Below, one piece after another: positions 1-64,000 of a stretch of DNA of 64,000 nucleotides. The translations under genes were made by a program, and so were the position numbers. How positions within the stretch are numbered: position 1 is the stretch's first letter; each line of letters begins with the position of its first letter. The stretch spans positions 1 through 64,000 of IMG/VR virus record IMGVR_UViG_3300025869_002060; one strand, given 5' to 3'. Below the pieces are notes generated by a model that searched no databases, had not been told where the DNA came from, and saw only the letters and a program-made list of their open reading frames with translations.

Positions 1-29
1 GTCTCAATCAAAAAAACATTGACCCGACT

Positions 30-293
30 ATGGAAGCGTGGTTGCGTGACGCATGTCTTGATCTTGCAAAAGCAAGAGAGAAGGACACTTCTCTTGAAGC
101 GGATAATGAAAAACTCAAGAACATTCTCCGCAAGGCATTTCCAGAAAAGTCTGGCCATTTCTTTATCTGTGGTGAATCGGGTGAAAAAGATTCGATGGGA
201 TTGCCCGATAGACTGTTCGTCTGCCCAGCATATGGCCTAGATGGATTTGCAGTCTATAAGAAAGATCGTGACTATGATGCGCCGGGGTGGTAA
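30..293 (+). CDS. hypothetical phage protein
   Basis: 87-aa ORF at the head of a tightly packed + strand run; may start upstream of the window. Confidence 0.55.
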   Translation: MEAWLRDACLDLAKAREKDTSLEADNEKLKNILRKAFPEKSGHFFICGESGEKDSMGLPDRLFVCPAYGLDGFAVYKKDRDYDAPGW

Positions 294-294
294 T

Positions 295-654
295 ATGAAA
301 GTTAAAATAAGCTATAGCACTAATTGGATGGGACCTGTTTCTACTCGTTGGTATGAAGAGAACAATATACCTTACGTGTTAAAAACAACGAGTGGAAAAT
401 TTGGTCCTGCTACAGAGTACAAAGACTTTACTGAATCATATTCTTGTGGACGTATAGATATTCGTGGTGTACCAGATGAACCCTGGGGATTAGAATACGG
501 TTTACCAATAATGCACGGAGAAGACTGGAACGCACTCAGTGACTATCTTGAGGAGTTAACAACCGAAGAACTAGTGCCGTATAATACACTTATAGAACAG
601 TTTGAAACACACTATGGAAAAAAGATAAGGTGGAAAGAATATTGTTATGATTAA
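295..654 (+). CDS. hypothetical phage protein
   Basis: ORF 241..654; likely start ATG 295 just after the previous stop; overlaps the next gene. Confidence 0.65.
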   Translation: MKVKISYSTNWMGPVSTRWYEENNIPYVLKTTSGKFGPATEYKDFTESYSCGRIDIRGVPDEPWGLEYGLPIMHGEDWNALSDYLEELTTEELVPYNTLIEQFETHYGKKIRWKEYCYD

Positions 655-1054
655 ACATGAACCACAATTTGATACTGATAAGATTTGCAAACACTATTCA
701 GAAAAGGATGGAGTTCCGGTCAAGTATGTGTGTACGTCTGCACTAGGACACGAAGAACAAGCGATGGATATCTTCTATCGTAATACTCCCCATCCTGAGT
801 TTGGTAATAGATACATGGGCCTTTATTATCACCCAATGAGCGGCAATCTAATGATTACTAATGCTGATAGGATTGAACAAGCAGAGTTTGGTCTTGTAGA
901 AGATGATGATGGTAATCTACAGTATAGTGCCCATCGACATGATTATAAACGGTTTAAGAATGGCAATATGATTGATGGTGGTCGAGCATACATTAAGTCA
1001 AGTGGTTGTCCAATTCATATGCATGTTGTTCGTGATGGCGAAATGGTGAAATAG
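647..1054 (+). CDS. hypothetical phage protein
   Basis: 135-aa ORF coupled to its neighbours; ends in a YSxHRHDY...IDGGRAY segment. Confidence 0.7.
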   Translation: MIKHEPQFDTDKICKHYSEKDGVPVKYVCTSALGHEEQAMDIFYRNTPHPEFGNRYMGLYYHPMSGNLMITNADRIEQAEFGLVEDDDGNLQYSAHRHDYKRFKNGNMIDGGRAYIKSSGCPIHMHVVRDGEMVK

Positions 1055-1063
1055 GCGTTTTAT

Positions 1064-1315
1064 ATGACTAAAAAAATAATTCATATCAATCGTAATATCA
1101 TTCAACAGAATGAGAAGCACGGTAGAAAACTACCAGTGTGTCGTATTGATATGGATGGTAATACATGGTATGGTAGCAGAATTGAGATTCTTGGACCAAG
1201 CGAAATGATATACAGCCCAGATAAACCACGATCTTGTGGTGCTAAGTTGTGGATTGAAACTCAAGCGGATGTAGTGATTCACGATAAGACAACATTTAGC
1301 GAGATGAAGTTATGA
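1064..1315 (+). CDS. hypothetical phage protein
   Basis: 83-aa ORF beginning IIHINRNIIQQN; stop overlaps the next ATG (ATGA). Confidence 0.65.
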   Translation: MTKKIIHINRNIIQQNEKHGRKLPVCRIDMDGNTWYGSRIEILGPSEMIYSPDKPRSCGAKLWIETQADVVIHDKTTFSEMKL

Positions 1316-1428
1316 AGATACTCGCAGTTATTCTTGTTGCATTTTCAATCTCGGCTTGTTCAGTGTTAACACCTGTCAAGGTTGCTTATCAAGTTGTAAA
1401 GTTTCCAATTGATCTGGTACTTGACTAA
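1312..1428 (+). CDS. small putative lipoprotein (38 aa)
   Basis: Read manually: MKILAVILVAFSISAC-SVLTPVKVAYQVVKFPIDLVLD; signal peptide with lipobox-like ISAC; below the ORF-track cutoff. Confidence 0.55.
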   Translation: MKILAVILVAFSISACSVLTPVKVAYQVVKFPIDLVLD

Positions 1429-1590
1429 TGATTAATTGCCTGCGTTAATATGTAGCACCCTCCACTTCTAGCATAGTTCTTGCATACTGTTAACTAGTCA
1501 TTAACGATATGGTTAATGAACATGCAGTTAATTGTAAATAATTTATAATAGTAAGAATTTACAATACTAATAGGAGTTGGAGGACTTAGA

Positions 1591-2130
1591 ATGAAGTATT
1601 GCACCGCAGTTATTTCTGCCTTGTTGGCGCTTGTCTTGAGTATGACTGTAGCGAATGCACAAACTAACACAGTAACATCAACTGTAACAGGTACAAATAC
1701 CGTTACCGGCACTACAACTGTAGACAAAACCCCGCCAACCGCAAGTGCTCCTAGTATTGTTATTAACAATAGTGATGTTTGCAAGAGTGCATACAGTGCT
1801 GGTGTACAAACACAGATACTTGGCATAGCAAGTGGTATTACAGTTACAGATGAGAATTGTGAAAGACTTAAACTTGCTCGTAGTTTATACGGAATGGGTA
1901 TGAAGGTTGCGGCCGTCAGTGCATTATGTCAAGACGCTCGTGTATTTGATGCAATGGTAATGGCAGGTACACCTTGTCCTTATAAAGGAAAGATTGGTGA
2001 CGAAGCATTAAAGAAATGGAAAGCAAATTCCGAAGATATACCAAGTGGTAGCCAAATATTAGATTCAAAAAAAAAGAAGGAGTTGAACTCGGAGAGGACG
2101 AACGACGACTATCCGGGGGACAACAACTAA
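1591..2130 (+). CDS. secreted/membrane Cys-containing phage protein
   Basis: GGAGG SD; N-terminal signal peptide; T/V-rich linker; Cys motifs DVC, NCERLKLARSL, LCQD, GTPCP. Confidence 0.75.
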   Translation: MKYCTAVISALLALVLSMTVANAQTNTVTSTVTGTNTVTGTTTVDKTPPTASAPSIVINNSDVCKSAYSAGVQTQILGIASGITVTDENCERLKLARSLYGMGMKVAAVSALCQDARVFDAMVMAGTPCPYKGKIGDEALKKWKANSEDIPSGSQILDSKKKKELNSERTNDDYPGDNN

Positions 2131-2202
2131 ACTATGTTGAAGGCGCTGACTACGGAAACATTAAAGACGATTACAAAGATAGCGACGCCCACGAAAAGAA
2201 AC

Positions 2203-4275
2203 ATGAAATTAACCCGTGGCAGGCAATTGGGATTGCTGTGGGTATTGGTAGCTTGTTCTTTGGTGTTCCAATCGTCTTATTCTAATGCTGATGTAGGTGG
2301 TACAGGGCCAAACGGCGGAGTTATTACATCAGAAACATTAGTTATCAATCCTGTTAGCACAACAGTTACAGATTTAGGTAATGGTTTTCAACGTGAAACT
2401 GTAATAGAATCACATGTAACTACAATCATTGAAGATGTAACAACCCAAGAAGAACAACAAATAACTACTCAAGTAACAACGACAGAAACACGAGATGTTA
2501 CAACTGAAGTGGTTACCGAAAACACCTCAAGTAATTATTTAACCAATCCTAGTTTTGATGATAGCACCACTAGTGCAACAGGCTGGACCTCAACAGGTAC
2601 TCCAAACAATCCTATTGGAACGGCTACAGGACAAAGCACACAAAATTGTTTTGGTACAATCACTGGCGGAAATTGTGCTAAAACCGGAAACCTTGCTGGT
2701 GGTGGAACTACGTTAAGTCAAACCGTTGACTTATTTGATAAAATGAATCAAACTTCGGTCAACAGAGGATTTGATTTAAGGTATGGTGCTCAAGTAGCAT
2801 CACACGAATCTAATGCAAGTGTTCCTGTTTGTACGTCAACTGGATTCTCAGCCGCAGGTGGAGATTGTAGAGATACATATAGTATTGGTATGCAAATTAA
2901 AGATAGTAATGGTACAGTATTGCATAATTTTTTACATGAATTTAATAATATAACTTTTACTGGACTACAAGACAATTATTTTACTCAAGCAATACCTTCA
3001 AATAGTTATACCAGTGCTTTTGCTACATTAAATCTACATGGAATTGATATGGGATTTAATAGCGGATCATTTGGACCAACATTTGACGAAGCCATTGTAC
3101 AAACAACGTTTGATGTTATAACTTATGTAACAACTCAAGTAATTGATACCATTATTACAGATGTTACTTCCACAATATTAGTTGATGTAACCAACTCAGT
3201 TAGCTCAACAACATCACAAGATGTTACTACAATTACAGATACATTTGTAGGACTGCCAGTTGAAGATACTCCTGTGGTTACTGAGCCTATTGAACCAACA
3301 ACACCGGAAGTAGAAATAGTTGACACCACAACAACTGAAGATTCTACAACTGAGACTTCGTTTACTGTAGAAGTAACTAACACCAATGGCGAACAAATAG
3401 AAAGTTTTGAAGTTTCAGTTGAAACCAATATTGATACCGGCATAGCAGAAATTACTGTAGCAGATGCATCTGGCGGAGTACAATCATTTGAAGGACCAGT
3501 AACTGAAGTAGCACAAGTTGATACACAGGTAGCGGCTGTTGAAACACAAATTGAAGCACAAGTCGAATCACAAGTTGAAGCACAAGTTGAAGCACAAGTT
3601 GAAGTAGCAGATTCTTCCACAGAAGCTACAACTGAAAGCACACCTAGTGGATTACGTCCTGACAGTCAACAAGCTGAAGCTGAACCAGAAGCAACAGTAG
3701 AAGTAGAGAGTACTACTGAGAGTTCAAATGAGACAGAAGAAGTAAATACACAGACAGCAGAGGCAGAAGTTGAAGTAGAAACAGAAGAATCTTCGAATAA
3801 TTCCAATGAACAATCCTCTGAGGAGTCGTCGCAGGAGGAAACAAATGACGGGAATGATAACAGTGAGAGCGATGGAAATGAGTCCACTGGGACCGCCAAC
3901 GCCAAAAAAACCAAAGAAGAAAAATCAGATTCTGAGAATAAAAGCACAACTCAAAAAACTAAGCCTAAGCAAGTTAAGTCTAAAGCAGAACTAAAAAAGC
4001 AAGTTGCCGCCGCAGTAGTATCTAAGATTGTTGAAAAACTTGGAACTGATAGTGTAAGCCAAGGAACACAACTAGCACTGATGAACTTGATTGGAGCAGA
4101 TATAACATCAACTGGTGCAACTCTAGTAGACCGTTCAACAACTGAATGGTATAGTTCAACCAAAGTAATTCCGGACCAACCACAACTAGTAGATTTGTTA
4201 TCTGCACCTTTTGCATTGGCTCAAGACAGAGCAATGAACGCCTTAGTTGATTTTCAATACCAAAATTTGAAATGA
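2203..4275 (+). CDS. large secreted acidic, T/E-rich protein
   Basis: ORF 2134..4275; signal-like start at 2203 (MKLTRGRQLGLLWVLVACS); beta-rich N-half; low-complexity EAQV/acidic stalk. Confidence 0.7.
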   Translation: MKLTRGRQLGLLWVLVACSLVFQSSYSNADVGGTGPNGGVITSETLVINPVSTTVTDLGNGFQRETVIESHVTTIIEDVTTQEEQQITTQVTTTETRDVTTEVVTENTSSNYLTNPSFDDSTTSATGWTSTGTPNNPIGTATGQSTQNCFGTITGGNCAKTGNLAGGGTTLSQTVDLFDKMNQTSVNRGFDLRYGAQVASHESNASVPVCTSTGFSAAGGDCRDTYSIGMQIKDSNGTVLHNFLHEFNNITFTGLQDNYFTQAIPSNSYTSAFATLNLHGIDMGFNSGSFGPTFDEAIVQTTFDVITYVTTQVIDTIITDVTSTILVDVTNSVSSTTSQDVTTITDTFVGLPVEDTPVVTEPIEPTTPEVEIVDTTTTEDSTTETSFTVEVTNTNGEQIESFEVSVETNIDTGIAEITVADASGGVQSFEGPVTEVAQVDTQVAAVETQIEAQVESQVEAQVEAQVEVADSSTEATTESTPSGLRPDSQQAEAEPEATVEVESTTESSNETEEVNTQTAEAEVEVETEESSNNSNEQSSEESSQEETNDGNDNSESDGNESTGTANAKKTKEEKSDSENKSTTQKTKPKQVKSKAELKKQVAAAVVSKIVEKLGTDSVSQGTQLALMNLIGADITSTGATLVDRSTTEWYSSTKVIPDQPQLVDLLSAPFALAQDRAMNALVDFQYQNLK

Positions 4276-4283
4276 TATAAATA
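4276..4283 (+). promoter_or_regulatory. T4-type late promoter box TATAAATA
   Basis: Exact TATAAATA about 55 nt upstream of the 4338 start (AGGAGA SD). Similar TATAAATA boxes at 10745 and 22117; TAAATA cores near 12184, 14184, 47808, 53794, 54746 and 58770. Confidence 0.6.
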
Positions 4284-4337
4284 TAGTCGTTACTATAACG
4301 ATTTATAAATCATAACAAACTAGGAGAATCCTCAACT

Positions 4338-6149
4338 ATGAGTGCAGAACAAGATAAGGCCAATGCCGAGGCCAAAAAAAGTCAGGCAGAATCTCAAAAA
4401 AATCAAGCAAACAATGACTTACAACAAGCAAAACGTAATGAGTCAACTGCTAACAACAATTTATCACATGCAAAAGATGAACAAGCAAAAGCAGTACAAA
4501 GTCAATCATCAGCTGAATCTAATCTAAAACAAGCCGACGATGCACACGAACAAGCAATCAAAGACGAACAAGAAAAAGCAGAAGCCGTTTCGGCCGCACA
4601 AGCAGAACTTGACAAAGTTCAAGCTGATCTTATTGCAGTATCAAAACCTCAATACACTATTAATACAGTAGCAAGTGTTGAATTAGGTACTAGCGATTCT
4701 GTGGGAAACGATCAAGCAGGTGCTAGTTACGAAGCACAGGCTGGAGCAAGTGCAGAGGCCGGAGCAAGTGCAGGCTACGAAGTAACAGACCATTCAGTTG
4801 CCGTCGGTGCTGAAGCTCATGCTAGTGCAGAAGCTAGTGCAAGTGCAGGTGCTGAAGCTCATGCAGAACAAGATTTAGGTCCTATTGGAACTGCTCATGC
4901 AGACACAAGTGCAGAAGCAGAAGCTCATGCAAAAGCCGAAGCAGAAGCTCATGCAAATGCAAGTGGTGGATGGGACGGAAGTGATGCAACTGTAGCCGCT
5001 GACGTTGGAGCAAGTGCAAGTGCAGAAGCCGGCGTAAGTGGAAGTGTTGATGCTGAAGTTGGGCTAGATACACCATTGGGTGATATTAGTGTTGATGCTG
5101 GCGCAGACGGTGATGCTGGCGTACATGCAGAAGCATATGCAGAAGCTGGTGCTCATGCCAGTGTTGGTGAGCATGGTGTTGACGTAGGTGGCGGTGCTAT
5201 TGCTGGTGCAAACGTTGGTGCTGGTGCAGAAGGGTCTGCTCACTTAGGTGGAGCAGAGGTAAGTGCAGGTACAGAAGTAAGCATTGGTGCACAGATTGGC
5301 GCTCAAGGCTCAGCACATGCCACATATGAAAATGATACAATCTCTTTTGGTATTGACGGACAAGCCGCAATACTAGTTGGTTTAGATGTTGATGTAAACG
5401 TTGATATTGATATTGGACCATTGGTAGACGGTGCTCAAGCAATACTAGATGCAGGTGGAACCATCGACGAAGCAATGGACCATGTTACAGATGGTATTGA
5501 CAAAGCACAAGATGAAGCAATTAAAGTTACAAAACAAGCACAGGAAACTGCTAAACAAGCAGAGAAAGTTGCTAACGATGCATACAATGGTGCAAAAGAA
5601 GCAACTAAAGCAACAGAGAAAGCAGTCAATGATGCTTCAGAAGCTGTTACTAATGCCGCTAATGATGTAGCACATTGGGGACAAGATGTTGCTAGTGCAA
5701 CTGCTGATGCGTTAAGTGCCAAGAACATGCAAAAGGCCGCACAACAAACTATTAATGCATGTAACAATACAATTAACCAAGCAAACAACGCAATCAATAG
5801 TGCTGAACGTGCTATTACCGATGCCGCCAACGCCGCCGCAAAAGCCGCACAAGATGCCGCCAACGCCGCCGCTAATGCCGCAAAGAATGCCGCTAAGAGT
5901 GTTTCTAAAGGTGCAAAGAAAGCATGGAAGAGCGTGTTTAGTGACATTCGACTTAAAGAAAATGTGGAGTTCGCTGGAACTATTGAAGGTATTAACACAT
6001 ATACTTACAACTATGTTTGGAGTAGTGAAAAGCATACAGGTGTAATGGCTCAAGAACTACTTGGTACAAAACATGATGATGCAGTTGAAATGCATGATTC
6101 AGGTTATTATCAAGTTGACTATAGCAAACTACCTCTAAAGATGATGTAA
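4338..6149 (+). CDS. coiled-coil/Ala-Gly beta-repeat protein with C-terminal intramolecular chaperone (peptidase S74-like) domain
   Basis: C-terminus FSDIRLKENV...GVMAQEL...GYYQVDYSKL is typical of S74 autocleaving chaperones; heptad-like A/Q/K stalks flank a central AxAxAxAG-rich region. Confidence 0.7.
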   Translation: MSAEQDKANAEAKKSQAESQKNQANNDLQQAKRNESTANNNLSHAKDEQAKAVQSQSSAESNLKQADDAHEQAIKDEQEKAEAVSAAQAELDKVQADLIAVSKPQYTINTVASVELGTSDSVGNDQAGASYEAQAGASAEAGASAGYEVTDHSVAVGAEAHASAEASASAGAEAHAEQDLGPIGTAHADTSAEAEAHAKAEAEAHANASGGWDGSDATVAADVGASASAEAGVSGSVDAEVGLDTPLGDISVDAGADGDAGVHAEAYAEAGAHASVGEHGVDVGGGAIAGANVGAGAEGSAHLGGAEVSAGTEVSIGAQIGAQGSAHATYENDTISFGIDGQAAILVGLDVDVNVDIDIGPLVDGAQAILDAGGTIDEAMDHVTDGIDKAQDEAIKVTKQAQETAKQAEKVANDAYNGAKEATKATEKAVNDASEAVTNAANDVAHWGQDVASATADALSAKNMQKAAQQTINACNNTINQANNAINSAERAITDAANAAAKAAQDAANAAANAAKNAAKSVSKGAKKAWKSVFSDIRLKENVEFAGTIEGINTYTYNYVWSSEKHTGVMAQELLGTKHDDAVEMHDSGYYQVDYSKLPLKMM

Positions 6150-6156
6150 TTCTATC

Positions 6157-6738
6157 TTGGTACAAGTAGTAGACTTATACAAAGTACAATATTTGACTGG
6201 GCGTTTTGAAACAGTAGACGCCCAGTCAATTGCATCTATGGTATTGAAACGATACCATAAAAATATGGTAATGGATAAAGACTCTGACAGTATACGTAAC
6301 GAAGATGTTCGTATTGAGTTTAACAGAGATATACAGAATCTTGCATCACTGTTTTGTAAAACTTGGGAAGCACATTATCCAGACCAACCAATTGAATTGT
6401 GTTGGAATTCAACTATTAAAGAAGATCCAAATACAGCATTTTGGGCTGTAGTGCATAGCAAAGGTGAAATGACCAACTTGCACTCACATGAATCAGCTGA
6501 AAACTATGAAAACGGAGCACATGTCAGTGCCGCTTTTTGGGTGCAATGCCAAGAAGGTAGCGGTGACTTTGTTTTTCAGTACAAACCAAATCCTTACGAT
6601 ATACAACAACATATAATTAAACCACACGTTGGTGGTTTTGCTCTATTCAATAGTACCATTCCTCATTTTGTAACAAAGAATCTTACCGATAGCCTACGTA
6701 TTGTTATTAGCATGAACTTTAAACTAAAATCCAGCTAA
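6157..6738 (+). CDS. putative 2OG-Fe(II) oxygenase
   Basis: HSH...SAAFWV...PHFV...RIVISMNF pattern of double-stranded beta-helix oxygenases. Confidence 0.6.
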   Translation: MVQVVDLYKVQYLTGRFETVDAQSIASMVLKRYHKNMVMDKDSDSIRNEDVRIEFNRDIQNLASLFCKTWEAHYPDQPIELCWNSTIKEDPNTAFWAVVHSKGEMTNLHSHESAENYENGAHVSAAFWVQCQEGSGDFVFQYKPNPYDIQQHIIKPHVGGFALFNSTIPHFVTKNLTDSLRIVISMNFKLKSS

Positions 6739-6797
6739 ATAGTTGTAGAGCTAGAACGATATACATAGGAGTAGAGTCGGGAGTATAGGAGGAGACG

Positions 6798-7268
6798 TTG
6801 GTAGATCCAATCAGTGCCGTTGCGATTGCAACAAGTGCTTACAAAGGTCTGCAGGTTGCAATTACAGCTGGACGAGAACTTGATGAAGTTGCTACAACAT
6901 TAGGTAAATGGTTTGGTGCAGTTAGTGACTTTAGAAAATCAGAACAAGAAATAAAAAACCCGCCATTATTCAAGAAGATGTTGTACAGTGGGTCAGTGGA
7001 GCAAGAAGCATTAGAAATTTTTGCACACACTAAAAAAATAGCAGAACAAGAACAAGAGTTAAAAACACTTATTTCTTTTAGATATGGCCCAAAGGCCTGG
7101 GAAGAAATGATTGAACTAAGAAGGAAGATACGAGCCGAAAGAGAAAAAACAATATACAAACAAGAGAGACGTAAAGTATTCATAATTGATTGTGTACTAG
7201 TTGTAGTTGGAATATCAATTGGGGTGGCTGTACTTGTTGGTGTAGCAATGTGGCTTGCTAGTCTTTAG
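6798..7268 (+). CDS. membrane-anchored hypothetical protein
   Basis: AGGAGG SD, TTG start; C-terminal hydrophobic helix. Confidence 0.7.
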   Translation: MVDPISAVAIATSAYKGLQVAITAGRELDEVATTLGKWFGAVSDFRKSEQEIKNPPLFKKMLYSGSVEQEALEIFAHTKKIAEQEQELKTLISFRYGPKAWEEMIELRRKIRAEREKTIYKQERRKVFIIDCVLVVVGISIGVAVLVGVAMWLASL

Positions 7269-7348
7269 ATAAACATCAAAAATTAAGCCGACCATGTAGG
7301 CTTTGAAATAAAAGATTGGAGAAATTATATATGAGGAGTTAGGCTGAA

Positions 7349-7891
7349 ATGTCGACGGAGAAGAAAGGACCCGAAGTAGAATTTGCAGGAGTGAAATTCA
7401 GAGGCGGGAAGATAGTAATATTAGTAACAGCATTATCAACTTTAGGTGGTGGATTGTATGCTGGGTTTGAGTTTTACAAAGATTATATGAACATGAGAGA
7501 AAAGATTGAGTCTTATGTTGCCCCAGACTTATCAGGATTTCAAGAGAAGATAAGTGTGATGCGTAAAGAAGTTGAATCAATGAAAGAGCTAGTTAGTGAT
7601 GCTCAAGCAACAGCAAGAGACATACGCACTGATTTAAGATCTGAAATTGGTGATCAAACAGATCAAATTGCGGCATTGGATAAACGAAGCCGCACAGCAG
7701 ATAGAGAAGTTAGAGAATCACTTCGTTCAAGTGAAAAAGATATTAGAGGTTTAATCAGTAGTACTGATAAAAGATGGGACGATAAACTGGGCAAAGTTGA
7801 TGCTCAAATAAATGCCCTTGAAACAAAAATAGATAAAAAGATAACAAAGGCTTTAGAAAATCCATTAGCCAATATGGCTACAACAAAATAA
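7349..7891 (+). CDS. membrane-anchored coiled-coil protein
   Basis: GAGGAG SD; N-terminal TM segment followed by a long coiled coil. Confidence 0.7.
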   Translation: MSTEKKGPEVEFAGVKFRGGKIVILVTALSTLGGGLYAGFEFYKDYMNMREKIESYVAPDLSGFQEKISVMRKEVESMKELVSDAQATARDIRTDLRSEIGDQTDQIAALDKRSRTADREVRESLRSSEKDIRGLISSTDKRWDDKLGKVDAQINALETKIDKKITKALENPLANMATTK

Positions 7892-8234
7892 TTAACATAT
7901 AGTATGTTAAGTAATGAAGAGCTTGGTCTATTGAAGTAATCCACCAAAACTTAACGGTGTTTTTCTCTACAGACCAGCTCTTTATTGCTGATGTCTTTAC
8001 ATAATCAATATGCCAATGAGCAATCCAGTCAATTGCTCCTGCAATTAAAGCAGTAATTGGTCCTATACCACAAATTAGAAATACCAAAGCGGTTCCTATA
8101 CCGTGTGTACCATAATGTAAGTGTGCTCTTTTACCACGATAGTTGTGCTTGTTTAGAGTACCTTGCATACTTTGTATGCCAATATCTGCTATTGCATGTT
8201 TAACCAACAGTAAAAGAAATATGTTCAAATCCAT
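7878..8234 (-). CDS. DUF3307-like membrane protein
   Basis: KHAIAD, IAHWHIDYVK and DQALH His/Asp motifs with hydrophobic helices. Confidence 0.65.
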   Translation of the reverse strand: MDLNIFLLLLVKHAIADIGIQSMQGTLNKHNYRGKRAHLHYGTHGIGTALVFLICGIGPITALIAGAIDWIAHWHIDYVKTSAIKSWSVEKNTVKFWWITSIDQALHYLTYYMLIILL

Positions 8235-8257
8235 GCATATATTTAACATATTTCTCA

Positions 8258-8716
8258 ATGATAAGTACTTTTATGAAGTACTGGTTAGAATACGTTAAAG
8301 CTGGTTACGACTTGATCATGGAAGCAGAACGCAATACGTCTGTGATACTTGATGATCCAGTAGAACTACACTTGGTACATATGTTTGCACGATCAATTGA
8401 ACGTACAGACATAGGCGAAACACCAGTTGGTGTGCTTTTAAAAAAAGCAGTGTACTTCCGAGACAGAACTAAAGTATTAGAAATTGCAGACGAATGTTTG
8501 TTAGTTCACAGTTACCCACTAAGAAGAAAAACTTGGCCTAGTGAAACATATTACATTGAACTAGGATTAATGGGATATGGATATATTGATCATCCTCACA
8601 TGAGTCAACATAATAATTTTACATTGTCAAGTAAAGTTTTAAATTTTATGTTTACTCGTTCAATTGAAGACCCACCAAACACAGATATAATTTTATCTGT
8701 TGATACTCAACACTAA
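8258..8716 (+). CDS. hypothetical protein
   Basis: 152-aa ORF divergent from the DUF3307-like gene. Confidence 0.6.
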   Translation: MISTFMKYWLEYVKAGYDLIMEAERNTSVILDDPVELHLVHMFARSIERTDIGETPVGVLLKKAVYFRDRTKVLEIADECLLVHSYPLRRKTWPSETYYIELGLMGYGYIDHPHMSQHNNFTLSSKVLNFMFTRSIEDPPNTDIILSVDTQH

Positions 8717-8726
8717 GTAAAACGAA

Positions 8727-8802
<76 letters not shown>

Positions 8803-8811
8803 AAATAAGTC

Positions 8812-8840
8812 TTGACAATACTAATAATAAATAGTATATT
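8812..8840 (+). promoter_or_regulatory. sigma70-like promoter (overlaps a TAAATA box)
   Basis: TTGACA-N17-TATATT. Confidence 0.65.
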
Positions 8841-8870
8841 ACAAGCATACTAACAGAAAGAATAGAGAAC

Positions 8871-8936
8871 ATGATCAAAACTAACACAACATATATTATT
8901 TGTTGGCCACTGCAACAGGGGTATGTTTTGACGTGA
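8871..8936 (+). CDS. putative attenuator leader peptide (21 aa, MIKTNTTYIICWPLQQGYVLT)
   Basis: Short ORF between the promoter and a terminator; Thr/Ile-rich with a single TGG codon. Confidence 0.5.
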   Translation: MIKTNTTYIICWPLQQGYVLT

Positions 8937-8958
8937 CTTTGTGATCAAAGTTATTAAT

Positions 8959-8992
8959 AAAAGCCCCTAGCATTAAGTTAGGGGCTTTTTTT
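8959..8992 (+). terminator. intrinsic terminator / attenuator hairpin abutting tRNA-Trp
   Basis: AAGCCCCTA-loop-TAGGGGCTT followed by a T-tract ending 1 nt before the tRNA. Confidence 0.8.
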
Positions 8993-9066
8993 GTGGGTGT
9001 AGTGTAATGGCAACACGGCTGATTCCAAACCAGCAAACGGGGGTTCGATTCCCTCCACCTATGCCA
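8993..9066 (+). tRNA. tRNA-Trp(CCA)
   Basis: Cloverleaf; anticodon loop TTCCAAA centred on CCA (A31-C39 mismatch); G73 discriminator; encoded CCA. Confidence 0.85.
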
Positions 9067-9068
9067 AT

Positions 9069-9167
9069 TTATCGAGCAAATTGTTGTTTACTGAGTAATG
9101 TATTGATAATGTTTTTACGGTGCTGTCTAATTAGTTTTAGATAGCAAAATAAATGAAATGTATTCAT
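9069..9167 (-). CDS. riboswitch-controlled small basic peptide (32 aa, MNTFHLFCYLKLIRQHRKNIINTLLSKQQFAR)
   Basis: AAGGAGG SD 7 nt upstream of ATG; lies directly downstream of the tandem aptamers. Confidence 0.7.
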   Translation of the reverse strand: MNTFHLFCYLKLIRQHRKNIINTLLSKQQFAR

Positions 9168-9196
9168 TTCTCACCCTCCTTGGTTAAAAGTTAGGT

Positions 9197-9245
9197 GCGT
9201 TCCTTCGGTTTCATTACCTACTTCCGTCTCTTGCGAGATGAACGA
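9197..9245 (-). ncRNA. glutamine riboswitch aptamer (glnA-type), proximal copy
   Basis: Reverse complement CGTTCA-TCTC GCAA GAGA-CGGAAGTA-GGT AATGAA ACC-GAAG-GAACGC: P1 CGUU/AACG, P2 with GNRA loop, GGAAGUA/GAAG junction, P3. Confidence 0.8.
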
Positions 9246-9252
9246 TGATAAT

Positions 9253-9299
9253 GCGTTCCTTCGGCTTAATTGCCTACTTCCGCCCATTTGGGTGAACGT
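9253..9299 (-). ncRNA. glutamine riboswitch aptamer (glnA-type), distal copy
   Basis: Reverse complement CGTTCA-CCC AAAT GGG-CGGAAGTA-GGC AATTAA GCC-GAAG-GAACGC; P2 and P3 covary relative to the proximal copy. Confidence 0.8.
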
Positions 9300-9330
9300 T
9301 GTTTAGCATACGTATTTACCATAATATTGG

Positions 9331-9359
9331 TTGACTTATTGCTAATTTAGTACTATAGT
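9331..9359 (+). promoter_or_regulatory. sigma70-like promoter
   Basis: TTGACT-N17-TATAGT, divergent from the riboswitch transcript. Confidence 0.65.
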
Positions 9360-9399
9360 ATGTATATAGTAAAAAGAGTTATGTGAAGGAGTTTTATGT

Positions 9400-9621
9400 T
9401 TGTTTGAAATGGATGCATTTTCACATGCCGTGATCGCTGTAGTTTGTTTATTTATAGCATGGTATGTTGGTAGAAATTGGGGCCGGAAAAGTTTAGCAGA
9501 AGCTGTCATTGAAACAACTCTAGATAACTTAGAACGCTCTGGGTACATATGTACCGAAACTGGTAGGAATGGTGAGAAAGAACTAATTCCTATCTCAGAA
9601 ATTTTAGCAAATAAGGAATAG
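9400..9621 (+). CDS. small membrane protein
   Basis: N-terminal TM helix; AGGAG SD upstream. Confidence 0.6.
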   Translation: MFEMDAFSHAVIAVVCLFIAWYVGRNWGRKSLAEAVIETTLDNLERSGYICTETGRNGEKELIPISEILANKE

Positions 9622-9752
9622 CAAAATGGTTACAGTTGTCACTATTTTTGGATATATTGTACTAGCTAATTTTGTTGCATCTGGCGTAATGATGGCCATT
9701 GGCAATTAATTTTAACGGTATTCTTAATAAGGTATATAAAGAGTATTAGAAT

Positions 9753-9856
9753 TCGGAAGGTGGTATTGCTTGGGTCGCTACTAGGCAAGAGAACAGGTTT
9801 GGTGATAGAACATCAGTCTTAAGTATCCATTGATGAAACAGTGGAACACCTTCCGG
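9753..9856 (+). ncRNA. candidate structured ncRNA (unassigned)
   Basis: Perfect 9-bp closing stem CGGAAGGTG/CACCTTCCG enclosing three hairpins; ends 8 nt before tRNA-Ala. Confidence 0.55.
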
Positions 9857-9864
9857 CAAAGTTT

Positions 9865-9940
9865 GGGGCCGTAGCTCAGTTGGGAGAGCGATGCCTTTGC
9901 AAGGCATAGGTCGTCGGTTCGATCCCGTCCGGCTCCACCA
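9865..9940 (+). tRNA. tRNA-Ala(TGC)
   Basis: GGGGCCG acceptor with G3:U70, loop TTTGCAA, encoded CCA. Confidence 0.95.
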
Positions 9941-9941
9941 T

Positions 9942-10015
9942 GCGGGTGTCGTATAATGGTATTACCTGAGATTTCCAATCTCATGACAGGAGTTCGATTC
10001 TCCTCACCCGCTCCA
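9942..10015 (+). tRNA. tRNA-Gly(TCC)
   Basis: GCGGGTG/CACCCGC, TGAGA-TTTCCAA-TCTCA, U73, encoded CCA. Confidence 0.95.
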
Positions 10016-10035
10016 ACCAATCCGTAACGGAATGT

Positions 10036-10112
10036 GCGCCTGTAGCTCAGCTGGATAGAGCATTTGACTACGAATCAAAAGGCCAGGAGTTCGAATCTCT
10101 TCAGGCGCACCA
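10036..10112 (+). tRNA. tRNA-Arg(ACG)
   Basis: GCGCCTG/CAGGCGC, TTTGA-CTACGAA-TCAAA, encoded CCA. Confidence 0.95.
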
Positions 10113-10141
10113 ATTTTTTGCATAATATCTTATTTTTTTGG

Positions 10142-10170
10142 TTGACAATCAATAAATGATGTAGTATAGT
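10142..10170 (+). promoter_or_regulatory. sigma70-like promoter
   Basis: TTGACA-N17-TATAGT. Confidence 0.7.
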
Positions 10171-10203
10171 ATTATTATTGTTAAAAAACAAATGAGGTAA
10201 GAA

Positions 10204-10524
10204 ATGAATACCGTAGCATCGTTTATGCTTCTTTTTAACTTTACATTGGCAATGCCCGATGGCGAAGTTCGCGAAGAAATAGTTAATGTATATTCTAAGC
10301 ATTTTGAGTCGCAGAAAGAATGTACAGATTTTCTTGAATCGTGGGAAGGCATAATTAAAAGTCGTGGAGTAAGCACATTACAAGATATGCTTAAAGACGG
10401 ATACAAAGTTAATTTAAACGTTGTCAAATGTGAGCTAGTACCTAGCTTTGCTCCATTGCCAGTTGATGAAAAAGCTGAAGACGACAAATTTGATGATGAT
10501 GACAATCATCAAGCACACGGATAA
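10204..10524 (+). CDS. putative secreted hypothetical protein
   Basis: GAGG SD; hydrophobic N-terminus; two Cys; acidic tail. Confidence 0.65.
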   Translation: MNTVASFMLLFNFTLAMPDGEVREEIVNVYSKHFESQKECTDFLESWEGIIKSRGVSTLQDMLKDGYKVNLNVVKCELVPSFAPLPVDEKAEDDKFDDDDNHQAHG

Positions 10525-10705
10525 GGTTTTCTAGGGAGACGTGGCGTTGATAGCGCCTAGTAGGGGATTGCAGACCCTACGATGAGAAGGAGGGTAACAC
10601 TTCCAAAACCAAGGCACGATGACAGTAAGTCCGGCTACGATCAAGTCGTTAGATGGATAGGCGAGGCCAGAGACCGGGTGAAAGCCCACAAGGACTGGGG
10701 GCTGT
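10525..10705 (+). ncRNA. candidate structured ncRNA (unassigned)
   Basis: GC-enriched intergenic stretch with several stems (GGTTTT/AAAACC, GGCG/CGCC, GTAGGG/CCCTAC, GGGT-GAAA-GCCC, AGTCC/GGACT). Confidence 0.45.
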
Positions 10706-10757
10706 ATTCAAAAAAGTTTTGAAGTTGATTCCATCAGATCGTTTTATAAATAACTGT

Positions 10758-11690
10758 ATGATAAAAATTGTTACTAATAATATAGAATTACCCTCAATGG
10801 TGTTTGAGCCAATTAGTAACCCTTTTGTAGACAAGTTCCTTTTAAAAATTAAAGATGTGCAAAGCAGATTTGCAATGGTTGAATGGCTTGAACGCATTCC
10901 CTACACTCGCAATGATGATATGGGTAGTTGGGAAAATCATAAAAAAGAATCCTACAAAGATTTTGATATTGGAATCAATGGTATTAAAAAACTAGGATAT
11001 GATTTTCCTGTAAACTACGAAGATATAAAAATTGATTTAAACCTTGATACAGTACATCTATTAAATCGTTTGCATAGGTATTTTACCACAGGTTGTCGAT
11101 CAACGTTTGAAGAAATGCAAACATACGATGACAAAACATTCTTTAAATTAAAAACTGAACACCAATGGACTTTCAACGATCTAATACATCATGTAAATGA
11201 CGGTGTACACAGATTAGAAAATTTTATTGATACGCCACGTGCATTAGAATTCCCAGCAGAAACAGAATATCAGATTGCATTTGATTCTCATCAACCATTT
11301 GATTCAGCTGATACTGCCAATGATTATTTTGTTGACATTACCCAAGATGATCAACAATACTTTAGTGATAAACTAGAATACGAAATGTGGTTACCTTGGC
11401 ACCAAATTCTAGGCAAGTGTTATTGGGACGCCTATTTTGCATACGACGATCCAACACAATGGGATTGTAGCGAACATGTTCAATATAGTGGCAGTTTTGC
11501 ATTGGGAAAACGTACACAAGCACGAAATCCTAAAATTGAAGAATGGCTAAAATCGTGGGGTATTGACCCAGGTCCAATGACATGTGGAATACCGGTGGCT
11601 AGATTGGTTAGTGGTCAGCAGACTTTTGACTTTTTGCAATCACAAAAAGAAGGTCCTTGTTCGCTTATTTGTGAAATTGAAATAAACTAA
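10758..11690 (+). CDS. hypothetical protein
   Basis: ORF 10653..11690; likely start ATG 10758 just after TATAAATA at 10745. Confidence 0.7.
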   Translation: MIKIVTNNIELPSMVFEPISNPFVDKFLLKIKDVQSRFAMVEWLERIPYTRNDDMGSWENHKKESYKDFDIGINGIKKLGYDFPVNYEDIKIDLNLDTVHLLNRLHRYFTTGCRSTFEEMQTYDDKTFFKLKTEHQWTFNDLIHHVNDGVHRLENFIDTPRALEFPAETEYQIAFDSHQPFDSADTANDYFVDITQDDQQYFSDKLEYEMWLPWHQILGKCYWDAYFAYDDPTQWDCSEHVQYSGSFALGKRTQARNPKIEEWLKSWGIDPGPMTCGIPVARLVSGQQTFDFLQSQKEGPCSLICEIEIN

Positions 11691-11691
11691 A

Positions 11692-12141
11692 TTATTTCTT
11701 TCCGTTTTTTATCTTATCAATTTCTTCAGCATTATCATTGATTAGTTTGCTTTGATTCATATCAATTAAAGACTGCAATTTTTGAGCTCTCTCAAGATCT
11801 GTGTCCAAGTGCAGGTCTTTGTTGATAACTTTCTCTAATTTTAAGAATTGAATTCTTTCATTAGGAACAAAACGCCAGGTATATCCTCGATCAGAATATA
11901 CACCAAATACTGTTTCAGAAATTCCAATTTTGACTATAATAGCATCTTTGTCGTCAAGTAGAACTTTATCGCCTTCGTTAAAAGCACGATTTAATTTAAA
12001 TTTTAATCCTTTGGCCAGGCTTGTTGCAAAATCTTTAAACATCATTGTAGCAACTAATGCAATTAATGCAACTGCAAAAGGTTCAATTATATGTGCAATT
12101 TCAAAGCCAACGGCATTTGCAGATAGTATAGTAGGATCCAT
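11692..12141 (-). CDS. small MscS-like mechanosensitive channel protein
   Basis: TM helix, then FKDFATSLAKG...AFNEGDKVLLDDKDAIIVKIGISETVF, resembling the MscS TM3/beta domain. Confidence 0.55.
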   Translation of the reverse strand: MDPTILSANAVGFEIAHIIEPFAVALIALVATMMFKDFATSLAKGLKFKLNRAFNEGDKVLLDDKDAIIVKIGISETVFGVYSDRGYTWRFVPNERIQFLKLEKVINKDLHLDTDLERAQKLQSLIDMNQSKLINDNAEEIDKIKNGKK

Positions 12142-12213
12142 AATCTTTCATTTCCAAGCTAGGTTCTGTTACACTATTTATCAATAAATATTGCTAATAA
12201 CAGGAGTTAATAA

Positions 12214-12381
12214 ATGTCAGTAAGTTGTCAAAATTGTGGACATGAGTCACATTGTGGCGTTCCACTATGGAAAGAGTTTCGAAGAGCATATGATCACGGT
12301 CCTGAAGGCCAAATTGAAGTATGTAAACAATGTCGTTGTGAGTATTGTAGTCAAATTACCAAAAGAAAAGAGGTTAAATGA
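12214..12381 (+). CDS. small Cys/His-rich (zinc-binding) protein, 55 aa
   Basis: Read manually: CQNCGHESHCG...CKQCRCEYC; AGGAG SD. Confidence 0.6.
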   Translation: MSVSCQNCGHESHCGVPLWKEFRRAYDHGPEGQIEVCKQCRCEYCSQITKRKEVK

Positions 12382-12578
12382 TTGAGTTTTTGCTAGTCTT
12401 TATGATTGGTAACACTGTAGTAAATCAAACACAAACTTTTGCTGATATCGACGATTGCAGGTATTTTGCTAGTCGTCTAACAAATCAGCCAGCAATTCCT
12501 CAACCAAAATCAGAAAACGATCCAATAGCATATAAACGTATAACTGCCTATTGCAAACCCATACCAAAAAGAAAATAA
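12378..12578 (+). CDS. small hypothetical protein
   Basis: 66 aa, GAGG SD, hydrophobic N-terminus, two Cys. Confidence 0.6.
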   Translation: MIEFLLVFMIGNTVVNQTQTFADIDDCRYFASRLTNQPAIPQPKSENDPIAYKRITAYCKPIPKRK

Positions 12579-12653
12579 CGGTTATGTTACTCTAATAACA
12601 GTAAGTAACTGACTAACCATTTATATAGATCAACACACCAAAGGAGATCCTAC

Positions 12654-13268
12654 ATGTTAGCAAACCTATTAGACGGAGTCAACAGAGCTTTGGTTACTAA
12701 GTTGGTAATTTTACATACCTTAGTAATTGCTGTCTCAAACTACCTAGTAACAATTAGATTTGATTTATTTCCCGGGGCAGAATTGCCACTATTTGGATCA
12801 TTTCCACTCGCGGCCGCGGCGTTCACATTTCCGATCGTTGTTGTTGCAACTGATTTGACTGTACGGTTAATTGGTAAACAAGCAGGAAGAGCCGTTGTGG
12901 CTATGGCCATTATTCCAGCTATTGTGGCGTCGGTGCTAGTGCTATTAGCACTTGGTGACGAACACGCCTACAGAGTTGGACTTGCAAGTGGCACAGCCTA
13001 TGCAATTGGAACAATGCTTGATGTATATGTATTCCAACACATTCGTGAAAAGTATACCGAAATGTGGTGGGCGGCACCAGCAATTTCTACAGTTGTTGCC
13101 AATATCATCGACACCTATGCATTCTTCTATACAGCGTTCTATCCGGCACCTTGGGTACACGGCGTAGCGTTCAATAATACACTTACTAAAATTGTAGTAG
13201 GTCTTATTGTATTCTTACCAGCATACGGTATGTTATTATCGTATCTTAGGAATAGAGTTAAGTCTTAA
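12654..13268 (+). CDS. yhhQ: queuosine precursor transporter (YhhQ/Vut family)
   Basis: SNYLV, AFTFP...ATDL, G...D..VF, STVVANIIDT..F motifs; multi-TM; AAGGAG SD. Confidence 0.8.
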   Translation: MLANLLDGVNRALVTKLVILHTLVIAVSNYLVTIRFDLFPGAELPLFGSFPLAAAAFTFPIVVVATDLTVRLIGKQAGRAVVAMAIIPAIVASVLVLLALGDEHAYRVGLASGTAYAIGTMLDVYVFQHIREKYTEMWWAAPAISTVVANIIDTYAFFYTAFYPAPWVHGVAFNNTLTKIVVGLIVFLPAYGMLLSYLRNRVKS

Positions 13269-13339
13269 CCACAAGGACGAAACCACTAAACCTCACCTAA
13301 TATAAAAATATATTAGGCCCAATAAAACGGTTATTGGAC

Positions 13340-13369
13340 AAAAAAGCAGAAGGAGACTTCTGCTTTTTT
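13340..13369. terminator. bidirectional intrinsic terminator
   Basis: AAAAAAGCAGAAG-GAGA-CTTCTGCTTTTTT. Confidence 0.75.
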
Positions 13370-13423
13370 CTTGACTTTAAAAAATATCAATGTTATTGTA
13401 AATATAACATTAGAAGGAATAAT

Positions 13424-13735
13424 ATGACAGAAGAATATAAAAAACTAGATGAGAAGATCAAAGAGTTGAACAGTACACGAGTCTATAAAAAAATTACTCC
13501 CAAAGGAGATTTGAGCTGGTATATTAAATGGTCATCTTCGGTTGTGATCCTATTGGCTGTAATGTGTCGCAGTGTTCCGGACGTTCCAAAAATATTTGAT
13601 CTAGTATTGTCATTTCATGGCTGTGCCGGTTGGCTAGTTGTTGGAATGCTTTGGCATGATAGAGCATTGATTTGTTTAAACGGTGTTTTGCTTTTTGTAC
13701 TTGGAAGTGGAATATTAACCTATATAGCCAGGTAA
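13424..13735 (+). CDS. small membrane protein
   Basis: Start at ATG 13424; three hydrophobic segments, WYIKW and WHDRAL motifs. Confidence 0.65.
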   Translation: MTEEYKKLDEKIKELNSTRVYKKITPKGDLSWYIKWSSSVVILLAVMCRSVPDVPKIFDLVLSFHGCAGWLVVGMLWHDRALICLNGVLLFVLGSGILTYIAR

Positions 13736-13742
13736 TTACAAA

Positions 13743-14189
13743 ATGAAAGATAAATTTAAAAAACTTTATATTGACTGGGCAAGACGAGTTGCAGAACTTA
13801 GTCATGCCAAACGACTTCAAGTTGGCGCAGTGATTGTAAAAGATGATACTGTTATCAGTTACGGTTATAACGGTATGCCTAGTGGATGGAATAACGAATG
13901 CGAAGATTTAGTTTTCTTTAAAGATAAAAAACAGCTTACCCAGCCTCTATTAAAAACTAAACCAGAAGTGCTACATGCCGAATCAAATGCAATAGCAAAA
14001 TTAGCTAAATCAAATAATAGTGGGTTAGATGCTGATATCTTTATTACACACAGTCCTTGTGGTGAATGTGCTAAACTAATACTACAAGCCGGTATACGTA
14101 CTGTTTATTATGCTGAGAATTATCGTGATGATACAGGAATAAAATTTCTAAAGAAATCTAAAATCTCGGTTCAGCTACTCGATAAATAA
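13743..14189 (+). CDS. dCMP/deoxycytidylate deaminase
   Basis: HAE...PCxxC zinc motif, GYNG, VGAVIV. Confidence 0.9.
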   Translation: MKDKFKKLYIDWARRVAELSHAKRLQVGAVIVKDDTVISYGYNGMPSGWNNECEDLVFFKDKKQLTQPLLKTKPEVLHAESNAIAKLAKSNNSGLDADIFITHSPCGECAKLILQAGIRTVYYAENYRDDTGIKFLKKSKISVQLLDK

Positions 14190-14234
14190 CATTGAATACA
14201 CCCACCCCAAAATAAATTATAGAAGGATAAATGC

Positions 14235-15083
14235 ATGGGCGTTAAAACTCTAACCTTCCATAATAAGTTGTTAACACTGGTTTATAGTTGTCAAGTTATA
14301 GGCATTGCCGGACTGATATACTACTGGGATCCTATCTACTTGTTATGGACCGCACTTGGTAAACTACTTTTTTATAGCTTTGGCGTAGAAATTGGTTTAC
14401 ACCGTTATCTATCACATCGTAGTTTTTCCATGGCCAAATGGAAAGAAAGAATACTCTTGGTATTGAGTATGTTTGCTTGTTATGGAAGTACACTTGGATG
14501 GTGTGCTAATCATAGAGTTCATCATACCAATGCTGATAAAACAAAAGGTGATCCACACCCTAGTAAGCAATGGTTTAAAACATGGTTTTGGATTAATACA
14601 GAAAAGAATGTTACAATAAGTCCAACAGTAATTAAAGATCTACTCAAAGATCCATTCCATAAATGGATGAGAGAAAATTACTTTAGAGTAGTAGTTGGTA
14701 CAATAGTTCTAAGTGCATTGATATTTGGTCCAAAGTTTGCTATATACTTCTTTGTAGTTCCAGCGGCACTTGCCCAACTTAGCGGCGGATTAATAAATGT
14801 AATTTGTCATAAATGGGGATATCGCTCATATGAAACTACCGATCTAAGCAAGAATAATTTTCTAGTTAATGCATATGCATTGTTTGTGGGTGTTGGATTA
14901 CATAACAACCATCATAAATTTCCTTGGGAACATAAAACACTAACAAAAGGAAAACGCATTTGGCATGAAGTGGATTGGGGCGGATGGTTTATTGAAAAAT
15001 TCTTGTTAGAAAGTAATGGCACAGATTGGGGGAAACGCTCTGGGCCATCAACAAAACAAACAAGTAAAATGTTAATGGAGTAA
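14235..15083 (+). CDS. membrane fatty-acid desaturase (delta-9-like) #1
   Basis: Three His boxes: HRYLSH, HRVHH, HNNHH; TM segments. Confidence 0.9.
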   Translation: MGVKTLTFHNKLLTLVYSCQVIGIAGLIYYWDPIYLLWTALGKLLFYSFGVEIGLHRYLSHRSFSMAKWKERILLVLSMFACYGSTLGWCANHRVHHTNADKTKGDPHPSKQWFKTWFWINTEKNVTISPTVIKDLLKDPFHKWMRENYFRVVVGTIVLSALIFGPKFAIYFFVVPAALAQLSGGLINVICHKWGYRSYETTDLSKNNFLVNAYALFVGVGLHNNHHKFPWEHKTLTKGKRIWHEVDWGGWFIEKFLLESNGTDWGKRSGPSTKQTSKMLME

Positions 15084-15085
15084 GA

Positions 15086-15916
15086 ATGGAACAGATAAGC
15101 AGTAAGTGGTTAGCCAGCTATCTTGGAGGGATTACTGGTGTATTTGGTAGTTTTGTAGTTTTTTGTGCAGACTATCATCATTGGGATTGGTATTTAATAA
15201 GTTTTTTGTGGTGGGTTATTGCATGTAGATTGATTATGCAAACAGTTGGACTACACAAATATTGGGCACACAATAGTTTTGACACTGGACCAATCCGTGA
15301 ATGGATTTTAACATGGGGTTGTATACTATGTGGTACTGGTAGTCCATATAACTGGGCAGTGCATCACAGACATCACCATAAACACACTGACACAGACAAA
15401 GATATTCATAGTCCTAATACTAATACTTTTACACAGTCGTTTTTTATAACATGGATGTTTAAACCAGACAAATGGTGGAGAGATAAGAAAATTTCACTAA
15501 AGCATAAAGATTTGCTGTCTAACAAAAAGGTCATGCATATACACAAGTATTATCATCATTATTGGTTTGCATTGATAATTGCAACATTGATAATTGATTG
15601 GCGTATAACACTATTCTTTGTACTTCAACCAGTTGGTTTGAATATGCTGATGTCTGGAATAAACAACCATTTAAGTCATACAGATATAGTTCCAAAATCA
15701 TACAGGAATTATGAATCAAAAGATAATAGTCATAATTTACCAGGCTGGACCAATTTACTGTTATTAGGCGAAGGATATCATCATAATCATCATCACGCAC
15801 CATGGAAGTACGACAACGCAGACAAGCCAGGAGAGTGGGATTTAAGCGGCTGGGTTATTCGTACGTTCTTTGATATACACCGCGGTAAACTAGGAAGCGA
15901 TTACAAGAGGTATTAG
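15086..15916 (+). CDS. membrane fatty-acid desaturase #2
   Basis: HKYWAH, HHRHHH, GEGYHHNHH. Confidence 0.9.
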   Translation: MEQISSKWLASYLGGITGVFGSFVVFCADYHHWDWYLISFLWWVIACRLIMQTVGLHKYWAHNSFDTGPIREWILTWGCILCGTGSPYNWAVHHRHHHKHTDTDKDIHSPNTNTFTQSFFITWMFKPDKWWRDKKISLKHKDLLSNKKVMHIHKYYHHYWFALIIATLIIDWRITLFFVLQPVGLNMLMSGINNHLSHTDIVPKSYRNYESKDNSHNLPGWTNLLLLGEGYHHNHHHAPWKYDNADKPGEWDLSGWVIRTFFDIHRGKLGSDYKRY

Positions 15917-15917
15917 A

Positions 15918-16730
15918 ATGCAATGGAAGTTAACATATTTTACGGGCTACATTGGTGCAATACTAGGTTTAGTATACACTGTCCAGGCTGACATTTGGCC
16001 TTTGTATGTAGCTAGTATAATATATTGGCTTCTCTTTTGTAGACTTATTTGTCAACTAATAGGATTACATAAGTATTGGACACACAGAAGTTTTTCAACA
16101 GGTCCAATACGCCATTTTATACTAGCATTTGGAAGTATACTATGTGGCACTGGTAGTCCGTACACATGGGCAGTGCATCACAGACATCATCATAAACATG
16201 CTGATACAGAAAAAGATGTACACAGTCCAACACAGAATGGTTGGTTAAGCACAATACTAGGTTACTGGGTATTGAATCCAACAGAATGGTGGTATGACAA
16301 AGGAATACAAGTAACACATAGAGACCTAGTTAAAGACAAACAGGTAATGCATGTTCACAAACATTACTGGAAATACTGGTATGCCTTATTAGTTATTACA
16401 ACATTAATAGATTGGCGTATTGCTTTGCTATTTGTAATTCAACCAATTGGGCTAAGTTTATTTGTACATGGGTGCAATAATTTGTTTAGTCACACAACCA
16501 AGTTTCCAAAATCATATAGGAATTATGATTTACCTGACAACAGTAGAAATTTACCAATCTGGACAAACCTAATGTTACTAGGAGAAGGGTATCACAACAA
16601 TCACCATAACAAACCTTGGGCATATGATAATGCAGACAAGCCAGGAGAATGGGATTTCAGTGCATTGGTAATTAAGTATGTATTTGATATTCATCGCGGT
16701 AAACGTGGCTATGAATATAATAAAATTTAA
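15918..16730 (+). CDS. membrane fatty-acid desaturase #3
   Basis: HKYWTH, HHRHHH, GEGYHNNHH; close paralog of #2. Confidence 0.9.
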   Translation: MQWKLTYFTGYIGAILGLVYTVQADIWPLYVASIIYWLLFCRLICQLIGLHKYWTHRSFSTGPIRHFILAFGSILCGTGSPYTWAVHHRHHHKHADTEKDVHSPTQNGWLSTILGYWVLNPTEWWYDKGIQVTHRDLVKDKQVMHVHKHYWKYWYALLVITTLIDWRIALLFVIQPIGLSLFVHGCNNLFSHTTKFPKSYRNYDLPDNSRNLPIWTNLMLLGEGYHNNHHNKPWAYDNADKPGEWDFSALVIKYVFDIHRGKRGYEYNKI

Positions 16731-16742
16731 TAGGAGAATAAT

Positions 16743-17513
16743 ATGAATCCATATAATCAGACACTTTGGGTAGTATGGGGTAACCATCTACTAACAATTG
16801 GAGCAATACTATTCTTTTTTGAATGGTGGATGATTCCAGTTGCCTTTCTATCAGGGCATTTGTTTAGTGTGTTCAGTGAAATAGGAATTCACAGATATTT
16901 TACACACAAAGCATTTACAGTTGAGTCCAGATGGAAAGAGCAGTTAATGAAAGTGTTTGCTTTTTTAACAGGACAAGGAGCAATACTAAGTTGGGTGACA
17001 GTGCATAGGCATCATCATGTTTACGAAGACCAAGAAGGTGATCCTCATAGTCCTAAGATATTTCCATATTGGAAGATCTATTTAGGCTTGTTTCCAAAAA
17101 CCTACAAATCAAATTTGGTAATGGATTTAATCAGGCACAAAGATAGAAGATATTTTGTATTTGAAAACAAATACTATTGGTTGATGTGGACTGCTCTATG
17201 GTTAGGAAGTTTTGCAATTAGTCCATATCTATTCTTTGTAATTGTTAGTGGCAGTGCAATGTGGTATGCTTTTACTAGTGTAGTTAATATATTTTTACAT
17301 GATGAAGTAGTTGGCCATAAACCACACCAAGAACATGTAGCCACCAATAGTGGATGGTTGAACTGGTTAACTGGTGTTGGTTATCACAACAATCATCACA
17401 AGAATCCTAGAAGCTATACATACAACCTAGATGGAAAAGATCGAGACTGGATTGGTGCTATTATTAAATACGTTATAGCAGACAAAGTAGAAGTTGAACA
17501 ACAGAAAGCGTGA
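16743..17513 (+). CDS. membrane fatty-acid desaturase #4
   Basis: HRYFTH, HRHHH, GYHNNHH; AGGAGA SD. Confidence 0.9.
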   Translation: MNPYNQTLWVVWGNHLLTIGAILFFFEWWMIPVAFLSGHLFSVFSEIGIHRYFTHKAFTVESRWKEQLMKVFAFLTGQGAILSWVTVHRHHHVYEDQEGDPHSPKIFPYWKIYLGLFPKTYKSNLVMDLIRHKDRRYFVFENKYYWLMWTALWLGSFAISPYLFFVIVSGSAMWYAFTSVVNIFLHDEVVGHKPHQEHVATNSGWLNWLTGVGYHNNHHKNPRSYTYNLDGKDRDWIGAIIKYVIADKVEVEQQKA

Positions 17514-17520
17514 GTACAAT

Positions 17521-18375
17521 ATGAAAATAGATCCAGACAAGTTTAAGCCAAGTTGGACCGGGCATAAAATTAAAGCATTGATTGTTATGGCACACCTAGC
17601 ATTCATTGGCTATTGTTTTTCAGCAGAATTTAATTGGTTGTTTGTACTCATTGGTGGACCTTTGTTATGGTTCTTTATTTCTAAGATGGGCATGGAAGTT
17701 GGTTTTCATAGATTGTTTTGCCATAAATCATTTTCAACTACACAATGGAAAGCAAGAATGCTACTGATACTTGGTACAATTTCAAGTGTAGGTAGCAGTC
17801 TAACTTGGGTAGCTACACACCGAGTACATCATAAACATGCAGATCATTTAGGTGATCCACAAAACAGTCGTAGAGATAACTCATGGTGGAAAAATTGGTT
17901 AACACTTTGGGACGACAATTGGAAATCCGAGCCGCTTATTATTAAAGATTTAATGCGTGATAAATGGCATCGTTATATACACAAACACTATTTTAAATTG
18001 GTACTTGGTTATATCTCCACACTGGGCGTTATAAGCCTGGCAGTATCTAGTTGGTATCCTATTGTTGTATTGTGGGCTTTTCCTGTTATACTAAATTTCA
18101 ATCTAGCAGGATTTTTAAATTCTCTATTTCATAACAACATAAATGGTTGGGGATTTTATAGAAATTATACTTCTGATGATGATAGCAGAAACCATGCAGT
18201 ACTAAATCTTCTTATGGCAGGTGCTGGAATGCACAACAATCATCATGGGGCTCCTGCTAGTTATACCTATAATACCAATAACAAATGGTATGAAATAGAC
18301 CCAACTGCAAAGTTTGTTAAGAAATTTTTAGCCACTGAAATTACACTACCAGACGGATCTAAAGAAAAAGTATAA
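17521..18375 (+). CDS. membrane fatty-acid desaturase #5
   Basis: HRLFCH, HRVHH, GMHNNHH; start at ATG 17521. Confidence 0.9.
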   Translation: MKIDPDKFKPSWTGHKIKALIVMAHLAFIGYCFSAEFNWLFVLIGGPLLWFFISKMGMEVGFHRLFCHKSFSTTQWKARMLLILGTISSVGSSLTWVATHRVHHKHADHLGDPQNSRRDNSWWKNWLTLWDDNWKSEPLIIKDLMRDKWHRYIHKHYFKLVLGYISTLGVISLAVSSWYPIVVLWAFPVILNFNLAGFLNSLFHNNINGWGFYRNYTSDDDSRNHAVLNLLMAGAGMHNNHHGAPASYTYNTNNKWYEIDPTAKFVKKFLATEITLPDGSKEKV

Positions 18376-18422
18376 ACGACTCAATCTATAATTACTAGTA
18401 TTAATCAACTTAGGAAATTTCA

Positions 18423-19121
18423 ATGACTGGTACATATAGAGCTGAACTAATACCCACGGCAGAAGTTCGCTCAAACAAAAACCTACAAAAAAAATTACTT
18501 TCTATTATTACAGGCCGCAATCGGTTAATGGGTGCGTCGGTCACTGATAACTCTCATGCTGTCAGAGAGTTTGCAGGACTATTGGTCGAAAAGACAAAGC
18601 AAGGTTTTGATTCTAGATTTCATACATGGGCATTAGCATATCACAATGATGAAACTGATCCATGTGGATTCTTTGTATGTGGTAGTATTCATGATTTACC
18701 AATTTGGACAATACAAAGTGTGAGTTTTGCCAATGCACAAAAAAGAAATGATTGGTCAAAAGGACATCCTTTTGTAACAACTCTTGATGCACTTGGTGAC
18801 AAGATGATCTCTGACAGAGTATATGATTTATTGTGGATGAATCCTGATCGTCCAGCAATACGTAAACAATGGAAAAGTGGTTTTGACATGATGCGTTACT
18901 GTCCAAGTTTTTACGATTCAGAAAAACAGCAATATAAATGGCATAGGTATATTGAAGGAGTAGTCAAACAAGGCGAAACTCATCCTATTGAACAGTACCA
19001 TAAACAAATACTACAAGATAGACCAGCACTGGTTGATGTTGCAATTAGACATTTTGTTTTAAAAAATGAATACAGACAAGAATGGAATGCAGTGTCCGAC
19101 TGGTGGCCCAATAATGACTAA
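18423..19121 (+). CDS. hypothetical protein
   Basis: 232-aa soluble ORF between the desaturase array and the TRAP operon. Confidence 0.65.
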   Translation: MTGTYRAELIPTAEVRSNKNLQKKLLSIITGRNRLMGASVTDNSHAVREFAGLLVEKTKQGFDSRFHTWALAYHNDETDPCGFFVCGSIHDLPIWTIQSVSFANAQKRNDWSKGHPFVTTLDALGDKMISDRVYDLLWMNPDRPAIRKQWKSGFDMMRYCPSFYDSEKQQYKWHRYIEGVVKQGETHPIEQYHKQILQDRPALVDVAIRHFVLKNEYRQEWNAVSDWWPNND

Positions 19122-19569
19122 GTTAGTTAATTACTATAGCTGGTTTGTTCTAGCAATGGTATTACTAATTGTTACCAATGTATTAGGTCGTTACTTCTTT
19201 GATCTTAGATTTGATTTTGCAGTCGACGTGAGTTGGCAGTTGTATGGAATAATGATTATAATGGGTTGTAGTCATGCATTATCAACAGACTCGCATATAA
19301 GAACTGACGTATACTGGAACAAATTCAGTGATAAAGTTAAAGCTCGTATTGATTTTGTAAGTTATCTAATTTTATTTTTTCCTGCTATCAGTATACTCAC
19401 ATACAAAAGTATTTTTGATACTATAAGAAGTGTAGCACAAAACGAAACAAGCAGTGCAACAATGGCTCAACTCATAGTATGGCCATTGAAGATAGGAATT
19501 ACATTAGGATTAATATTATTACTGTATCAAGGTGCAGTAAACACAAGAAAGTGTTTTAAAAGATGTTAG
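19114..19569 (+). CDS. dctQ: TRAP transporter small permease
   Basis: Four TM helices; VLGRYFF, HIRTD motifs. Confidence 0.85.
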   Translation: MTKLVNYYSWFVLAMVLLIVTNVLGRYFFDLRFDFAVDVSWQLYGIMIIMGCSHALSTDSHIRTDVYWNKFSDKVKARIDFVSYLILFFPAISILTYKSIFDTIRSVAQNETSSATMAQLIVWPLKIGITLGLILLLYQGAVNTRKCFKRC

Positions 19570-20942
19570 CCATTGTAATGTTAGTGGCAATGATTGCCGG
19601 CATATTTGTAGGTGTTCCAGTAGCATTTACTCTCTTATTTTTAGCACTAGGTTTTGGCTACATCACAATGGGAGAAAATGTATTTGATTTAGCCTATTAT
19701 AATTTAATAGGTGGGCTTAGTGACGAAGTGTTCATGGCAATACCAATGTTTATATTCATGGGTTATGTTGCTGAACGGGCAGGTTTGGTAGAAGGATTGT
19801 TTGACAGTCTTAAACGTATGCTAAGTGGAATCAAAGGAAGTTTGTACTATGTTGTTATTGTAATTGCTATTCTTATCAGTCTGGCTACAGGTGTAGTTGG
19901 TGCCAGTGTGACCTTACTGGGTATTATGGCCGCGCCGCACATGATGCGGTTGGGTTACGATCACAAATTAAGTGCTGGTGTAATTGCCGCCGGAGGATCA
20001 ATGATTATTATTCCTCCAAGTGTTCCTTTAATTGTTATGGCACCAACAATGAATGTTAGTATTGTTGATCTATATGCGGCTGTAATGGGTCCAGGATTGA
20101 TGATTGCTTTTATGTTTATGGTTTATTGTGCCTATCAAGTTAGACGATATCCTGAACTAGCACCAGCAACAGAACATGAACCTGTTCCGTGGACCTTGTA
20201 TACTAGATTAATACTTGATGTTTTTCCATTGGCTTTCTTAATAGCAGTTACATTAGGCAGTATGTTATTTGGACTAGCAACCAGTACAGAAGCAGGATCA
20301 TTTGGAGCCGCAGGTGCTCTAATACTTGCTCTTGCCAATAGAAGTTTAACCTGGGAAAGATTGCAAGAGGCTATGTTAAAAACAACAAGCACAAGTGCCG
20401 TTGTTATGTTACTTGCTATAGCCTCAACTATTTTTGGTGCAGTTTTTACAGGATTGGGCGGGGACAATATTATTGTTGATGCTCTTAATAGTTTACCAAT
20501 ACCAACTTGGGCACTGGTAGGCACAATACTTGTATTGTGTCATATACTAGGCTGGCCGTTTGAATGGCCTGTAGTGGTACTGGTTTTTTTACCGATGTTT
20601 ATGCCCATCCTGGTAAATAACAACGTCGACATGTTGTGGTTTGGAGCCGCACTAGGGATAGTGATACAAACGGCCTACCTAACTCCTCCTGTTGCACTTA
20701 CATCATATTATTTAAAACAAGTTGTTCCTTCCTGGGATTTAACTATGATATTTAAATCTATGATGCCTTTTATGTGGATTCAAGTTTTAGCAGTCTGCAT
20801 ATTATTCCTAACCCCTAGTATCGCCACCTGGTTTCCAAAATATTTGGACCATCAGAGGCAGGTACTAAATAATTCTGTTACAGGAGAGAAACCTGTAGGA
20901 GAAATAGATTTCTTATCAAAGAGCAAGTCAAAATCAAATTAA
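19563..20942 (+). CDS. dctM: TRAP transporter large permease
   Basis: AIPMFIFMG, IIPPS(V)PLIV, YLTPPV motifs; about 12 TM. Confidence 0.92.
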   Translation: MLAIVMLVAMIAGIFVGVPVAFTLLFLALGFGYITMGENVFDLAYYNLIGGLSDEVFMAIPMFIFMGYVAERAGLVEGLFDSLKRMLSGIKGSLYYVVIVIAILISLATGVVGASVTLLGIMAAPHMMRLGYDHKLSAGVIAAGGSMIIIPPSVPLIVMAPTMNVSIVDLYAAVMGPGLMIAFMFMVYCAYQVRRYPELAPATEHEPVPWTLYTRLILDVFPLAFLIAVTLGSMLFGLATSTEAGSFGAAGALILALANRSLTWERLQEAMLKTTSTSAVVMLLAIASTIFGAVFTGLGGDNIIVDALNSLPIPTWALVGTILVLCHILGWPFEWPVVVLVFLPMFMPILVNNNVDMLWFGAALGIVIQTAYLTPPVALTSYYLKQVVPSWDLTMIFKSMMPFMWIQVLAVCILFLTPSIATWFPKYLDHQRQVLNNSVTGEKPVGEIDFLSKSKSKSN

Positions 20943-20956
20943 AGGAGATATTTTGG

Positions 20957-22048
20957 ATGAAAAAGACTTTAGTAGGAAGTATTGTAGCTGGTGCATTAGC
21001 TTTGTTTTCAACAGGCGTACTAGCAGATGATACAAAAACTTTAAAAATTGCAAGTTCCTACCCAGCAGTAAGCACACTTACTGATCAAGCAACTTTTATT
21101 GCAGATCGTGTTAAGACACTTACTGAAGGAAAGGTAATTATGGAATTTAAACCAGCTGGCGCATTAGTTCCAGCATTCCAAGTACTTGATGCAACAGCAT
21201 CTGGTGCGGCTGACGGAGCATGGACTCAGTCATATTACTGGGTTGGTAAAGATAAAACTTTATCGTTATTCAACTCACCCTTAGGTGGACCATACGGTAT
21301 GGACGGTATGGATTTCTTAGGCTGGATGTTCCACGGTGGCGGACTTGATCTATACAGAACTTTCTACAAGGATGTTTTAAAATTAGATGTTGTTCCTTTT
21401 CCAGTTATGCCAGCACAGAATCAGCCATTAGGTTGGTTTCATCGCCCAATTAAAGATCTAGCAGATCTAAAAAACTTTAAATGTCGTCAAACAGGTATTA
21501 ACGTAGAACTGTATGCTCGTATGGGTATGCAGACTATTGGTATGCCAGGTGGTGAGATTGCCGCCGCAGGGCGTAAAGGTGTTATTAATTGTGCAGAATT
21601 TGTTGGTGGTTTAGAAGATCAACGCATGGGCTTCAGCAAAATTTGGAAGTATTACTATCTAAACAGTTTGCATGAGCATTCAAACACAGGCGATTTACTA
21701 CTCAATGGTAAAGTATGGCGTAGCCTTTCAAAGCAACAGCAGACAGCAATTCGTTCTGCCGCTTATGAATCATATCTATGGTGGATGACTGACATGCAAG
21801 GTAAAAACGGTCAAGCACTAGCAGAAATGATTGAACAAGATGGAGTTAAAGTTATGAAAACTCCAGCAGATATCATTGAAGCAGAGTTAAAGACTATTGA
21901 TGCTATGTTAGCTGAAGAGAGTGCAAAGAACCCTTGGTTTGCTAAAGTACTTGCTTCACAAAAAGCATGGGCAAAGAAAGTTGTACCATTTAAGAACGTT
22001 GCGTTTACACCTTATAACTATGCCGCAGATTACTACTGGGGCAATTAA
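20957..22048 (+). CDS. dctP: TRAP substrate-binding protein (DctP/TakP-like)
   Basis: Signal peptide; PAGALVPAFQVLDA, YYWVGK, QPLGWF motifs; AAGGAG SD. Confidence 0.9.
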   Translation: MKKTLVGSIVAGALALFSTGVLADDTKTLKIASSYPAVSTLTDQATFIADRVKTLTEGKVIMEFKPAGALVPAFQVLDATASGAADGAWTQSYYWVGKDKTLSLFNSPLGGPYGMDGMDFLGWMFHGGGLDLYRTFYKDVLKLDVVPFPVMPAQNQPLGWFHRPIKDLADLKNFKCRQTGINVELYARMGMQTIGMPGGEIAAAGRKGVINCAEFVGGLEDQRMGFSKIWKYYYLNSLHEHSNTGDLLLNGKVWRSLSKQQQTAIRSAAYESYLWWMTDMQGKNGQALAEMIEQDGVKVMKTPADIIEAELKTIDAMLAEESAKNPWFAKVLASQKAWAKKVVPFKNVAFTPYNYAADYYWGN

Positions 22049-22073
22049 GTTTTAAACAAAACTAAGTTATTAG

Positions 22074-22099
22074 AAAAGGGCCGTTGGCCCTTTTCTTTT
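22074..22099 (+). terminator. intrinsic terminator
   Basis: AAAAGGGCC-GTT-GGCCCTTTTCTTTT. Confidence 0.75.
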
Positions 22100-22261
22100 G
22101 ACTGAATTTTCTCACGTATAAATAGTGTTAGCAACGCCCATTAGTGGACGTCGGATACCTTGGACGCTTTGGTAATCATAAACCATTTATCTAGTTGACT
22201 AGTAACGCCCTTCCGTGTATAGTGTGAGAGTACTATTAGCATTAACTTTTAGGTATCACGC

Positions 22262-23443
22262 ATGTTCACATCTCTTCAGCACCCTGACCGATATGGTTAT
22301 TATCAAATTGGTAATCGACGTACTTACAGTAAACTAGAGTTCGTTGATTATCTTAATCAATATCCTGCAGACTGGCATTGGGATTACAACGATGCATTCT
22401 TTAGCAGTTTTGATTGGGCAACAGAACCCGCAGAAGATATCAACACACTATATCGTAAGCGAGCAGAAGCACTACGAGAACAATACGATTACGTTGTTCT
22501 CTTCTATTCGGGTGGATACGACAGTTCGAATATGCTATATGCATTTTTGGATAACGGAATTCCTATAGATGAAATCTGTACGTACTATGCAAGTCAGGAT
22601 ACATTCACAGGACAAAAAATAGAACTTGATAATTTTACCTGGCAGAAACTAGATGCCATTGAAAAGAAATATCCCAATATAAAGATCACACGTTGGGATT
22701 ACGGAGATGAATTTTTTAATTGGTCTGACAAAATTAAACAAGCAGGCGCCGGCGCTAACATGGTAGAAATGATAGCAGGAGGACTGATTTCTATTAACCG
22801 TATTGTATTAGATTTTGGTCATGAATATGTTCCACACTGGAAGAAGTTGCTCATGCAAGGCAAAAAGGTTGCATGGGTACACGGTGCAGATAAACCTATG
22901 TTGCGATATCACAACGATACGTGGAAATTTAACTTTCATGATGGAATAATCAATGGTCGATTAACTCCAGTACGGCAAATACTTGATCAAGGTGATATTG
23001 GAAATATTGAATTATTCTATTGGGCTCCCGATGCGACTTGTGCAAATATTATTATCAAACAATGTCATTTACTTAAAAATTATTACACCCCACAAGCAAA
23101 GATAGACTTTTCTAAAATACCAGGTGTTAAAAAGCATAATATTGAATATGGTTGGGAAATAGATAATATCTCACTTGACTTTGTTAAACAACTATATCCA
23201 AGACTATTCTCTGGTAACTTGATTTTACCAAATGAAAATTGGTCAACGATTAAAAGTGCCCGCAGTATGTTTGGCAACAGAGATCATTGGTTCACACAAT
23301 TAAACCATCATGCAGTAGATGAGTTTCATCGAATGTGGAAAGGAGCAAATAGCTCAATACATTCTCATTGGCATGATTGGTTCCACAACGGCACTATCGA
23401 AAGCGGTATTCGTAGTTGCATTACACAAGATTATATTATATGA
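22262..23443 (+). CDS. PP-loop (N-type ATP pyrophosphatase superfamily) protein
   Basis: VLFYSGGYDS motif (SGGxDS). Confidence 0.6.
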   Translation: MFTSLQHPDRYGYYQIGNRRTYSKLEFVDYLNQYPADWHWDYNDAFFSSFDWATEPAEDINTLYRKRAEALREQYDYVVLFYSGGYDSSNMLYAFLDNGIPIDEICTYYASQDTFTGQKIELDNFTWQKLDAIEKKYPNIKITRWDYGDEFFNWSDKIKQAGAGANMVEMIAGGLISINRIVLDFGHEYVPHWKKLLMQGKKVAWVHGADKPMLRYHNDTWKFNFHDGIINGRLTPVRQILDQGDIGNIELFYWAPDATCANIIIKQCHLLKNYYTPQAKIDFSKIPGVKKHNIEYGWEIDNISLDFVKQLYPRLFSGNLILPNENWSTIKSARSMFGNRDHWFTQLNHHAVDEFHRMWKGANSSIHSHWHDWFHNGTIESGIRSCITQDYII

Positions 23444-24708
23444 TTGAAGTTGTAATTGCATTAGCGGCCGGAATATGTGCAGGTGTGTTTGCTGGGTTAA
23501 TACCCGGTGTTCCAATTATGATGGGCTTTATGCTTTTCTTGCCAATGGTCAGTGCTGATGCATTTTGTTTAAGTTTGTATGGAGTGGTAATGACTCTTGG
23601 TACACAGTTCTTTGGTAGCCAAGCAGTATTGTATTATCGTATTCCTGGGGAAACCAGCAGTTTCCCCACATTAATTGAAAGCAAAAACTTTACAACACCT
23701 GAACAACTACGTCATACTATACAAGTGACAACCTGGGGCAGTCTTGTTGCAACTATAATTGCATTGTTGCTATTATCGTTGGCTCTTACAAGTGGTGCAT
23801 TAGATTGGGTCAAGCTCAGCATTGAATTTAGAGGTCTTGTGTTTGCATTGCTTATTGGTATGTGTATATTTGGTAATGGTCATGCATTGGCAAATATTGT
23901 TATTCTTGGTCTAGCAAGTTTCTTTGCATTCTACGAAGACATTGCTCCGCTAACAGGATTTATGCCTACCTACTACTTTAGCAGTATGTTGTCTCTTATT
24001 ATTATCTTCGCAATGCAGTTGGTATGGAATAGTTCTGACAGGTTTAAAACATACTCAGTTGGAACACATTCAACGTTTAAACTACGCGAGTGGTTGCCTT
24101 TTTATGCAAAATATGGATCTCTTGGAACCGTGTTTGGACTGGTACCACAACTAGGTGCTACCTTTAGCAGTTATCTTACTTACTCGTGGTTAAAGAAGAA
24201 TAATGCCAGTCCGACACACAGAGTTGCCGGAGCAGAAACAGCGAATAACGGAGCAATAGTATTTCAATGGTTTCCGTTGTTTTTGTTTGGTATTCCAATT
24301 ACAGGCAGTGAGATAATGCTAGTATCTCATTTTAATCAATTAGGACTTGATTTTAGTTTTCTTAAAGACTGGACTCAAGTTGCATGGCTTGCAGGATTGA
24401 TCGCACTAGCAGGATTAATCTACACTAGAATTTGCTTAACGACGAATCAATTACTTTATAAAGTGGTTGGAAGAGCATTGAGCTCACGTTACCTCACAAT
24501 CGCTATTGCGTTTGGAAGCATGTACTTATTTTATTGGGTTGGTAATTACACTGCTAAGTTTATGTTAATCCATTTAATGATTTTCATTCCGGTCAGTTGG
24601 ATAGTAGCTAAATTAAAAGTAAACCTATTAGCAGTTACTATTGGAATGATATTGATGAGTGAGATACTTCTTACTTTTTATCAACTGTTACAAATTCACA
24701 TTCTATAA
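23440..24708 (+). CDS. tripartite tricarboxylate transporter TctA-like permease
   Basis: G..AGLIPG, IPGETSS, VAGAETANNGA, GIP motifs; multi-TM. Confidence 0.75.
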   Translation: MIEVVIALAAGICAGVFAGLIPGVPIMMGFMLFLPMVSADAFCLSLYGVVMTLGTQFFGSQAVLYYRIPGETSSFPTLIESKNFTTPEQLRHTIQVTTWGSLVATIIALLLLSLALTSGALDWVKLSIEFRGLVFALLIGMCIFGNGHALANIVILGLASFFAFYEDIAPLTGFMPTYYFSSMLSLIIIFAMQLVWNSSDRFKTYSVGTHSTFKLREWLPFYAKYGSLGTVFGLVPQLGATFSSYLTYSWLKKNNASPTHRVAGAETANNGAIVFQWFPLFLFGIPITGSEIMLVSHFNQLGLDFSFLKDWTQVAWLAGLIALAGLIYTRICLTTNQLLYKVVGRALSSRYLTIAIAFGSMYLFYWVGNYTAKFMLIHLMIFIPVSWIVAKLKVNLLAVTIGMILMSEILLTFYQLLQIHIL

Positions 24709-24719
24709 GGAGAATTAAA

Positions 24720-25550
24720 GTGAAAAAATTACTAATTGCCGCAACGATGTTGTGTTTGCCGTTTACAGCAAATGCCGCAGATATTATTCCTACTGCAAAC
24801 CTCAAAGGTCCACAAGGAAAAATAGTACAGAATATTATTGCTAATTCTGTAACAACAAAGTTTGTAGCAAAGCAAACAGGTGGATGTGGAGAAGCCGTAG
24901 CAACATTTGAATCTGCTACAGGTCCTGTTGCTATTATATGGAGTAACTCCATGTACAGGAATAGCAAGAAGGCAAACCAAAATTGTATTATCAAACACGA
25001 TGAAGCCAGATCTGTTATGCAGGCTCGTGTACCATACGACATTTGTGTTACAAAAGGAGTCAACCTAGTTAAAGGCACTGACATGGCTTTTGGCAATAAC
25101 AAGTTTAATCCACAAATTGACCAACTTGAAGATCTTAACACAAACGGATTGGGTATTGAGTTTAGAACTGTTACATATAGAGGCAGTGGCCCAGTAGCCG
25201 CCGCAGTTGGCAATGGAGATGTTAATATTGGAATTATTGCAACTCCAAGTGCAAAGAAAGCAATTGAAGCAGGAAGTATTCAATGCTTGTATTCAACAGG
25301 ATCAGACCGTTACGGTCAACTGCCAATGTCAGAGTTTGTTCCTGGTACAAAACTTGCTAACTACAATCTTGGTATGATGGTGTTTACTCGTAACATGAGC
25401 AAAGCAGATCACGCCGCATTGGTTTCAGAACTTGAGCCACTCGAAGAAGCTCTAGTAATGCAAGACATGTTTGATGTCAAAGTTGATCTCGAAGATGCAG
25501 ATACTAAAGCATTTATTGAAGAAGCAAAGAGCTTAGAAAACACTAACTAA
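24720..25550 (+). CDS. TctC/Bug-like periplasmic substrate-binding protein (divergent)
   Basis: Signal peptide; VTYRGSGPVAAAVGNGDV resembles the Bug/TctC 'PYKGGGPA..DL.GG.V' segment; adjacent to TctA. Confidence 0.6.
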   Translation: MKKLLIAATMLCLPFTANAADIIPTANLKGPQGKIVQNIIANSVTTKFVAKQTGGCGEAVATFESATGPVAIIWSNSMYRNSKKANQNCIIKHDEARSVMQARVPYDICVTKGVNLVKGTDMAFGNNKFNPQIDQLEDLNTNGLGIEFRTVTYRGSGPVAAAVGNGDVNIGIIATPSAKKAIEAGSIQCLYSTGSDRYGQLPMSEFVPGTKLANYNLGMMVFTRNMSKADHAALVSELEPLEEALVMQDMFDVKVDLEDADTKAFIEEAKSLENTN

Positions 25551-25573
25551 GTCTCTTTTGGTAAGATTAATAG

Positions 25574-25602
25574 TAGACCTTCTGTGGTTATAATGCTATA
25601 CT
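25574..25602 (+). promoter_or_regulatory. sigma70-like early promoter
   Basis: TAGACC-N17-TATACT. Confidence 0.55.
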
Positions 25603-25640
25603 AGTATAGTAATAACATATAATCACAGAAGGATTCTATT

Positions 25641-25823
25641 ATGACTACTATGACTACTGAACCTATGCCATTTGATTCGCTTGAAGTCCGTAAGGCTACA
25701 AACGGATTTATTTTAATTGTAAATGATATTGAAGGCGATGCACACGAATACGTGTATGACACTTCGCGTAAACTAATGAAAGTGTTAAAGGCTACACTCG
25801 AGCCAAAAAAACCAGGAGTTTAA
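25641..25823 (+). CDS. hypothetical protein
   Basis: 60 aa, AAGGA SD, downstream of a promoter. Confidence 0.6.
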   Translation: MTTMTTEPMPFDSLEVRKATNGFILIVNDIEGDAHEYVYDTSRKLMKVLKATLEPKKPGV

Positions 25824-25828
25824 CTCCA

Positions 25829-26563
25829 ATGGCAACTCTCGAAGAACAACAAAAAACCGTTGACACGATCAAACACGGATTACGTACTTACAACATATAT
25901 GTTTCTGGGTATGGTGGTGAAATGGTACTTAGCAAATGCACCAAAGAACAGTACGAATTTTGGAGCGAGTATGAAGATGATCACGAACGTGAATTTTTAG
26001 ATTATATGCTTGAAGAATGCCGACACGACGACGATCTTGAAGAAGATAATATTGAAGGGCAACCATGGGAACATGTTCCTGAATCAGCTCGATTCGAAAA
26101 CGGTATGTCATGGTATGACTTTGACGATGTTGAGCATACCAATGGTGCTACCTATAGTGGCGCATATATAACTGTTGAGTCAACAGACAGTGCTGGGAAT
26201 ATCGAAGAGGTATTTGACGGTTCAGTTGAAGACTTTGAAAGCAAGTTTAAAATTCAAAAATCTGAATTTGATTACGATAAACAAATGAATGAACTTGTTG
26301 ACAAAGACGGACACAACTATATCTTCTTTGGCATGAGTGTTGAAAAAGGTCAATTCAGTAATTTTGAATTTGAATCAATGACGCCACCGGAATGGGATCG
26401 CTTAAAATTTGATGTTATAGAATATCCAAACGGGGATAATATAATTGAAAACTTCAGGTTTGTTGATGCAAAAGGTGAAGATTCCACTGACATAGATGTA
26501 TGGGATCAAGGTGGCGATGGCACAACAGGCAAAGGATTCTATGCTGAGGTATGGGATTATTAA
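25829..26563 (+). CDS. acidic hypothetical protein
   Basis: 244-aa ORF, AGGAG SD. Confidence 0.75.
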   Translation: MATLEEQQKTVDTIKHGLRTYNIYVSGYGGEMVLSKCTKEQYEFWSEYEDDHEREFLDYMLEECRHDDDLEEDNIEGQPWEHVPESARFENGMSWYDFDDVEHTNGATYSGAYITVESTDSAGNIEEVFDGSVEDFESKFKIQKSEFDYDKQMNELVDKDGHNYIFFGMSVEKGQFSNFEFESMTPPEWDRLKFDVIEYPNGDNIIENFRFVDAKGEDSTDIDVWDQGGDGTTGKGFYAEVWDY

Positions 26564-26648
26564 TGGATCCAGACGATTTTCCTTTGATATTAGCAATGGT
26601 TGTTTCGTTAGGATTTGCAATAGCCGTGCTGGCAGGCATATTTTTAGG

Positions 26649-26677
26649 TTGACAGCATAAGTCAGACGTGTTAGTAT
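26649..26677 (+). promoter_or_regulatory. sigma70-like promoter
   Basis: TTGACA-N17-TAGTAT with an extended -10 TG. Confidence 0.6.
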
Positions 26678-26710
26678 ACGTATACTAAAACAACTAGACA
26701 GGTTATCTAG

Positions 26711-27031
26711 ATGGCTTATGCAGTTACACATTCTAAAGTACGTAACGCCTTTAATACACTGAACAAGCAAGTGTTTAGTAACCAGCTAGATTTTGAATCA
26801 GTTGAGCTGGACATAGATTTCCTGGATACAGAATGGGGATTTTGTATTCCAGAAGACGGTGAAATTATACTGGGTTTAACAGATGAATTTCCAAACCGTA
26901 AAAGTTTCGTAGACGTGCTATGTCACGAAATGATCCACCTATATCAGATAGTAAACAACCTCAACGTTGATCATAAATCTACTTTTAAAAAGTGGGCCAA
27001 GTCAGCAGAAAAACTTGGACATCATGTATGA
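26711..27031 (+). CDS. SprT-like zinc metalloprotease-domain protein
   Basis: VLCHEMIHLYQ (HExxH) and downstream H...F..WA. Confidence 0.7.
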   Translation: MAYAVTHSKVRNAFNTLNKQVFSNQLDFESVELDIDFLDTEWGFCIPEDGEIILGLTDEFPNRKSFVDVLCHEMIHLYQIVNNLNVDHKSTFKKWAKSAEKLGHHV

Positions 27032-27135
27032 GATGCTTTGGGCGATACTAGTACTAGCTATAATATTCATGTTTCCGATACTACTTCTAGTGATGTGGAA
27101 TAACGAAAATCCCCAAAAATAAACGTAAAAAATGG

Positions 27136-27164
27136 TTGACCTTTTGGGGAATCCGTTGTATACT
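27136..27164 (+). promoter_or_regulatory. sigma70-like early promoter
   Basis: TTGACC-N17-TATACT. Confidence 0.75.
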
Positions 27165-27195
27165 GTGTATATAATAAGGAATAGAGGAACACACA

Positions 27196-27738
27196 ATGAA
27201 CGCATTAGTTAAACATATTGAAGCAAAAAATGCAAAAACTCAGGAATGGGTAGATGCTGGTCCAGATCGTTGGGCAGGTATGTTGTCAACTGATGTTGAG
27301 CATTGGGCAGACTATAATGTTACTACTCCAGCCCAGCTGGATAGGTACTTAGATACACAGAGCTTGTATGAGGTGATTTCCGATTGTACCTCCAAGTCGT
27401 ATGCTAGGTCTGAAATAGCCAGGCTTGACACTGTCTCTGAGGAGGATTTCAAGAAGGAGCAGGACTATTGGTTCGCTCAAAGCGAAATTGCATTCAATGA
27501 GGAGGTTGCCGCTAAAGCAAAAGCATTGGCTGACTTTGAAGCTGAGGTTAACGTATGCCTTGAAGCTGGCGCCATTGATAGAGCAACGGCTCTACGTTGG
27601 ATGACTGAAGATGAGAGGTTCTATCATTTACAAGATGTAGAACATTGGGTTTGGGATAAAGGTATCCTATTTACAGACGAAGGCAAGGCTGTCTGTAAGG
27701 AATTAGAAGTTCTTATAGAACATGAGGAGGTAGCATAA
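27196..27738 (+). CDS. early hypothetical protein
   Basis: 180 aa, GAGG SD. Confidence 0.75.
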   Translation: MNALVKHIEAKNAKTQEWVDAGPDRWAGMLSTDVEHWADYNVTTPAQLDRYLDTQSLYEVISDCTSKSYARSEIARLDTVSEEDFKKEQDYWFAQSEIAFNEEVAAKAKALADFEAEVNVCLEAGAIDRATALRWMTEDERFYHLQDVEHWVWDKGILFTDEGKAVCKELEVLIEHEEVA

Positions 27739-27760
27739 TCTGTGATTCCAAAATAAATGG

Positions 27761-27788
27761 TTGACATTTTGGTTAGATGTGTTATACT
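27761..27788 (+). promoter_or_regulatory. sigma70-like early promoter
   Basis: TTGACA-N16-TATACT. Confidence 0.7.
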
Positions 27789-27818
27789 GTATACACAATA
27801 AGAAATTAGGAGCAAGAA

Positions 27819-28148
27819 ATGAGCAAAGAGGTAAACGTAGCAGATATCCTGGACCAGGATGATATGGTTGTAAGCACCAAGGGTTTTACCCGCGGCCAAC
27901 TTAAAACTGCTTTTGACAAGTTGACTGAAAAATTGGACGACTGGAAAATGCCTATTAATACTGTTATCCATATTAAGGATTGGTATTTGATGATTGAGGC
28001 ATGTTCTTTTTTCACTGGTAGCCAGCTCTGGCAAGTTAAGGATTTGGGTCTTGGCCTAATGCACGTTAAAGCAGACGGGTACTACAACACTGAAGCGAAA
28101 TTGTTAGCATTCCAGGTAATTCAACTTCCTGACGCAACAGGTGCATAA
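27819..28148 (+). CDS. early hypothetical protein
   Basis: 109 aa, AGGAG SD. Confidence 0.7.
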   Translation: MSKEVNVADILDQDDMVVSTKGFTRGQLKTAFDKLTEKLDDWKMPINTVIHIKDWYLMIEACSFFTGSQLWQVKDLGLGLMHVKADGYYNTEAKLLAFQVIQLPDATGA

Positions 28149-28159
28149 GGAGATAAGAT

Positions 28160-28504
28160 ATGGAATACCCCTTAGAAATTGTTGACACTGGTGATAGTGT
28201 CCAGTCCTCTGGTACAAGCCTAATAGGTTATGTAAATGCAACCATCACCGAGATTGAAATTCTCTTTGGTGAGAATCTCGGCCCAAGTGGTGATGACAAA
28301 GTGTTCAATGAATTCCGTGGTGAAGTCCAAAGTAGCGATGGAGACGTTGAAACTGTTACAGTTTATGATTGGAAAGAAAAAAGTCCATTTACTGCTCAAT
28401 CAGGAGAGTACCGTTGGCATGTTGGTGGCTTCAATCACGAAGCGGTCTATTTAGTAAATGACCTGCTTGAAGAACTGAGAGTCAAGCATGAAAAACTCAG
28501 TTGA
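28160..28504 (+). CDS. early hypothetical protein
   Basis: 114 aa, AAGGAG SD; GTSLIGY...YDWK...WHVGG pattern. Confidence 0.7.
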   Translation: MEYPLEIVDTGDSVQSSGTSLIGYVNATITEIEILFGENLGPSGDDKVFNEFRGEVQSSDGDVETVTVYDWKEKSPFTAQSGEYRWHVGGFNHEAVYLVNDLLEELRVKHEKLS

Positions 28505-28661
28505 ATTTAACAAAGTCTGGATAAGAGAAAACTTTGAACTTTTTTCGCGGAGGTTGTTTGACTTCCACAGTGAATACAGTGAATCACATGATATCACTGT
28601 TGACGAGAGCCGCAACGGCTTTATTACGTACATTGCCAAACTTGAAAAGGAAACAGTGTAA
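28488..28661 (+). CDS. small early hypothetical protein (57 aa)
   Basis: Read manually, MKNSVEFNKVWIRENFE...; coupled to its neighbours. Confidence 0.5.
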   Translation: MKNSVEFNKVWIRENFELFSRRLFDFHSEYSESHDITVDESRNGFITYIAKLEKETV

Positions 28662-28840
28662 TGGAACTAACTGACCAAGAAGTACTCGATTCAACTCGTG
28701 CCTTTTGGGAGGCTAAATGCAACAAACATATTCAGATGTACGAATACGGCAAGTATTCGTTTGAAGAGTTTGTTACCAATATGTCCCGCATGGGGTGGGA
28801 TCCTCAAGTCGTTGAAGAGCTTGTCTTAGAAGACGCATAA
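28661..28840 (+). CDS. small early hypothetical protein (59 aa)
   Basis: Read manually, MELTDQEVLDSTRAFWEAKC...; TAATG coupling. Confidence 0.55.
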   Translation: MELTDQEVLDSTRAFWEAKCNKHIQMYEYGKYSFEEFVTNMSRMGWDPQVVEELVLEDA

Positions 28841-28854
28841 CAAAGGAGAATAAA

Positions 28855-29091
28855 ATGGGTATCGCATGTGAATATACGTATAAATTTCCGGTTGATGAAT
28901 GGGACCGTATTGGAGGGTTGTATAGCCTAGCTGATGTTCCTGTTGTAAGTCACAAAGACCTTACTCGTCTTGGGGAGATTGTTACACGTGATAAAGATCA
29001 AGAACTCTACGAAGTGGTAGACGACCAGAAAGGTTGGACGTTGGTAGTGCCATTTTCTGATGTAAAACCACTAGAACCTATGCCAGCATAA
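28855..29091 (+). CDS. early hypothetical protein
   Basis: 78 aa, AAGGAG SD. Confidence 0.65.
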   Translation: MGIACEYTYKFPVDEWDRIGGLYSLADVPVVSHKDLTRLGEIVTRDKDQELYEVVDDQKGWTLVVPFSDVKPLEPMPA

Positions 29092-29107
29092 TAAAAAAAT
29101 GCTCCTA

Positions 29108-29155
29108 AAAACCCAGCAGATCGCTAAGTTGTTGATCTTGCTGGGTTTTTTCTTT
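29108..29155 (+). terminator. intrinsic terminator
   Basis: AAAACCCAGCAGATC...GATCTTGCTGGGTTTTTTCTTTT. Confidence 0.7.
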
Positions 29156-29186
29156 TAAAAAAATGCACTTTTCTGGCAGATTTTGG

Positions 29187-29215
29187 TTGACCATTTGGGA
29201 AAGATGTCGTATACT
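29187..29215 (+). promoter_or_regulatory. sigma70-like early promoter
   Basis: TTGACC-N17-TATACT. Confidence 0.75.
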
Positions 29216-29248
29216 GTATACATAATAAGGAATTAGGAGTTATACCAA

Positions 29249-29449
29249 ATGAAAAATACAGTTATATATGGTGCCGTTATTGTAGCAATGTTCGTATCAG
29301 TAGGATATGTTGCAAACAATGCTCTAATGATGCCTGATGTGCAGGTTAGCTATTCCACGAAGCATTGTGTGAAAGTGGTTAACTATGCAGATACCAACTT
29401 CTCATGTGAAAATATGCCCAGCAAATTTAATCATGTTTGGGTCAAATAA
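29249..29449 (+). CDS. small membrane-anchored protein
   Basis: N-terminal TM; C..V...C Cys pair; AGGAG SD. Confidence 0.65.
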   Translation: MKNTVIYGAVIVAMFVSVGYVANNALMMPDVQVSYSTKHCVKVVNYADTNFSCENMPSKFNHVWVK

Positions 29450-29453
29450 GAGG

Positions 29454-29482
29454 TTGACCATTTGTTATTTGTAGTGTATACT
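29454..29482 (+). promoter_or_regulatory. sigma70-like early promoter
   Basis: TTGACC-N17-TATACT. Confidence 0.75.
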
Positions 29483-29527
29483 ACAAGTATAATAAGGAAA
29501 CGACGTTAAGGAATTAAGGAGCCAAAC

Positions 29528-30556
29528 ATGTCAAAGAGTTTTATCAAAATTACAGACGGATCTTATCGTAACACAGACGTTAGCGGTCAGGTGTTCCGTC
29601 TTGCAGATCAATTCAAGAGCACTAACAAAGGTGCCTACGTTACAGTTTACAACGATAACAAGTTTATGGGTATGCCTGAAAAACTTCGTGTTAAGGTAAA
29701 CAACATGAAAGATTATGAGTTTGTATCTGAAGACAACTTCAACGAAGTTGTTAATACAAACGAAGAGCCGTTTGATGAAGAAAAGCGGATGTCGGAAATC
29801 CGTGAGCGGTTTGACATTCTAACAGATATGACGACAGCATGTATTGCTGGTGATATCCGTGCAATGATTGTATCGGGACCTCCAGGTGTTGGTAAGTCTT
29901 ATGGTGTTGAGAAGGAAGTTGACAAGGCTACATTGTTTGATCAACTTGCTGATCGTCCGTTGAAGGCAGAAGTTGTTAAAGGTTCAACCAGTGCTATTGG
30001 ACTGTACACTACACTTTACAAGTACAGTGATGAAAATTGCATGTTGGTTTTTGATGACTGTGACAGTGTACTTGTTGATGATGTTTGTTTGAACCTACTT
30101 AAAGGTGCATTGGACTCAGGTAAGAAACGTAAAATTAGTTGGTTGGCAGACTCCAACTTGCTACGTAGAGAAGGCGTGCCGGATTCATTTGAATTCAAAG
30201 GTTCAGTGGTTTTCATTACCAACCTTAAGTTTGAGAACGTTCGGTCTCAAAAGATGAGAGATCATCTTGATGCTCTTCAGTCACGTTGTCATTATCTTGA
30301 TCTTACTCTTGATACTATGCAAGACAAAATGCTTCGTATCAAACAGATTGCAGGTGATGGTGCCTTGTTTGAAGGTTACAACTTCAGCCAAGAGCAACAG
30401 GATTCAATCATCAAGTTCATGGAAACTAACAAGAATAAGTTACGTGAGATGAGCCTTCGAATGGCTCTTAAGATTGGTGATTTGGTTAAGAGTTTCCCGG
30501 ATCGTTGGGAAGCGATGGCTTTGGTAACTTGCGCCAAAGGTGCAAGTGCCAAATAA
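29528..30556 (+). CDS. AAA+ ATPase
   Basis: Walker A GPPGVGKS, Walker B LVFDDCD, sensor/arginine finger ALQSRC. Confidence 0.85.
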   Translation: MSKSFIKITDGSYRNTDVSGQVFRLADQFKSTNKGAYVTVYNDNKFMGMPEKLRVKVNNMKDYEFVSEDNFNEVVNTNEEPFDEEKRMSEIRERFDILTDMTTACIAGDIRAMIVSGPPGVGKSYGVEKEVDKATLFDQLADRPLKAEVVKGSTSAIGLYTTLYKYSDENCMLVFDDCDSVLVDDVCLNLLKGALDSGKKRKISWLADSNLLRREGVPDSFEFKGSVVFITNLKFENVRSQKMRDHLDALQSRCHYLDLTLDTMQDKMLRIKQIAGDGALFEGYNFSQEQQDSIIKFMETNKNKLREMSLRMALKIGDLVKSFPDRWEAMALVTCAKGASAK

Positions 30557-30607
30557 GGTGGCACCGGCAATTCCTCCTAGCTCCTAAAGCTGGTGTCATC
30601 TACCTTG

Positions 30608-30644
30608 GTGCTCTAGAGTATTTATACTCTAGGGCACTTTTTTT
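30608..30644 (+). terminator. intrinsic terminator (contains TATAAATA on the minus strand)
   Basis: GTGCTCTAGAGTA-TTTA-TACTCTAGGGCAC followed by a T-tract. Confidence 0.8.
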
Positions 30645-30654
30645 ACCATACGAT

Positions 30655-30683
30655 TTGACAATACCTTCTAGCTATAGTATAAT
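30655..30683 (+). promoter_or_regulatory. sigma70-like promoter
   Basis: Consensus TTGACA-N17-TATAAT. Confidence 0.8.
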
Positions 30684-30689
30684 GGAAAC

Positions 30690-31826
30690 ATGATGCAAAA
30701 AGAATTAGAAAAGTTTGAGTCCGTTGAAGAGTACATTCTGTTTATTGCAGGATATCTCAAAAAGCCAAGCGATGAGAGCATGGCAATACCTTCGTTTAGT
30801 ATGCCCAACTCACCTATTAACTTAGCAAGGTACGATGTATCTGTGATTAGTAACTTTGCTCATCAGATACATGACAATATTGGCTTTACATCTAAGCAAT
30901 GTAACTTGGCTGGAAAAATAATTGTTAAGTATCGCAGGCAAATGGCAAAGGTTGGTATTGATGTTGCTCCAGTTGCTAACGGTAATGTTGAAGTTAAATT
31001 GCCTATCAGAGATATTGATTATTCACGTAAGGTTTCGCTTGAACAAGATAGAATTAAAATACGTTTTCCGTTTGATCAAATGCTAGTTCAAAAACTAAGA
31101 ACGTATGGCAAGAACGAGAGTCATGGTTCAGCAATTTGGGATCACGAAGCACGTTATTGGAATCTTGCACTGACAGAATTCAATGTAATGTGGACTCAGG
31201 AGCAATTGGTTAGTGGTCATAACTTTGATGCTGACAAAGAGTTTGACAATGTATACAAGATTTGTAAACAAGCAGTAGGTAGTGTACCTAAACTTAAAAT
31301 AGATGGAGATAAGATCTATATGGACAACTGTCCTGCTAGTTTGGAGAATTTTCTTATTGACAAACTGGGGGATTTCACATTAAATAACATGGTAAAGTTG
31401 ATTGATTATGCTGGTGTGTGTGGGTTTGATGTATCACAAAAACTACTTGATAAATGTACTACTAACGAACTACAGCCATACTTTCTCAACCAAGAGATTG
31501 TAGTTAAAACACCTGAAGAAAAGGACGTTGAAAACCTATTAGAATATATTAAGATGTCAAACCGATTTCCTGTAGTAACATATTGTGTTGGACATGATCA
31601 AGCCTTATACAAAAGGCTTACTGAGCAGTTTAGCAAAACGGCAGTTATTGATATAAAGGAAGTTAAAGAGATTGACCATTTAAAAACTATTCCTTTGTTG
31701 GTTACCAATACAGGGTTAGTTAGGTCAGGCACTACTAGACAACGGTTGTTTCAAATGGCAGAACGAATAGTGTTCTTTTATAAGGACAATGAACCTGATT
31801 CAGTCTACGGTCGAAACTTATTTTAA
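30690..31826 (+). CDS. hypothetical protein upstream of the helicase
   Basis: 378-aa ORF. Confidence 0.75.
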   Translation: MMQKELEKFESVEEYILFIAGYLKKPSDESMAIPSFSMPNSPINLARYDVSVISNFAHQIHDNIGFTSKQCNLAGKIIVKYRRQMAKVGIDVAPVANGNVEVKLPIRDIDYSRKVSLEQDRIKIRFPFDQMLVQKLRTYGKNESHGSAIWDHEARYWNLALTEFNVMWTQEQLVSGHNFDADKEFDNVYKICKQAVGSVPKLKIDGDKIYMDNCPASLENFLIDKLGDFTLNNMVKLIDYAGVCGFDVSQKLLDKCTTNELQPYFLNQEIVVKTPEEKDVENLLEYIKMSNRFPVVTYCVGHDQALYKRLTEQFSKTAVIDIKEVKEIDHLKTIPLLVTNTGLVRSGTTRQRLFQMAERIVFFYKDNEPDSVYGRNLF

Positions 31827-31840
31827 GGATTATGATATAA

Positions 31841-33292
31841 ATGCCAAGATGTGTACTACACGTTAAAGACGAAGTTAATGTTAAGTTAGAAGGATTAGAA
31901 CTTACAGAAAGACGAAAACTTGCTAAGAAGTTTTCTTTTGAAGTGCCTGGTGCAAGGTATATGCCGGCAGTACGTCTTGGTAGGTGGGATGGATGTGTAA
32001 GTTTCTTCCAACTTGGTGGTAGCACATATATCAACTTACTTGATCAAATCTTACCTGAGATAAGTCATTACGAAATTGAAATAGAAGATCACAGAGACTA
32101 CAATACTAAATTTGAGTTTGATGAAGTTTCAGAAACTACATACTCAGATAAAGCATGGCCAAAAGGACACCCAGTTGAAGGTGAACCTATCCTATTAAGA
32201 GACTATCAAGTTGAACTTATCAATAATTTTCTTACCAACCCACAATGTATCCAAGAAGTAGCGACAGGTGCTGGTAAAACAATTATGACGGCTTCATTGA
32301 GTCAGAGTGTAGAGCAGTATGGTAGAAGTATTGTAATTGTTCCTAACAAAAGTTTGGTAACACAAACAGAAGAAGACTATATTAATATGGGTTTAGATGT
32401 TGGTGTATACTTTGGTGATCGAAAAGAGTTTGATCATACACATACTATCTGCACATGGCAAAGTCTAAATATTTTAATGAAGAATACTCGTAACGATACT
32501 GCTAACATCACGATACAAGAGTTCATTGAAGGTGTAGTTTGTGTTATTGTTGATGAAGTACACATGGCAAAAGCAGATGCATTAAAAACTCTGCTAACAG
32601 GTGTTATGTCGCGAGTGCCAATTCGGTGGGGTTTAACAGGTACAGTACCAAAAGAAATGTATGAACAAGTAAGTTTGTTCTGTAGCATTGGTACCGTAAT
32701 CGGAAAACTAAGTGCTAGTGAGTTACAAGAAGCTGGACACTTAGCACAATGCAAAGTAAATGTGGTACAGTTAATGGATCACAGCGAATATAACAACTAT
32801 CAAAGTGAGCTTAAATATCTATTAGAACAACCTGACAGACTTGATTATATTGCAAGTGTAATTGACAAGGTCAAAGAAAGTGGAAATACTTTCGTATTAG
32901 TGGACAGAATAAATGCAGGAAAAGAACTTGAGAAAAGGATTCCGTCTGCCGTATTTGTTAGCGGTGGAACGAAAGCAAAAGAACGTAAGGACCATTATGA
33001 CGAGGTGGCTGATGCAACTAATAAAGTTATTATTGCTACTTACGGTGTTGCCGCTGTTGGCATTAATATCCCTCGTATATTCAATTTGGTATTACTTGAA
33101 CCGGGTAAGAGTTTTGTTAGGGTAATACAGAGTATTGGTAGAGGAATTAGAAAAGCAGAAGACAAGGACCATGTTGAGATATGGGATATCACAAGTACAT
33201 GTAAATTTGCTAAACGTCATTTAACAAAACGTAAACAGTTTTATCGTGAAGCCAACTACCCCTTTCAAATCGAAAAGGTAGAATGGAAATGA
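31841..33292 (+). CDS. uvsW: SF2 DNA helicase (UvsW-like)
   Basis: LRDYQ, ATGAGKT, VIVDEVH, GLTGT, AVGINIP, QSIGRGIR. Confidence 0.85.
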   Translation: MPRCVLHVKDEVNVKLEGLELTERRKLAKKFSFEVPGARYMPAVRLGRWDGCVSFFQLGGSTYINLLDQILPEISHYEIEIEDHRDYNTKFEFDEVSETTYSDKAWPKGHPVEGEPILLRDYQVELINNFLTNPQCIQEVATGAGKTIMTASLSQSVEQYGRSIVIVPNKSLVTQTEEDYINMGLDVGVYFGDRKEFDHTHTICTWQSLNILMKNTRNDTANITIQEFIEGVVCVIVDEVHMAKADALKTLLTGVMSRVPIRWGLTGTVPKEMYEQVSLFCSIGTVIGKLSASELQEAGHLAQCKVNVVQLMDHSEYNNYQSELKYLLEQPDRLDYIASVIDKVKESGNTFVLVDRINAGKELEKRIPSAVFVSGGTKAKERKDHYDEVADATNKVIIATYGVAAVGINIPRIFNLVLLEPGKSFVRVIQSIGRGIRKAEDKDHVEIWDITSTCKFAKRHLTKRKQFYREANYPFQIEKVEWK

Positions 33293-34197
33293 TAAACTGG
33301 AACGAGGATGATGGTGTATTCTTGCCTATGTTAAACGATAAAGGTAGGAATCTATTCTATCAAGATGCACTAGCATTAAAAGCACCAGGCAAAACAGTTG
33401 TAGACATTGGAGCAGGAACAGGCTTTTTAAGTGTATTAGCAATGCGAGCCGGTGCTAAGAATGTGATTGCAGTTGAACAAGACTTTGAACGTTATAATCT
33501 TGCAAAACAAATTATACACGAATGTGGCTTGTCAAAAGATGTAGAACTTGTACATGGTGATTGGCTTGAACAAAATATTACAGGCGACATATATGTAAGT
33601 GAAACAATTGATACACATATATGGAATGAGAACATACTACTCATAAGCGAACATGCAATACGTAATGGTGGAGAATTTATTCCTGGCAGGTTTGAGTACA
33701 GGTTTAAGATATATACCAACCATCCTTTATTTTCAGTATGTCAAAGCGAAAGTGAAGCATTTGATTTTCAGCCAGACATTGAAGTAGACAGTGCATACGA
33801 ACAAGCAATATCTCAAAAAGCACGAGACGAAACACGATTGTATGTAGCCAACCCAATCTTTAACCTGTTTCAGGCTGTTAAGCAGTATCCAACAGATATG
33901 GAACCAGTAATTGGTTGCTTTGAACAGTTACATGTATCAGACTGGTACAAAGTTGATTTAAACGTTGGCGGGCATTCAAACTATTCACAGTTTCAACACA
34001 AATTTAACCTAATGGACTTGCCCAAACGTCATGGTTATTGTATATTAGTAGAGTGGCAAGCAAAAACAGAAGGTATTACAATGGAACTATGGGACACTAT
34101 CTTTGGAACACTGAGCAAAGTAATACCCGAAGGAACTAGCAAAATAGAAACGGGTTACGATTCGTTAATAAAGAAATGGATATTTAAATATGAGTAA
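33283..34197 (+). CDS. SAM-dependent methyltransferase, protein-arginine-methyltransferase-like
   Basis: VVDIGAGTGFLSVLAMRAGAKNVIAVE; DIYVSETID...NE double-Glu-like loop; FIPGR. Confidence 0.7.
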   Translation: MEMINWNEDDGVFLPMLNDKGRNLFYQDALALKAPGKTVVDIGAGTGFLSVLAMRAGAKNVIAVEQDFERYNLAKQIIHECGLSKDVELVHGDWLEQNITGDIYVSETIDTHIWNENILLISEHAIRNGGEFIPGRFEYRFKIYTNHPLFSVCQSESEAFDFQPDIEVDSAYEQAISQKARDETRLYVANPIFNLFQAVKQYPTDMEPVIGCFEQLHVSDWYKVDLNVGGHSNYSQFQHKFNLMDLPKRHGYCILVEWQAKTEGITMELWDTIFGTLSKVIPEGTSKIETGYDSLIKKWIFKYE

Positions 34198-35023
34198 ATT
34201 AATGGTATGTGGCTGTAGTTTTAGTGCTCCGGCTGGAGGTCCAGAGAGTCCGGAAAAATACGAAGCACTAGCAGGCACCGCATACGGAGAAGTACTTGCA
34301 AAAAAATTAAACTGGGACGTTGAAATACTGGCAAGACAGGGTTGCAGTAACGGAGGTATCCGAATACAGATTGATGAAGTGTTACGTCAACGTCCAGACT
34401 TTGCTATTATTGCTCCTACGTTTCATGACAGAATGGAAATACCCGCAAGTGCCGCACCATTTGTTCCTCCTAAAAATGAGAACAAGGGTTGGAATAGTGA
34501 CCTTCAACAACATCTACAAGAAGCACATTTAAATGGATACAATGTTGAAGCGGGAATTAACAATGTTAACTATGGTACCAATCCATACACAATGATTTGT
34601 GAAACTATTTTTAGTCTAGCAGAGAATTATCCTCACCCATATAGAGCTGGACAAATCGACAAGTATACACAAAAGGCAGTAAAGCAGTATATCAATCATA
34701 TGTATGACAGTGAATGGAAATTGCAGATGGATCGCTGGATCATACGTGATGGTATCATGCAATTACATTATGCTAATATACCTTTTCTTCTTATTGCATG
34801 TAATATATGGACCAGCGAAACAGTAAGAGACGAATTCCCAGCAGTGATACCAGATCATTGTTTGACAATAAACTATAATGATACACCAGCATATGCTACA
34901 AATGAATGGCCGTTCCAAGATACCTTAGGTTTTGATCCGGGTTACCACGGTGATCCTAAAAGCCAAGAGTATCTTGCAGACGTATACCATAAACTAATAA
35001 CAAAGAAATGGAAATTAACATGA
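34190..35023 (+). CDS. SGNH-like hypothetical protein
   Basis: CGCSFS, LARQGCSN and C-terminal HGD blocks. Confidence 0.5.
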   Translation: MSKLMVCGCSFSAPAGGPESPEKYEALAGTAYGEVLAKKLNWDVEILARQGCSNGGIRIQIDEVLRQRPDFAIIAPTFHDRMEIPASAAPFVPPKNENKGWNSDLQQHLQEAHLNGYNVEAGINNVNYGTNPYTMICETIFSLAENYPHPYRAGQIDKYTQKAVKQYINHMYDSEWKLQMDRWIIRDGIMQLHYANIPFLLIACNIWTSETVRDEFPAVIPDHCLTINYNDTPAYATNEWPFQDTLGFDPGYHGDPKSQEYLADVYHKLITKKWKLT

Positions 35024-35520
35024 GAATACTTACACTAGAAGATGAACATTTTGATATGACGGCGTTACCTGAAGAAGTAGATGACCTACGTTTTTCAGTA
35101 TTGGATAATAGTGATCCTAAGAATCCTGATTTCTTCTTTATTCCGTTGATATTTTTAGAGAGCTTTAATAGTTCTGCATTGGTATTGACTATTGCTGGTA
35201 AGCAAATACAAATGCCAATGGATTGGCACATACTAATTGGTGAACCTGATATGGGAGACCTAGAAGTAATTCCTCTTACTAGCATTAACGATAGAGGATT
35301 CAAAGCATTTTGTTTTAATTCATTAAGTTCATTTAGACCTGAGTTTGGAGATATTGAAATTGTAGATATCTACCAAGATGTTAAATGGTATTTTCCTAAA
35401 CTTAGACCAGGGCAACTGTTAGCAGTACCAATTGACACTGGTCCAAAGCCTAGGTGTGCATACTTTGTAAATGATATTAGTAGACTTAGCGAGGTAGTTG
35501 ACTATGCAAAAATCTGGTAA
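35020..35520 (+). CDS. conserved hypothetical phage protein
   Basis: MRILTLED...YFIPLIFLESF...; coupled to the previous gene. Confidence 0.7.
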   Translation: MRILTLEDEHFDMTALPEEVDDLRFSVLDNSDPKNPDFFFIPLIFLESFNSSALVLTIAGKQIQMPMDWHILIGEPDMGDLEVIPLTSINDRGFKAFCFNSLSSFRPEFGDIEIVDIYQDVKWYFPKLRPGQLLAVPIDTGPKPRCAYFVNDISRLSEVVDYAKIW

Positions 35521-35854
35521 TGATATTCATGTAACGATTGATAACATTGGTGGCAAGGTTATCAAAGACACGGAGAAATATGAGCTAACTGACAATTCTC
35601 ATTTAAATAACTTAGTACTAAGTAAAACTAGATTGAGAGCAAACCAATCAACAAATGGTCATCGACATAGCGGTCAGGAAGAAGTCTACTATTTTATTGC
35701 AGGTGAAGGTAAAATGGAATTAGACTATAAAGAAATAAATGTAAAACCTGGCGACATTGTATTAATTGAAGATAATGTATTTCATAAGGTGCATAATACT
35801 GGTGATTATTATTTAGATTTTATTTGCGTATTTGAAGGAAGAAGGAAACATTAA
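35498..35854 (+). CDS. cupin-domain protein
   Basis: GHRHSGQEEVYYFIAGEG...PGDIVLI...FHKVHN. Confidence 0.85.
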   Translation: MTMQKSGNDIHVTIDNIGGKVIKDTEKYELTDNSHLNNLVLSKTRLRANQSTNGHRHSGQEEVYYFIAGEGKMELDYKEINVKPGDIVLIEDNVFHKVHNTGDYYLDFICVFEGRRKH

Positions 35855-36393
35855 TGCAGGCACGACTAGCGGTCGCACACCCAGATGATTGTTGCATCTT
35901 TGGTTGGCCGCTTATATATATGACTAGAAGAGTATGGCGCTGGTCCATTGTATACTTAACGTATAACGAAAGTGATCCACGAGCTCAAGAAGCGACAGCC
36001 TTCTGGTATAAACACAAAGTCTTAACTGAATTCTTAGGTTTTGAAGACCATTATAGAGATCTTGAACAAGGGTTTATTAGCACATTTAACGAAGAAGAAG
36101 CATCACAAGCATTACAAGAAAATCTTAAAGACGTTGATTTAATTGTTACTCATGGTGCCGAAGGAGAGTACGGACATATACATCATAAGTTTGTTCACAA
36201 TGTAGTAAATCTTATGCCTCAACCTAAGATTTATTTCTCTCCAAAAGAAACTAGCAATGCTGGAGTGACAGCTCCTACTTTTAGTTTGAACGATTGGCCA
36301 TTGCACCGCGAAGTAATTGAAGGATTTAAGGATAGAGAACATGGGTATTATTGGGTCACAGAAGAAGCTAAACGCCGACAGCTTTATATATGA
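35854..36393 (+). CDS. PIG-L/LmbE-family deacetylase-like protein
   Basis: VAHPDD and THGAEGEYGHIHH motifs. Confidence 0.75.
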   Translation: MQARLAVAHPDDCCIFGWPLIYMTRRVWRWSIVYLTYNESDPRAQEATAFWYKHKVLTEFLGFEDHYRDLEQGFISTFNEEEASQALQENLKDVDLIVTHGAEGEYGHIHHKFVHNVVNLMPQPKIYFSPKETSNAGVTAPTFSLNDWPLHREVIEGFKDREHGYYWVTEEAKRRQLYI

Positions 36394-36634
36394 AAGCCCA
36401 GATGGTGGCAAGACTGTTTACACAAGACGGTTTGGAGATCCGGTAACTAAAAGGACTCTTGTTATTGGAAAAGAAAGACTGGAGTCTGTGTGCAGACAAG
36501 AACAAGAAGAAAAAGAAATGATACAGGATATTTTGGTAAAATCAAAATCAAATAAGGCCTTGCAAAATGCACTAGACCATGTTAAACTAATTTATAATAT
36601 AGTAAAAGAAAGCACAGATAAAAATGGCAAATGA
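36341..36634 (+). CDS. hypothetical protein
   Basis: YESPDGGKTVY motif; start uncertain. Confidence 0.55.
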   Translation: MGIIGSQKKLNADSFIYESPDGGKTVYTRRFGDPVTKRTLVIGKERLESVCRQEQEEKEMIQDILVKSKSNKALQNALDHVKLIYNIVKESTDKNGK

Positions 36635-36797
36635 ACCAGGTGCAAATGAACGTATAGGAATCGAAGTCCCAGGCGGTGTAAAACTTGATGTTGACACCGG
36701 AAATAATGCATTAGATATTGTAGTTGTAATTGGCATTATAGTCATTGCAAGTTTTTTATATGTTGCTAAGAAATGGGTTGATCGGAAAATGAAGTGA
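36624..36797 (+). CDS. small membrane protein (57 aa)
   Basis: Read manually; one TM helix followed by a basic tail. Confidence 0.5.
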   Translation: MANEPGANERIGIEVPGGVKLDVDTGNNALDIVVVIGIIVIASFLYVAKKWVDRKMK

Positions 36798-36800
36798 AAG

Positions 36801-37307
36801 ATGGCCACAGAAAAGATGATTACGCTGGCAGGAAAGACGAAGATGGATAAACTGAACATACGCAACGAAATGTCTGCATTGGATCACAAACAACGTGACT
36901 ACTATGATAGCATGACAGATGATGAAAAGAAAAAGTTTGCGGCTTTTCTTATGATACGTTGGGGAAGTGCAGTTACAGGAGATACAATACTACAACAGTA
37001 TTATCTTGCAAGTTGTAATCAACGACTTAATAAAAACTTCTTTGACATTAGTGCGAGCAAACATAAGAAATTTTTGTGGCTGTTAGCAACTACAATCAGT
37101 CCAGGAATGGGCAATCATTATCACAAATGGATTTCACCTAAGAAGAAAACAAACAACAATAAAGCAGTAAAGTTTTTAAAACAAATGTTTCCAAACCTCG
37201 ACGAAACTGATATAGAGATATTGGCAAAAATCAATGATAAACGAGATCTTAAGGACTTGGCAAGACGGCATGGCTGGGATGACAAGCGAATCAAAGCCGA
37301 GCTATAA
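36801..37307 (+). CDS. putative clamp-loader small subunit-like protein
   Basis: Size and helical pattern (YYDSMTDDEKKKF...LMIRW...WISPKKK) recall T4 gp62-like subunits; weak assignment. Confidence 0.4.
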   Translation: MATEKMITLAGKTKMDKLNIRNEMSALDHKQRDYYDSMTDDEKKKFAAFLMIRWGSAVTGDTILQQYYLASCNQRLNKNFFDISASKHKKFLWLLATTISPGMGNHYHKWISPKKKTNNNKAVKFLKQMFPNLDETDIEILAKINDKRDLKDLARRHGWDDKRIKAEL

Positions 37308-37974
37308 GTGTCAATATTGCGGTAAATCATATCGCAAAGAAAGCACACTTGCCGCTCATTTATGTGAGCCTAAACGTAGGTATCAACAAGAAAAGGAAGT
37401 TGGTGTACAACTTGGCTTCCAAGCATATCTGCGATTCTATGAACTTAGTCAAGGTAGTGCAAAATTAAAGACATACAAAGACTGTGTTGAAAGTCCATAC
37501 TACAGTGCCTTTATTAAGTTTGGCAGGCATTCACAGGCTGTTCGTTGTGTTAACTTTAAAAGTTTCACAGACTGGTTGTTAAAAAACAATAAAAAATTAG
37601 ATCACTGGACCAAAGAAGATTTATATCTTGAATGGTTATATCAGTATATGCGTAATGAAGGTGTTAGCGATGCACTTGAAAGAAGTATGCTGGAAATACA
37701 GAAATACTGTGACGAAACGGATAAGTTACAGTTTGTTGATTATTTCCGTTATGGAAATGAAAACAGAATCTGTCATCATATAAGTAATGGCAGAGTAAGT
37801 CCGTGGATCGTGTTCAATTGCGATAGTGGTGTATCGTTTTTGGAAAAACTTAACGAAGAACAACTAGGAATCATCTTGCCGTGGATTGATCCTGATTATT
37901 GGCAGAAAAAGTTTAAAGATTATGTTGCTGATAGAGAATGGGTCAAAGACATACTTAACAAGGGAGGGTTTTAA
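37234..37974 (+). CDS. zinc-finger hypothetical protein
   Basis: CQYCGKSYRKESTLAAHLC (C2HC/C2H2-like). Confidence 0.65.
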   Translation: MINEILRTWQDGMAGMTSESKPSYKCQYCGKSYRKESTLAAHLCEPKRRYQQEKEVGVQLGFQAYLRFYELSQGSAKLKTYKDCVESPYYSAFIKFGRHSQAVRCVNFKSFTDWLLKNNKKLDHWTKEDLYLEWLYQYMRNEGVSDALERSMLEIQKYCDETDKLQFVDYFRYGNENRICHHISNGRVSPWIVFNCDSGVSFLEKLNEEQLGIILPWIDPDYWQKKFKDYVADREWVKDILNKGGF

Positions 37975-38007
37975 AATGTTCAATCAACTAGCCTGGAAGG
38001 ATACGTT

Positions 38008-38967
38008 TTGAAAATGAAAATCATAGCAGGAAACAGTAATAGAGATCTCGCCGAGCTTATTTCGGAACACTGTTTTGCCGCACTTGTGTCAGCAGATATT
38101 AAAACTTTTGCTGACGGTGAAAGCAGTGTGGAGTTTTTAGAAAACATCAGAGGTGAAGATGTTTTTATTATACAATCAACTAGTACTCCAGTTAACAATC
38201 ATTTGATGGAGTTACTTATTATGGTTGATGCGGCCAAACGAAGTAGTGCCAGACGTATTACCGCAGTTATGCCATACTTTGGTTATGCACGCCAGGATCG
38301 TAAGAGTGCAAGTCGTACGCCAATTACTGCAAAACTAGTTGCTAACTTGTTAACCCAAGCAGGCGCAGATAGAATCTTAACAATGGATCTACATGCAGGA
38401 CAAATACAAGGATTCTTTGATATTCCAGTTGATGACCTAACAAGTCGTTTAGTGTTCGCAAAAGATATTAAACGTAGCATTGAAGGGTTTTACGAGACTG
38501 AAATTGAGAACCAACCACAAACAGTATTTGTAAGTCCAGATGCTGGAGGTACAGTACGAGCAAGAAAATTTGCTGATATGTTTGGCGGAGATATTGCTAT
38601 TGTTGACAAACGTCGACCACGAGCAGGACAAAGTGAAGTAATGAACCTAATAGGTGAAGTTAAAGATAAACATGCAATCCTAGTAGACGATATTGTAGAT
38701 AGCGGAGGAACATTATGTCATGCCGCACAAGCAATTATGGATCAAGGTGCATTGAGCGTTCGTGCTTATATTACACACGGAGTACTGTCAGGCGAAGCAG
38801 TAAAAAGAATTGAAAAAAGTGTATTGTCCGAACTAGTAGTTACGGATAGTATCAACTCACGAGATATAACTAAGTTAAAGAAGGTACGTGAAGTATCTGT
38901 TGGAACATTATTTGGCGAAGCAATTCGTCGAGTAGCAAACGAAGAATCAGTGAGCTCGTTATTTTAA
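38008..38967 (+). CDS. prs: ribose-phosphate pyrophosphokinase (PRPP synthetase)
   Basis: [45 protein letters not shown]. Confidence 0.97.
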
Positions 38968-39545
38968 TGCAATTTAAAAGTGATATTGATATAGACTTTG
39001 GTGATCGTACACAAGTACTTGATTTATTAAGTCCTGTCCCAGCAAGTATCAAACGTGACGATGGTTTGGTTAAGCACAATACTGGAGTATATTTTCAACG
39101 TGTTCCTGTAGATCCTTACACAGGTTTATGTAGCATTGACCACAAAGAAAGTGAAGATAGAGGATACATCAAACTTGACTTACTAAATGTTAACGTTTAT
39201 AAACAAGTTAAGAATGAAGAACATTTAAAACAGTTGTTAGAAAAAGAACCTGAATGGGATAGGCTTTATGATAAATCATTCTGTGAGCAGTTAATTCACA
39301 TCAATGATCATTATGAAACTCTAGTACGTATGCCTGAAGCAGTTAATACTATTCCAAGACTTGCAATGTTCTTAGCAGTTATACGTCCTGGAAAACGTGC
39401 ATTGATAGGACAAAGATGGAAAGAAGTTGCAAAAACCGTTTGGGAAAAGCCCGCCGACGAGACCTATTATTTTAAGAAGTCGCATAGTGTAGCATATGCA
39501 AACCTAGTAGTAGTTCATATGAACTTAATCAGTCTTTCGAACTAA
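38967..39545 (+). CDS. minimal DNA polymerase III alpha (DnaE/family C) catalytic-core protein
   Basis: SDIDIDF, KHNTGV, KLDLL, IRPG and FKKSHSVAYA appear in DnaE order within only 192 aa. Confidence 0.75.
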   Translation: MQFKSDIDIDFGDRTQVLDLLSPVPASIKRDDGLVKHNTGVYFQRVPVDPYTGLCSIDHKESEDRGYIKLDLLNVNVYKQVKNEEHLKQLLEKEPEWDRLYDKSFCEQLIHINDHYETLVRMPEAVNTIPRLAMFLAVIRPGKRALIGQRWKEVAKTVWEKPADETYYFKKSHSVAYANLVVVHMNLISLSN

Positions 39546-39905
39546 CGTAATACTACGTCTTTTGCTACGCCTAGCACCTAGTTGTTTTAGGCTAGTACTT
39601 GGACCAAATCTTATATCTACATCCTTGCTATTAAATGTGGATCTGCATGTTTGGAATTGGAACCAATCGTGTTTTAAAAACACATTGATTGGAATTAATC
39701 TATTAGATTCCCACCACCATACGTCGGCTAAGTCCAAGAAACTCATCTTCTCTTCTTTTGATTTTAATTTACTATAATCATAGATCGTAGTAATTTGTTC
39801 ATCGCTATTCTGGATTATACCGATATATTCAACTCCACCGTATACTAGGTAGGTTAAAAATGGGTACTGCTCAAGTAGCTCTGTTATCTGTTCTTCAGTG
39901 TACAA
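39525..39905 (-). CDS. conserved hypothetical phage protein
   Basis: 126 aa, YPFL...YIGIIQN...WWWESNRLIPIN. Confidence 0.7.
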   Translation of the reverse strand: MYTEEQITELLEQYPFLTYLVYGGVEYIGIIQNSDEQITTIYDYSKLKSKEEKMSFLDLADVWWWESNRLIPINVFLKHDWFQFQTCRSTFNSKDVDIRFGPSTSLKQLGARRSKRRSITLVRKTD

Positions 39906-39945
39906 GTGTCAACTTCAATAAATAATGTTAATAAGGATCGCCTAC

Positions 39946-40395
39946 ATGACGCAGACAATACTCAGTTATTTATATACGCCAATTATTCGGATGCAAATTC
40001 TGGACGGTACGGTAACCAATCGGGAGGAAAGAAGAGTGTTTAACAATACAATCCAACTGTACAAAGGTACTGATAATCCTGTACAGATAAAATTTTTAAA
40101 TCAGGATCAAAAAAAGCTAGATGTAACTAACTATACATTTGTTGCTAAAGTTATGGAAGGACAAGAAGGTTTTTCATTCTTAACTCCAACTATTACTATA
40201 ACTGATGCTACAAATGGAAAAGGAACTGTTACGTTTACAGAAGAAGATTTAGCATCACTTGATGCGGCACGTTATACATTGGCAATCAAAGGTACCAAGT
40301 CTTCAGTTGAAGCACCGGCTTATGCGGATGACCACTATACGTTAGGTATCACTGTGCATGTTAATCCAGGCTTTTTAGCTGATAAACCATCGTAA
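39946..40395 (+). CDS. Ig-like/BppU-like beta-sandwich structural protein
   Basis: Beta-rich; LYKGTDNP.....NQDQK..D......DATNGKGTVT. Confidence 0.45.
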   Translation: MTQTILSYLYTPIIRMQILDGTVTNREERRVFNNTIQLYKGTDNPVQIKFLNQDQKKLDVTNYTFVAKVMEGQEGFSFLTPTITITDATNGKGTVTFTEEDLASLDAARYTLAIKGTKSSVEAPAYADDHYTLGITVHVNPGFLADKPS

Positions 40396-40466
40396 ACTAC
40401 TTTATTTTCTGAGGACTTGGTATTTGCTTAAATATCAAGCAATCCCTTTTGTTACAAGGAACCTCT

Positions 40467-41288
40467 ATGAAATTAAACTTATCCCGCATTGAAGAACGAA
40501 CAGAACTACTTGAAAATCACTTACTTTTCCAAGGCGACTGTCTAAAAACATTAGACCAATTACATATCTTTATGGAACACCATGTATATGCTGTATGGGA
40601 TTTCATGAGTCTTATTAAATCATTACAAATGCATATATGCCCAAGCACTGAGTGCTGGGTTCCTACAAAATGGGCACGTGCCGGATTAGCACGTATAATC
40701 AACGAAATTGTACTAGGTGAAGAAAGCGATATAGACATCGGTGGTGAAAGTAGTATTACACATCATGATTTATATGCACAAGCAATGTTAGAAGTGGGTT
40801 CAAACGGGAGACCATTTGAAGAATTCATTGAACGTGTACGCAATTTAGGATTTAATGACGCAATGGAAAATGCTCATGTTCCTCCAGCAAGTGCAAGTTT
40901 TATGAAGACAACATTTGGATTTATTGACACAAGAAAACCACATGTTATTGCCGGTGCATTTGCATTCGGCAGGGAAAAACTAATACCTACTATGTTCAGT
41001 AGTTTGTTAAGACAAATGAAGTTTACAGAACATGATGCTCCAAAGTTCCATTACTATTTAGAGAGGCATATTGAGCTAGATGGCGACGAACATGGCCCTG
41101 CGGCAGTGCATCTAGTAGAAACCTTATGTGATAATGATCCAGTAAAAATACACGAAGCAGAAACATCAGCACTTGACGCCCTTGATGCTCGTATACGTTT
41201 ATGGGATGCCGTGTATAGTATTATCAACGACCCTGATGAAAAATTTCTATATAGTGAGTTATTTTTAGCAGAAGGTATAGCCCCATAA
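40467..41288 (+). CDS. DUF3050 / heme-oxygenase-like diiron enzyme
   Basis: HHVYAVWDFMSL, INEIVLGEESD, FAFGRE, YLERHIELDGDEHG. Confidence 0.8.
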   Translation: MKLNLSRIEERTELLENHLLFQGDCLKTLDQLHIFMEHHVYAVWDFMSLIKSLQMHICPSTECWVPTKWARAGLARIINEIVLGEESDIDIGGESSITHHDLYAQAMLEVGSNGRPFEEFIERVRNLGFNDAMENAHVPPASASFMKTTFGFIDTRKPHVIAGAFAFGREKLIPTMFSSLLRQMKFTEHDAPKFHYYLERHIELDGDEHGPAAVHLVETLCDNDPVKIHEAETSALDALDARIRLWDAVYSIINDPDEKFLYSELFLAEGIAP

Positions 41289-41289
41289 T

Positions 41290-42768
41290 ATGTCCGAAAT
41301 CGTTTTATTAACAGGACTCGCAGTAACTGGTAGATTATATAGATCTATGGGCGGAGCTCAATTGGCTTGGTGGTTACGGCAATCTAACTATGATGTACAA
41401 GTAATTGATTTTTTCTGTCAGATGAGCGACGAGGATTTACTTAAACTATACGCAAAGTTTATTACTAAAAGAACAAGAATAGTGGGCTTTGGAATCATGG
41501 GAACATACAATCCTATGATGGGACAACTAGTAAGATTTGTTGAAGAAATGATGCCCACACTTCGCAAGAAATTTCCACATGTTATATTTGTATGTGGCGG
41601 TGCTTGTGCCCAACTTGCAAGTAAACGTTACACACAAGGATCAGGTTTTGATTATTACTATTATGGATATGCAGAAAATACTTTTCTAAGTTTATGTAAT
41701 CAAGTTTTTAGAAAAGGTTCTCAGGTTGATGTAGAAAGAAAACTTGGTAATAGGATTATTAGGGAATCAACTATATGCCCCTTAGATGAATCATCGTTAT
41801 TTACAATTAAAAGAGACGGGCATAGATGGCACGATAAAGATTGTATTATGCCTAACGAAAGTTTACCAATTGAAATAGGAAGAGGTTGTATTTTTAAATG
41901 TAAATTTTGTGCATTTCCACATGTTGGTAAAAAGAAAGGTGAGTATACAAGAACGTTACAACACCTAGAAGAAGAAATACTTAATAATTATTATAAGTTT
42001 GGTTCAACAAAATACTATTTGCTTGATGATACATTCAATGATGATGTTGATAAAATTAAAGATTTTAGCGACATGGTACAACGTTTACCTTTTAAAATTC
42101 ATATAGCAGGTTTTTGTAGAGCTGATTTACTTTGGGCTAATCCTGATACTCCACACTTACTTGAAGAAGCAGGAATGATTGGAACTTACTTTGGTATTGA
42201 AAGTTTTAACCAGTGTGCTTCAAAGTTTGTTGGTAAACCTTGGAGTTTCCAACATGCCCAAGACTACCTTATTAAGTTACGTCATGAGATATGGAAAGAA
42301 CGTATAAGTTTTCGTACAAGTATGATTATTGGATTGCCTGGTGACGATCGCAAAGATTATATTAAATGGCACAGATGGTTTGTAGAAAATGAAATTCCAA
42401 ACTGGAGTTGGCATCCTCTACATCTTGAACGTGATCTACGAGCCCAAAATAATAGTACTATTGACAAGGATGCTGAAAAACACGGATACACTTGGATAAC
42501 TGAAAATAGTAAAGTTATGTGGAAGCACAAAGAGTCTGGTATGACATGGCGTGATGCAATGGAAATGTATACTGAATTTGAAGCACTTAAAGCACCATAT
42601 CAAGTTAAACATTGCTGGGGAGCAATAGAAGAATTTAATTACCTACCACCAGATGCTGATCCTCAGGATCATAACTTTGTTAAAGTACGAACCCAGCATA
42701 ACAAACAGTTAAATGAAGATCGCAAAACCTTCTTAAATGGTTATATTCGAAAGTTACTTGCCCTATAA
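41290..42768 (+). CDS. cobalamin-binding-domain radical SAM protein
   Basis: N-terminal B12-binding-like domain (VCGG, YYYGYAE); GRGCIFKCKFC; DDTF; GIESF; IIGLPG. Confidence 0.85.
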   Translation: MSEIVLLTGLAVTGRLYRSMGGAQLAWWLRQSNYDVQVIDFFCQMSDEDLLKLYAKFITKRTRIVGFGIMGTYNPMMGQLVRFVEEMMPTLRKKFPHVIFVCGGACAQLASKRYTQGSGFDYYYYGYAENTFLSLCNQVFRKGSQVDVERKLGNRIIRESTICPLDESSLFTIKRDGHRWHDKDCIMPNESLPIEIGRGCIFKCKFCAFPHVGKKKGEYTRTLQHLEEEILNNYYKFGSTKYYLLDDTFNDDVDKIKDFSDMVQRLPFKIHIAGFCRADLLWANPDTPHLLEEAGMIGTYFGIESFNQCASKFVGKPWSFQHAQDYLIKLRHEIWKERISFRTSMIIGLPGDDRKDYIKWHRWFVENEIPNWSWHPLHLERDLRAQNNSTIDKDAEKHGYTWITENSKVMWKHKESGMTWRDAMEMYTEFEALKAPYQVKHCWGAIEEFNYLPPDADPQDHNFVKVRTQHNKQLNEDRKTFLNGYIRKLLAL

Positions 42769-42773
42769 ATGTC

Positions 42774-42802
42774 TTGACAAGACTTTAATATTTTGCTATA
42801 GT
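42774..42802 (+). promoter_or_regulatory. sigma70-like promoter
   Basis: TTGACA-N17-TATAGT. Confidence 0.7.
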
Positions 42803-42809
42803 ATATAAA

Positions 42810-43817
42810 ATGTGGACTGAAGTACAAAATACACTAACTGGTGTTCTGCCGAGCAAGAAGAAAACGGCTAGTTCTGGCTGGATTAGCTTTAATGCTCCGT
42901 GTTGTGTACACAATGGAGAAACACCTGACACAAGAGGTCGCGGCGGCGTAATATTTAACGGACAAGGTACAGTTAATTATCATTGTTTTAACTGTAGTTT
43001 TAAAGCCAACTATACACCTGGACGTCTACTTAACTACAAATTTAAAAAGTTATTGGGCTGGCTTGGAGCCAATGATACAGTCATTAATAGACTGGTTATT
43101 GAAGCGATGCGAGTCAAGGATTTAATTGAACCAGAAGATATTGAAGAACCGCACACTGAAGAAATTAATATTAATGCAAGAAGTTTGCCCAACAATCTTA
43201 TTAACTTAAAAGAAGCAATAGCATTAGGTGAACAACTTCCTGATGAGCTAGGAAAGGCTGTAGATTATGTCAACCGCAGAGGCGTTAATCTTAACAAGTA
43301 TACTATCCACTGGACTAGTGATACTCATAACAATATGCATAGGCGAGTTGTTATTCCTATTACGTGGAAAAAGAAAGTAATGGGTTATACTGCAAGATCG
43401 TTTGACGATGTTGTTAAACCCAAGTATCATAATAACTATGAATCAAAGTTGGTTTATAACTTAGATAACCAACACTACGATAATGAAATTGCAATAGTAT
43501 GTGAAGGTCCATTTGATGCACTTGCAATTGATGGTATTGCTACTCTTGGTAGTGAGATCAATAATATTCAAGCACAGCTCATTGAGAACCTAGATAAACA
43601 TATTATAGTTGTTGCTGATACTGATGTGTCAGGCGACGGATTAATTAAGGCCGCACTGAAAAACGGTTGGTCAGTTAGTTTTCCAGTTTGGCAGAAAGAT
43701 TACAAAGATGTGTCAGAAGCAGTTGAACATCTTGGAAAACTATTTGTAATGAAAAGCATTATAGACGGTGTTGAGACAAACCCGTTGAAAATCAAACTTA
43801 GGAGAAAGATCAAATGA
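42810..43817 (+). CDS. DNA primase (T4 gp61-like)
   Basis: Zn ribbon CCVH...HCFNC; TOPRIM VCEGPFDA, ADTD. Confidence 0.85.
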   Translation: MWTEVQNTLTGVLPSKKKTASSGWISFNAPCCVHNGETPDTRGRGGVIFNGQGTVNYHCFNCSFKANYTPGRLLNYKFKKLLGWLGANDTVINRLVIEAMRVKDLIEPEDIEEPHTEEININARSLPNNLINLKEAIALGEQLPDELGKAVDYVNRRGVNLNKYTIHWTSDTHNNMHRRVVIPITWKKKVMGYTARSFDDVVKPKYHNNYESKLVYNLDNQHYDNEIAIVCEGPFDALAIDGIATLGSEINNIQAQLIENLDKHIIVVADTDVSGDGLIKAALKNGWSVSFPVWQKDYKDVSEAVEHLGKLFVMKSIIDGVETNPLKIKLRRKIK

Positions 43818-44482
43818 AGTATAAGAAAATCCATTGTCATGGTAGTACTTTTACATGTGGGAAAGGTCTCAGCGATCAGAATAAAGAAAATTATGCACAA
43901 TTGATGTATAACGCAACAGGAATACAATGTATCAATCAAGGCTTTAATCAGAGCAGTAATGAAGATACTTTTCTTCGTGCTAGTGTTAGCATATTAGATG
44001 CTGATGCAGATCTTATTATTGTTGAATGGTGTGCTCCAGGTAACCAACGTTATTATCCAAATCATGTTACAGTAAAAACTATGGAAGTGCATGAACACGA
44101 TACATTGTATAATCAATATTATAAGCTGAGTCAGTTCTTGCCGTTGTTAGACAGCATGGCTTTTCAAATGCGTAAAAAGATTCTACATTTTACAAGCAAC
44201 TTGTTTATTGATGAGGAGTTTTTAAAAATTCCTCTACCTCCTCTTAACAAAGAAGATATTACACATATTGGTGGCAAAACACGTCAAGCAATTCAAGTTA
44301 ATCCCAGTAAACCGGATATTACTGCTGAACGTGCTTCGTTAAATAGTATACGTACATTGTTGCTAACTATTCGACGTACAGATTGGATAAACTTAACTGA
44401 TAACGTTGAAAGTAAATGGGGAGACCTAAGTCTCGACGATCAGCATAAGAAAGTGTCAGAGATGTGCTTGGCCGCAATTTAA
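43814..44482 (+). CDS. SGNH-like hypothetical protein
   Basis: HGSTFTCG, NQGFNQSSN blocks. Confidence 0.45.
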   Translation: MKYKKIHCHGSTFTCGKGLSDQNKENYAQLMYNATGIQCINQGFNQSSNEDTFLRASVSILDADADLIIVEWCAPGNQRYYPNHVTVKTMEVHEHDTLYNQYYKLSQFLPLLDSMAFQMRKKILHFTSNLFIDEEFLKIPLPPLNKEDITHIGGKTRQAIQVNPSKPDITAERASLNSIRTLLLTIRRTDWINLTDNVESKWGDLSLDDQHKKVSEMCLAAI

Positions 44483-44491
44483 GGAGAGCAA

Positions 44492-45385
44492 ATGAATCAA
44501 TTTTGGATAACAGGTAATCCCGGAAGCGGTTATCATTTGATAGAAGCACTAATAAGGTTTTGCAGTGGATTAGACTTTGATAAAAATCTACAACCGCTGG
44601 AGCCTTTGCACTGTTTTCATAGACATCATCAGACGCAATCATTGATACCTACAATGGAACTGCAAGATAATCGCTCAACATTGCAACAGTTAGTCCAACC
44701 AATTGACAATAATAATCCAAGGGTAGTTACAGTAACAGCACCAATGGCTGAAACTGGAATTGACGCTGTCTTCAATATAGTAAAAGATAGAGGTCATTTT
44801 ATTTTTTTAAATGCACAAGATCCTGTTTTTGGAATTGTGTTTTCGCAGACGTCCAGTAATGATCCACGTAAAAATGCTATATCGTTTATGCCTAACAATA
44901 ATGTTAAGCAATGGAACAGTGAAGCTGAAGTTTTTACAGACCTTGAAAGATGGGAACAACGTGAATATCTAAGTTCGTTTATTGAACACTATTGGACAGA
45001 ACTAGAAAGCCAACGACAATTAGCAATGTCATATGGAGCCACTTGTTATTTTACTGAATCGTTTATGACAGATCCCGACAGAGTTTGTCGAGCAGTGTTT
45101 GAAAAGTTTGAAATACCAATAGCCGACGAACAAACGTTTGATATTCTAATAGAGCTGTGGAAACATCATTGCACACAAACAATATCCGATTACCAAAGTA
45201 TTAATTCTTGGAAACATGCTTTGGTAAATGAATCTGAATATGATTCCCAAATACCATTGCGTTCTTTAGTATATGAAGCTATAATACAAAGACATATCAG
45301 AACTGAACTTAATACTGAACTCAGGTGTGCTGGGCTAAACACATGGCCTACTACTGTCAGAGAACTAAAGGAATACTATGACTGA
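44492..45385 (+). CDS. P-loop/sulfotransferase-like hypothetical protein
   Basis: ITGNPGSG N-terminal loop; ESFMTDP..VC..VF. Confidence 0.45.
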   Translation: MNQFWITGNPGSGYHLIEALIRFCSGLDFDKNLQPLEPLHCFHRHHQTQSLIPTMELQDNRSTLQQLVQPIDNNNPRVVTVTAPMAETGIDAVFNIVKDRGHFIFLNAQDPVFGIVFSQTSSNDPRKNAISFMPNNNVKQWNSEAEVFTDLERWEQREYLSSFIEHYWTELESQRQLAMSYGATCYFTESFMTDPDRVCRAVFEKFEIPIADEQTFDILIELWKHHCTQTISDYQSINSWKHALVNESEYDSQIPLRSLVYEAIIQRHIRTELNTELRCAGLNTWPTTVRELKEYYD

Positions 45386-46760
45386 TTATACACCAGACTT
45401 ACAAAAATTATTCTTAGAAATGTTGATGGACGACGCACAAAGTTTTGTTCGTGTTGCAAACATTTATAATCCTAACAACTTTGATCAAGGATTAAGACCA
45501 ACTGCTGAGTTCCTTAAAGACCATAGTGAAAAGTATAAAGTTCTTCCAACGCACGATCAAGTAAAAGCACAAACTGGTGTAGATCTAAAACCACACACAG
45601 ACTTATCTGAAGACCATTATGATTGGTTTATGGCTGAGTTTGAAGCATTTACAAGACGTGGTGAATTAGAAAGAGCAATTCTTAAGAGTGCCGACTTATT
45701 AGAAAAAGGCGAATATGATCCAGTTGAGAAACTGATCAAAGATGCAGTGCAAATAAGTCTTACAAAAGATATGGGTACTGATTATTTTGCAGATCCACGT
45801 GGTAGATTGATGGCTGTTAAGAGCAACAACGGTCAGGTAAGTACAGGCTGGGAAACACTTGATAAAAAACTATTTGGTGGAATGAATAGAGGCGAGTTGA
45901 ATATCTTTGCAGGTGGCAGTGGATCTGGTAAAAGTTTGTTTATGCAAAACATAAGTCTAAATTGGATCACACAAGGTGTTAACGGAGTGTACATTACACT
46001 AGAACTTAGTGAAGAGCTTTGTGCAATGAGAATGGATGCAATGACAGCAAATATTGCAACCAGCCAAATATTTAAAGATCTTGACACACTTGAAATGAAG
46101 ATTAAGATGGCAGGAAAGAAAAGCGGAAAATTCCGTATTAAGTATATGCCAGCACAAAGCAATGTTAATCAGATTAGAAGTTATCTTAAAGAACTTCAAG
46201 TACAGACTGGCATGAAAGTTGATTTTGTAATGATTGACTATCTTGATCTTGTTATGCCAGTTAGTGCAAAAGTAAGTCCAAATGATTTGTTTATTAAAGA
46301 CAAGTATGTAAGTGAAGAACTACGTAATTTATCAAAAGAACTAAACGTATTAATGATTACTGCATCACAGTTGAACAGAAGTGCAGTTGAAGAAATAGAA
46401 TTTGATCATTCGCATATTGCTGGTGGATTGAGTAAAATTAATACTGCTGATAATGTTTTTGGTATTTTTACAAGTCGTGCAATGCGTGAACGTGGTAGAT
46501 ATCAAATACAGTTAATGAAAACAAGAAGCAGTAGTGGTGTTGGTCAAAAGGTAGACTTAGAATTTAATCTAGAAAGTTTACGTATTACAGATCCCGGTGA
46601 AGAAGGACAAGATAGAGGTCCAGTTGAAGCAAGTAGTGATATACTTGGAAAGATTAAAACTTCTAGTGTAACTGACAAACCTAACTTGGATACAGCCAAA
46701 GTTGGTGCAAGTGTAGACGGTAGCAAGTTAAAGAACATGCTGGCTGGTTTAAAATCATGA
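45378..46760 (+). CDS. replicative DNA helicase (DnaB/gp41 family)
   Basis: GGSGSGKS, YITLEL, MIDYLDL, TASQLNR, SKINTAD, LMKTR. Confidence 0.92.
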   Translation: MTDYTPDLQKLFLEMLMDDAQSFVRVANIYNPNNFDQGLRPTAEFLKDHSEKYKVLPTHDQVKAQTGVDLKPHTDLSEDHYDWFMAEFEAFTRRGELERAILKSADLLEKGEYDPVEKLIKDAVQISLTKDMGTDYFADPRGRLMAVKSNNGQVSTGWETLDKKLFGGMNRGELNIFAGGSGSGKSLFMQNISLNWITQGVNGVYITLELSEELCAMRMDAMTANIATSQIFKDLDTLEMKIKMAGKKSGKFRIKYMPAQSNVNQIRSYLKELQVQTGMKVDFVMIDYLDLVMPVSAKVSPNDLFIKDKYVSEELRNLSKELNVLMITASQLNRSAVEEIEFDHSHIAGGLSKINTADNVFGIFTSRAMRERGRYQIQLMKTRSSSGVGQKVDLEFNLESLRITDPGEEGQDRGPVEASSDILGKIKTSSVTDKPNLDTAKVGASVDGSKLKNMLAGLKS

Positions 46761-47791
46761 TCACGTATGAAGATATACGTGAAATACATCTTGAACTAAC
46801 TACACTATGCAATGCAAAATGCCCACAATGTCCACGCAACTTTAATGGATTCACCTTTAACGACGGATATCCTGAAACTTATATGACGCTGGATCAAGCC
46901 AAGCATATATTTAATCCTACTTTTCTCAAGCAACTTACACAATTTACAATCAATGGTAACTATGGAGACATGGTAATGAATCCAGATTCTGTTGACATTG
47001 TTGAGTACCTTAGAGAAACAAACTCAGATGTAGAAATTATTATCAGTACCAATGGAGGTGCTAGAAACAAAGAGTTTTGGCAAAGACTTGCTAAAGCAAA
47101 TACAAAAGTATACTTTGATCTTGACGGTATTGATGAAGTACACAGTTTATACAGACAAAATACTCGATATCAAACAGTTATTAAGAATGCATTAACATAT
47201 ATTGGTGCAGGCGGCCATGCTATATGGAAATGTATTAAATTCAAACACAATGTACATCAAATTGAAGAAATGCGCCAATTGAGTGTTGATTTTGGTTTTA
47301 AAACATTTGAACTGATTGAGCATGGACGAGATACAGGTCCAGTGTTTAACGACAACAAAGAACTAACACACATACTAGGAGATTACAACGGTACAACAGA
47401 CTTTGAAACTATGTTTGTTGATGAACGTTCTGAATCTCGTACTGTAGATAATACAGCCTGGCGGTTTGATCCAACAGTTGACGATATTCAACTTGGGTGT
47501 GATACATTACAGAACAACAGGATTTATATTGCGGCCAATGGCGATGTTGCTCCTTGTTGTTATACTGGTTTCTTTCCAAATACATATGGTAAAAAAACAT
47601 ATATGGAACCATTAAATGCCCAGTTAACTGAGTTAATGTCAGAATATAATGCACTTGAACATGATATAGAAACATGTATCAAATGGTTTAATGGTTTTAC
47701 AGACCTATGGAAGAAGAAAAGTTATAAGGATGGGCGTTTATTGGTCTGTGATGAGAACTGTGGGAGCACCAATTGTTCTCAAAAACAATAA
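46757..47791 (+). CDS. radical SAM protein with SPASM/twitch-like tail
   Basis: CNAKCPQC, NGNYGD, STNGG, C...NGDVAPCC...CDENC. Confidence 0.88.
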   Translation: MITYEDIREIHLELTTLCNAKCPQCPRNFNGFTFNDGYPETYMTLDQAKHIFNPTFLKQLTQFTINGNYGDMVMNPDSVDIVEYLRETNSDVEIIISTNGGARNKEFWQRLAKANTKVYFDLDGIDEVHSLYRQNTRYQTVIKNALTYIGAGGHAIWKCIKFKHNVHQIEEMRQLSVDFGFKTFELIEHGRDTGPVFNDNKELTHILGDYNGTTDFETMFVDERSESRTVDNTAWRFDPTVDDIQLGCDTLQNNRIYIAANGDVAPCCYTGFFPNTYGKKTYMEPLNAQLTELMSEYNALEHDIETCIKWFNGFTDLWKKKSYKDGRLLVCDENCGSTNCSQKQ

Positions 47792-47851
47792 CAAAATAAT
47801 CTAAAGACAATAAATACAAACAACTACAACTATTTTAAATGAGGTATTCCC

Positions 47852-48103
47852 TTGCAAAAGAAAACACGTAGTATCTTGGATGAGCTGTCTGAAATTAGAT
47901 TAACGAAATCTGTAACAGACAAAGGCAATATTGTTGAGAGTAGAGGATTGAATGTAATTAATAGTTGCATCAATCTTATCAACAATATCCGTGAGAATTA
48001 TGACCCTGATGTCGCCCTAGATTTAGAGCGTCGCCTGTTGAATAGTATAAAAGCCCAAGATACCGCCAAGTTCAGCAGAGGAATAAAAAGGGCAAAAAAA
48101 TGA
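47852..48103 (+). CDS. hypothetical protein
   Basis: TTG start with GAGG SD after a TAAATA box. Confidence 0.65.
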   Translation: MQKKTRSILDELSEIRLTKSVTDKGNIVESRGLNVINSCINLINNIRENYDPDVALDLERRLLNSIKAQDTAKFSRGIKRAKK

Positions 48104-49074
48104 ATTTAGACCATATTCTAAATAAAGAACAGCTTGATGAAGAGCGAAGAAGATTAGATCCTAAATGTTGGAAAGGCTATAAAAAGCAAGGAACCAAAAT
48201 GAAAGGTGACACAAGAGTTAATAATTGTGTTCCGGAGTCAGTTACAACCGAATCTAAAAAAGACACACACTGTTCAGACAAGTGCTGTGGTGCAGACGTT
48301 AAAAGAGAAGACTGTAAATGTCCTGCAGATTGTCCACATTGCAACTGTAACGATCCTAAAGTTGCAGAAGGCAAAAGCCCACACAAAAAAGGTACTAAAA
48401 AGTACAAGAAGCATATGGCGGCAATGCATGCCGGAATGGGCGAATCAGTAAGTGAAGATGATACTGACTACCCACAAGTAGTAAATAGAAATATTGACCA
48501 AAAGAATGTTATGGACATTCTTCGCAAGTTTCCAGCAGAAACTAAAAAGATGCAAATGGATGGCGATGTATTTGCAATTTATGATACAGATTTATATATG
48601 GCCCTGTTTGATTACTTTTCAGAAGATATGCCATATGGTACACAAAAAGGTAGAGACGGGGATCCAGTAGAGTGGATCAATGACGAACTTGATAGCCTAG
48701 GACTACTAGACGAAATAGTTGAAAACAATGAACTTACGTTTGAAGATGATGACAAGTTCTTTGAAACATTTGGCGAACTAGGATATAGCATAGACGAAAA
48801 TGATTTATTTGAAGCAGAGTATCAAGGACGTAAAGTTAAACTTAACAAGCCTATGCAGGGTGATGTTAAGAAGTTTAAGGTATATGTAAAAGATCCTAAA
48901 ACAGGTAACGTAAAAAAGGTTAACTTTGGACATGGCGGAAGTAGTGTTAAAGGTAAAGCAATGAAGATTAGAAAGAATAATCCTAAAGCTCGTAAGAGTT
49001 TTCGTGCTAGACACAACTGTGACAATCCAGGACCGAAAACCAAGGCCAGATATTGGTCTTGTCGTAAATGGTAA
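48100..49074 (+). CDS. mosaic late protein of short Cys/His/Lys modules
   Basis: CWKGYKK...NCVP; HCSDKCCG...CPHCNC; C-terminal KVNFG...RKSFRARHNC...ARYWSC. Confidence 0.7.
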   Translation: MNLDHILNKEQLDEERRRLDPKCWKGYKKQGTKMKGDTRVNNCVPESVTTESKKDTHCSDKCCGADVKREDCKCPADCPHCNCNDPKVAEGKSPHKKGTKKYKKHMAAMHAGMGESVSEDDTDYPQVVNRNIDQKNVMDILRKFPAETKKMQMDGDVFAIYDTDLYMALFDYFSEDMPYGTQKGRDGDPVEWINDELDSLGLLDEIVENNELTFEDDDKFFETFGELGYSIDENDLFEAEYQGRKVKLNKPMQGDVKKFKVYVKDPKTGNVKKVNFGHGGSSVKGKAMKIRKNNPKARKSFRARHNCDNPGPKTKARYWSCRKW

Positions 49075-49095
49075 TATGAGAAGGCATGACAAGCA

Positions 49096-50208
49096 ATGAA
49101 AATAAATGAAATTATATTAAAAGAACAACAGCTTGATGAGTTAAACCCGTTGACACCATCAACTACTGCGGCTGGTATTACTAATATAGCACGTGGAGCA
49201 AAAGGTGCAGTTAGTGCATTAGTCAAAGGACAAAGCCCAACAGCCGGTGCAAAAGCAGGTGTTGCCAAAGGTGAAGCTGGTGCAATGATTAAAAAGTTAA
49301 GCGATCAAACATTTGCACGATGGAACGAAAAGATTCAAGCTAACGCAGACTTAAACACTGATACTGAGCTCGTTAAGTTTATTGCTCAATTCCGTAAACA
49401 CGCTAAAGATGATCCATGGCCAGGACCACAAAAAGGCACAGCCGCAAACGTTGGCAAGACTAGAGAATATATCAAGCAGATGGTTAGTATTGAATTAGCC
49501 GCTGGTGAGTTTGGCAAAAAAGAATTAGCTGGTGACGATGCAGGAGGTGCTACTCCTCCTGCACCCAAGGATAATCCAGCAGTGCTTGAACCAGGCGACA
49601 AAGGTACTAAAGAAGTTACCACTAAAGATCCAAAAGATATTCCAGTTGGAACACAATACACTATTAAACAAAGCGGCGGCGGCACAGCCACGTATAAGTG
49701 GGAAGGTCAACAGTGGACTAAACTTATGCCTTCGGGCAAGTTCCAAGGCGGACAAATCAAAAACGATCTAGCATTTAAATTGTACTTGTCAGCAGTTGAC
49801 CAAGGAACAGCATTAGCACCTGTTAGTGCTCAACCAGTTCCTGCACCAGCAGGATCAGAAAAGCCCGCGGCACCAGTTGATGCCAACAAAGACGGAAAAG
49901 ATGATGCAACTGGAGAGCCAATGCCAGCACCAGTTGATGCCAACAAAGACGGAAAAGATGATGCAACTGGAGAGCCAATGCCAGTTGATAAGGACGGCGA
50001 CGGTAAACCAGATCCAAATGATATCAATGCACAAGTTGATGCTAACAAAGACGGACTTGACGATAAAACTGGAGAGCCAATGAAAACTGACGGTGATGCT
50101 GAAGCAGGTGCCGCAGATCCTGCAGAAATAGATAGTATGAAAGCTGAAATTGGTAAAGCAAATAAATCAGCTCTACAAAAATTAAAGACAGCATTAGGAA
50201 TGAAGTAA
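49096..50208 (+). CDS. hypothetical (virion?) protein with DxNxDG repeats
   Basis: 370 aa; Pro/Ala linker; four Asp-rich loops. Confidence 0.75.
   Translation: MKINEIILKEQQLDELNPLTPSTTAAGITNIARGAKGAVSALVKGQSPTAGAKAGVAKGEAGAMIKKLSDQTFARWNEKIQANADLNTDTELVKFIAQFRKHAKDDPWPGPQKGTAANVGKTREYIKQMVSIELAAGEFGKKELAGDDAGGATPPAPKDNPAVLEPGDKGTKEVTTKDPKDIPVGTQYTIKQSGGGTATYKWEGQQWTKLMPSGKFQGGQIKNDLAFKLYLSAVDQGTALAPVSAQPVPAPAGSEKPAAPVDANKDGKDDATGEPMPAPVDANKDGKDDATGEPMPVDKDGDGKPDPNDINAQVDANKDGLDDKTGEPMKTDGDAEAGAADPAEIDSMKAEIGKANKSALQKLKTALGMK
49870..49983 (+). repeat. exact 57-nt tandem duplication (APVDANKDGKDDATGEPMP x2) plus degenerate copies to about 50085
   Basis: Units 49870-49926 and 49927-49983 are identical. 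Confidence 0.9.
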
Positions 50209-51983
50209 TGAAAATTGATCAGTTTAAATCGTTAGAACACAAAGTTCTCAAAGAAAATTATTTAAAGAAAAGTAATGCTCTACTAGAGAGTGTTTGTTTG
50301 GATCTAGATGCTGAACAAAGGCGTATTGTTGAAGGCATTTACAATGATGCCCGTCCACTTATTGAAGCCGCATTAACAGCAGATCAAATTACAGGATTGT
50401 TCCAAGCCGCTGAAAAAGCCGCTAACGATAGCGGAACAAACAGAACAGCATTAGGTAAAGGTAAAGATGTTATTGATGCTGGTAATAAAATGCTTAATGA
50501 TGCTGGTAAGTGGCTACAAGATACTGCACCAGTTAAAGCGTTTGATTCAAAATTTGAACAAATTAAAAGAGATTTAAAAACAAAATTAGGGCAAAGTGCC
50601 GCAGGTAAAAAGACTTTAGAAGCAGTACAAGGACTTGGCGACTATGCTAAAGCAAATCCTGCTAAAACAGCGTTTGCTATTGGTATTTTAACAGCGGTTG
50701 CCGCTGTAGCAACAGGACCAGTTGGTGGTGCTATTGCTGGACAAGTATTACGTGGTGCTAACGAACTTATTAAAGGTGAAAAACTTTCAACAGCAATTGG
50801 TAAAGGCGCGAAAGCGGCCGCACTTGGTTATCTTGCAGGCCAATCATTTAAGATGATCAGTGATGAAGTTATTGCTAACATTGAATCAGCAGGCTTAGCA
50901 GATATTGATGCATTAGAAGCATCAATGAATGATGCAAACTTTAAAGACGCAATGTCAGATGTTACTGCTGAATTTGGTAACGATACAGTTGACTCGCTTG
51001 TAAACGATGGTAGAATATATACAGGTTCGGGCAATATTAACGGTTTTAATTACAATTATAACGTCATAATGAATCCAGAAGAATTAGCTAAGTTTAACGA
51101 ATTTAAACAGGCAATTACTAGTTCAGGAAAATCGTTTAGTCCTGAATGGTACAAAGCCTCAGCAGAATACCATGACTTTATGACACAGTTGCAGAACAAT
51201 CCTGTACAGGGTGATAGACGAGCAATACTTGATGCAGTCCAAGCGGCAAGTGAAAACAAAGATAACTTTAGTATAGATCAACTTGAAGACATAATTGGAG
51301 AATTTGATAGTCTTGAAGACAGTGTTGGAGCTCTTAAAACCAAGGCTGAAGTAATGGGTCCAGTAATTCAAGCGGCGGTACAACAAGCTGACTCACTTAA
51401 AGCAACAGCAGATAGATCTTCGCCTCCTGGAGAGATTGAAGATCCAGTGCCTGAAGAAATGAGCGGTGCCAGCGATGAAGAAATTGACAAAGTTGCAGTA
51501 AGAGGAACTGAAAGTAAGTTCTTATCAGCACCAGCTTTAACTGAATCTCAGATACGTGTACTATTTCATCAAGTAGCATTCTTGTCTGAATCAGAACAAC
51601 TTGATGAAATTAGTCTTGGTGCTATTACTACTAAAGCAAAACAAATTGCCGCCAAAGGTATGCAAAAAGCCGCAGACGTCGGCAAGAATATGACTACTCG
51701 TGTTACTGCTCAGAAGTTGCAAAAAGCCTGGGAGAAAGCTGGTAAGCCAGAAGATTCTGCAGAGATAGCAAAAATATTAAGCAAGAACAAAGTATCACAA
51801 GAAGTTAGTACAAAAGCATTTACTGATGCAGGAATTGAAGTACCACCTATTCCAGAGCCAGAAGAAGACTCAAACATTGATGTTGATAAAATTATTGACT
51901 GGGTTAACAAGCAATCCAAAGAAATTAAAGCAGATATTATATCAGTTGTTAAGTCAGCAGATGAAAAGTTAGCAGGCGCCTAA
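50208..51983 (+). CDS. large Ala-rich helical protein with a central hydrophobic hairpin (virion/ejection protein?)
   Basis: 591 aa; AFAIGILTAVAAVATGPVGGAIAG segment. Confidence 0.7.
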   Translation: MKIDQFKSLEHKVLKENYLKKSNALLESVCLDLDAEQRRIVEGIYNDARPLIEAALTADQITGLFQAAEKAANDSGTNRTALGKGKDVIDAGNKMLNDAGKWLQDTAPVKAFDSKFEQIKRDLKTKLGQSAAGKKTLEAVQGLGDYAKANPAKTAFAIGILTAVAAVATGPVGGAIAGQVLRGANELIKGEKLSTAIGKGAKAAALGYLAGQSFKMISDEVIANIESAGLADIDALEASMNDANFKDAMSDVTAEFGNDTVDSLVNDGRIYTGSGNINGFNYNYNVIMNPEELAKFNEFKQAITSSGKSFSPEWYKASAEYHDFMTQLQNNPVQGDRRAILDAVQAASENKDNFSIDQLEDIIGEFDSLEDSVGALKTKAEVMGPVIQAAVQQADSLKATADRSSPPGEIEDPVPEEMSGASDEEIDKVAVRGTESKFLSAPALTESQIRVLFHQVAFLSESEQLDEISLGAITTKAKQIAAKGMQKAADVGKNMTTRVTAQKLQKAWEKAGKPEDSAEIAKILSKNKVSQEVSTKAFTDAGIEVPPIPEPEEDSNIDVDKIIDWVNKQSKEIKADIISVVKSADEKLAGA

Positions 51984-51984
51984 A

Positions 51985-52716
51985 ATGAAATTAAAAGAAG
52001 GCGGAAATATATTTAAAGATCCAACTACTAAAAAACCGTTTACTCAACGTATTAATCGTGCTGATGTTACACCCACTGTCCAGTGGTTAGAGAACTTAAC
52101 TGGTTTAAGCCTAGTAGACAACATGCTTGGAACAACAGGTAAAAAAGAAACATCAGGTGATTTAGATCTTGCTGTTGATGTAAGCAAAATTGATAAACAA
52201 ACACTTATTGATGTGTTACTGAAAAAAGGCGTTGATAAAGCAGATATTAAAAAGAGTGGCGACAGTGTTCATCACAAAACACCTATCAATGGTGATCCGG
52301 CTAATGGTTATGTTCAGACTGATTTTATGTTTGGTGATCCAAAATGGCAAAGTTTTAGTCTACAAGGCGGAGCCGAAGGCAGTGACTTTAAAGGACTACA
52401 CAGACACATATTGTTGGCTAGTATTGCTAAAGCACTAGGATACAAATGGAGTTACAAAAACGGACTTATTAATAGAGCCGATAACATGCCTGTAGAAGGT
52501 GGCAAATCTACCGCAGGAATTAGTAAACATTTAGGTATTCCAGCTGGTAAACTAAACAGTGTAGAAGATATAGTTGATGCTATTAAAGGTCGTCCTGATT
52601 ACAATATGCTGGTCGTTGATGCTCGTGAAGGATTTTCAAGAGATAATTTAACACTTCCTGAATCAGCTGAGTCGGCGCCAGTAGGAACACAGGCTTGGTT
52701 TAGGAAGTTTATGTAA
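51985..52716 (+). CDS. pol-beta-superfamily nucleotidyltransferase
   Basis: LGTTGKKETSGDLDLAVD (GS...DxD) and VQTDFM third-Asp motif. Confidence 0.75.
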   Translation: MKLKEGGNIFKDPTTKKPFTQRINRADVTPTVQWLENLTGLSLVDNMLGTTGKKETSGDLDLAVDVSKIDKQTLIDVLLKKGVDKADIKKSGDSVHHKTPINGDPANGYVQTDFMFGDPKWQSFSLQGGAEGSDFKGLHRHILLASIAKALGYKWSYKNGLINRADNMPVEGGKSTAGISKHLGIPAGKLNSVEDIVDAIKGRPDYNMLVVDAREGFSRDNLTLPESAESAPVGTQAWFRKFM

Positions 52717-53762
52717 TGGATTTATTTGAATTCTTAAATGAGGACGGTCCTCGTATTGCACATCCTGAAGATGCTATATTCCAAGGTTCAGCAAGAGCCG
52801 CCAATTACTTAGAAGCATTACTAGATGTAATTGAAGACCCAGGTAGTGTTAGTATTAAATGGGACGGCGGTGTTGCATTGTATTTTGGAAACAGAGAAGG
52901 CAAGTTTGTAATAACAGACAAGTATATGCCAGCTAAAGGTTTTTTTGCAACCAGCCCAGATGAATGGCGTCAGTATGATAAAGATAGAGGTGCTGACAGA
53001 GGAAACTTATATACACAAGTTGAAACAGTATGGCCAGGATTAAAAGCCGCAGTTGGAAGTACCGACGGATTATTTAAAAGTGATCTAATGTGGGTAGGAC
53101 AACTCAAACCAATTGAAGGTCGTTATGTATTTAAACCCACCACAGTAGAATATCGTGTTCCTGTTAACAGCAACATTGGTAAAGTTATTGCTGGACGAGT
53201 AGCAGGCGTAGCAGTACATAGTTTTAATGATGCACCATGGGACGGAAAATCCGGACTTGATCAAGGTGCAAGTGATGTGGCAATACTAAGTCCTACAGCA
53301 GGAATTCAATTCAGTTTAAAGAACCCAGTTAAACTAGTAGGAGCCGCTAAAAAGGCTGTACAAGGTGAAGGCAAACTAGCTGATGAGTTTTTACAAGGAA
53401 TGGCCAAAGTAGCTCAATCAGCATTGCAAAAGTTTATGAATCATCAAATTACAAAACAAACAAGTGATCCACTTGAGAAATGGCTTGAAACCAATGTAAG
53501 TGGAAAACAATTACATTTCCTAACCAATCCAGACGATGGATATCTACATGCTCATGAAGATGGACTTAAAGCACTATACAATATATGGAATAGTATATAC
53601 AGATTAAAAGCACATCTTGCATTACAATTAGAGCAACAAGTTAGCGGTTTTGAACAGTGGACCGGTGGAAAACAAGAAGGCGAAGGCTTTGTTTTTAACA
53701 GTAAACACGGTTTAGTTAAAATTGTTAACAGAGAAGGCTTTGGAGCCGCACATTTTAACTAA
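52716..53762 (+). CDS. KWDG-motif protein (ATP-dependent ligase/covalent nucleotidyltransferase-like)
   Basis: SIKWDGG, D, EGEGFV, VKIVNR in the order of ligase motifs I/III/IV/V. Confidence 0.5.
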   Translation: MDLFEFLNEDGPRIAHPEDAIFQGSARAANYLEALLDVIEDPGSVSIKWDGGVALYFGNREGKFVITDKYMPAKGFFATSPDEWRQYDKDRGADRGNLYTQVETVWPGLKAAVGSTDGLFKSDLMWVGQLKPIEGRYVFKPTTVEYRVPVNSNIGKVIAGRVAGVAVHSFNDAPWDGKSGLDQGASDVAILSPTAGIQFSLKNPVKLVGAAKKAVQGEGKLADEFLQGMAKVAQSALQKFMNHQITKQTSDPLEKWLETNVSGKQLHFLTNPDDGYLHAHEDGLKALYNIWNSIYRLKAHLALQLEQQVSGFEQWTGGKQEGEGFVFNSKHGLVKIVNREGFGAAHFN

Positions 53763-53847
53763 TATTATTATCGCTTTTTAATTAAAAAAGATAAATAAAT
53801 GCATAGTAGACCATGCAGGTTTACACCGCATTTTAAGGAGAAATCAA

Positions 53848-54183
53848 ATGCCAGCAGTAACAAGAGCAAATGGCCTAGGACATGCACATGAAACATTGTA
53901 TGCAACAGGTTCACATTCAGCATTCGTAATTGACGCAGGTGCATCACTAGCAACTGAAGGCGGAATTGGTGGAGCAATCGAAGCTCTAGCACAACACCTT
54001 GGTTCAGCTTGTGTACTTTTCGATTCAGAAGGTACAGCAGGAGCAGTTTCAGTAGTAATGGACGGTCATGCCGTTTCAGCCGCTGATCTACAAGTTAGCA
54101 TCCGTGCAATGGGAACAGTAAGTGGTTATGACTTCAGTGGCGCAACAGTCACCGAAGGTGGAGCAATTACAGTTGCCGCGTAA
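53848..54183 (+). CDS. small Ala/Gly-rich protein (candidate structural)
   Basis: Strong AAGGAG SD after a TAAATA box; followed by a terminator. Confidence 0.75.
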   Translation: MPAVTRANGLGHAHETLYATGSHSAFVIDAGASLATEGGIGGAIEALAQHLGSACVLFDSEGTAGAVSVVMDGHAVSAADLQVSIRAMGTVSGYDFSGATVTEGGAITVAA

Positions 54184-54206
54184 TTAATTTACGAAGCAAA
54201 CAATTT

Positions 54207-54236
54207 AAAAGGGCTACTTTTGGTAGCCCTTTTTTT
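54207..54236 (+). terminator. intrinsic terminator
   Basis: AAAAGGGCTAC-TTTTG-GTAGCCCTTTTTTT. Confidence 0.85.
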
Positions 54237-54253
54237 GTGACATAAGTACTAGC

Positions 54254-54706
54254 ATGGAACAGAGAATCTATAATTATTCGCTTATGACATTGGTTGATAT
54301 TACAAAAACAAACCAAGTACACAACAGTGAAAACAATGATGATCTAAAACGCAATCAACATAGAAACTATCAAACTATGTTGCAAACACTTGGTTTACGC
54401 ACACAACCTACAATCAAAGGTGATGTTAAAATGACCAATGGCGAATTCCCTCGACCTGATTTTGGTGAAAGCTATAACGGTATACACAATATATGGCAAG
54501 TAAACTTTAGTGTTGAACAACCAGAAGCATTCTCTGATATAGAACAAAATCCAATTGGTTTATTAGAAGAAGACTTTGATCAAGTACCAATTGTTAGTAT
54601 GCTAAACGAAACGGCTAGATTTATTTTACCTTGCTTCTTTAGTTATGGACCATTAAAGAACATACATTTCTATTATGAGTACTTTGATAGAGACTTACAC
54701 AACTAA
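54254..54706 (+). CDS. hypothetical protein
   Basis: TLVDIT...QHRNYQT..Q..GLR pattern. Confidence 0.7.
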   Translation: MEQRIYNYSLMTLVDITKTNQVHNSENNDDLKRNQHRNYQTMLQTLGLRTQPTIKGDVKMTNGEFPRPDFGESYNGIHNIWQVNFSVEQPEAFSDIEQNPIGLLEEDFDQVPIVSMLNETARFILPCFFSYGPLKNIHFYYEYFDRDLHN

Positions 54707-54761
54707 ACCAAAAACATATACTATTAAAATATTTGCACAAGCAGGTAAATAATAGTTACAA

Positions 54762-54791
54762 AGGCACACTTAGGCACACTTAGGCTCACTA
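54762..54791 (+). repeat. three 10-nt tandem repeats (AGGCACACTT)
   Basis: AGGCACACTT AGGCACACTT AGGCTCACTA, intergenic. Confidence 0.8.
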
Positions 54792-54840
54792 TATTAAACG
54801 GTAGTTAAAAGCTATATTTAGAAGAATTTAGGAGAGCCCA

Positions 54841-55110
54841 GTGCCTGCAACGTCTACATCCATTGAAAAAACAAACCTAGAAGCTCATGTTGAACTCTGT
54901 GCCGAGCGATATGACGCACTAGAAGACAAGTTAGACAATTTAGATAGACGTATTGAAAAAATCGACGATGGCGTCGAAGATATTAAAAAAGCCATAGCAA
55001 AGAATTCCATAGGTGCCCATAGCCAACTTATTAAGATTGGAACCGCACTATTTGCCGTACTACTCACAGCATGTATCGGCCTCACAGTAAATTTGATAAT
55101 GTCGAACTGA
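54841..55110 (+). CDS. coiled-coil protein with C-terminal TM
   Basis: LEAHVELCAERY; GTG start with AGGAG SD. Confidence 0.7.
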   Translation: MPATSTSIEKTNLEAHVELCAERYDALEDKLDNLDRRIEKIDDGVEDIKKAIAKNSIGAHSQLIKIGTALFAVLLTACIGLTVNLIMSN

Positions 55111-55114
55111 TATT

Positions 55115-55321
55115 ATGAAGATTGAAGAATTACTTAATCATATCACTGTCCCTGTCACTAACGAAGAGGCAGATGTATTAGCACAATTTAACGGTAGTGC
55201 TAAACGTAAACGCGACTTTAATGAACGCGAACAGGTTGTTGTAAACCAGTTAATCAACAAAGATATCTTAATGAGGCAAAACACAAATGGAATTATCGAG
55301 TATTCAAAAAAACGCAAATAG
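55115..55321 (+). CDS. hypothetical protein
   Basis: 68 aa. Confidence 0.6.
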   Translation: MKIEELLNHITVPVTNEEADVLAQFNGSAKRKRDFNEREQVVVNQLINKDILMRQNTNGIIEYSKKRK

Positions 55322-55829
55322 ATCCGAACTCTTTAAGCAGTTAGATATATTTGCTGAGTTAAATGCATCTAAAGTTGCGTTATGGCAGAAACAAGAAACT
55401 GATCGTCTTTTAGACGACCCGGATAATGTCTATATTATCCCTGTTAAGAATGGATTTAAAGTAGGAAGGTCAGCAGTATACGAAAAACCAATTGGTTGGG
55501 TAGTTACTTGCAAATCACAAAAGAAGAAGCCATTTGAATTCAACACCAAGAACCAAGCATTATTGTATGCTGTATTGACAGAAAAAGGATATGACAAAGA
55601 AGCAGACGAGTATAAACAAGCCTTTTTACAAGTACAAAAGCATGTCACTGATATACAGTTTTATAAACATAATATAAAGGCGGCATGTAATAAGAAAGAT
55701 TATTTTAAACAAGAAGCACTTGAAAATAGGCTAGATGATAGTATGTATAGACTGGAACTTGCTAAAAATAACTTCGAAAAATCAATTAAGTCGGCTAAAT
55801 ACATAAAACTTAGGGATAACGAAAAATGA
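55287..55829 (+). CDS. hypothetical protein
   Basis: 180 aa. Confidence 0.65.
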   Translation: MELSSIQKNANRSELFKQLDIFAELNASKVALWQKQETDRLLDDPDNVYIIPVKNGFKVGRSAVYEKPIGWVVTCKSQKKKPFEFNTKNQALLYAVLTEKGYDKEADEYKQAFLQVQKHVTDIQFYKHNIKAACNKKDYFKQEALENRLDDSMYRLELAKNNFEKSIKSAKYIKLRDNEK

Positions 55830-56566
55830 AAATATCAGAAATAGGTTTAACTACCTCAAAAGAAAAAGTTAATAAGGTAATTGAATCTCGCTTTGGAGCG
55901 AAGATCGATTATTCCTCTCTCACTGTTGAAAAAGCACAGTCTATTATAGAGGGGCTAACATCAAGTCTAGCTAAGTTTAATAACAGCCACAATACTCATG
56001 TCGCTCACAAGAATCCTAAGTATGTAGAATGCTTTATGATTAAAGAAGGTTTGACTGCTTGGTTAAAAGAACATCACCAAAAAGATGAAGACGGTAATGT
56101 TATTCCACACAAGGAAGAAAAAGTTGTTCTTGAAAGCGAAACAGCCCAAGCAGAAGCAGTTCTAGCTGGTAGAGATATGGTTGATTCAGTGCAAGACATG
56201 ATGGAAAAGATTGGCAGAATGCAAAACGAACAAATGCCAGCATTACTTGATTCAATACATGATCAGATAAGTGCAGAACAAGCAGAAGCATTTAAAACAG
56301 CAGTTGATCCAGTACTAGCAGGATTAGAAGAACAATTACGTACTGGGCGTGAAACGTTGGATGGTGCGGCTCGTTCATTGGCAGGTGAAGAAGTTGCAGG
56401 CGCAATGGATATGCCAGCCGAAGAACCAGCAGTTGATCCCGAAGCACCAGCTGAAGAACCAGCCGCTGATGCAGATGCAAGTGCAGAAGCCCCAGCAGAC
56501 GATTTTGAAGCAACTGATGCCGCCGCTGGCGGTGAAGAAGATGCCGGTAGAGAAGAAAGAGTCTAA
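55826..56566 (+). CDS. helical protein with acidic Pro/Ala tail (scaffold/core-like)
   Basis: 246 aa. Confidence 0.65.
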   Translation: MKISEIGLTTSKEKVNKVIESRFGAKIDYSSLTVEKAQSIIEGLTSSLAKFNNSHNTHVAHKNPKYVECFMIKEGLTAWLKEHHQKDEDGNVIPHKEEKVVLESETAQAEAVLAGRDMVDSVQDMMEKIGRMQNEQMPALLDSIHDQISAEQAEAFKTAVDPVLAGLEEQLRTGRETLDGAARSLAGEEVAGAMDMPAEEPAVDPEAPAEEPAADADASAEAPADDFEATDAAAGGEEDAGREERV

Positions 56567-56979
56567 TGCGTTTAAATGAATTTAATACAAGAGCACTAGA
56601 TCCTGACGTATTAGAAGATGATGCTGACGATCAAGGACATACTAATTTAGTAACAGCTCTTGAATTCTTGCGTCATAGAAGTCGAGACAAGATGCTACAA
56701 CCCAAAGTTCGTGTTGATAGCTTGATTGAAATGGTACGCAATACTGGTGCAACGACATTTAACCTAGAAAGTTTAACTAACGCTTTTAAGACTAATGGAT
56801 CCGTTAAAGGATTGATTAAAGATATCAAAGACGACGAGCACGGTGTGAAGTATGTGTTCCTCAAAGATTTTAGTGACCTAGAAGTAGATAATGAGACTGC
56901 TATAGCATATGGCACTAAGGATGATAACCCCGATAAAGTTGTGAAACAAATGGCTAATAGGGCTTTAAAAAATGATTAA
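56566..56979 (+). CDS. hypothetical protein
   Basis: 137 aa. Confidence 0.7.
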   Translation: MRLNEFNTRALDPDVLEDDADDQGHTNLVTALEFLRHRSRDKMLQPKVRVDSLIEMVRNTGATTFNLESLTNAFKTNGSVKGLIKDIKDDEHGVKYVFLKDFSDLEVDNETAIAYGTKDDNPDKVVKQMANRALKND

Positions 56980-57136
56980 TTGGATTAAAAACAGAGTAAT
57001 GGAACGTACTTCATGGGACGGCGGCGCATTAATTGCAGTCGGACTAGTTGTGCTATTTCTTGGACCATTTGCAAAATGGGCGGCTTATGCGGCTATTGCT
57101 TATGGTGCTTGGACTATGTGGAAAAAAGAAGACTAA
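56972..57136 (+). CDS. small two-TM membrane protein (54 aa)
   Basis: Read manually: MINWIKNRVMERTSWDGGALIAVGLVVLFLGPFAKWAAYAAIAYGAWTMWKKED. Confidence 0.65.
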   Translation: MINWIKNRVMERTSWDGGALIAVGLVVLFLGPFAKWAAYAAIAYGAWTMWKKED

Positions 57137-57217
57137 TATCTTTTGCACATGGTTTATGGGGTTCCATCCCCGTACCGGCTAGAACCCGGATTGGACTACT
57201 ATTATAGGAGAAAACAA

Positions 57218-57628
57218 ATGGGAAGACCACTAAATAAAAAGTTCTTTGGAACACCAACCCCAGCAGGAAATGAAATTAAAGTTCAGTTCCATAACGGAAC
57301 AGGTTCTGTTGCTGGATGGATTATTAAACAGGTTGGAGCAAAACGCTTTAAAGTTACTGATGGTTCAGAAATTAAAGTCTGTTCATTGGTTGATAAAGCT
57401 TCAGCGGCTATTGCCGCAGGTGAAATGACTATCACTATCAATGATGGTGGTACGGCAAGACAAGTTACTAAGATTGCCGCTAAGAAAGTTACACTTGACA
57501 CTGGTACAACAATTAACTGGGACTTTACAGGAACAGGTGATGTTGTCGAAATGGAAGAAGCTGGCGATGATGCTACTATTGACGCCATAGGCACAGACGA
57601 AGATGACTTCGAAGGTGATGACGTCTAA
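57218..57628 (+). CDS. hypothetical (candidate structural) protein
   Basis: AGGAGA SD, MGRPLNKKFFG start; acidic tail. Confidence 0.75.
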   Translation: MGRPLNKKFFGTPTPAGNEIKVQFHNGTGSVAGWIIKQVGAKRFKVTDGSEIKVCSLVDKASAAIAAGEMTITINDGGTARQVTKIAAKKVTLDTGTTINWDFTGTGDVVEMEEAGDDATIDAIGTDEDDFEGDDV

Positions 57629-57653
57629 ATCTTTCACTAATTTATGTGAATTT

Positions 57654-57683
57654 AGAAAGGGGGTATTTGCCCCCTTTCTTTTT
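57654..57683 (+). terminator. intrinsic terminator
   Basis: AGAAAGGGGG-TATTTG-CCCCCTTTCTTTTT. Confidence 0.8.
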
Positions 57684-57695
57684 CCATAATTTTAC

Positions 57696-57724
57696 TTGAC
57701 AAATAAATATAAAGAAGGTATAAT
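57696..57724 (+). promoter_or_regulatory. sigma70-like promoter
   Basis: Consensus TTGACA-N17-TATAAT. Confidence 0.8.
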
Positions 57725-57729
57725 ACATT

Positions 57730-58053
57730 ATGATTACAGTTTCCGATAAAGCCGCTGAGAAGATTCTAGAACTAGGAGTAAAAGCACTCTTAGTTAAAGT
57801 AAAACCAAGTGGCTGTAATGGTTACAGTTATATCATAGAAGAACATACACCACAAGATGATGAAGTTTATTATACCGATAAGAATGTTAAAATTCGAATC
57901 GCAGAAGGTAGTGAACCATTCTTATATGGCACTATGGTAGATTACATTACTAGTTCAGATGGCTTTACAACTAAGTTTGATATTGTAAGCTCACTTGAGT
58001 CTGGACGTTGTGGTTGCGGAGAAAGTTTTAACATTGATAATTCAAAAATATAA
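57730..58053 (+). CDS. iscA: iron-sulfur cluster assembly A-type carrier (IscA/SufA/HesB)
   Basis: MITVSDKAA, SGCNGYSY, CGCGESF. Confidence 0.9.
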   Translation: MITVSDKAAEKILELGVKALLVKVKPSGCNGYSYIIEEHTPQDDEVYYTDKNVKIRIAEGSEPFLYGTMVDYITSSDGFTTKFDIVSSLESGRCGCGESFNIDNSKI

Positions 58054-58762
58054 TTACACTGATTGCGGTAGAGAAAACATTAACGGCAAACGCCATTACT
58101 GTCTGCCCGACGGATCAAAAGCACCTAGTGTTACCACAGTACTAGATCTCACTAAACCTGAAGAAAAGAAAAAAGCATTAATGCAATGGCGCAAACGTGT
58201 GGGCGAACAACGAGCACAACAAATTGTTACTGAAGCCGCAAACCGCGGAACTTCAATGCACAAATACCTTGAAGAGTATTGTATTGACGGTAAACTTAGA
58301 GATATGCCATCTAATCCATTTCATAAACCACCGTATCGCATGGCTGAAGTTATTGTTCGTGAAGGTATGTCAAAAGTAGATGAAATATGGGGTACTGAGG
58401 TTCCTCTTTATTTTCCTGGTGTATATGCAGGAACAACAGACTTAGTTGGTATGTTTAATAATACTCCAGCAATTATGGATTTTAAACAAACTAACAAGCC
58501 TAAGAAAGAAGAATGGATTGAAGATTATAAATTGCAAATGGCCGCATATGCATTGGCACACAACGAAGTACACGGAACGGAAATTAATCGTGGTGTTGTA
58601 TTGATGTGTGTTAAACCTGAAGTAAATGAACAAGGCCAAGTAACAAAAGAACCACAATATCAGCAGTTCCTAGTTGAAGGAGACGAATTTACACACTGGA
58701 AGAACCAATGGTGGAAGCGTCTTGAGCAATATTACACAAAAATCTCCAACGGTGAAATATAA
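58034..58762 (+). CDS. PD-(D/E)XK exonuclease
   Basis: PSVTTVL, RGTSMH, E, AGTTD, IMDFK, QMAAY; TTG start assumed. Confidence 0.8.
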   Translation: MIIQKYNYTDCGRENINGKRHYCLPDGSKAPSVTTVLDLTKPEEKKKALMQWRKRVGEQRAQQIVTEAANRGTSMHKYLEEYCIDGKLRDMPSNPFHKPPYRMAEVIVREGMSKVDEIWGTEVPLYFPGVYAGTTDLVGMFNNTPAIMDFKQTNKPKKEEWIEDYKLQMAAYALAHNEVHGTEINRGVVLMCVKPEVNEQGQVTKEPQYQQFLVEGDEFTHWKNQWWKRLEQYYTKISNGEI

Positions 58763-58807
58763 AAGAACATAAATAGTTTATATTAAGAGAACTGTTGAGG
58801 AACACAA

Positions 58808-60172
58808 ATGGCTGTTATACAAATTTCAAGAATCCAAGTCAGACGTGGATTGCATGACAACTTACCTAGTTTAGCTAGTGCTGAAATGGGTTGGAGTTTA
58901 GACACACGTAGACTTTTCATTGGCAACGGAACGGCAACTGAAGGTGCTCCCGTTATTGGTCGTACTGAGGTTTTAACTGAGCATAGTGATATTCTTGCAC
59001 TTGTAGATATTTTTAGTTTTAAAGCACTACCTGCAGGATTCGTTGCTAACACAGGACCAAACAATACAGAATTTACACGAAGTCTACAAGAAAAACTTGA
59101 TGACTTTGTAAATGTACGTGACTTTGGTGCAAAAGGTGACGGCGTCACAGATGATACCGCTTCTATTACAAGAGCATTAATTAATACTTTTGGTTATACA
59201 AGTACCTACCCTGGTATTAGTACTAGACGAACAATTTATTTCCCAAGTGGAAAGTATCTAGTCTCTGCCGCAATTAACGTTCCTCCATTTATTAACATTG
59301 TTGGTGACACTGCTGATAGCACACTAATATTTACAGAAACTTCAAGTACTATTGCAACAGTTTTCCAACTAGTAGACAATAACTCAAACCTTGCAAGTTC
59401 ATTTGGTGATGCTCTTGGAACTATTACCACACGTGGAAGAGATTATACTTTTAGGAATATTGGAATACAACATGCAGGTGCCGCAATTAGTCCTTGTGTA
59501 TTAATTGCTGGTGGTGAAAAGATCCTATTTGATAATTGTAAATTCTTAGGACCAGCCGCTAGTACAGTCGATCCTGCAACTACTCACTCAGCAATATTTG
59601 TTCAGAACAATACAAACAACGCTGGATTTAAAGCAAACAATATTAAAGTTATTAATTGTGAATTTGAAAATCATGGGTATGGTATTGAAACACTCAGTAC
59701 TGTTGACAACTTGGTTGTATCAGGAACCAAGTTTAAAAATGTTTGGTTAGGAACAGTACTAAGTGCAGACACTACAAACTACACATTAGAAAACAATTCA
59801 TCAGAAAGTGTTGATGGCGAAACAGCCGCATCACAAACATTTATCGAATCCCGTGGCGCAAAGAAAACAAGCTCTACCTTAACTAAAACGATTGCACAGA
59901 ATACAACTGGCACGTTTACTGAGGTTGATTTTCTTGATGATTACAATCATATTACAATAGAATATGTATGCACAGTTGGAACTAATAAGAAAATTGGAAA
60001 GTTTAGAGCAGTGGGCACTGGCTCTGCTTATAACTTTGAAGATGATTTTATTTCAACAGCAGATCTAAATGTAGAATTTGAAGTCAATACTACAACTGGA
60101 GTAATTACATATAATACAACAGGTGCAACAGGGGATGCCACTCTCACTTATTCAATTGAGTTTCATGCATAA
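58808..60172 (+). CDS. tail/baseplate-type protein with pectate-lyase-like beta-helix
   Basis: QISRIQVRRG...EMGWSLDTRRLFIG N-domain; VNVRDFGAKGDGVTDDT; IYFPSGKY. Confidence 0.7.
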   Translation: MAVIQISRIQVRRGLHDNLPSLASAEMGWSLDTRRLFIGNGTATEGAPVIGRTEVLTEHSDILALVDIFSFKALPAGFVANTGPNNTEFTRSLQEKLDDFVNVRDFGAKGDGVTDDTASITRALINTFGYTSTYPGISTRRTIYFPSGKYLVSAAINVPPFINIVGDTADSTLIFTETSSTIATVFQLVDNNSNLASSFGDALGTITTRGRDYTFRNIGIQHAGAAISPCVLIAGGEKILFDNCKFLGPAASTVDPATTHSAIFVQNNTNNAGFKANNIKVINCEFENHGYGIETLSTVDNLVVSGTKFKNVWLGTVLSADTTNYTLENNSSESVDGETAASQTFIESRGAKKTSSTLTKTIAQNTTGTFTEVDFLDDYNHITIEYVCTVGTNKKIGKFRAVGTGSAYNFEDDFISTADLNVEFEVNTTTGVITYNTTGATGDATLTYSIEFHA

Positions 60173-60210
60173 TTAAATCCTCATTGCTCATAGTATAATG
60201 AGTATAGACA

Positions 60211-60657
60211 ATGTGGAAGCTACGTGACCCAAATCAACGTTTGTTGAACTGGAAACAATTTAGAAAAAGATTAAACGGACTCGATCTTGAGACGGCGCTT
60301 CAGGAAACTGTTGACTATTGGTGCTCACCGCCGTGGGCACCTTTTTACTTAGACGAAGAGGATCCAAACTCATGGCCGGCACCATGGGATCTAATTGTTG
60401 ACAATTATTTTTGTGATATTGCAAAAGCATTAGGCATGGTATATACAATTTACTTAACTGATCACCAGCCTGATATAAAATTAAATATCTACCGAGAGCC
60501 GGATACGGGCTGTAATCTAGCATTGGTGGTTATCAACAGGAAATATGTTCTTAATATGAATTCTGGACAAGTATTAAATAGACAATACATAGAAGATAGT
60601 TTACAATTAAGATACACGTACAACGTCAAAGAACTAAATCTAGAAAAGTATATATAG
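60211..60657 (+). CDS. hypothetical protein
   Basis: 148 aa, WPAPWDL motif. Confidence 0.7.
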   Translation: MWKLRDPNQRLLNWKQFRKRLNGLDLETALQETVDYWCSPPWAPFYLDEEDPNSWPAPWDLIVDNYFCDIAKALGMVYTIYLTDHQPDIKLNIYREPDTGCNLALVVINRKYVLNMNSGQVLNRQYIEDSLQLRYTYNVKELNLEKYI

Positions 60658-60665
60658 GAGATTCA

Positions 60666-62987
60666 ATGAGCCAAATTCAAGTAACAAAAAGAGATAACAG
60701 GAAAGAATCTCTTGATTTAGAAAAATTACACAAGGTTGTTTTCTGGGCAACTGAAAATATTAACGGTGTTAGTGCCAGTCAAGTTGAAATTAAAAGCCAT
60801 ATTTCATTTTATAACGGAATTTCTACATATGAAATACAGGAAACTCTTATTAAGAGTGCCGCTGATTTAATTAGCGAAGACACGCCAAACTACCAATGGG
60901 TGGCAGGGCGACTTTTAGCATATCATATTCACAAGCAAGTCTTTGGAGCATTTGGTTCACCTGATTCATTATTAGATGTAGTAAAACGAAATGTTAAATC
61001 TGGCTTTTATACAGAAGAATTATTAGAAAAATATACAGAAGAAGAGTTCAATCAAATGAACTCTTTTTTAGATCATACTAAAGATGAATCCTTTACGTAT
61101 ACAGCCATGGAACAATGGCGCGGCAAGTATCTAGTACAAAATCGTGTAACAAACGAAATATTTGAAACTCCACAAATAGCATATATAATGATAGCCGCAA
61201 CATTGTTTGCTGAGTACCCACAAGAAACACGTATGAAATGGGTAAAGGATTATTATGAAGCTATCAGCAATTTTGATATTAGTTTACCCACTCCTGTTAT
61301 GGCTGGTGTTCGAACACCGCAAAAACAGTTTTCGTCATGTGTCCTTATTGAGACCGACGATAGTCTTGATAGCATCAACGCCACTACTAGTAGTATAGTT
61401 AAGTATGTCAGTCAAAAAGCTGGTATTGGCGTTGGTGCTGGACGTATTCGTGCATTAGGCAGTCCTATTCGCAATGGTGATGCATACCACACTGGTGTTA
61501 TCCCGTTTTATAAAATGTTTCAAAGTGCAACTCGTTCTTGTTCACAAGGTGGTGTACGCAACGGTGCCGCAACATTGTATTACCCAATTTGGCACTATGA
61601 AGTCGAAGACCTACTTGTTTTAAAGAATAATAAAGGCACAGAGGATAATAGAGTACGCCACATGGATTATGGGGTTCAATTCAACAAATTAATGTACGAA
61701 AGACTCATCTCTGGTGGTAATATTACATTGTTTTCACCCCATGACGTGCCTGAATTATACGAGGCGTTCTATAATAACCAAGACAGATTTACTGAGCTAT
61801 ACGAAATAGCAGAACGTAATACACGCCTTCGTAAAAAGACTATGCGAGCAAGTGAGTTGTTTGGATCGTTTATGGAAGAACGTAAAAACACTGGACGTAT
61901 CTACTTGCAGAATGTAGATCATGCAAACACACATAGCCCATTTAAAGAAGAAATTGCACCTATTAAAATGAGCAACTTATGTTGTGAAATTGATTTACCA
62001 ACAGTGCCATTAAAAGATGTAAACGACGAACTGGGTCGTATTGCATTATGCACATTATCAGCAATTAACTTTGGTAATATATCAAAGCCTGAGGACTTTG
62101 AAAAAATGTGTACGTTAGCAGTACGTGGTTTAGATGCACTATTAACATATCAGAACTATCCTATTAAAGCCGCAGAATTAGCAACTAGAGAATATAGGCC
62201 ACTTGGTATTGGTATTATTAACCTAGCATACTTTTTAGCACGCCAAGGACTTTCTTATAGCGATCCAAGTGCTCTTCCCGTTATTGATGAATACATGGAA
62301 GCCTGGAGTTATTATCTTATTAAGGCTAGTGCTGATCTCGCCGTTGAGCATGGTCCATGTGAAGGTTGGAAAAATCTAAAGAGTGCTGATGGTATTCTGC
62401 CAATTGACACATACAAAAAAGAAGTTGATGAACTAGTAGCTCACAAAGAACGTATGCCTTGGAAGAGTCTGCGTAAACAAATACAAGAAACTGGACAACG
62501 TAATGCTACATTGATGGCTATCATGCCTGCAGAAACATCAGCACAAATTAGTAATGCTACAAATGGTATTGAACCTCCTCGTGCATTGGTAAGTGTTAAG
62601 CAAAGCAAACATGGAGCATTAAGGCAGGTTGTGCCAGGTTATTGGAAGTTAAGGACTAAGTACGAACTACTATGGGATCAGACTAGTCCACAAGGTTATT
62701 TAAAAATTTGTGCAGTTATGCAGAAGTATATTGATCAGGGAATGAGTGTAAATACAAGTTACAACCCACAGCATTACGAAGACGAAAAGATTCCGATGAG
62801 TACAATGCTTGGTGATATACTGCTTAGTTACAAGTACGGTATTAAGCAACTATACTATTTTAATACATACGATGGCCAAGGCGAAATTGATATTAATAGT
62901 ATGGTAGGACAGATCAAAGAACAAGATCTTAAACAAGTAGAACTAGAACCAATCATTGAAGAAGATTGCGATAGTTGCGTAATTTAG
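60666..62987 (+). CDS. nrdA: ribonucleoside-diphosphate reductase class Ia, alpha subunit
   Basis: ATP cone (VTKRD), PTPVMAG, QFSSC, SNLCCEI, CTLSAIN, MPAETSAQ, C-terminal CDSC. Confidence 0.97.
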   Translation: MSQIQVTKRDNRKESLDLEKLHKVVFWATENINGVSASQVEIKSHISFYNGISTYEIQETLIKSAADLISEDTPNYQWVAGRLLAYHIHKQVFGAFGSPDSLLDVVKRNVKSGFYTEELLEKYTEEEFNQMNSFLDHTKDESFTYTAMEQWRGKYLVQNRVTNEIFETPQIAYIMIAATLFAEYPQETRMKWVKDYYEAISNFDISLPTPVMAGVRTPQKQFSSCVLIETDDSLDSINATTSSIVKYVSQKAGIGVGAGRIRALGSPIRNGDAYHTGVIPFYKMFQSATRSCSQGGVRNGAATLYYPIWHYEVEDLLVLKNNKGTEDNRVRHMDYGVQFNKLMYERLISGGNITLFSPHDVPELYEAFYNNQDRFTELYEIAERNTRLRKKTMRASELFGSFMEERKNTGRIYLQNVDHANTHSPFKEEIAPIKMSNLCCEIDLPTVPLKDVNDELGRIALCTLSAINFGNISKPEDFEKMCTLAVRGLDALLTYQNYPIKAAELATREYRPLGIGIINLAYFLARQGLSYSDPSALPVIDEYMEAWSYYLIKASADLAVEHGPCEGWKNLKSADGILPIDTYKKEVDELVAHKERMPWKSLRKQIQETGQRNATLMAIMPAETSAQISNATNGIEPPRALVSVKQSKHGALRQVVPGYWKLRTKYELLWDQTSPQGYLKICAVMQKYIDQGMSVNTSYNPQHYEDEKIPMSTMLGDILLSYKYGIKQLYYFNTYDGQGEIDINSMVGQIKEQDLKQVELEPIIEEDCDSCVI

Positions 62988-63004
62988 ATAAGAAAGTAAA
63001 AAAA

Positions 63005-64000
63005 ATGTCAGTATTTAATTCTAAAAAAATTGACCAAACAAAGTGTTTGGCATTCCTGGATAAATCAGGTGGAGCCAGCATTCAACGTTATGACCAGTTA
63101 AAGTATAAGCAATTTGATAAATTAACTGAAAAGCAGTTAGGTTTTTTTTGGAGACCTGAAGAAGTAGATATTGGTCGTGACAGTAAAGACTTTAAAGAGT
63201 TAACCGATCACGAAAGACATATTTTTACTAGTAATCTTAAAAGACAAATCTTGCTAGATTCAGTACAAGGTCGCAGTCCTAACTTAGCATTACTTCCAAT
63301 TGTTACTATTCCAGAACTTGAAACATTTATTGAAACATGGGCATTCAATGAAACTATTCATAGTAGAAGTTATACACATATTATTAGAAACGTATATTCT
63401 AATCCTAGCGAAGTTTTTGATTCAATGTTGGATATTCAGGAAATTGTTGATTGTGCAACTGACATCAGTACCAATTATGATTCTCTTATTGAAAGTGTAA
63501 ATCTTTACAATTTGTTTGGTGTAGGCACACATACACTTAACGGAAAGAAAGTTACTGTTGATTTGTATGATATCAAAAAGAAACTATTTTTAGCTATTAC
63601 AAGTATTAACGCATTAGAAGGTTTGCGTTTCTATGTGAGTTTTGCATGTAGTTGGGCATTTGCCGAACTTAAGAAGATGGAAGGCAATGCAAAAATTATC
63701 AAGTTTATTGCACGTGATGAAAATGTACATCTTGCCGCTACACAAACATTACTTAAACTACTTCCGCAAGACGACAAAGATTTTATTAAAATACGTAAAG
63801 AAACAGAAGAAGATTGTAAAGCCATTTATTTTTCCGCCGCTCAGCAAGAAAAAGAATGGGCAAAGTATTTGTTTTCAGGCGGGTCAATGATTGGTTTAAA
63901 CGAAGTATTATTAGGCCAATATGTTGATTGGTTACTATGCAAACGTATGACAGCAGTTGGACTTGATTGTGGCTTTAAGCCAGGTAGTAATCCGTTACCA
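63005..64000 (+). CDS. nrdB: ribonucleotide reductase class Ia, beta subunit (3' truncated by the window)
   Basis: Read manually: FFWRPEEVD, LDSVQGR, ETIHSRSY, LEGLRFYVSF, IARDENVH; frame stays open to the window end. Confidence 0.95.
   Translation, partial: MSVFNSKKIDQTKCLAFLDKSGGASIQRYDQLKYKQFDKLTEKQLGFFWRPEEVDIGRDSKDFKELTDHERHIFTSNLKRQILLDSVQGRSPNLALLPIVTIPELETFIETWAFNETIHSRSYTHIIRNVYSNPSEVFDSMLDIQEIVDCATDISTNYDSLIESVNLYNLFGVGTHTLNGKKVTVDLYDIKKKLFLAITSINALEGLRFYVSFACSWAFAELKKMEGNAKIIKFIARDENVHLAATQTLLKLLPQDDKDFIKIRKETEEDCKAIYFSAAQQEKEWAKYLFSGGSMIGLNEVLLGQYVDWLLCKRMTAVGLDCGFKPGSNPLP

What the first reader, a model, noticed from the sequence alone, without database searches (positions are those of the whole stretch)
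38967..39545. 192-aa minimal family-C polymerase core
Seen: all hallmark DnaE motifs in order (DIDID with two catalytic Asp, KHxxG, KxD with the third Asp, RPG, FxKSHxxAY). Known: in cellular DnaE (over 1000 aa) these motifs span roughly 350-400 residues plus PHP, clamp-binding and OB domains. No other DnaE fragment or intein is visible in this window. Inference: a radically compacted or split polymerase. It may be one subunit of a multi-gene replicase, or a stand-alone primer/repair polymerase or nucleotidyltransferase.
Basis: partly seen in the sequence, partly recalled or inferred. Interest (0 to 1): 0.66.

Follow-up and report, generated by a model that had tools for sequence, protein, structure and literature searches.

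The report
Half of a split mini-polymerase
This 192-residue gene is the magnesium- and DNA-binding half of a stripped-down, two-gene version of the bacterial DNA polymerase III catalytic subunit that one clade of giant phages carries alongside a normal family B polymerase; the system was described by computation in 2021, so this is a new copy of a known but still untested oddity.

Summary
The ORF at 38967..39545 (+, 192 aa) is real, intact and under purifying selection.

It is not a stand-alone enzyme. It lacks the G-R-G-S nucleotide-binding part of the active site. That part sits in a second small gene (173 aa, matches Pfam PF07733) about 85 kb downstream in the same 228-kb phage record, outside the window. 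The partner ends just before the catalytic Asp motif with which the 192-aa protein begins, so the catalytic core itself is cut in two.

A complex prediction supports binding of the two halves (score 0.92, best control 0.00). A fold search puts family-C polymerases in the top seven places.

Both halves co-occur, always as separate distant genes, in about 96-100 sequenced jumbo phages (RaK2/121Q/GAP32, PA5oct, Atu_ph07) and in thousands of metagenomic protein clusters. The record also encodes an intact 887-aa family B polymerase and shows no PHP domain.

Iyer et al. 2021 (PMC7824862) already described this split minimal Pol III alpha in group 2.2 jumbo phages. No biochemistry was found. Verdict: a new member of a known kind. 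One added lead is a tightly linked zinc-finger protein gene upstream.

The parts
38967..39545 (+). C-terminal half (192 aa) of the split minimal DNA polymerase III alpha. It holds the metal-binding palm strands and a shortened fingers domain.
   Evidence: ORF. phrog_11778 at E 9e-64. The top seven structural hits are family-C polymerases. Motifs map to E. coli DnaE 401-779. dN/dS is about 0.13.
38982..38999 (+). D6-I-D8-I-D10-F11. This is the strand with the two catalytic aspartates, equivalent to E. coli D401 and D403.
   Evidence: Read directly from the sequence. Invariant in 47 homologues. Aligned to E. coli 401-406. In the complex model it pairs with partner residues 134-147.
39072..39086 (+). 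K36-H37-N-T-G40, equivalent to E. coli K510-H511. Only 16 residues separate it from the Asp strand region, where E. coli DnaE has its thumb domain of about 90 residues.
   Evidence: Secondary structure.
39171..39179 (+). K69-L-D71, holding the third catalytic aspartate, equivalent to E. coli K553/D555.
   Evidence: Invariant. hhalign local match to E. coli 541-562..
39384..39398 (+). R140-P-G-K143-R144. The RPG motif (E. coli 639-641) is joined directly to the basic pair equivalent to E. coli R709-R710, so about 67 fingers residues are deleted.
39471..39497 (+). F169-K-K171-S-H173-S-V-A-Y177, the fingers motif equivalent to E. coli F756-Y764.
   Evidence: 9 of 12 residues identical to E. coli 754-765. 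Matches full-length phage DnaE profiles phrog_11165 (E 1.8e-4), phrog_12219 and phrog_405 at this motif.
37234..37974 (+). Conserved upstream neighbour: a 246-aa protein with one C2H2-type zinc finger followed by an all-helical body (phrog_11058). It is a candidate third component. This is inference only.
   Evidence: Lies upstream on the same strand in 80 of 80 related IMG/VR loci, with its stop overlapping the polymerase-half start in 45. Present in 93 phage records, upstream of the C-half in those compared, mostly within 0.03-1.2 kb. zf-C2H2 at E 9e-5. dN/dS is about 0.10.

Best explanation
The 192-aa protein is the C-terminal half of a two-subunit, minimal DNA polymerase III alpha-like enzyme of a T4-related ('group 2.2') jumbo phage.

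What each half holds:
- The 173-aa partner is encoded about 85 kb away, outside the window. It supplies the N-terminal palm helices and the G-R-G-S loop, which binds the nucleotide triphosphate in DnaE.
- This protein supplies the strand with the two catalytic aspartates, the strand with the third aspartate, and a shortened fingers domain carrying the basic and K-S-H-x-x-x-Y residues, which face the incoming nucleotide in DnaE.

How it assembles: the break lies inside the Pol-beta-type nucleotidyltransferase core, between the G-S loop and the Asp-x-Asp strand. Neither half can be active alone, so they must assemble non-covalently into one active site. No intein is involved.

What is missing: there is no PHP domain, no thumb, no clamp-binding domain and no OB domain.

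Likely role (inferred): because the phage has its own proofreading family B polymerase, the mini enzyme most likely acts as an accessory DNA-templated polymerase at or near the replication fork. Candidate jobs are gap filling, repair, recombination-dependent synthesis or primer extension. Its gene sits in the helicase-primase module.

Shown here: identity, split site, conservation, co-occurrence, predicted binding. Inferred: polymerase activity and the biological role.
For: Family and fold:
- phrog_11778 over the full length at E 9e-64.
- The top seven structural hits are all family-C polymerases.
- The motifs map collinearly to E. coli DnaE.

Partner:
- PF07733 hits a 173-aa ORF at G000:C1:123689-124210.
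- That ORF also matches phrog_11127, and matches phrog_405 at positions 362-429. The C-half matches the same 1190-position profile at 772-809.
- The partner ends at E. coli position 392-393, and this protein starts 5 residues before D401.

Binding:
- The complex prediction scored 0.92 in three runs, with a best control of 0.00. That mark was reached by 58 of 80 solved complexes and 2 of 110 mismatched pairs.
- The runs agree in at least 96% of contacts, and the partner pLDDT is at least 91.
- C-half residues 6-12 contact partner residues 134-147.
- Alone, residues 1-80 of the C-half have low confidence.

Selection: the catalytic and nucleotide-binding residues are invariant in both halves, and dN/dS is 0.13 and 0.19.

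Distribution:
- The two halves occur in about the same set of 96 and 100 phage records, 11 to about 180 kb apart in the records compared.
- Among 160 IMG/VR loci, neither half was found within 10 kb of the other.
- In all 80 N-half loci the ORF stops 0-1 residue after the E-F-L-K/R end.

Context:
- An intact family B polymerase with exonuclease domain is in the record.
- No PHP domain was found in the record or in three complete relatives.
- The gene lies between a UvsW-like helicase and the primase and DnaB-like helicase, as in PA5oct-type, Atu_ph07 and Phosso genomes.
- Prior description: Iyer et al. 2021, PMC7824862.
Against: - No biochemical or genetic test of this family was found in the paper library. 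Polymerase activity is therefore inferred from conserved residues.
- Without a thumb, clamp-binding or OB domain, stable primer-template binding is uncertain.
- The complex prediction may partly reflect the model's memory of intramolecular contacts in solved DnaE structures.
- Sequence-only links of the C-half to cellular DnaE are weak: Pfam finds none, PDB sequence and profile searches find none, and hhalign against a single E. coli sequence gives only 12% probability.
- The record is estimated to be 65% complete, so further partners in the missing part cannot be excluded for this genome.
Confidence: 0.8

Rival explanations
1. The heterodimer is a nucleotidyltransferase but not a templated DNA polymerase. 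It could be a template-independent tailing enzyme, a maker of a nucleotide signal, or an enzyme tied to DNA or nucleotide modification.
For: It lacks the thumb, clamp-binding, helix-hairpin-helix and OB parts that hold DNA in DnaE. The Pol-beta fold superfamily includes many non-polymerase transferases (established knowledge). In this genome, metabolic and radical-SAM genes surround the gene.
Against: It retains the fingers motifs that are specific to family-C polymerases rather than general to Pol-beta-type transferases: R-P-G, the basic pair and K-S-H-x-x-x-Y. These are invariant. The structural hits cover the fingers as well as the palm. In relatives the gene sits in the replication module without the metabolic genes.
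Confidence: 0.12
2. The 192-aa protein is a stand-alone minimal polymerase or primer-repair enzyme that needs no partner.
For: It holds all three acidic residues and the fingers motifs.
Against: The G-R-G-S triphosphate-binding loop and the preceding palm strand are absent from it and are invariant in the partner. Its N-terminal 80 residues are poorly ordered when modelled alone. The partner co-occurs in essentially the same phage records.
Confidence: 0.03
3. The two genes are decaying remnants of a once full-length phage dnaE (pseudogene fragments).
For: It is small, the family domains are missing, and the two pieces are scattered in the genome.
Against: There are thousands of homologues with the same lengths and the same ORF boundaries. 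Catalytic residues are invariant. dN/dS is 0.13-0.19 with saturated synonymous change. A tblastn search of the whole record with E. coli DnaE found no other dnaE-like remnant.
Confidence: 0.01
4. The halves are joined after translation by a split intein, as in cyanobacterial DnaE.
For: Distant genes for two parts of a dnaE are known in cyanobacteria, where split inteins join them (established knowledge). A relative's family B polymerase carries an intein.
Against: There is no room for intein parts. The N-half ORF stops 0-1 residue after the DnaE-homologous end in all 80 loci. The C-half has only 5 residues before the Asp motif. The combined spacing between the G-S loop and the first Asp is 34 residues, against 37 in E. 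coli.
Confidence: 0.01
5. The pair is a catalytically dead structural or regulatory module of the replisome.
For: Many phage and cellular polymerase paralogues are inactive accessory subunits (general knowledge). No activity has been shown.
Against: All three acidic residues, the G-R-G-S loop and the nucleotide-facing fingers residues are invariant across homologues down to 33-49% identity.
Confidence: 0.03

Closest known systems
Split minimal DNA polymerase III alpha of group 2.2 jumbo phages (Iyer, Anantharaman, Krishnan, Burroughs, Aravind 2021, Viruses 13:63, PMC7824862); PHROG families phrog_11778 (C-half) and phrog_11127 (N-half)
   Same: Two small proteins from distant genes: an N-terminal nucleotide-binding part and a C-terminal metal- and DNA-binding part. 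No other Pol III domains. A family B polymerase lies in the same genome. The gene sits in a T4-like replication and recombination gene set.
   Different: Only lineage details differ. Identity to cultured-phage copies is 38-49%. The halves lie 85 kb apart. A ribose-phosphate pyrophosphokinase gene is inserted between the zinc-finger gene and this gene, and is absent from all 80 related loci. This copy has no C-terminal tail.
Bacterial DnaE / PolC (family-C replicative polymerases; structures 2hpi, 5fku, 5lew, 3f2b)
   Same: A Pol-beta-type palm with three acidic residues, a G-S triphosphate loop, and the fingers motifs R-P-G, the basic pair and K-S-H-x-x-x-Y, all in the same order.
   Different: About 365 residues in two chains, against more than 1000 in one chain. 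There is no PHP domain. The thumb is reduced to about 16 residues. About 67 fingers residues are deleted, and everything after E. coli residue ~779 is absent, including the distal fingers and the clamp-binding, OB and tau-binding regions.
Cyanobacterial split DnaE joined by a split intein (from established knowledge, not tested here)
   Same: The catalytic subunit is encoded by two genes far apart on the genome.
   Different: In cyanobacteria the split lies late in the fingers, and the pieces carry intein halves that splice them into one full-length chain. Here the split is inside the catalytic core, no intein sequence is present, and the product is a minimal enzyme.
Full-length Pol III alpha with PHP domain of group 3.2 jumbo phages (phage G type; PMC7824862) and phrog_405
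   Same: Family-C polymerase encoded by a phage. Both halves hit phrog_405 collinearly.
   Different: Those are single-chain, host-like enzymes with a PHP domain and serve as the phage's main polymerase. This one is split, minimal and accompanies a family B polymerase.

Membership tests
Split minimal Pol III alpha of group 2.2 jumbo phages (Iyer et al. 2021) | A C-terminal metal- and DNA-binding subdomain encoded as a separate small protein | tested here: met
   192-aa ORF. phrog_11778 over the full length at E 9e-64. Three invariant Asp residues and the fingers motifs.
Split minimal Pol III alpha of group 2.2 jumbo phages (Iyer et al. 2021) | A separate N-terminal nucleotide-binding subdomain protein in the same genome, encoded at a distance | tested here: met
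   173-aa ORF at G000:C1:123689-124210. PF07733 at E 1.7e-9 and 9e-9, phrog_11127 at E 5e-43. It lies 85 kb from this gene.
Split minimal Pol III alpha of group 2.2 jumbo phages (Iyer et al. 2021) | No other Pol III alpha domains (PHP and the rest) in the genome | tested here: met
   No PF02811 and no PF17657 in the 228-kb record. No PF02811 in three complete relatives. tblastn with E. coli DnaE finds only the N-half. Caveat: the record is about 65% complete.
Split minimal Pol III alpha of group 2.2 jumbo phages (Iyer et al. 2021) | Accompanied by a family B DNA polymerase and a T4-like replication and recombination set | tested here: met
   887-aa ORF with PF00136 and PF03104. UvsW-like helicase, DnaG-type primase and DnaB-like helicase in the window.
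Split minimal Pol III alpha of group 2.2 jumbo phages (Iyer et al. 2021) | The two proteins reconstitute one enzyme | tested here: inconclusive
   The prediction supports binding (score 0.92 against best control 0.00). This is a model, not a measurement. No experiment was found.
Family-C DNA polymerases (DnaE/PolC) | A Pol-beta-type palm with three catalytic acidic residues and a G-S loop | tested here: met
   Met only by the two halves together.
Family-C DNA polymerases (DnaE/PolC) | An N-terminal PHP domain | tested here: not met
Family-C DNA polymerases (DnaE/PolC) | A thumb, complete fingers, and clamp-binding and OB domains | tested here: not met
   The thumb is replaced by about 16 residues. 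The protein ends at E. coli position ~779. PF17657 is absent.
Family-C DNA polymerases (DnaE/PolC) | Template-directed DNA synthesis | not testable with these tools
   Needs a primer-extension assay.
Intein-split DnaE (cyanobacterial type) | Intein halves at the split ends | tested here: not met
   There is no extra sequence at either end.

The most novel reading that the evidence does not exclude
The mini Pol III is a three-part (or larger) machine. The zinc-finger/helical protein encoded immediately upstream (phrog_11058) is often translationally coupled to this gene. It would serve as the missing DNA-holding or replisome-docking subunit, replacing the thumb and clamp-binding parts and coupling the enzyme to the neighbouring primase-helicase. 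The pair would then act as a dedicated primer-extension or gap-filling polymerase beside the family B replicase. The acidic-aromatic C-terminal tails seen in about a fifth of homologues would be a second docking peptide.
Probability: 0.15. Interest if true: 0.65.

Novelty: new member of a known kind. Interest (0 to 1): 0.35.

Why it matters
The family is an unusual object. It is the smallest known family-C polymerase core, cut through its active site into two genes, and kept by a very large clade of giant phages that already own a proofreading family B polymerase.

If it is active, it would define the minimal catalytic unit of the bacterial replicase. Its discoverers have proposed it as a model for the ancestral form of the enzyme. 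It would also give a small two-piece polymerase scaffold, and would point to a division of labour between two polymerase families in one phage replisome.

For this scan, the value is mainly negative. The finding is real but already published and already in phage family databases. What remains open is biochemical, not genomic.

Tried and rejected
Searches on the C-half that gave nothing or little:
- Pfam scan, even at E 10: nothing.
- phmmer and profile search against PDB sequences: nothing, apart from one spurious transferrin-binding protein hit.
- Foldseek of the monomer model against PDB: nothing. The exhaustive aligner was needed instead.
- hhalign of the family alignments against a single E. 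coli DnaE sequence: only short, low-probability local matches, although they fell at the expected motifs.

Searches for further polymerase parts:
- A weak tblastn hit of E. coli DnaE residues 867-975 at G000:C1:149299-149598 was checked as a possible third fragment. It was rejected because it lies in a 587-aa charged, low-complexity protein.
- PF17657, PF02811 and PF00929 were not found in this record.

Zinc-finger neighbour: it was folded (pLDDT 87) and searched. No convincing fold match was found. The best Z was 4.9, and a T4 gp59 C-domain row at Z 4.2 is within noise.

Literature: the PA5oct omics paper and a 2026 jumbo-phage review say nothing about this gene. No experimental paper on the family was found.

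Tools not used:
- The large representative protein search, because the word search and family scans already settled the family.
- The read-mapping tools.
No other genetic code was needed.

Full report
**The observation**

The window holds an uninterrupted ORF at 38967..39545 on the + strand (ATG to TAA, 192 aa). Its start overlaps the stop of the preceding gene in the sequence TAATG.

A gapped local alignment to E. coli DnaE places them collinearly:
- D6/D8/D10 on D401/D403/D405.
- K36-H37 on K510-H511.
- K69/D71 on K553/D555.
- R140-P-G142 on R639-G641.
- K143-R144 on R709-R710.
- K171/H173/Y177 on K758/H760/Y764.

In E. coli the span from D401 to Y764 is 364 residues. Here it is 172. The compaction comes from three changes:
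- The thumb is lost: about 16 residues stand in place of E. coli 417-509.
- E. coli 642-708 is deleted.
- The protein ends near E. coli residue 779.

**Is it more than chance?**

- Pfam and PDB sequence searches are blank for this protein. However, it matches the 197-position PHROG profile phrog_11778 ('DNA polymerase') end to end at E 9e-64.
- Its K-S-H motif region matches three full-length phage DnaE-type profiles at E 1.8e-4 to 0.014.
- The word-index protein search returned at least 7,975 related clusters, all 186-254 aa among the 120 listed.
- In 47 aligned homologues the three Asp residues, H37, G40, K69, R140, P141, K143, R144, K170, H173 and Y177 are invariant.
- An AlphaFold model (mean pLDDT 74.7) is confident for residues 80-190 and poor for residues 1-80. 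It found nothing by Foldseek.
- In the exhaustive structural comparison against 48,161 chains, the seven best rows are all family-C polymerases: M. tuberculosis DnaE1 5lew at Z 8.9, Taq Pol III alpha 2hpi at Z 8.4, PolC 3f2b at Z 6.5, E. coli 5fku at Z 6.3, then 7pu7, 5m1s and 9qpc. The next hits are unrelated small helical proteins at Z of about 4.

**The missing half**

The window is the first 64 kb of a 228,348-bp IMG/VR virus record, estimated to be 65% complete.

A search of that record with Pfam PF07733 (Pol III alpha NTPase domain) found one match. It lies in a 173-aa ORF at G000:C1:123689-124210, about 85 kb downstream of the finding and outside the window.

This protein is phrog_11127 ('DNA polymerase', E 5e-43). 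It also matches the 1190-position DnaE profile phrog_405 at positions 362-429, while the 192-aa protein matches the same profile at 772-809.

Its residues 132-172 align to E. coli 352-392 and include an invariant G-R-G-S-S that corresponds to E. coli 361-364. The protein ends in E-F-L-K/R, which is E. coli position 392-393.

The 192-aa protein starts five residues before the equivalent of D401. The enzyme is therefore cut in the loop between the G-S loop helix and the Asp-x-Asp strand, inside the Pol-beta-type nucleotidyltransferase core. The spacing is preserved: 34 residues between the G-S serine and the first Asp, against 37 in E. coli.

It follows by inference that neither protein has a complete active site.

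**Do the halves fit together?**

A complex prediction with both family alignments scored 0.92 in each of three runs. The best of three controls scored 0.00. That mark was reached by 58 of 80 solved complexes and 2 of 110 mismatched pairs.

The runs agree in at least 96% of contacts, and the partner pLDDT is at least 91. The Asp strand (residues 6-12) pairs with partner residues 134-147, which are the strand and loop holding G-R-G-S.

The part of the 192-aa protein that was disordered when modelled alone becomes confident in the complex.

Caveat: solved DnaE structures contain these contacts within one chain, so the pass may partly be memory. It shows likeness and supports binding, but does not prove it.

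**Conservation and distribution**

- tblastn against 50,697 phage records finds the C-half in 96 records and the N-half in 100, with about the same taxonomic make-up: Escherichia 34, Pseudomonas 11, Klebsiella 10-11, Erwinia 8, Salmonella 8, and others. These are the RaK2/121Q/PBECO4/GAP32/CBB group, PA5oct/MIJ3, Atu_ph07, Phosso, XacN1, SCTP-2 and RsoM2USA.
- The two genes are always separate. In the records compared they lie about 31-43 kb apart in 121Q, GAP32 and PA5oct, and about 180 kb apart in Atu_ph07.
- A 141-kb Alishewanella phage also has both, 11 kb apart.
- In 80 IMG/VR loci centred on the C-half and 80 centred on the N-half, each with up to 10 kb of flank, the other half was never found. 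The N-half ORF stops 0-1 residue after its E-F-L-K/R end in all 80.
- Pairwise dN/dS, for the pairs whose synonymous distance was not saturated, has a median of 0.13 for the C-half and 0.19 for the N-half.
- There is no room for intein pieces at either end.

These results exclude the pseudogene, frameshift and intein readings.

**Genomic setting**

The same record encodes an intact 887-aa family B polymerase with its exonuclease domain, at G000:C1:156466-159129.

No PHP domain or Pol III fingers Pfam domain was found in the record. No PHP domain was found in the complete genomes of Phosso, Atu_ph07 or PAC2. A tblastn search of the whole record with E. coli DnaE finds only the N-half.

In the window the gene lies inside a replication module:
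- a UvsW-like helicase at 31841-33292;
- the zinc-finger protein at 37234-37974;
- this gene;
- a primase at 42810-43817;
- a DnaB-like helicase at 45378-46760.

The same order is seen in PAC2/PA5oct, Atu_ph07 and Phosso.

**What is already known**

[quoted passage not shown] They suggest it may cooperate with the family B enzyme in synthesis of one strand or in repair, and note that these phages lack the other Pol III domains.

The Atu_ph07 paper had earlier annotated a Pol III alpha subunit and an epsilon-like exonuclease as conserved in RaK2-like phages.

RefSeq and several recent submissions label both halves 'DNA polymerase' or 'DnaE-like'.

I found no biochemical or genetic study of the family.

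The finding is therefore a new, environmental member of a described family. It shares 38-49% identity with copies in cultured phages and up to 82% with metagenomic ones.

**How it most likely works**

Shown here:
- the family;
- the split site;
- the conservation of every residue that forms the metal site and nucleotide site of DnaE;
- co-occurrence of the halves;
- a confident predicted interface.

Inferred:
- the two proteins form an obligate heterodimer with one composite active site that catalyses template-directed DNA synthesis;
- because the phage has a proofreading family B polymerase, and because this gene sits with the primase and helicases, the role is accessory (repair, gap filling, recombination-dependent synthesis or primer extension).

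The main rival is a non-templated nucleotidyltransferase role, for which the lack of a thumb and of other DNA-holding domains speaks. The retention of polymerase-specific fingers motifs speaks against it.

1. The residue-level split site and the deletion map against E. coli DnaE.
2. A controlled complex prediction.
3. The scale of the family in metagenomes.
4. A tightly linked neighbour. A 246-aa protein with one C2H2-type zinc finger and an all-helical body (phrog_11058) lies upstream on the same strand in 80 of 80 related loci, with overlapping stop and start codons in 45. It lies upstream of the C-half in the cultured-phage genomes compared, mostly within 0.03-1.2 kb, and farther away in SCTP-2 (3.6 kb) and CM1 (10 kb). 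Its dN/dS is about 0.10. Its fold has no convincing match. Shared ancestry of these phages means that co-occurrence alone proves nothing.
5. Complete relatives carry a stand-alone DnaQ-like exonuclease. None was seen in this partial record.

**Limits**

- The record is incomplete.
- The complex score is a model's confidence, not a measurement.
- No expression data were examined.
- The read tools and the large representative search were not used, because the family was settled without them.

Noticed in passing
window 38008-38967 (+): A 319-aa ribose-phosphate pyrophosphokinase (PRPP synthetase, phrog_619 at E 3.5e-49) is inserted between the zinc-finger gene and the polymerase half. Its stop overlaps the polymerase ATG (TAATG). 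None of 80 related IMG/VR loci has it at this place, so it looks like a lineage-specific metabolic gene insertion into the replication module.
   Followed up: partly
window 37234-37974 (+): A conserved 246-aa protein (phrog_11058) with one C2H2-type zinc finger (C26, C29, H42, C44 invariant) followed by about 200 helical residues. It is always upstream of the polymerase half and is often translationally coupled to it. No clear structural relative was found (best Z 4.9; a T4 gp59 C-domain row at Z 4.2 is within noise). It is a candidate replisome or polymerase partner.
   Followed up: partly
window 39525-39905 (-): A 126-aa ORF on the opposite strand (phrog_11637, unknown function) converges on the polymerase half and overlaps its last 21 bases. 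It is present next to the gene in 78 of 80 related loci and in Phosso, Atu_ph07 and PAC2.
   Followed up: partly
window 35854-36393, 40449-41288, 41290-42768, 46757-47791 (+): Several enzymes are interleaved with the helicase-primase module: a PIG-L-type deacetylase, a DUF3050/haem-oxygenase-like protein (E 3e-81), a B12-binding radical SAM enzyme and a second radical SAM protein. They may act in nucleotide, DNA or cofactor modification.
   Followed up: no
homologues P0009-P0113 (not the window protein): About 26 of 120 close homologues of the C-half carry a conserved 15-residue C-terminal tail of the type E-D-N-L-K-R-F-V-E-P-V (acidic, then spaced hydrophobic/aromatic residues). Others carry ...N-K-S-D-T-L-T-L. 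The window protein ends without a tail. These could be docking peptides for a clamp or another partner.
   Followed up: no
G000:C1:124242-125376 (outside the window; L004:1763-2900): The N-half gene is followed, in 73-77 of 80 related loci, by a 205-aa proline-rich protein and a 124-aa GroES-like protein. A MazG-like pyrophosphohydrolase lies upstream in 24 loci.
   Followed up: partly
phage records W02 (Atu_ph07) 460326-460781 and W03 (PAC2) 164451-164912: Complete relatives encode a stand-alone DnaQ-like 3'-5' exonuclease (PF00929, E 1e-15 and 8e-19), which could proofread for the mini polymerase. None was found in the 65%-complete record that holds the window.
   Followed up: partly
OQ508956.1 Alishewanella phage vB_AspM_Slicko01, 67597-68064 and 79035-79169: Both halves also occur in a 141-kb phage that is not a jumbo phage, only 11 kb apart. 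The system is therefore not strictly tied to genomes over 200 kb.
   Followed up: no
L015, L026, L078 (IMG/VR loci): The zinc-finger gene carries one in-frame stop in 3 of 39 loci examined. This could be sequencing error, recoding or decay; it was not resolved.
   Followed up: no
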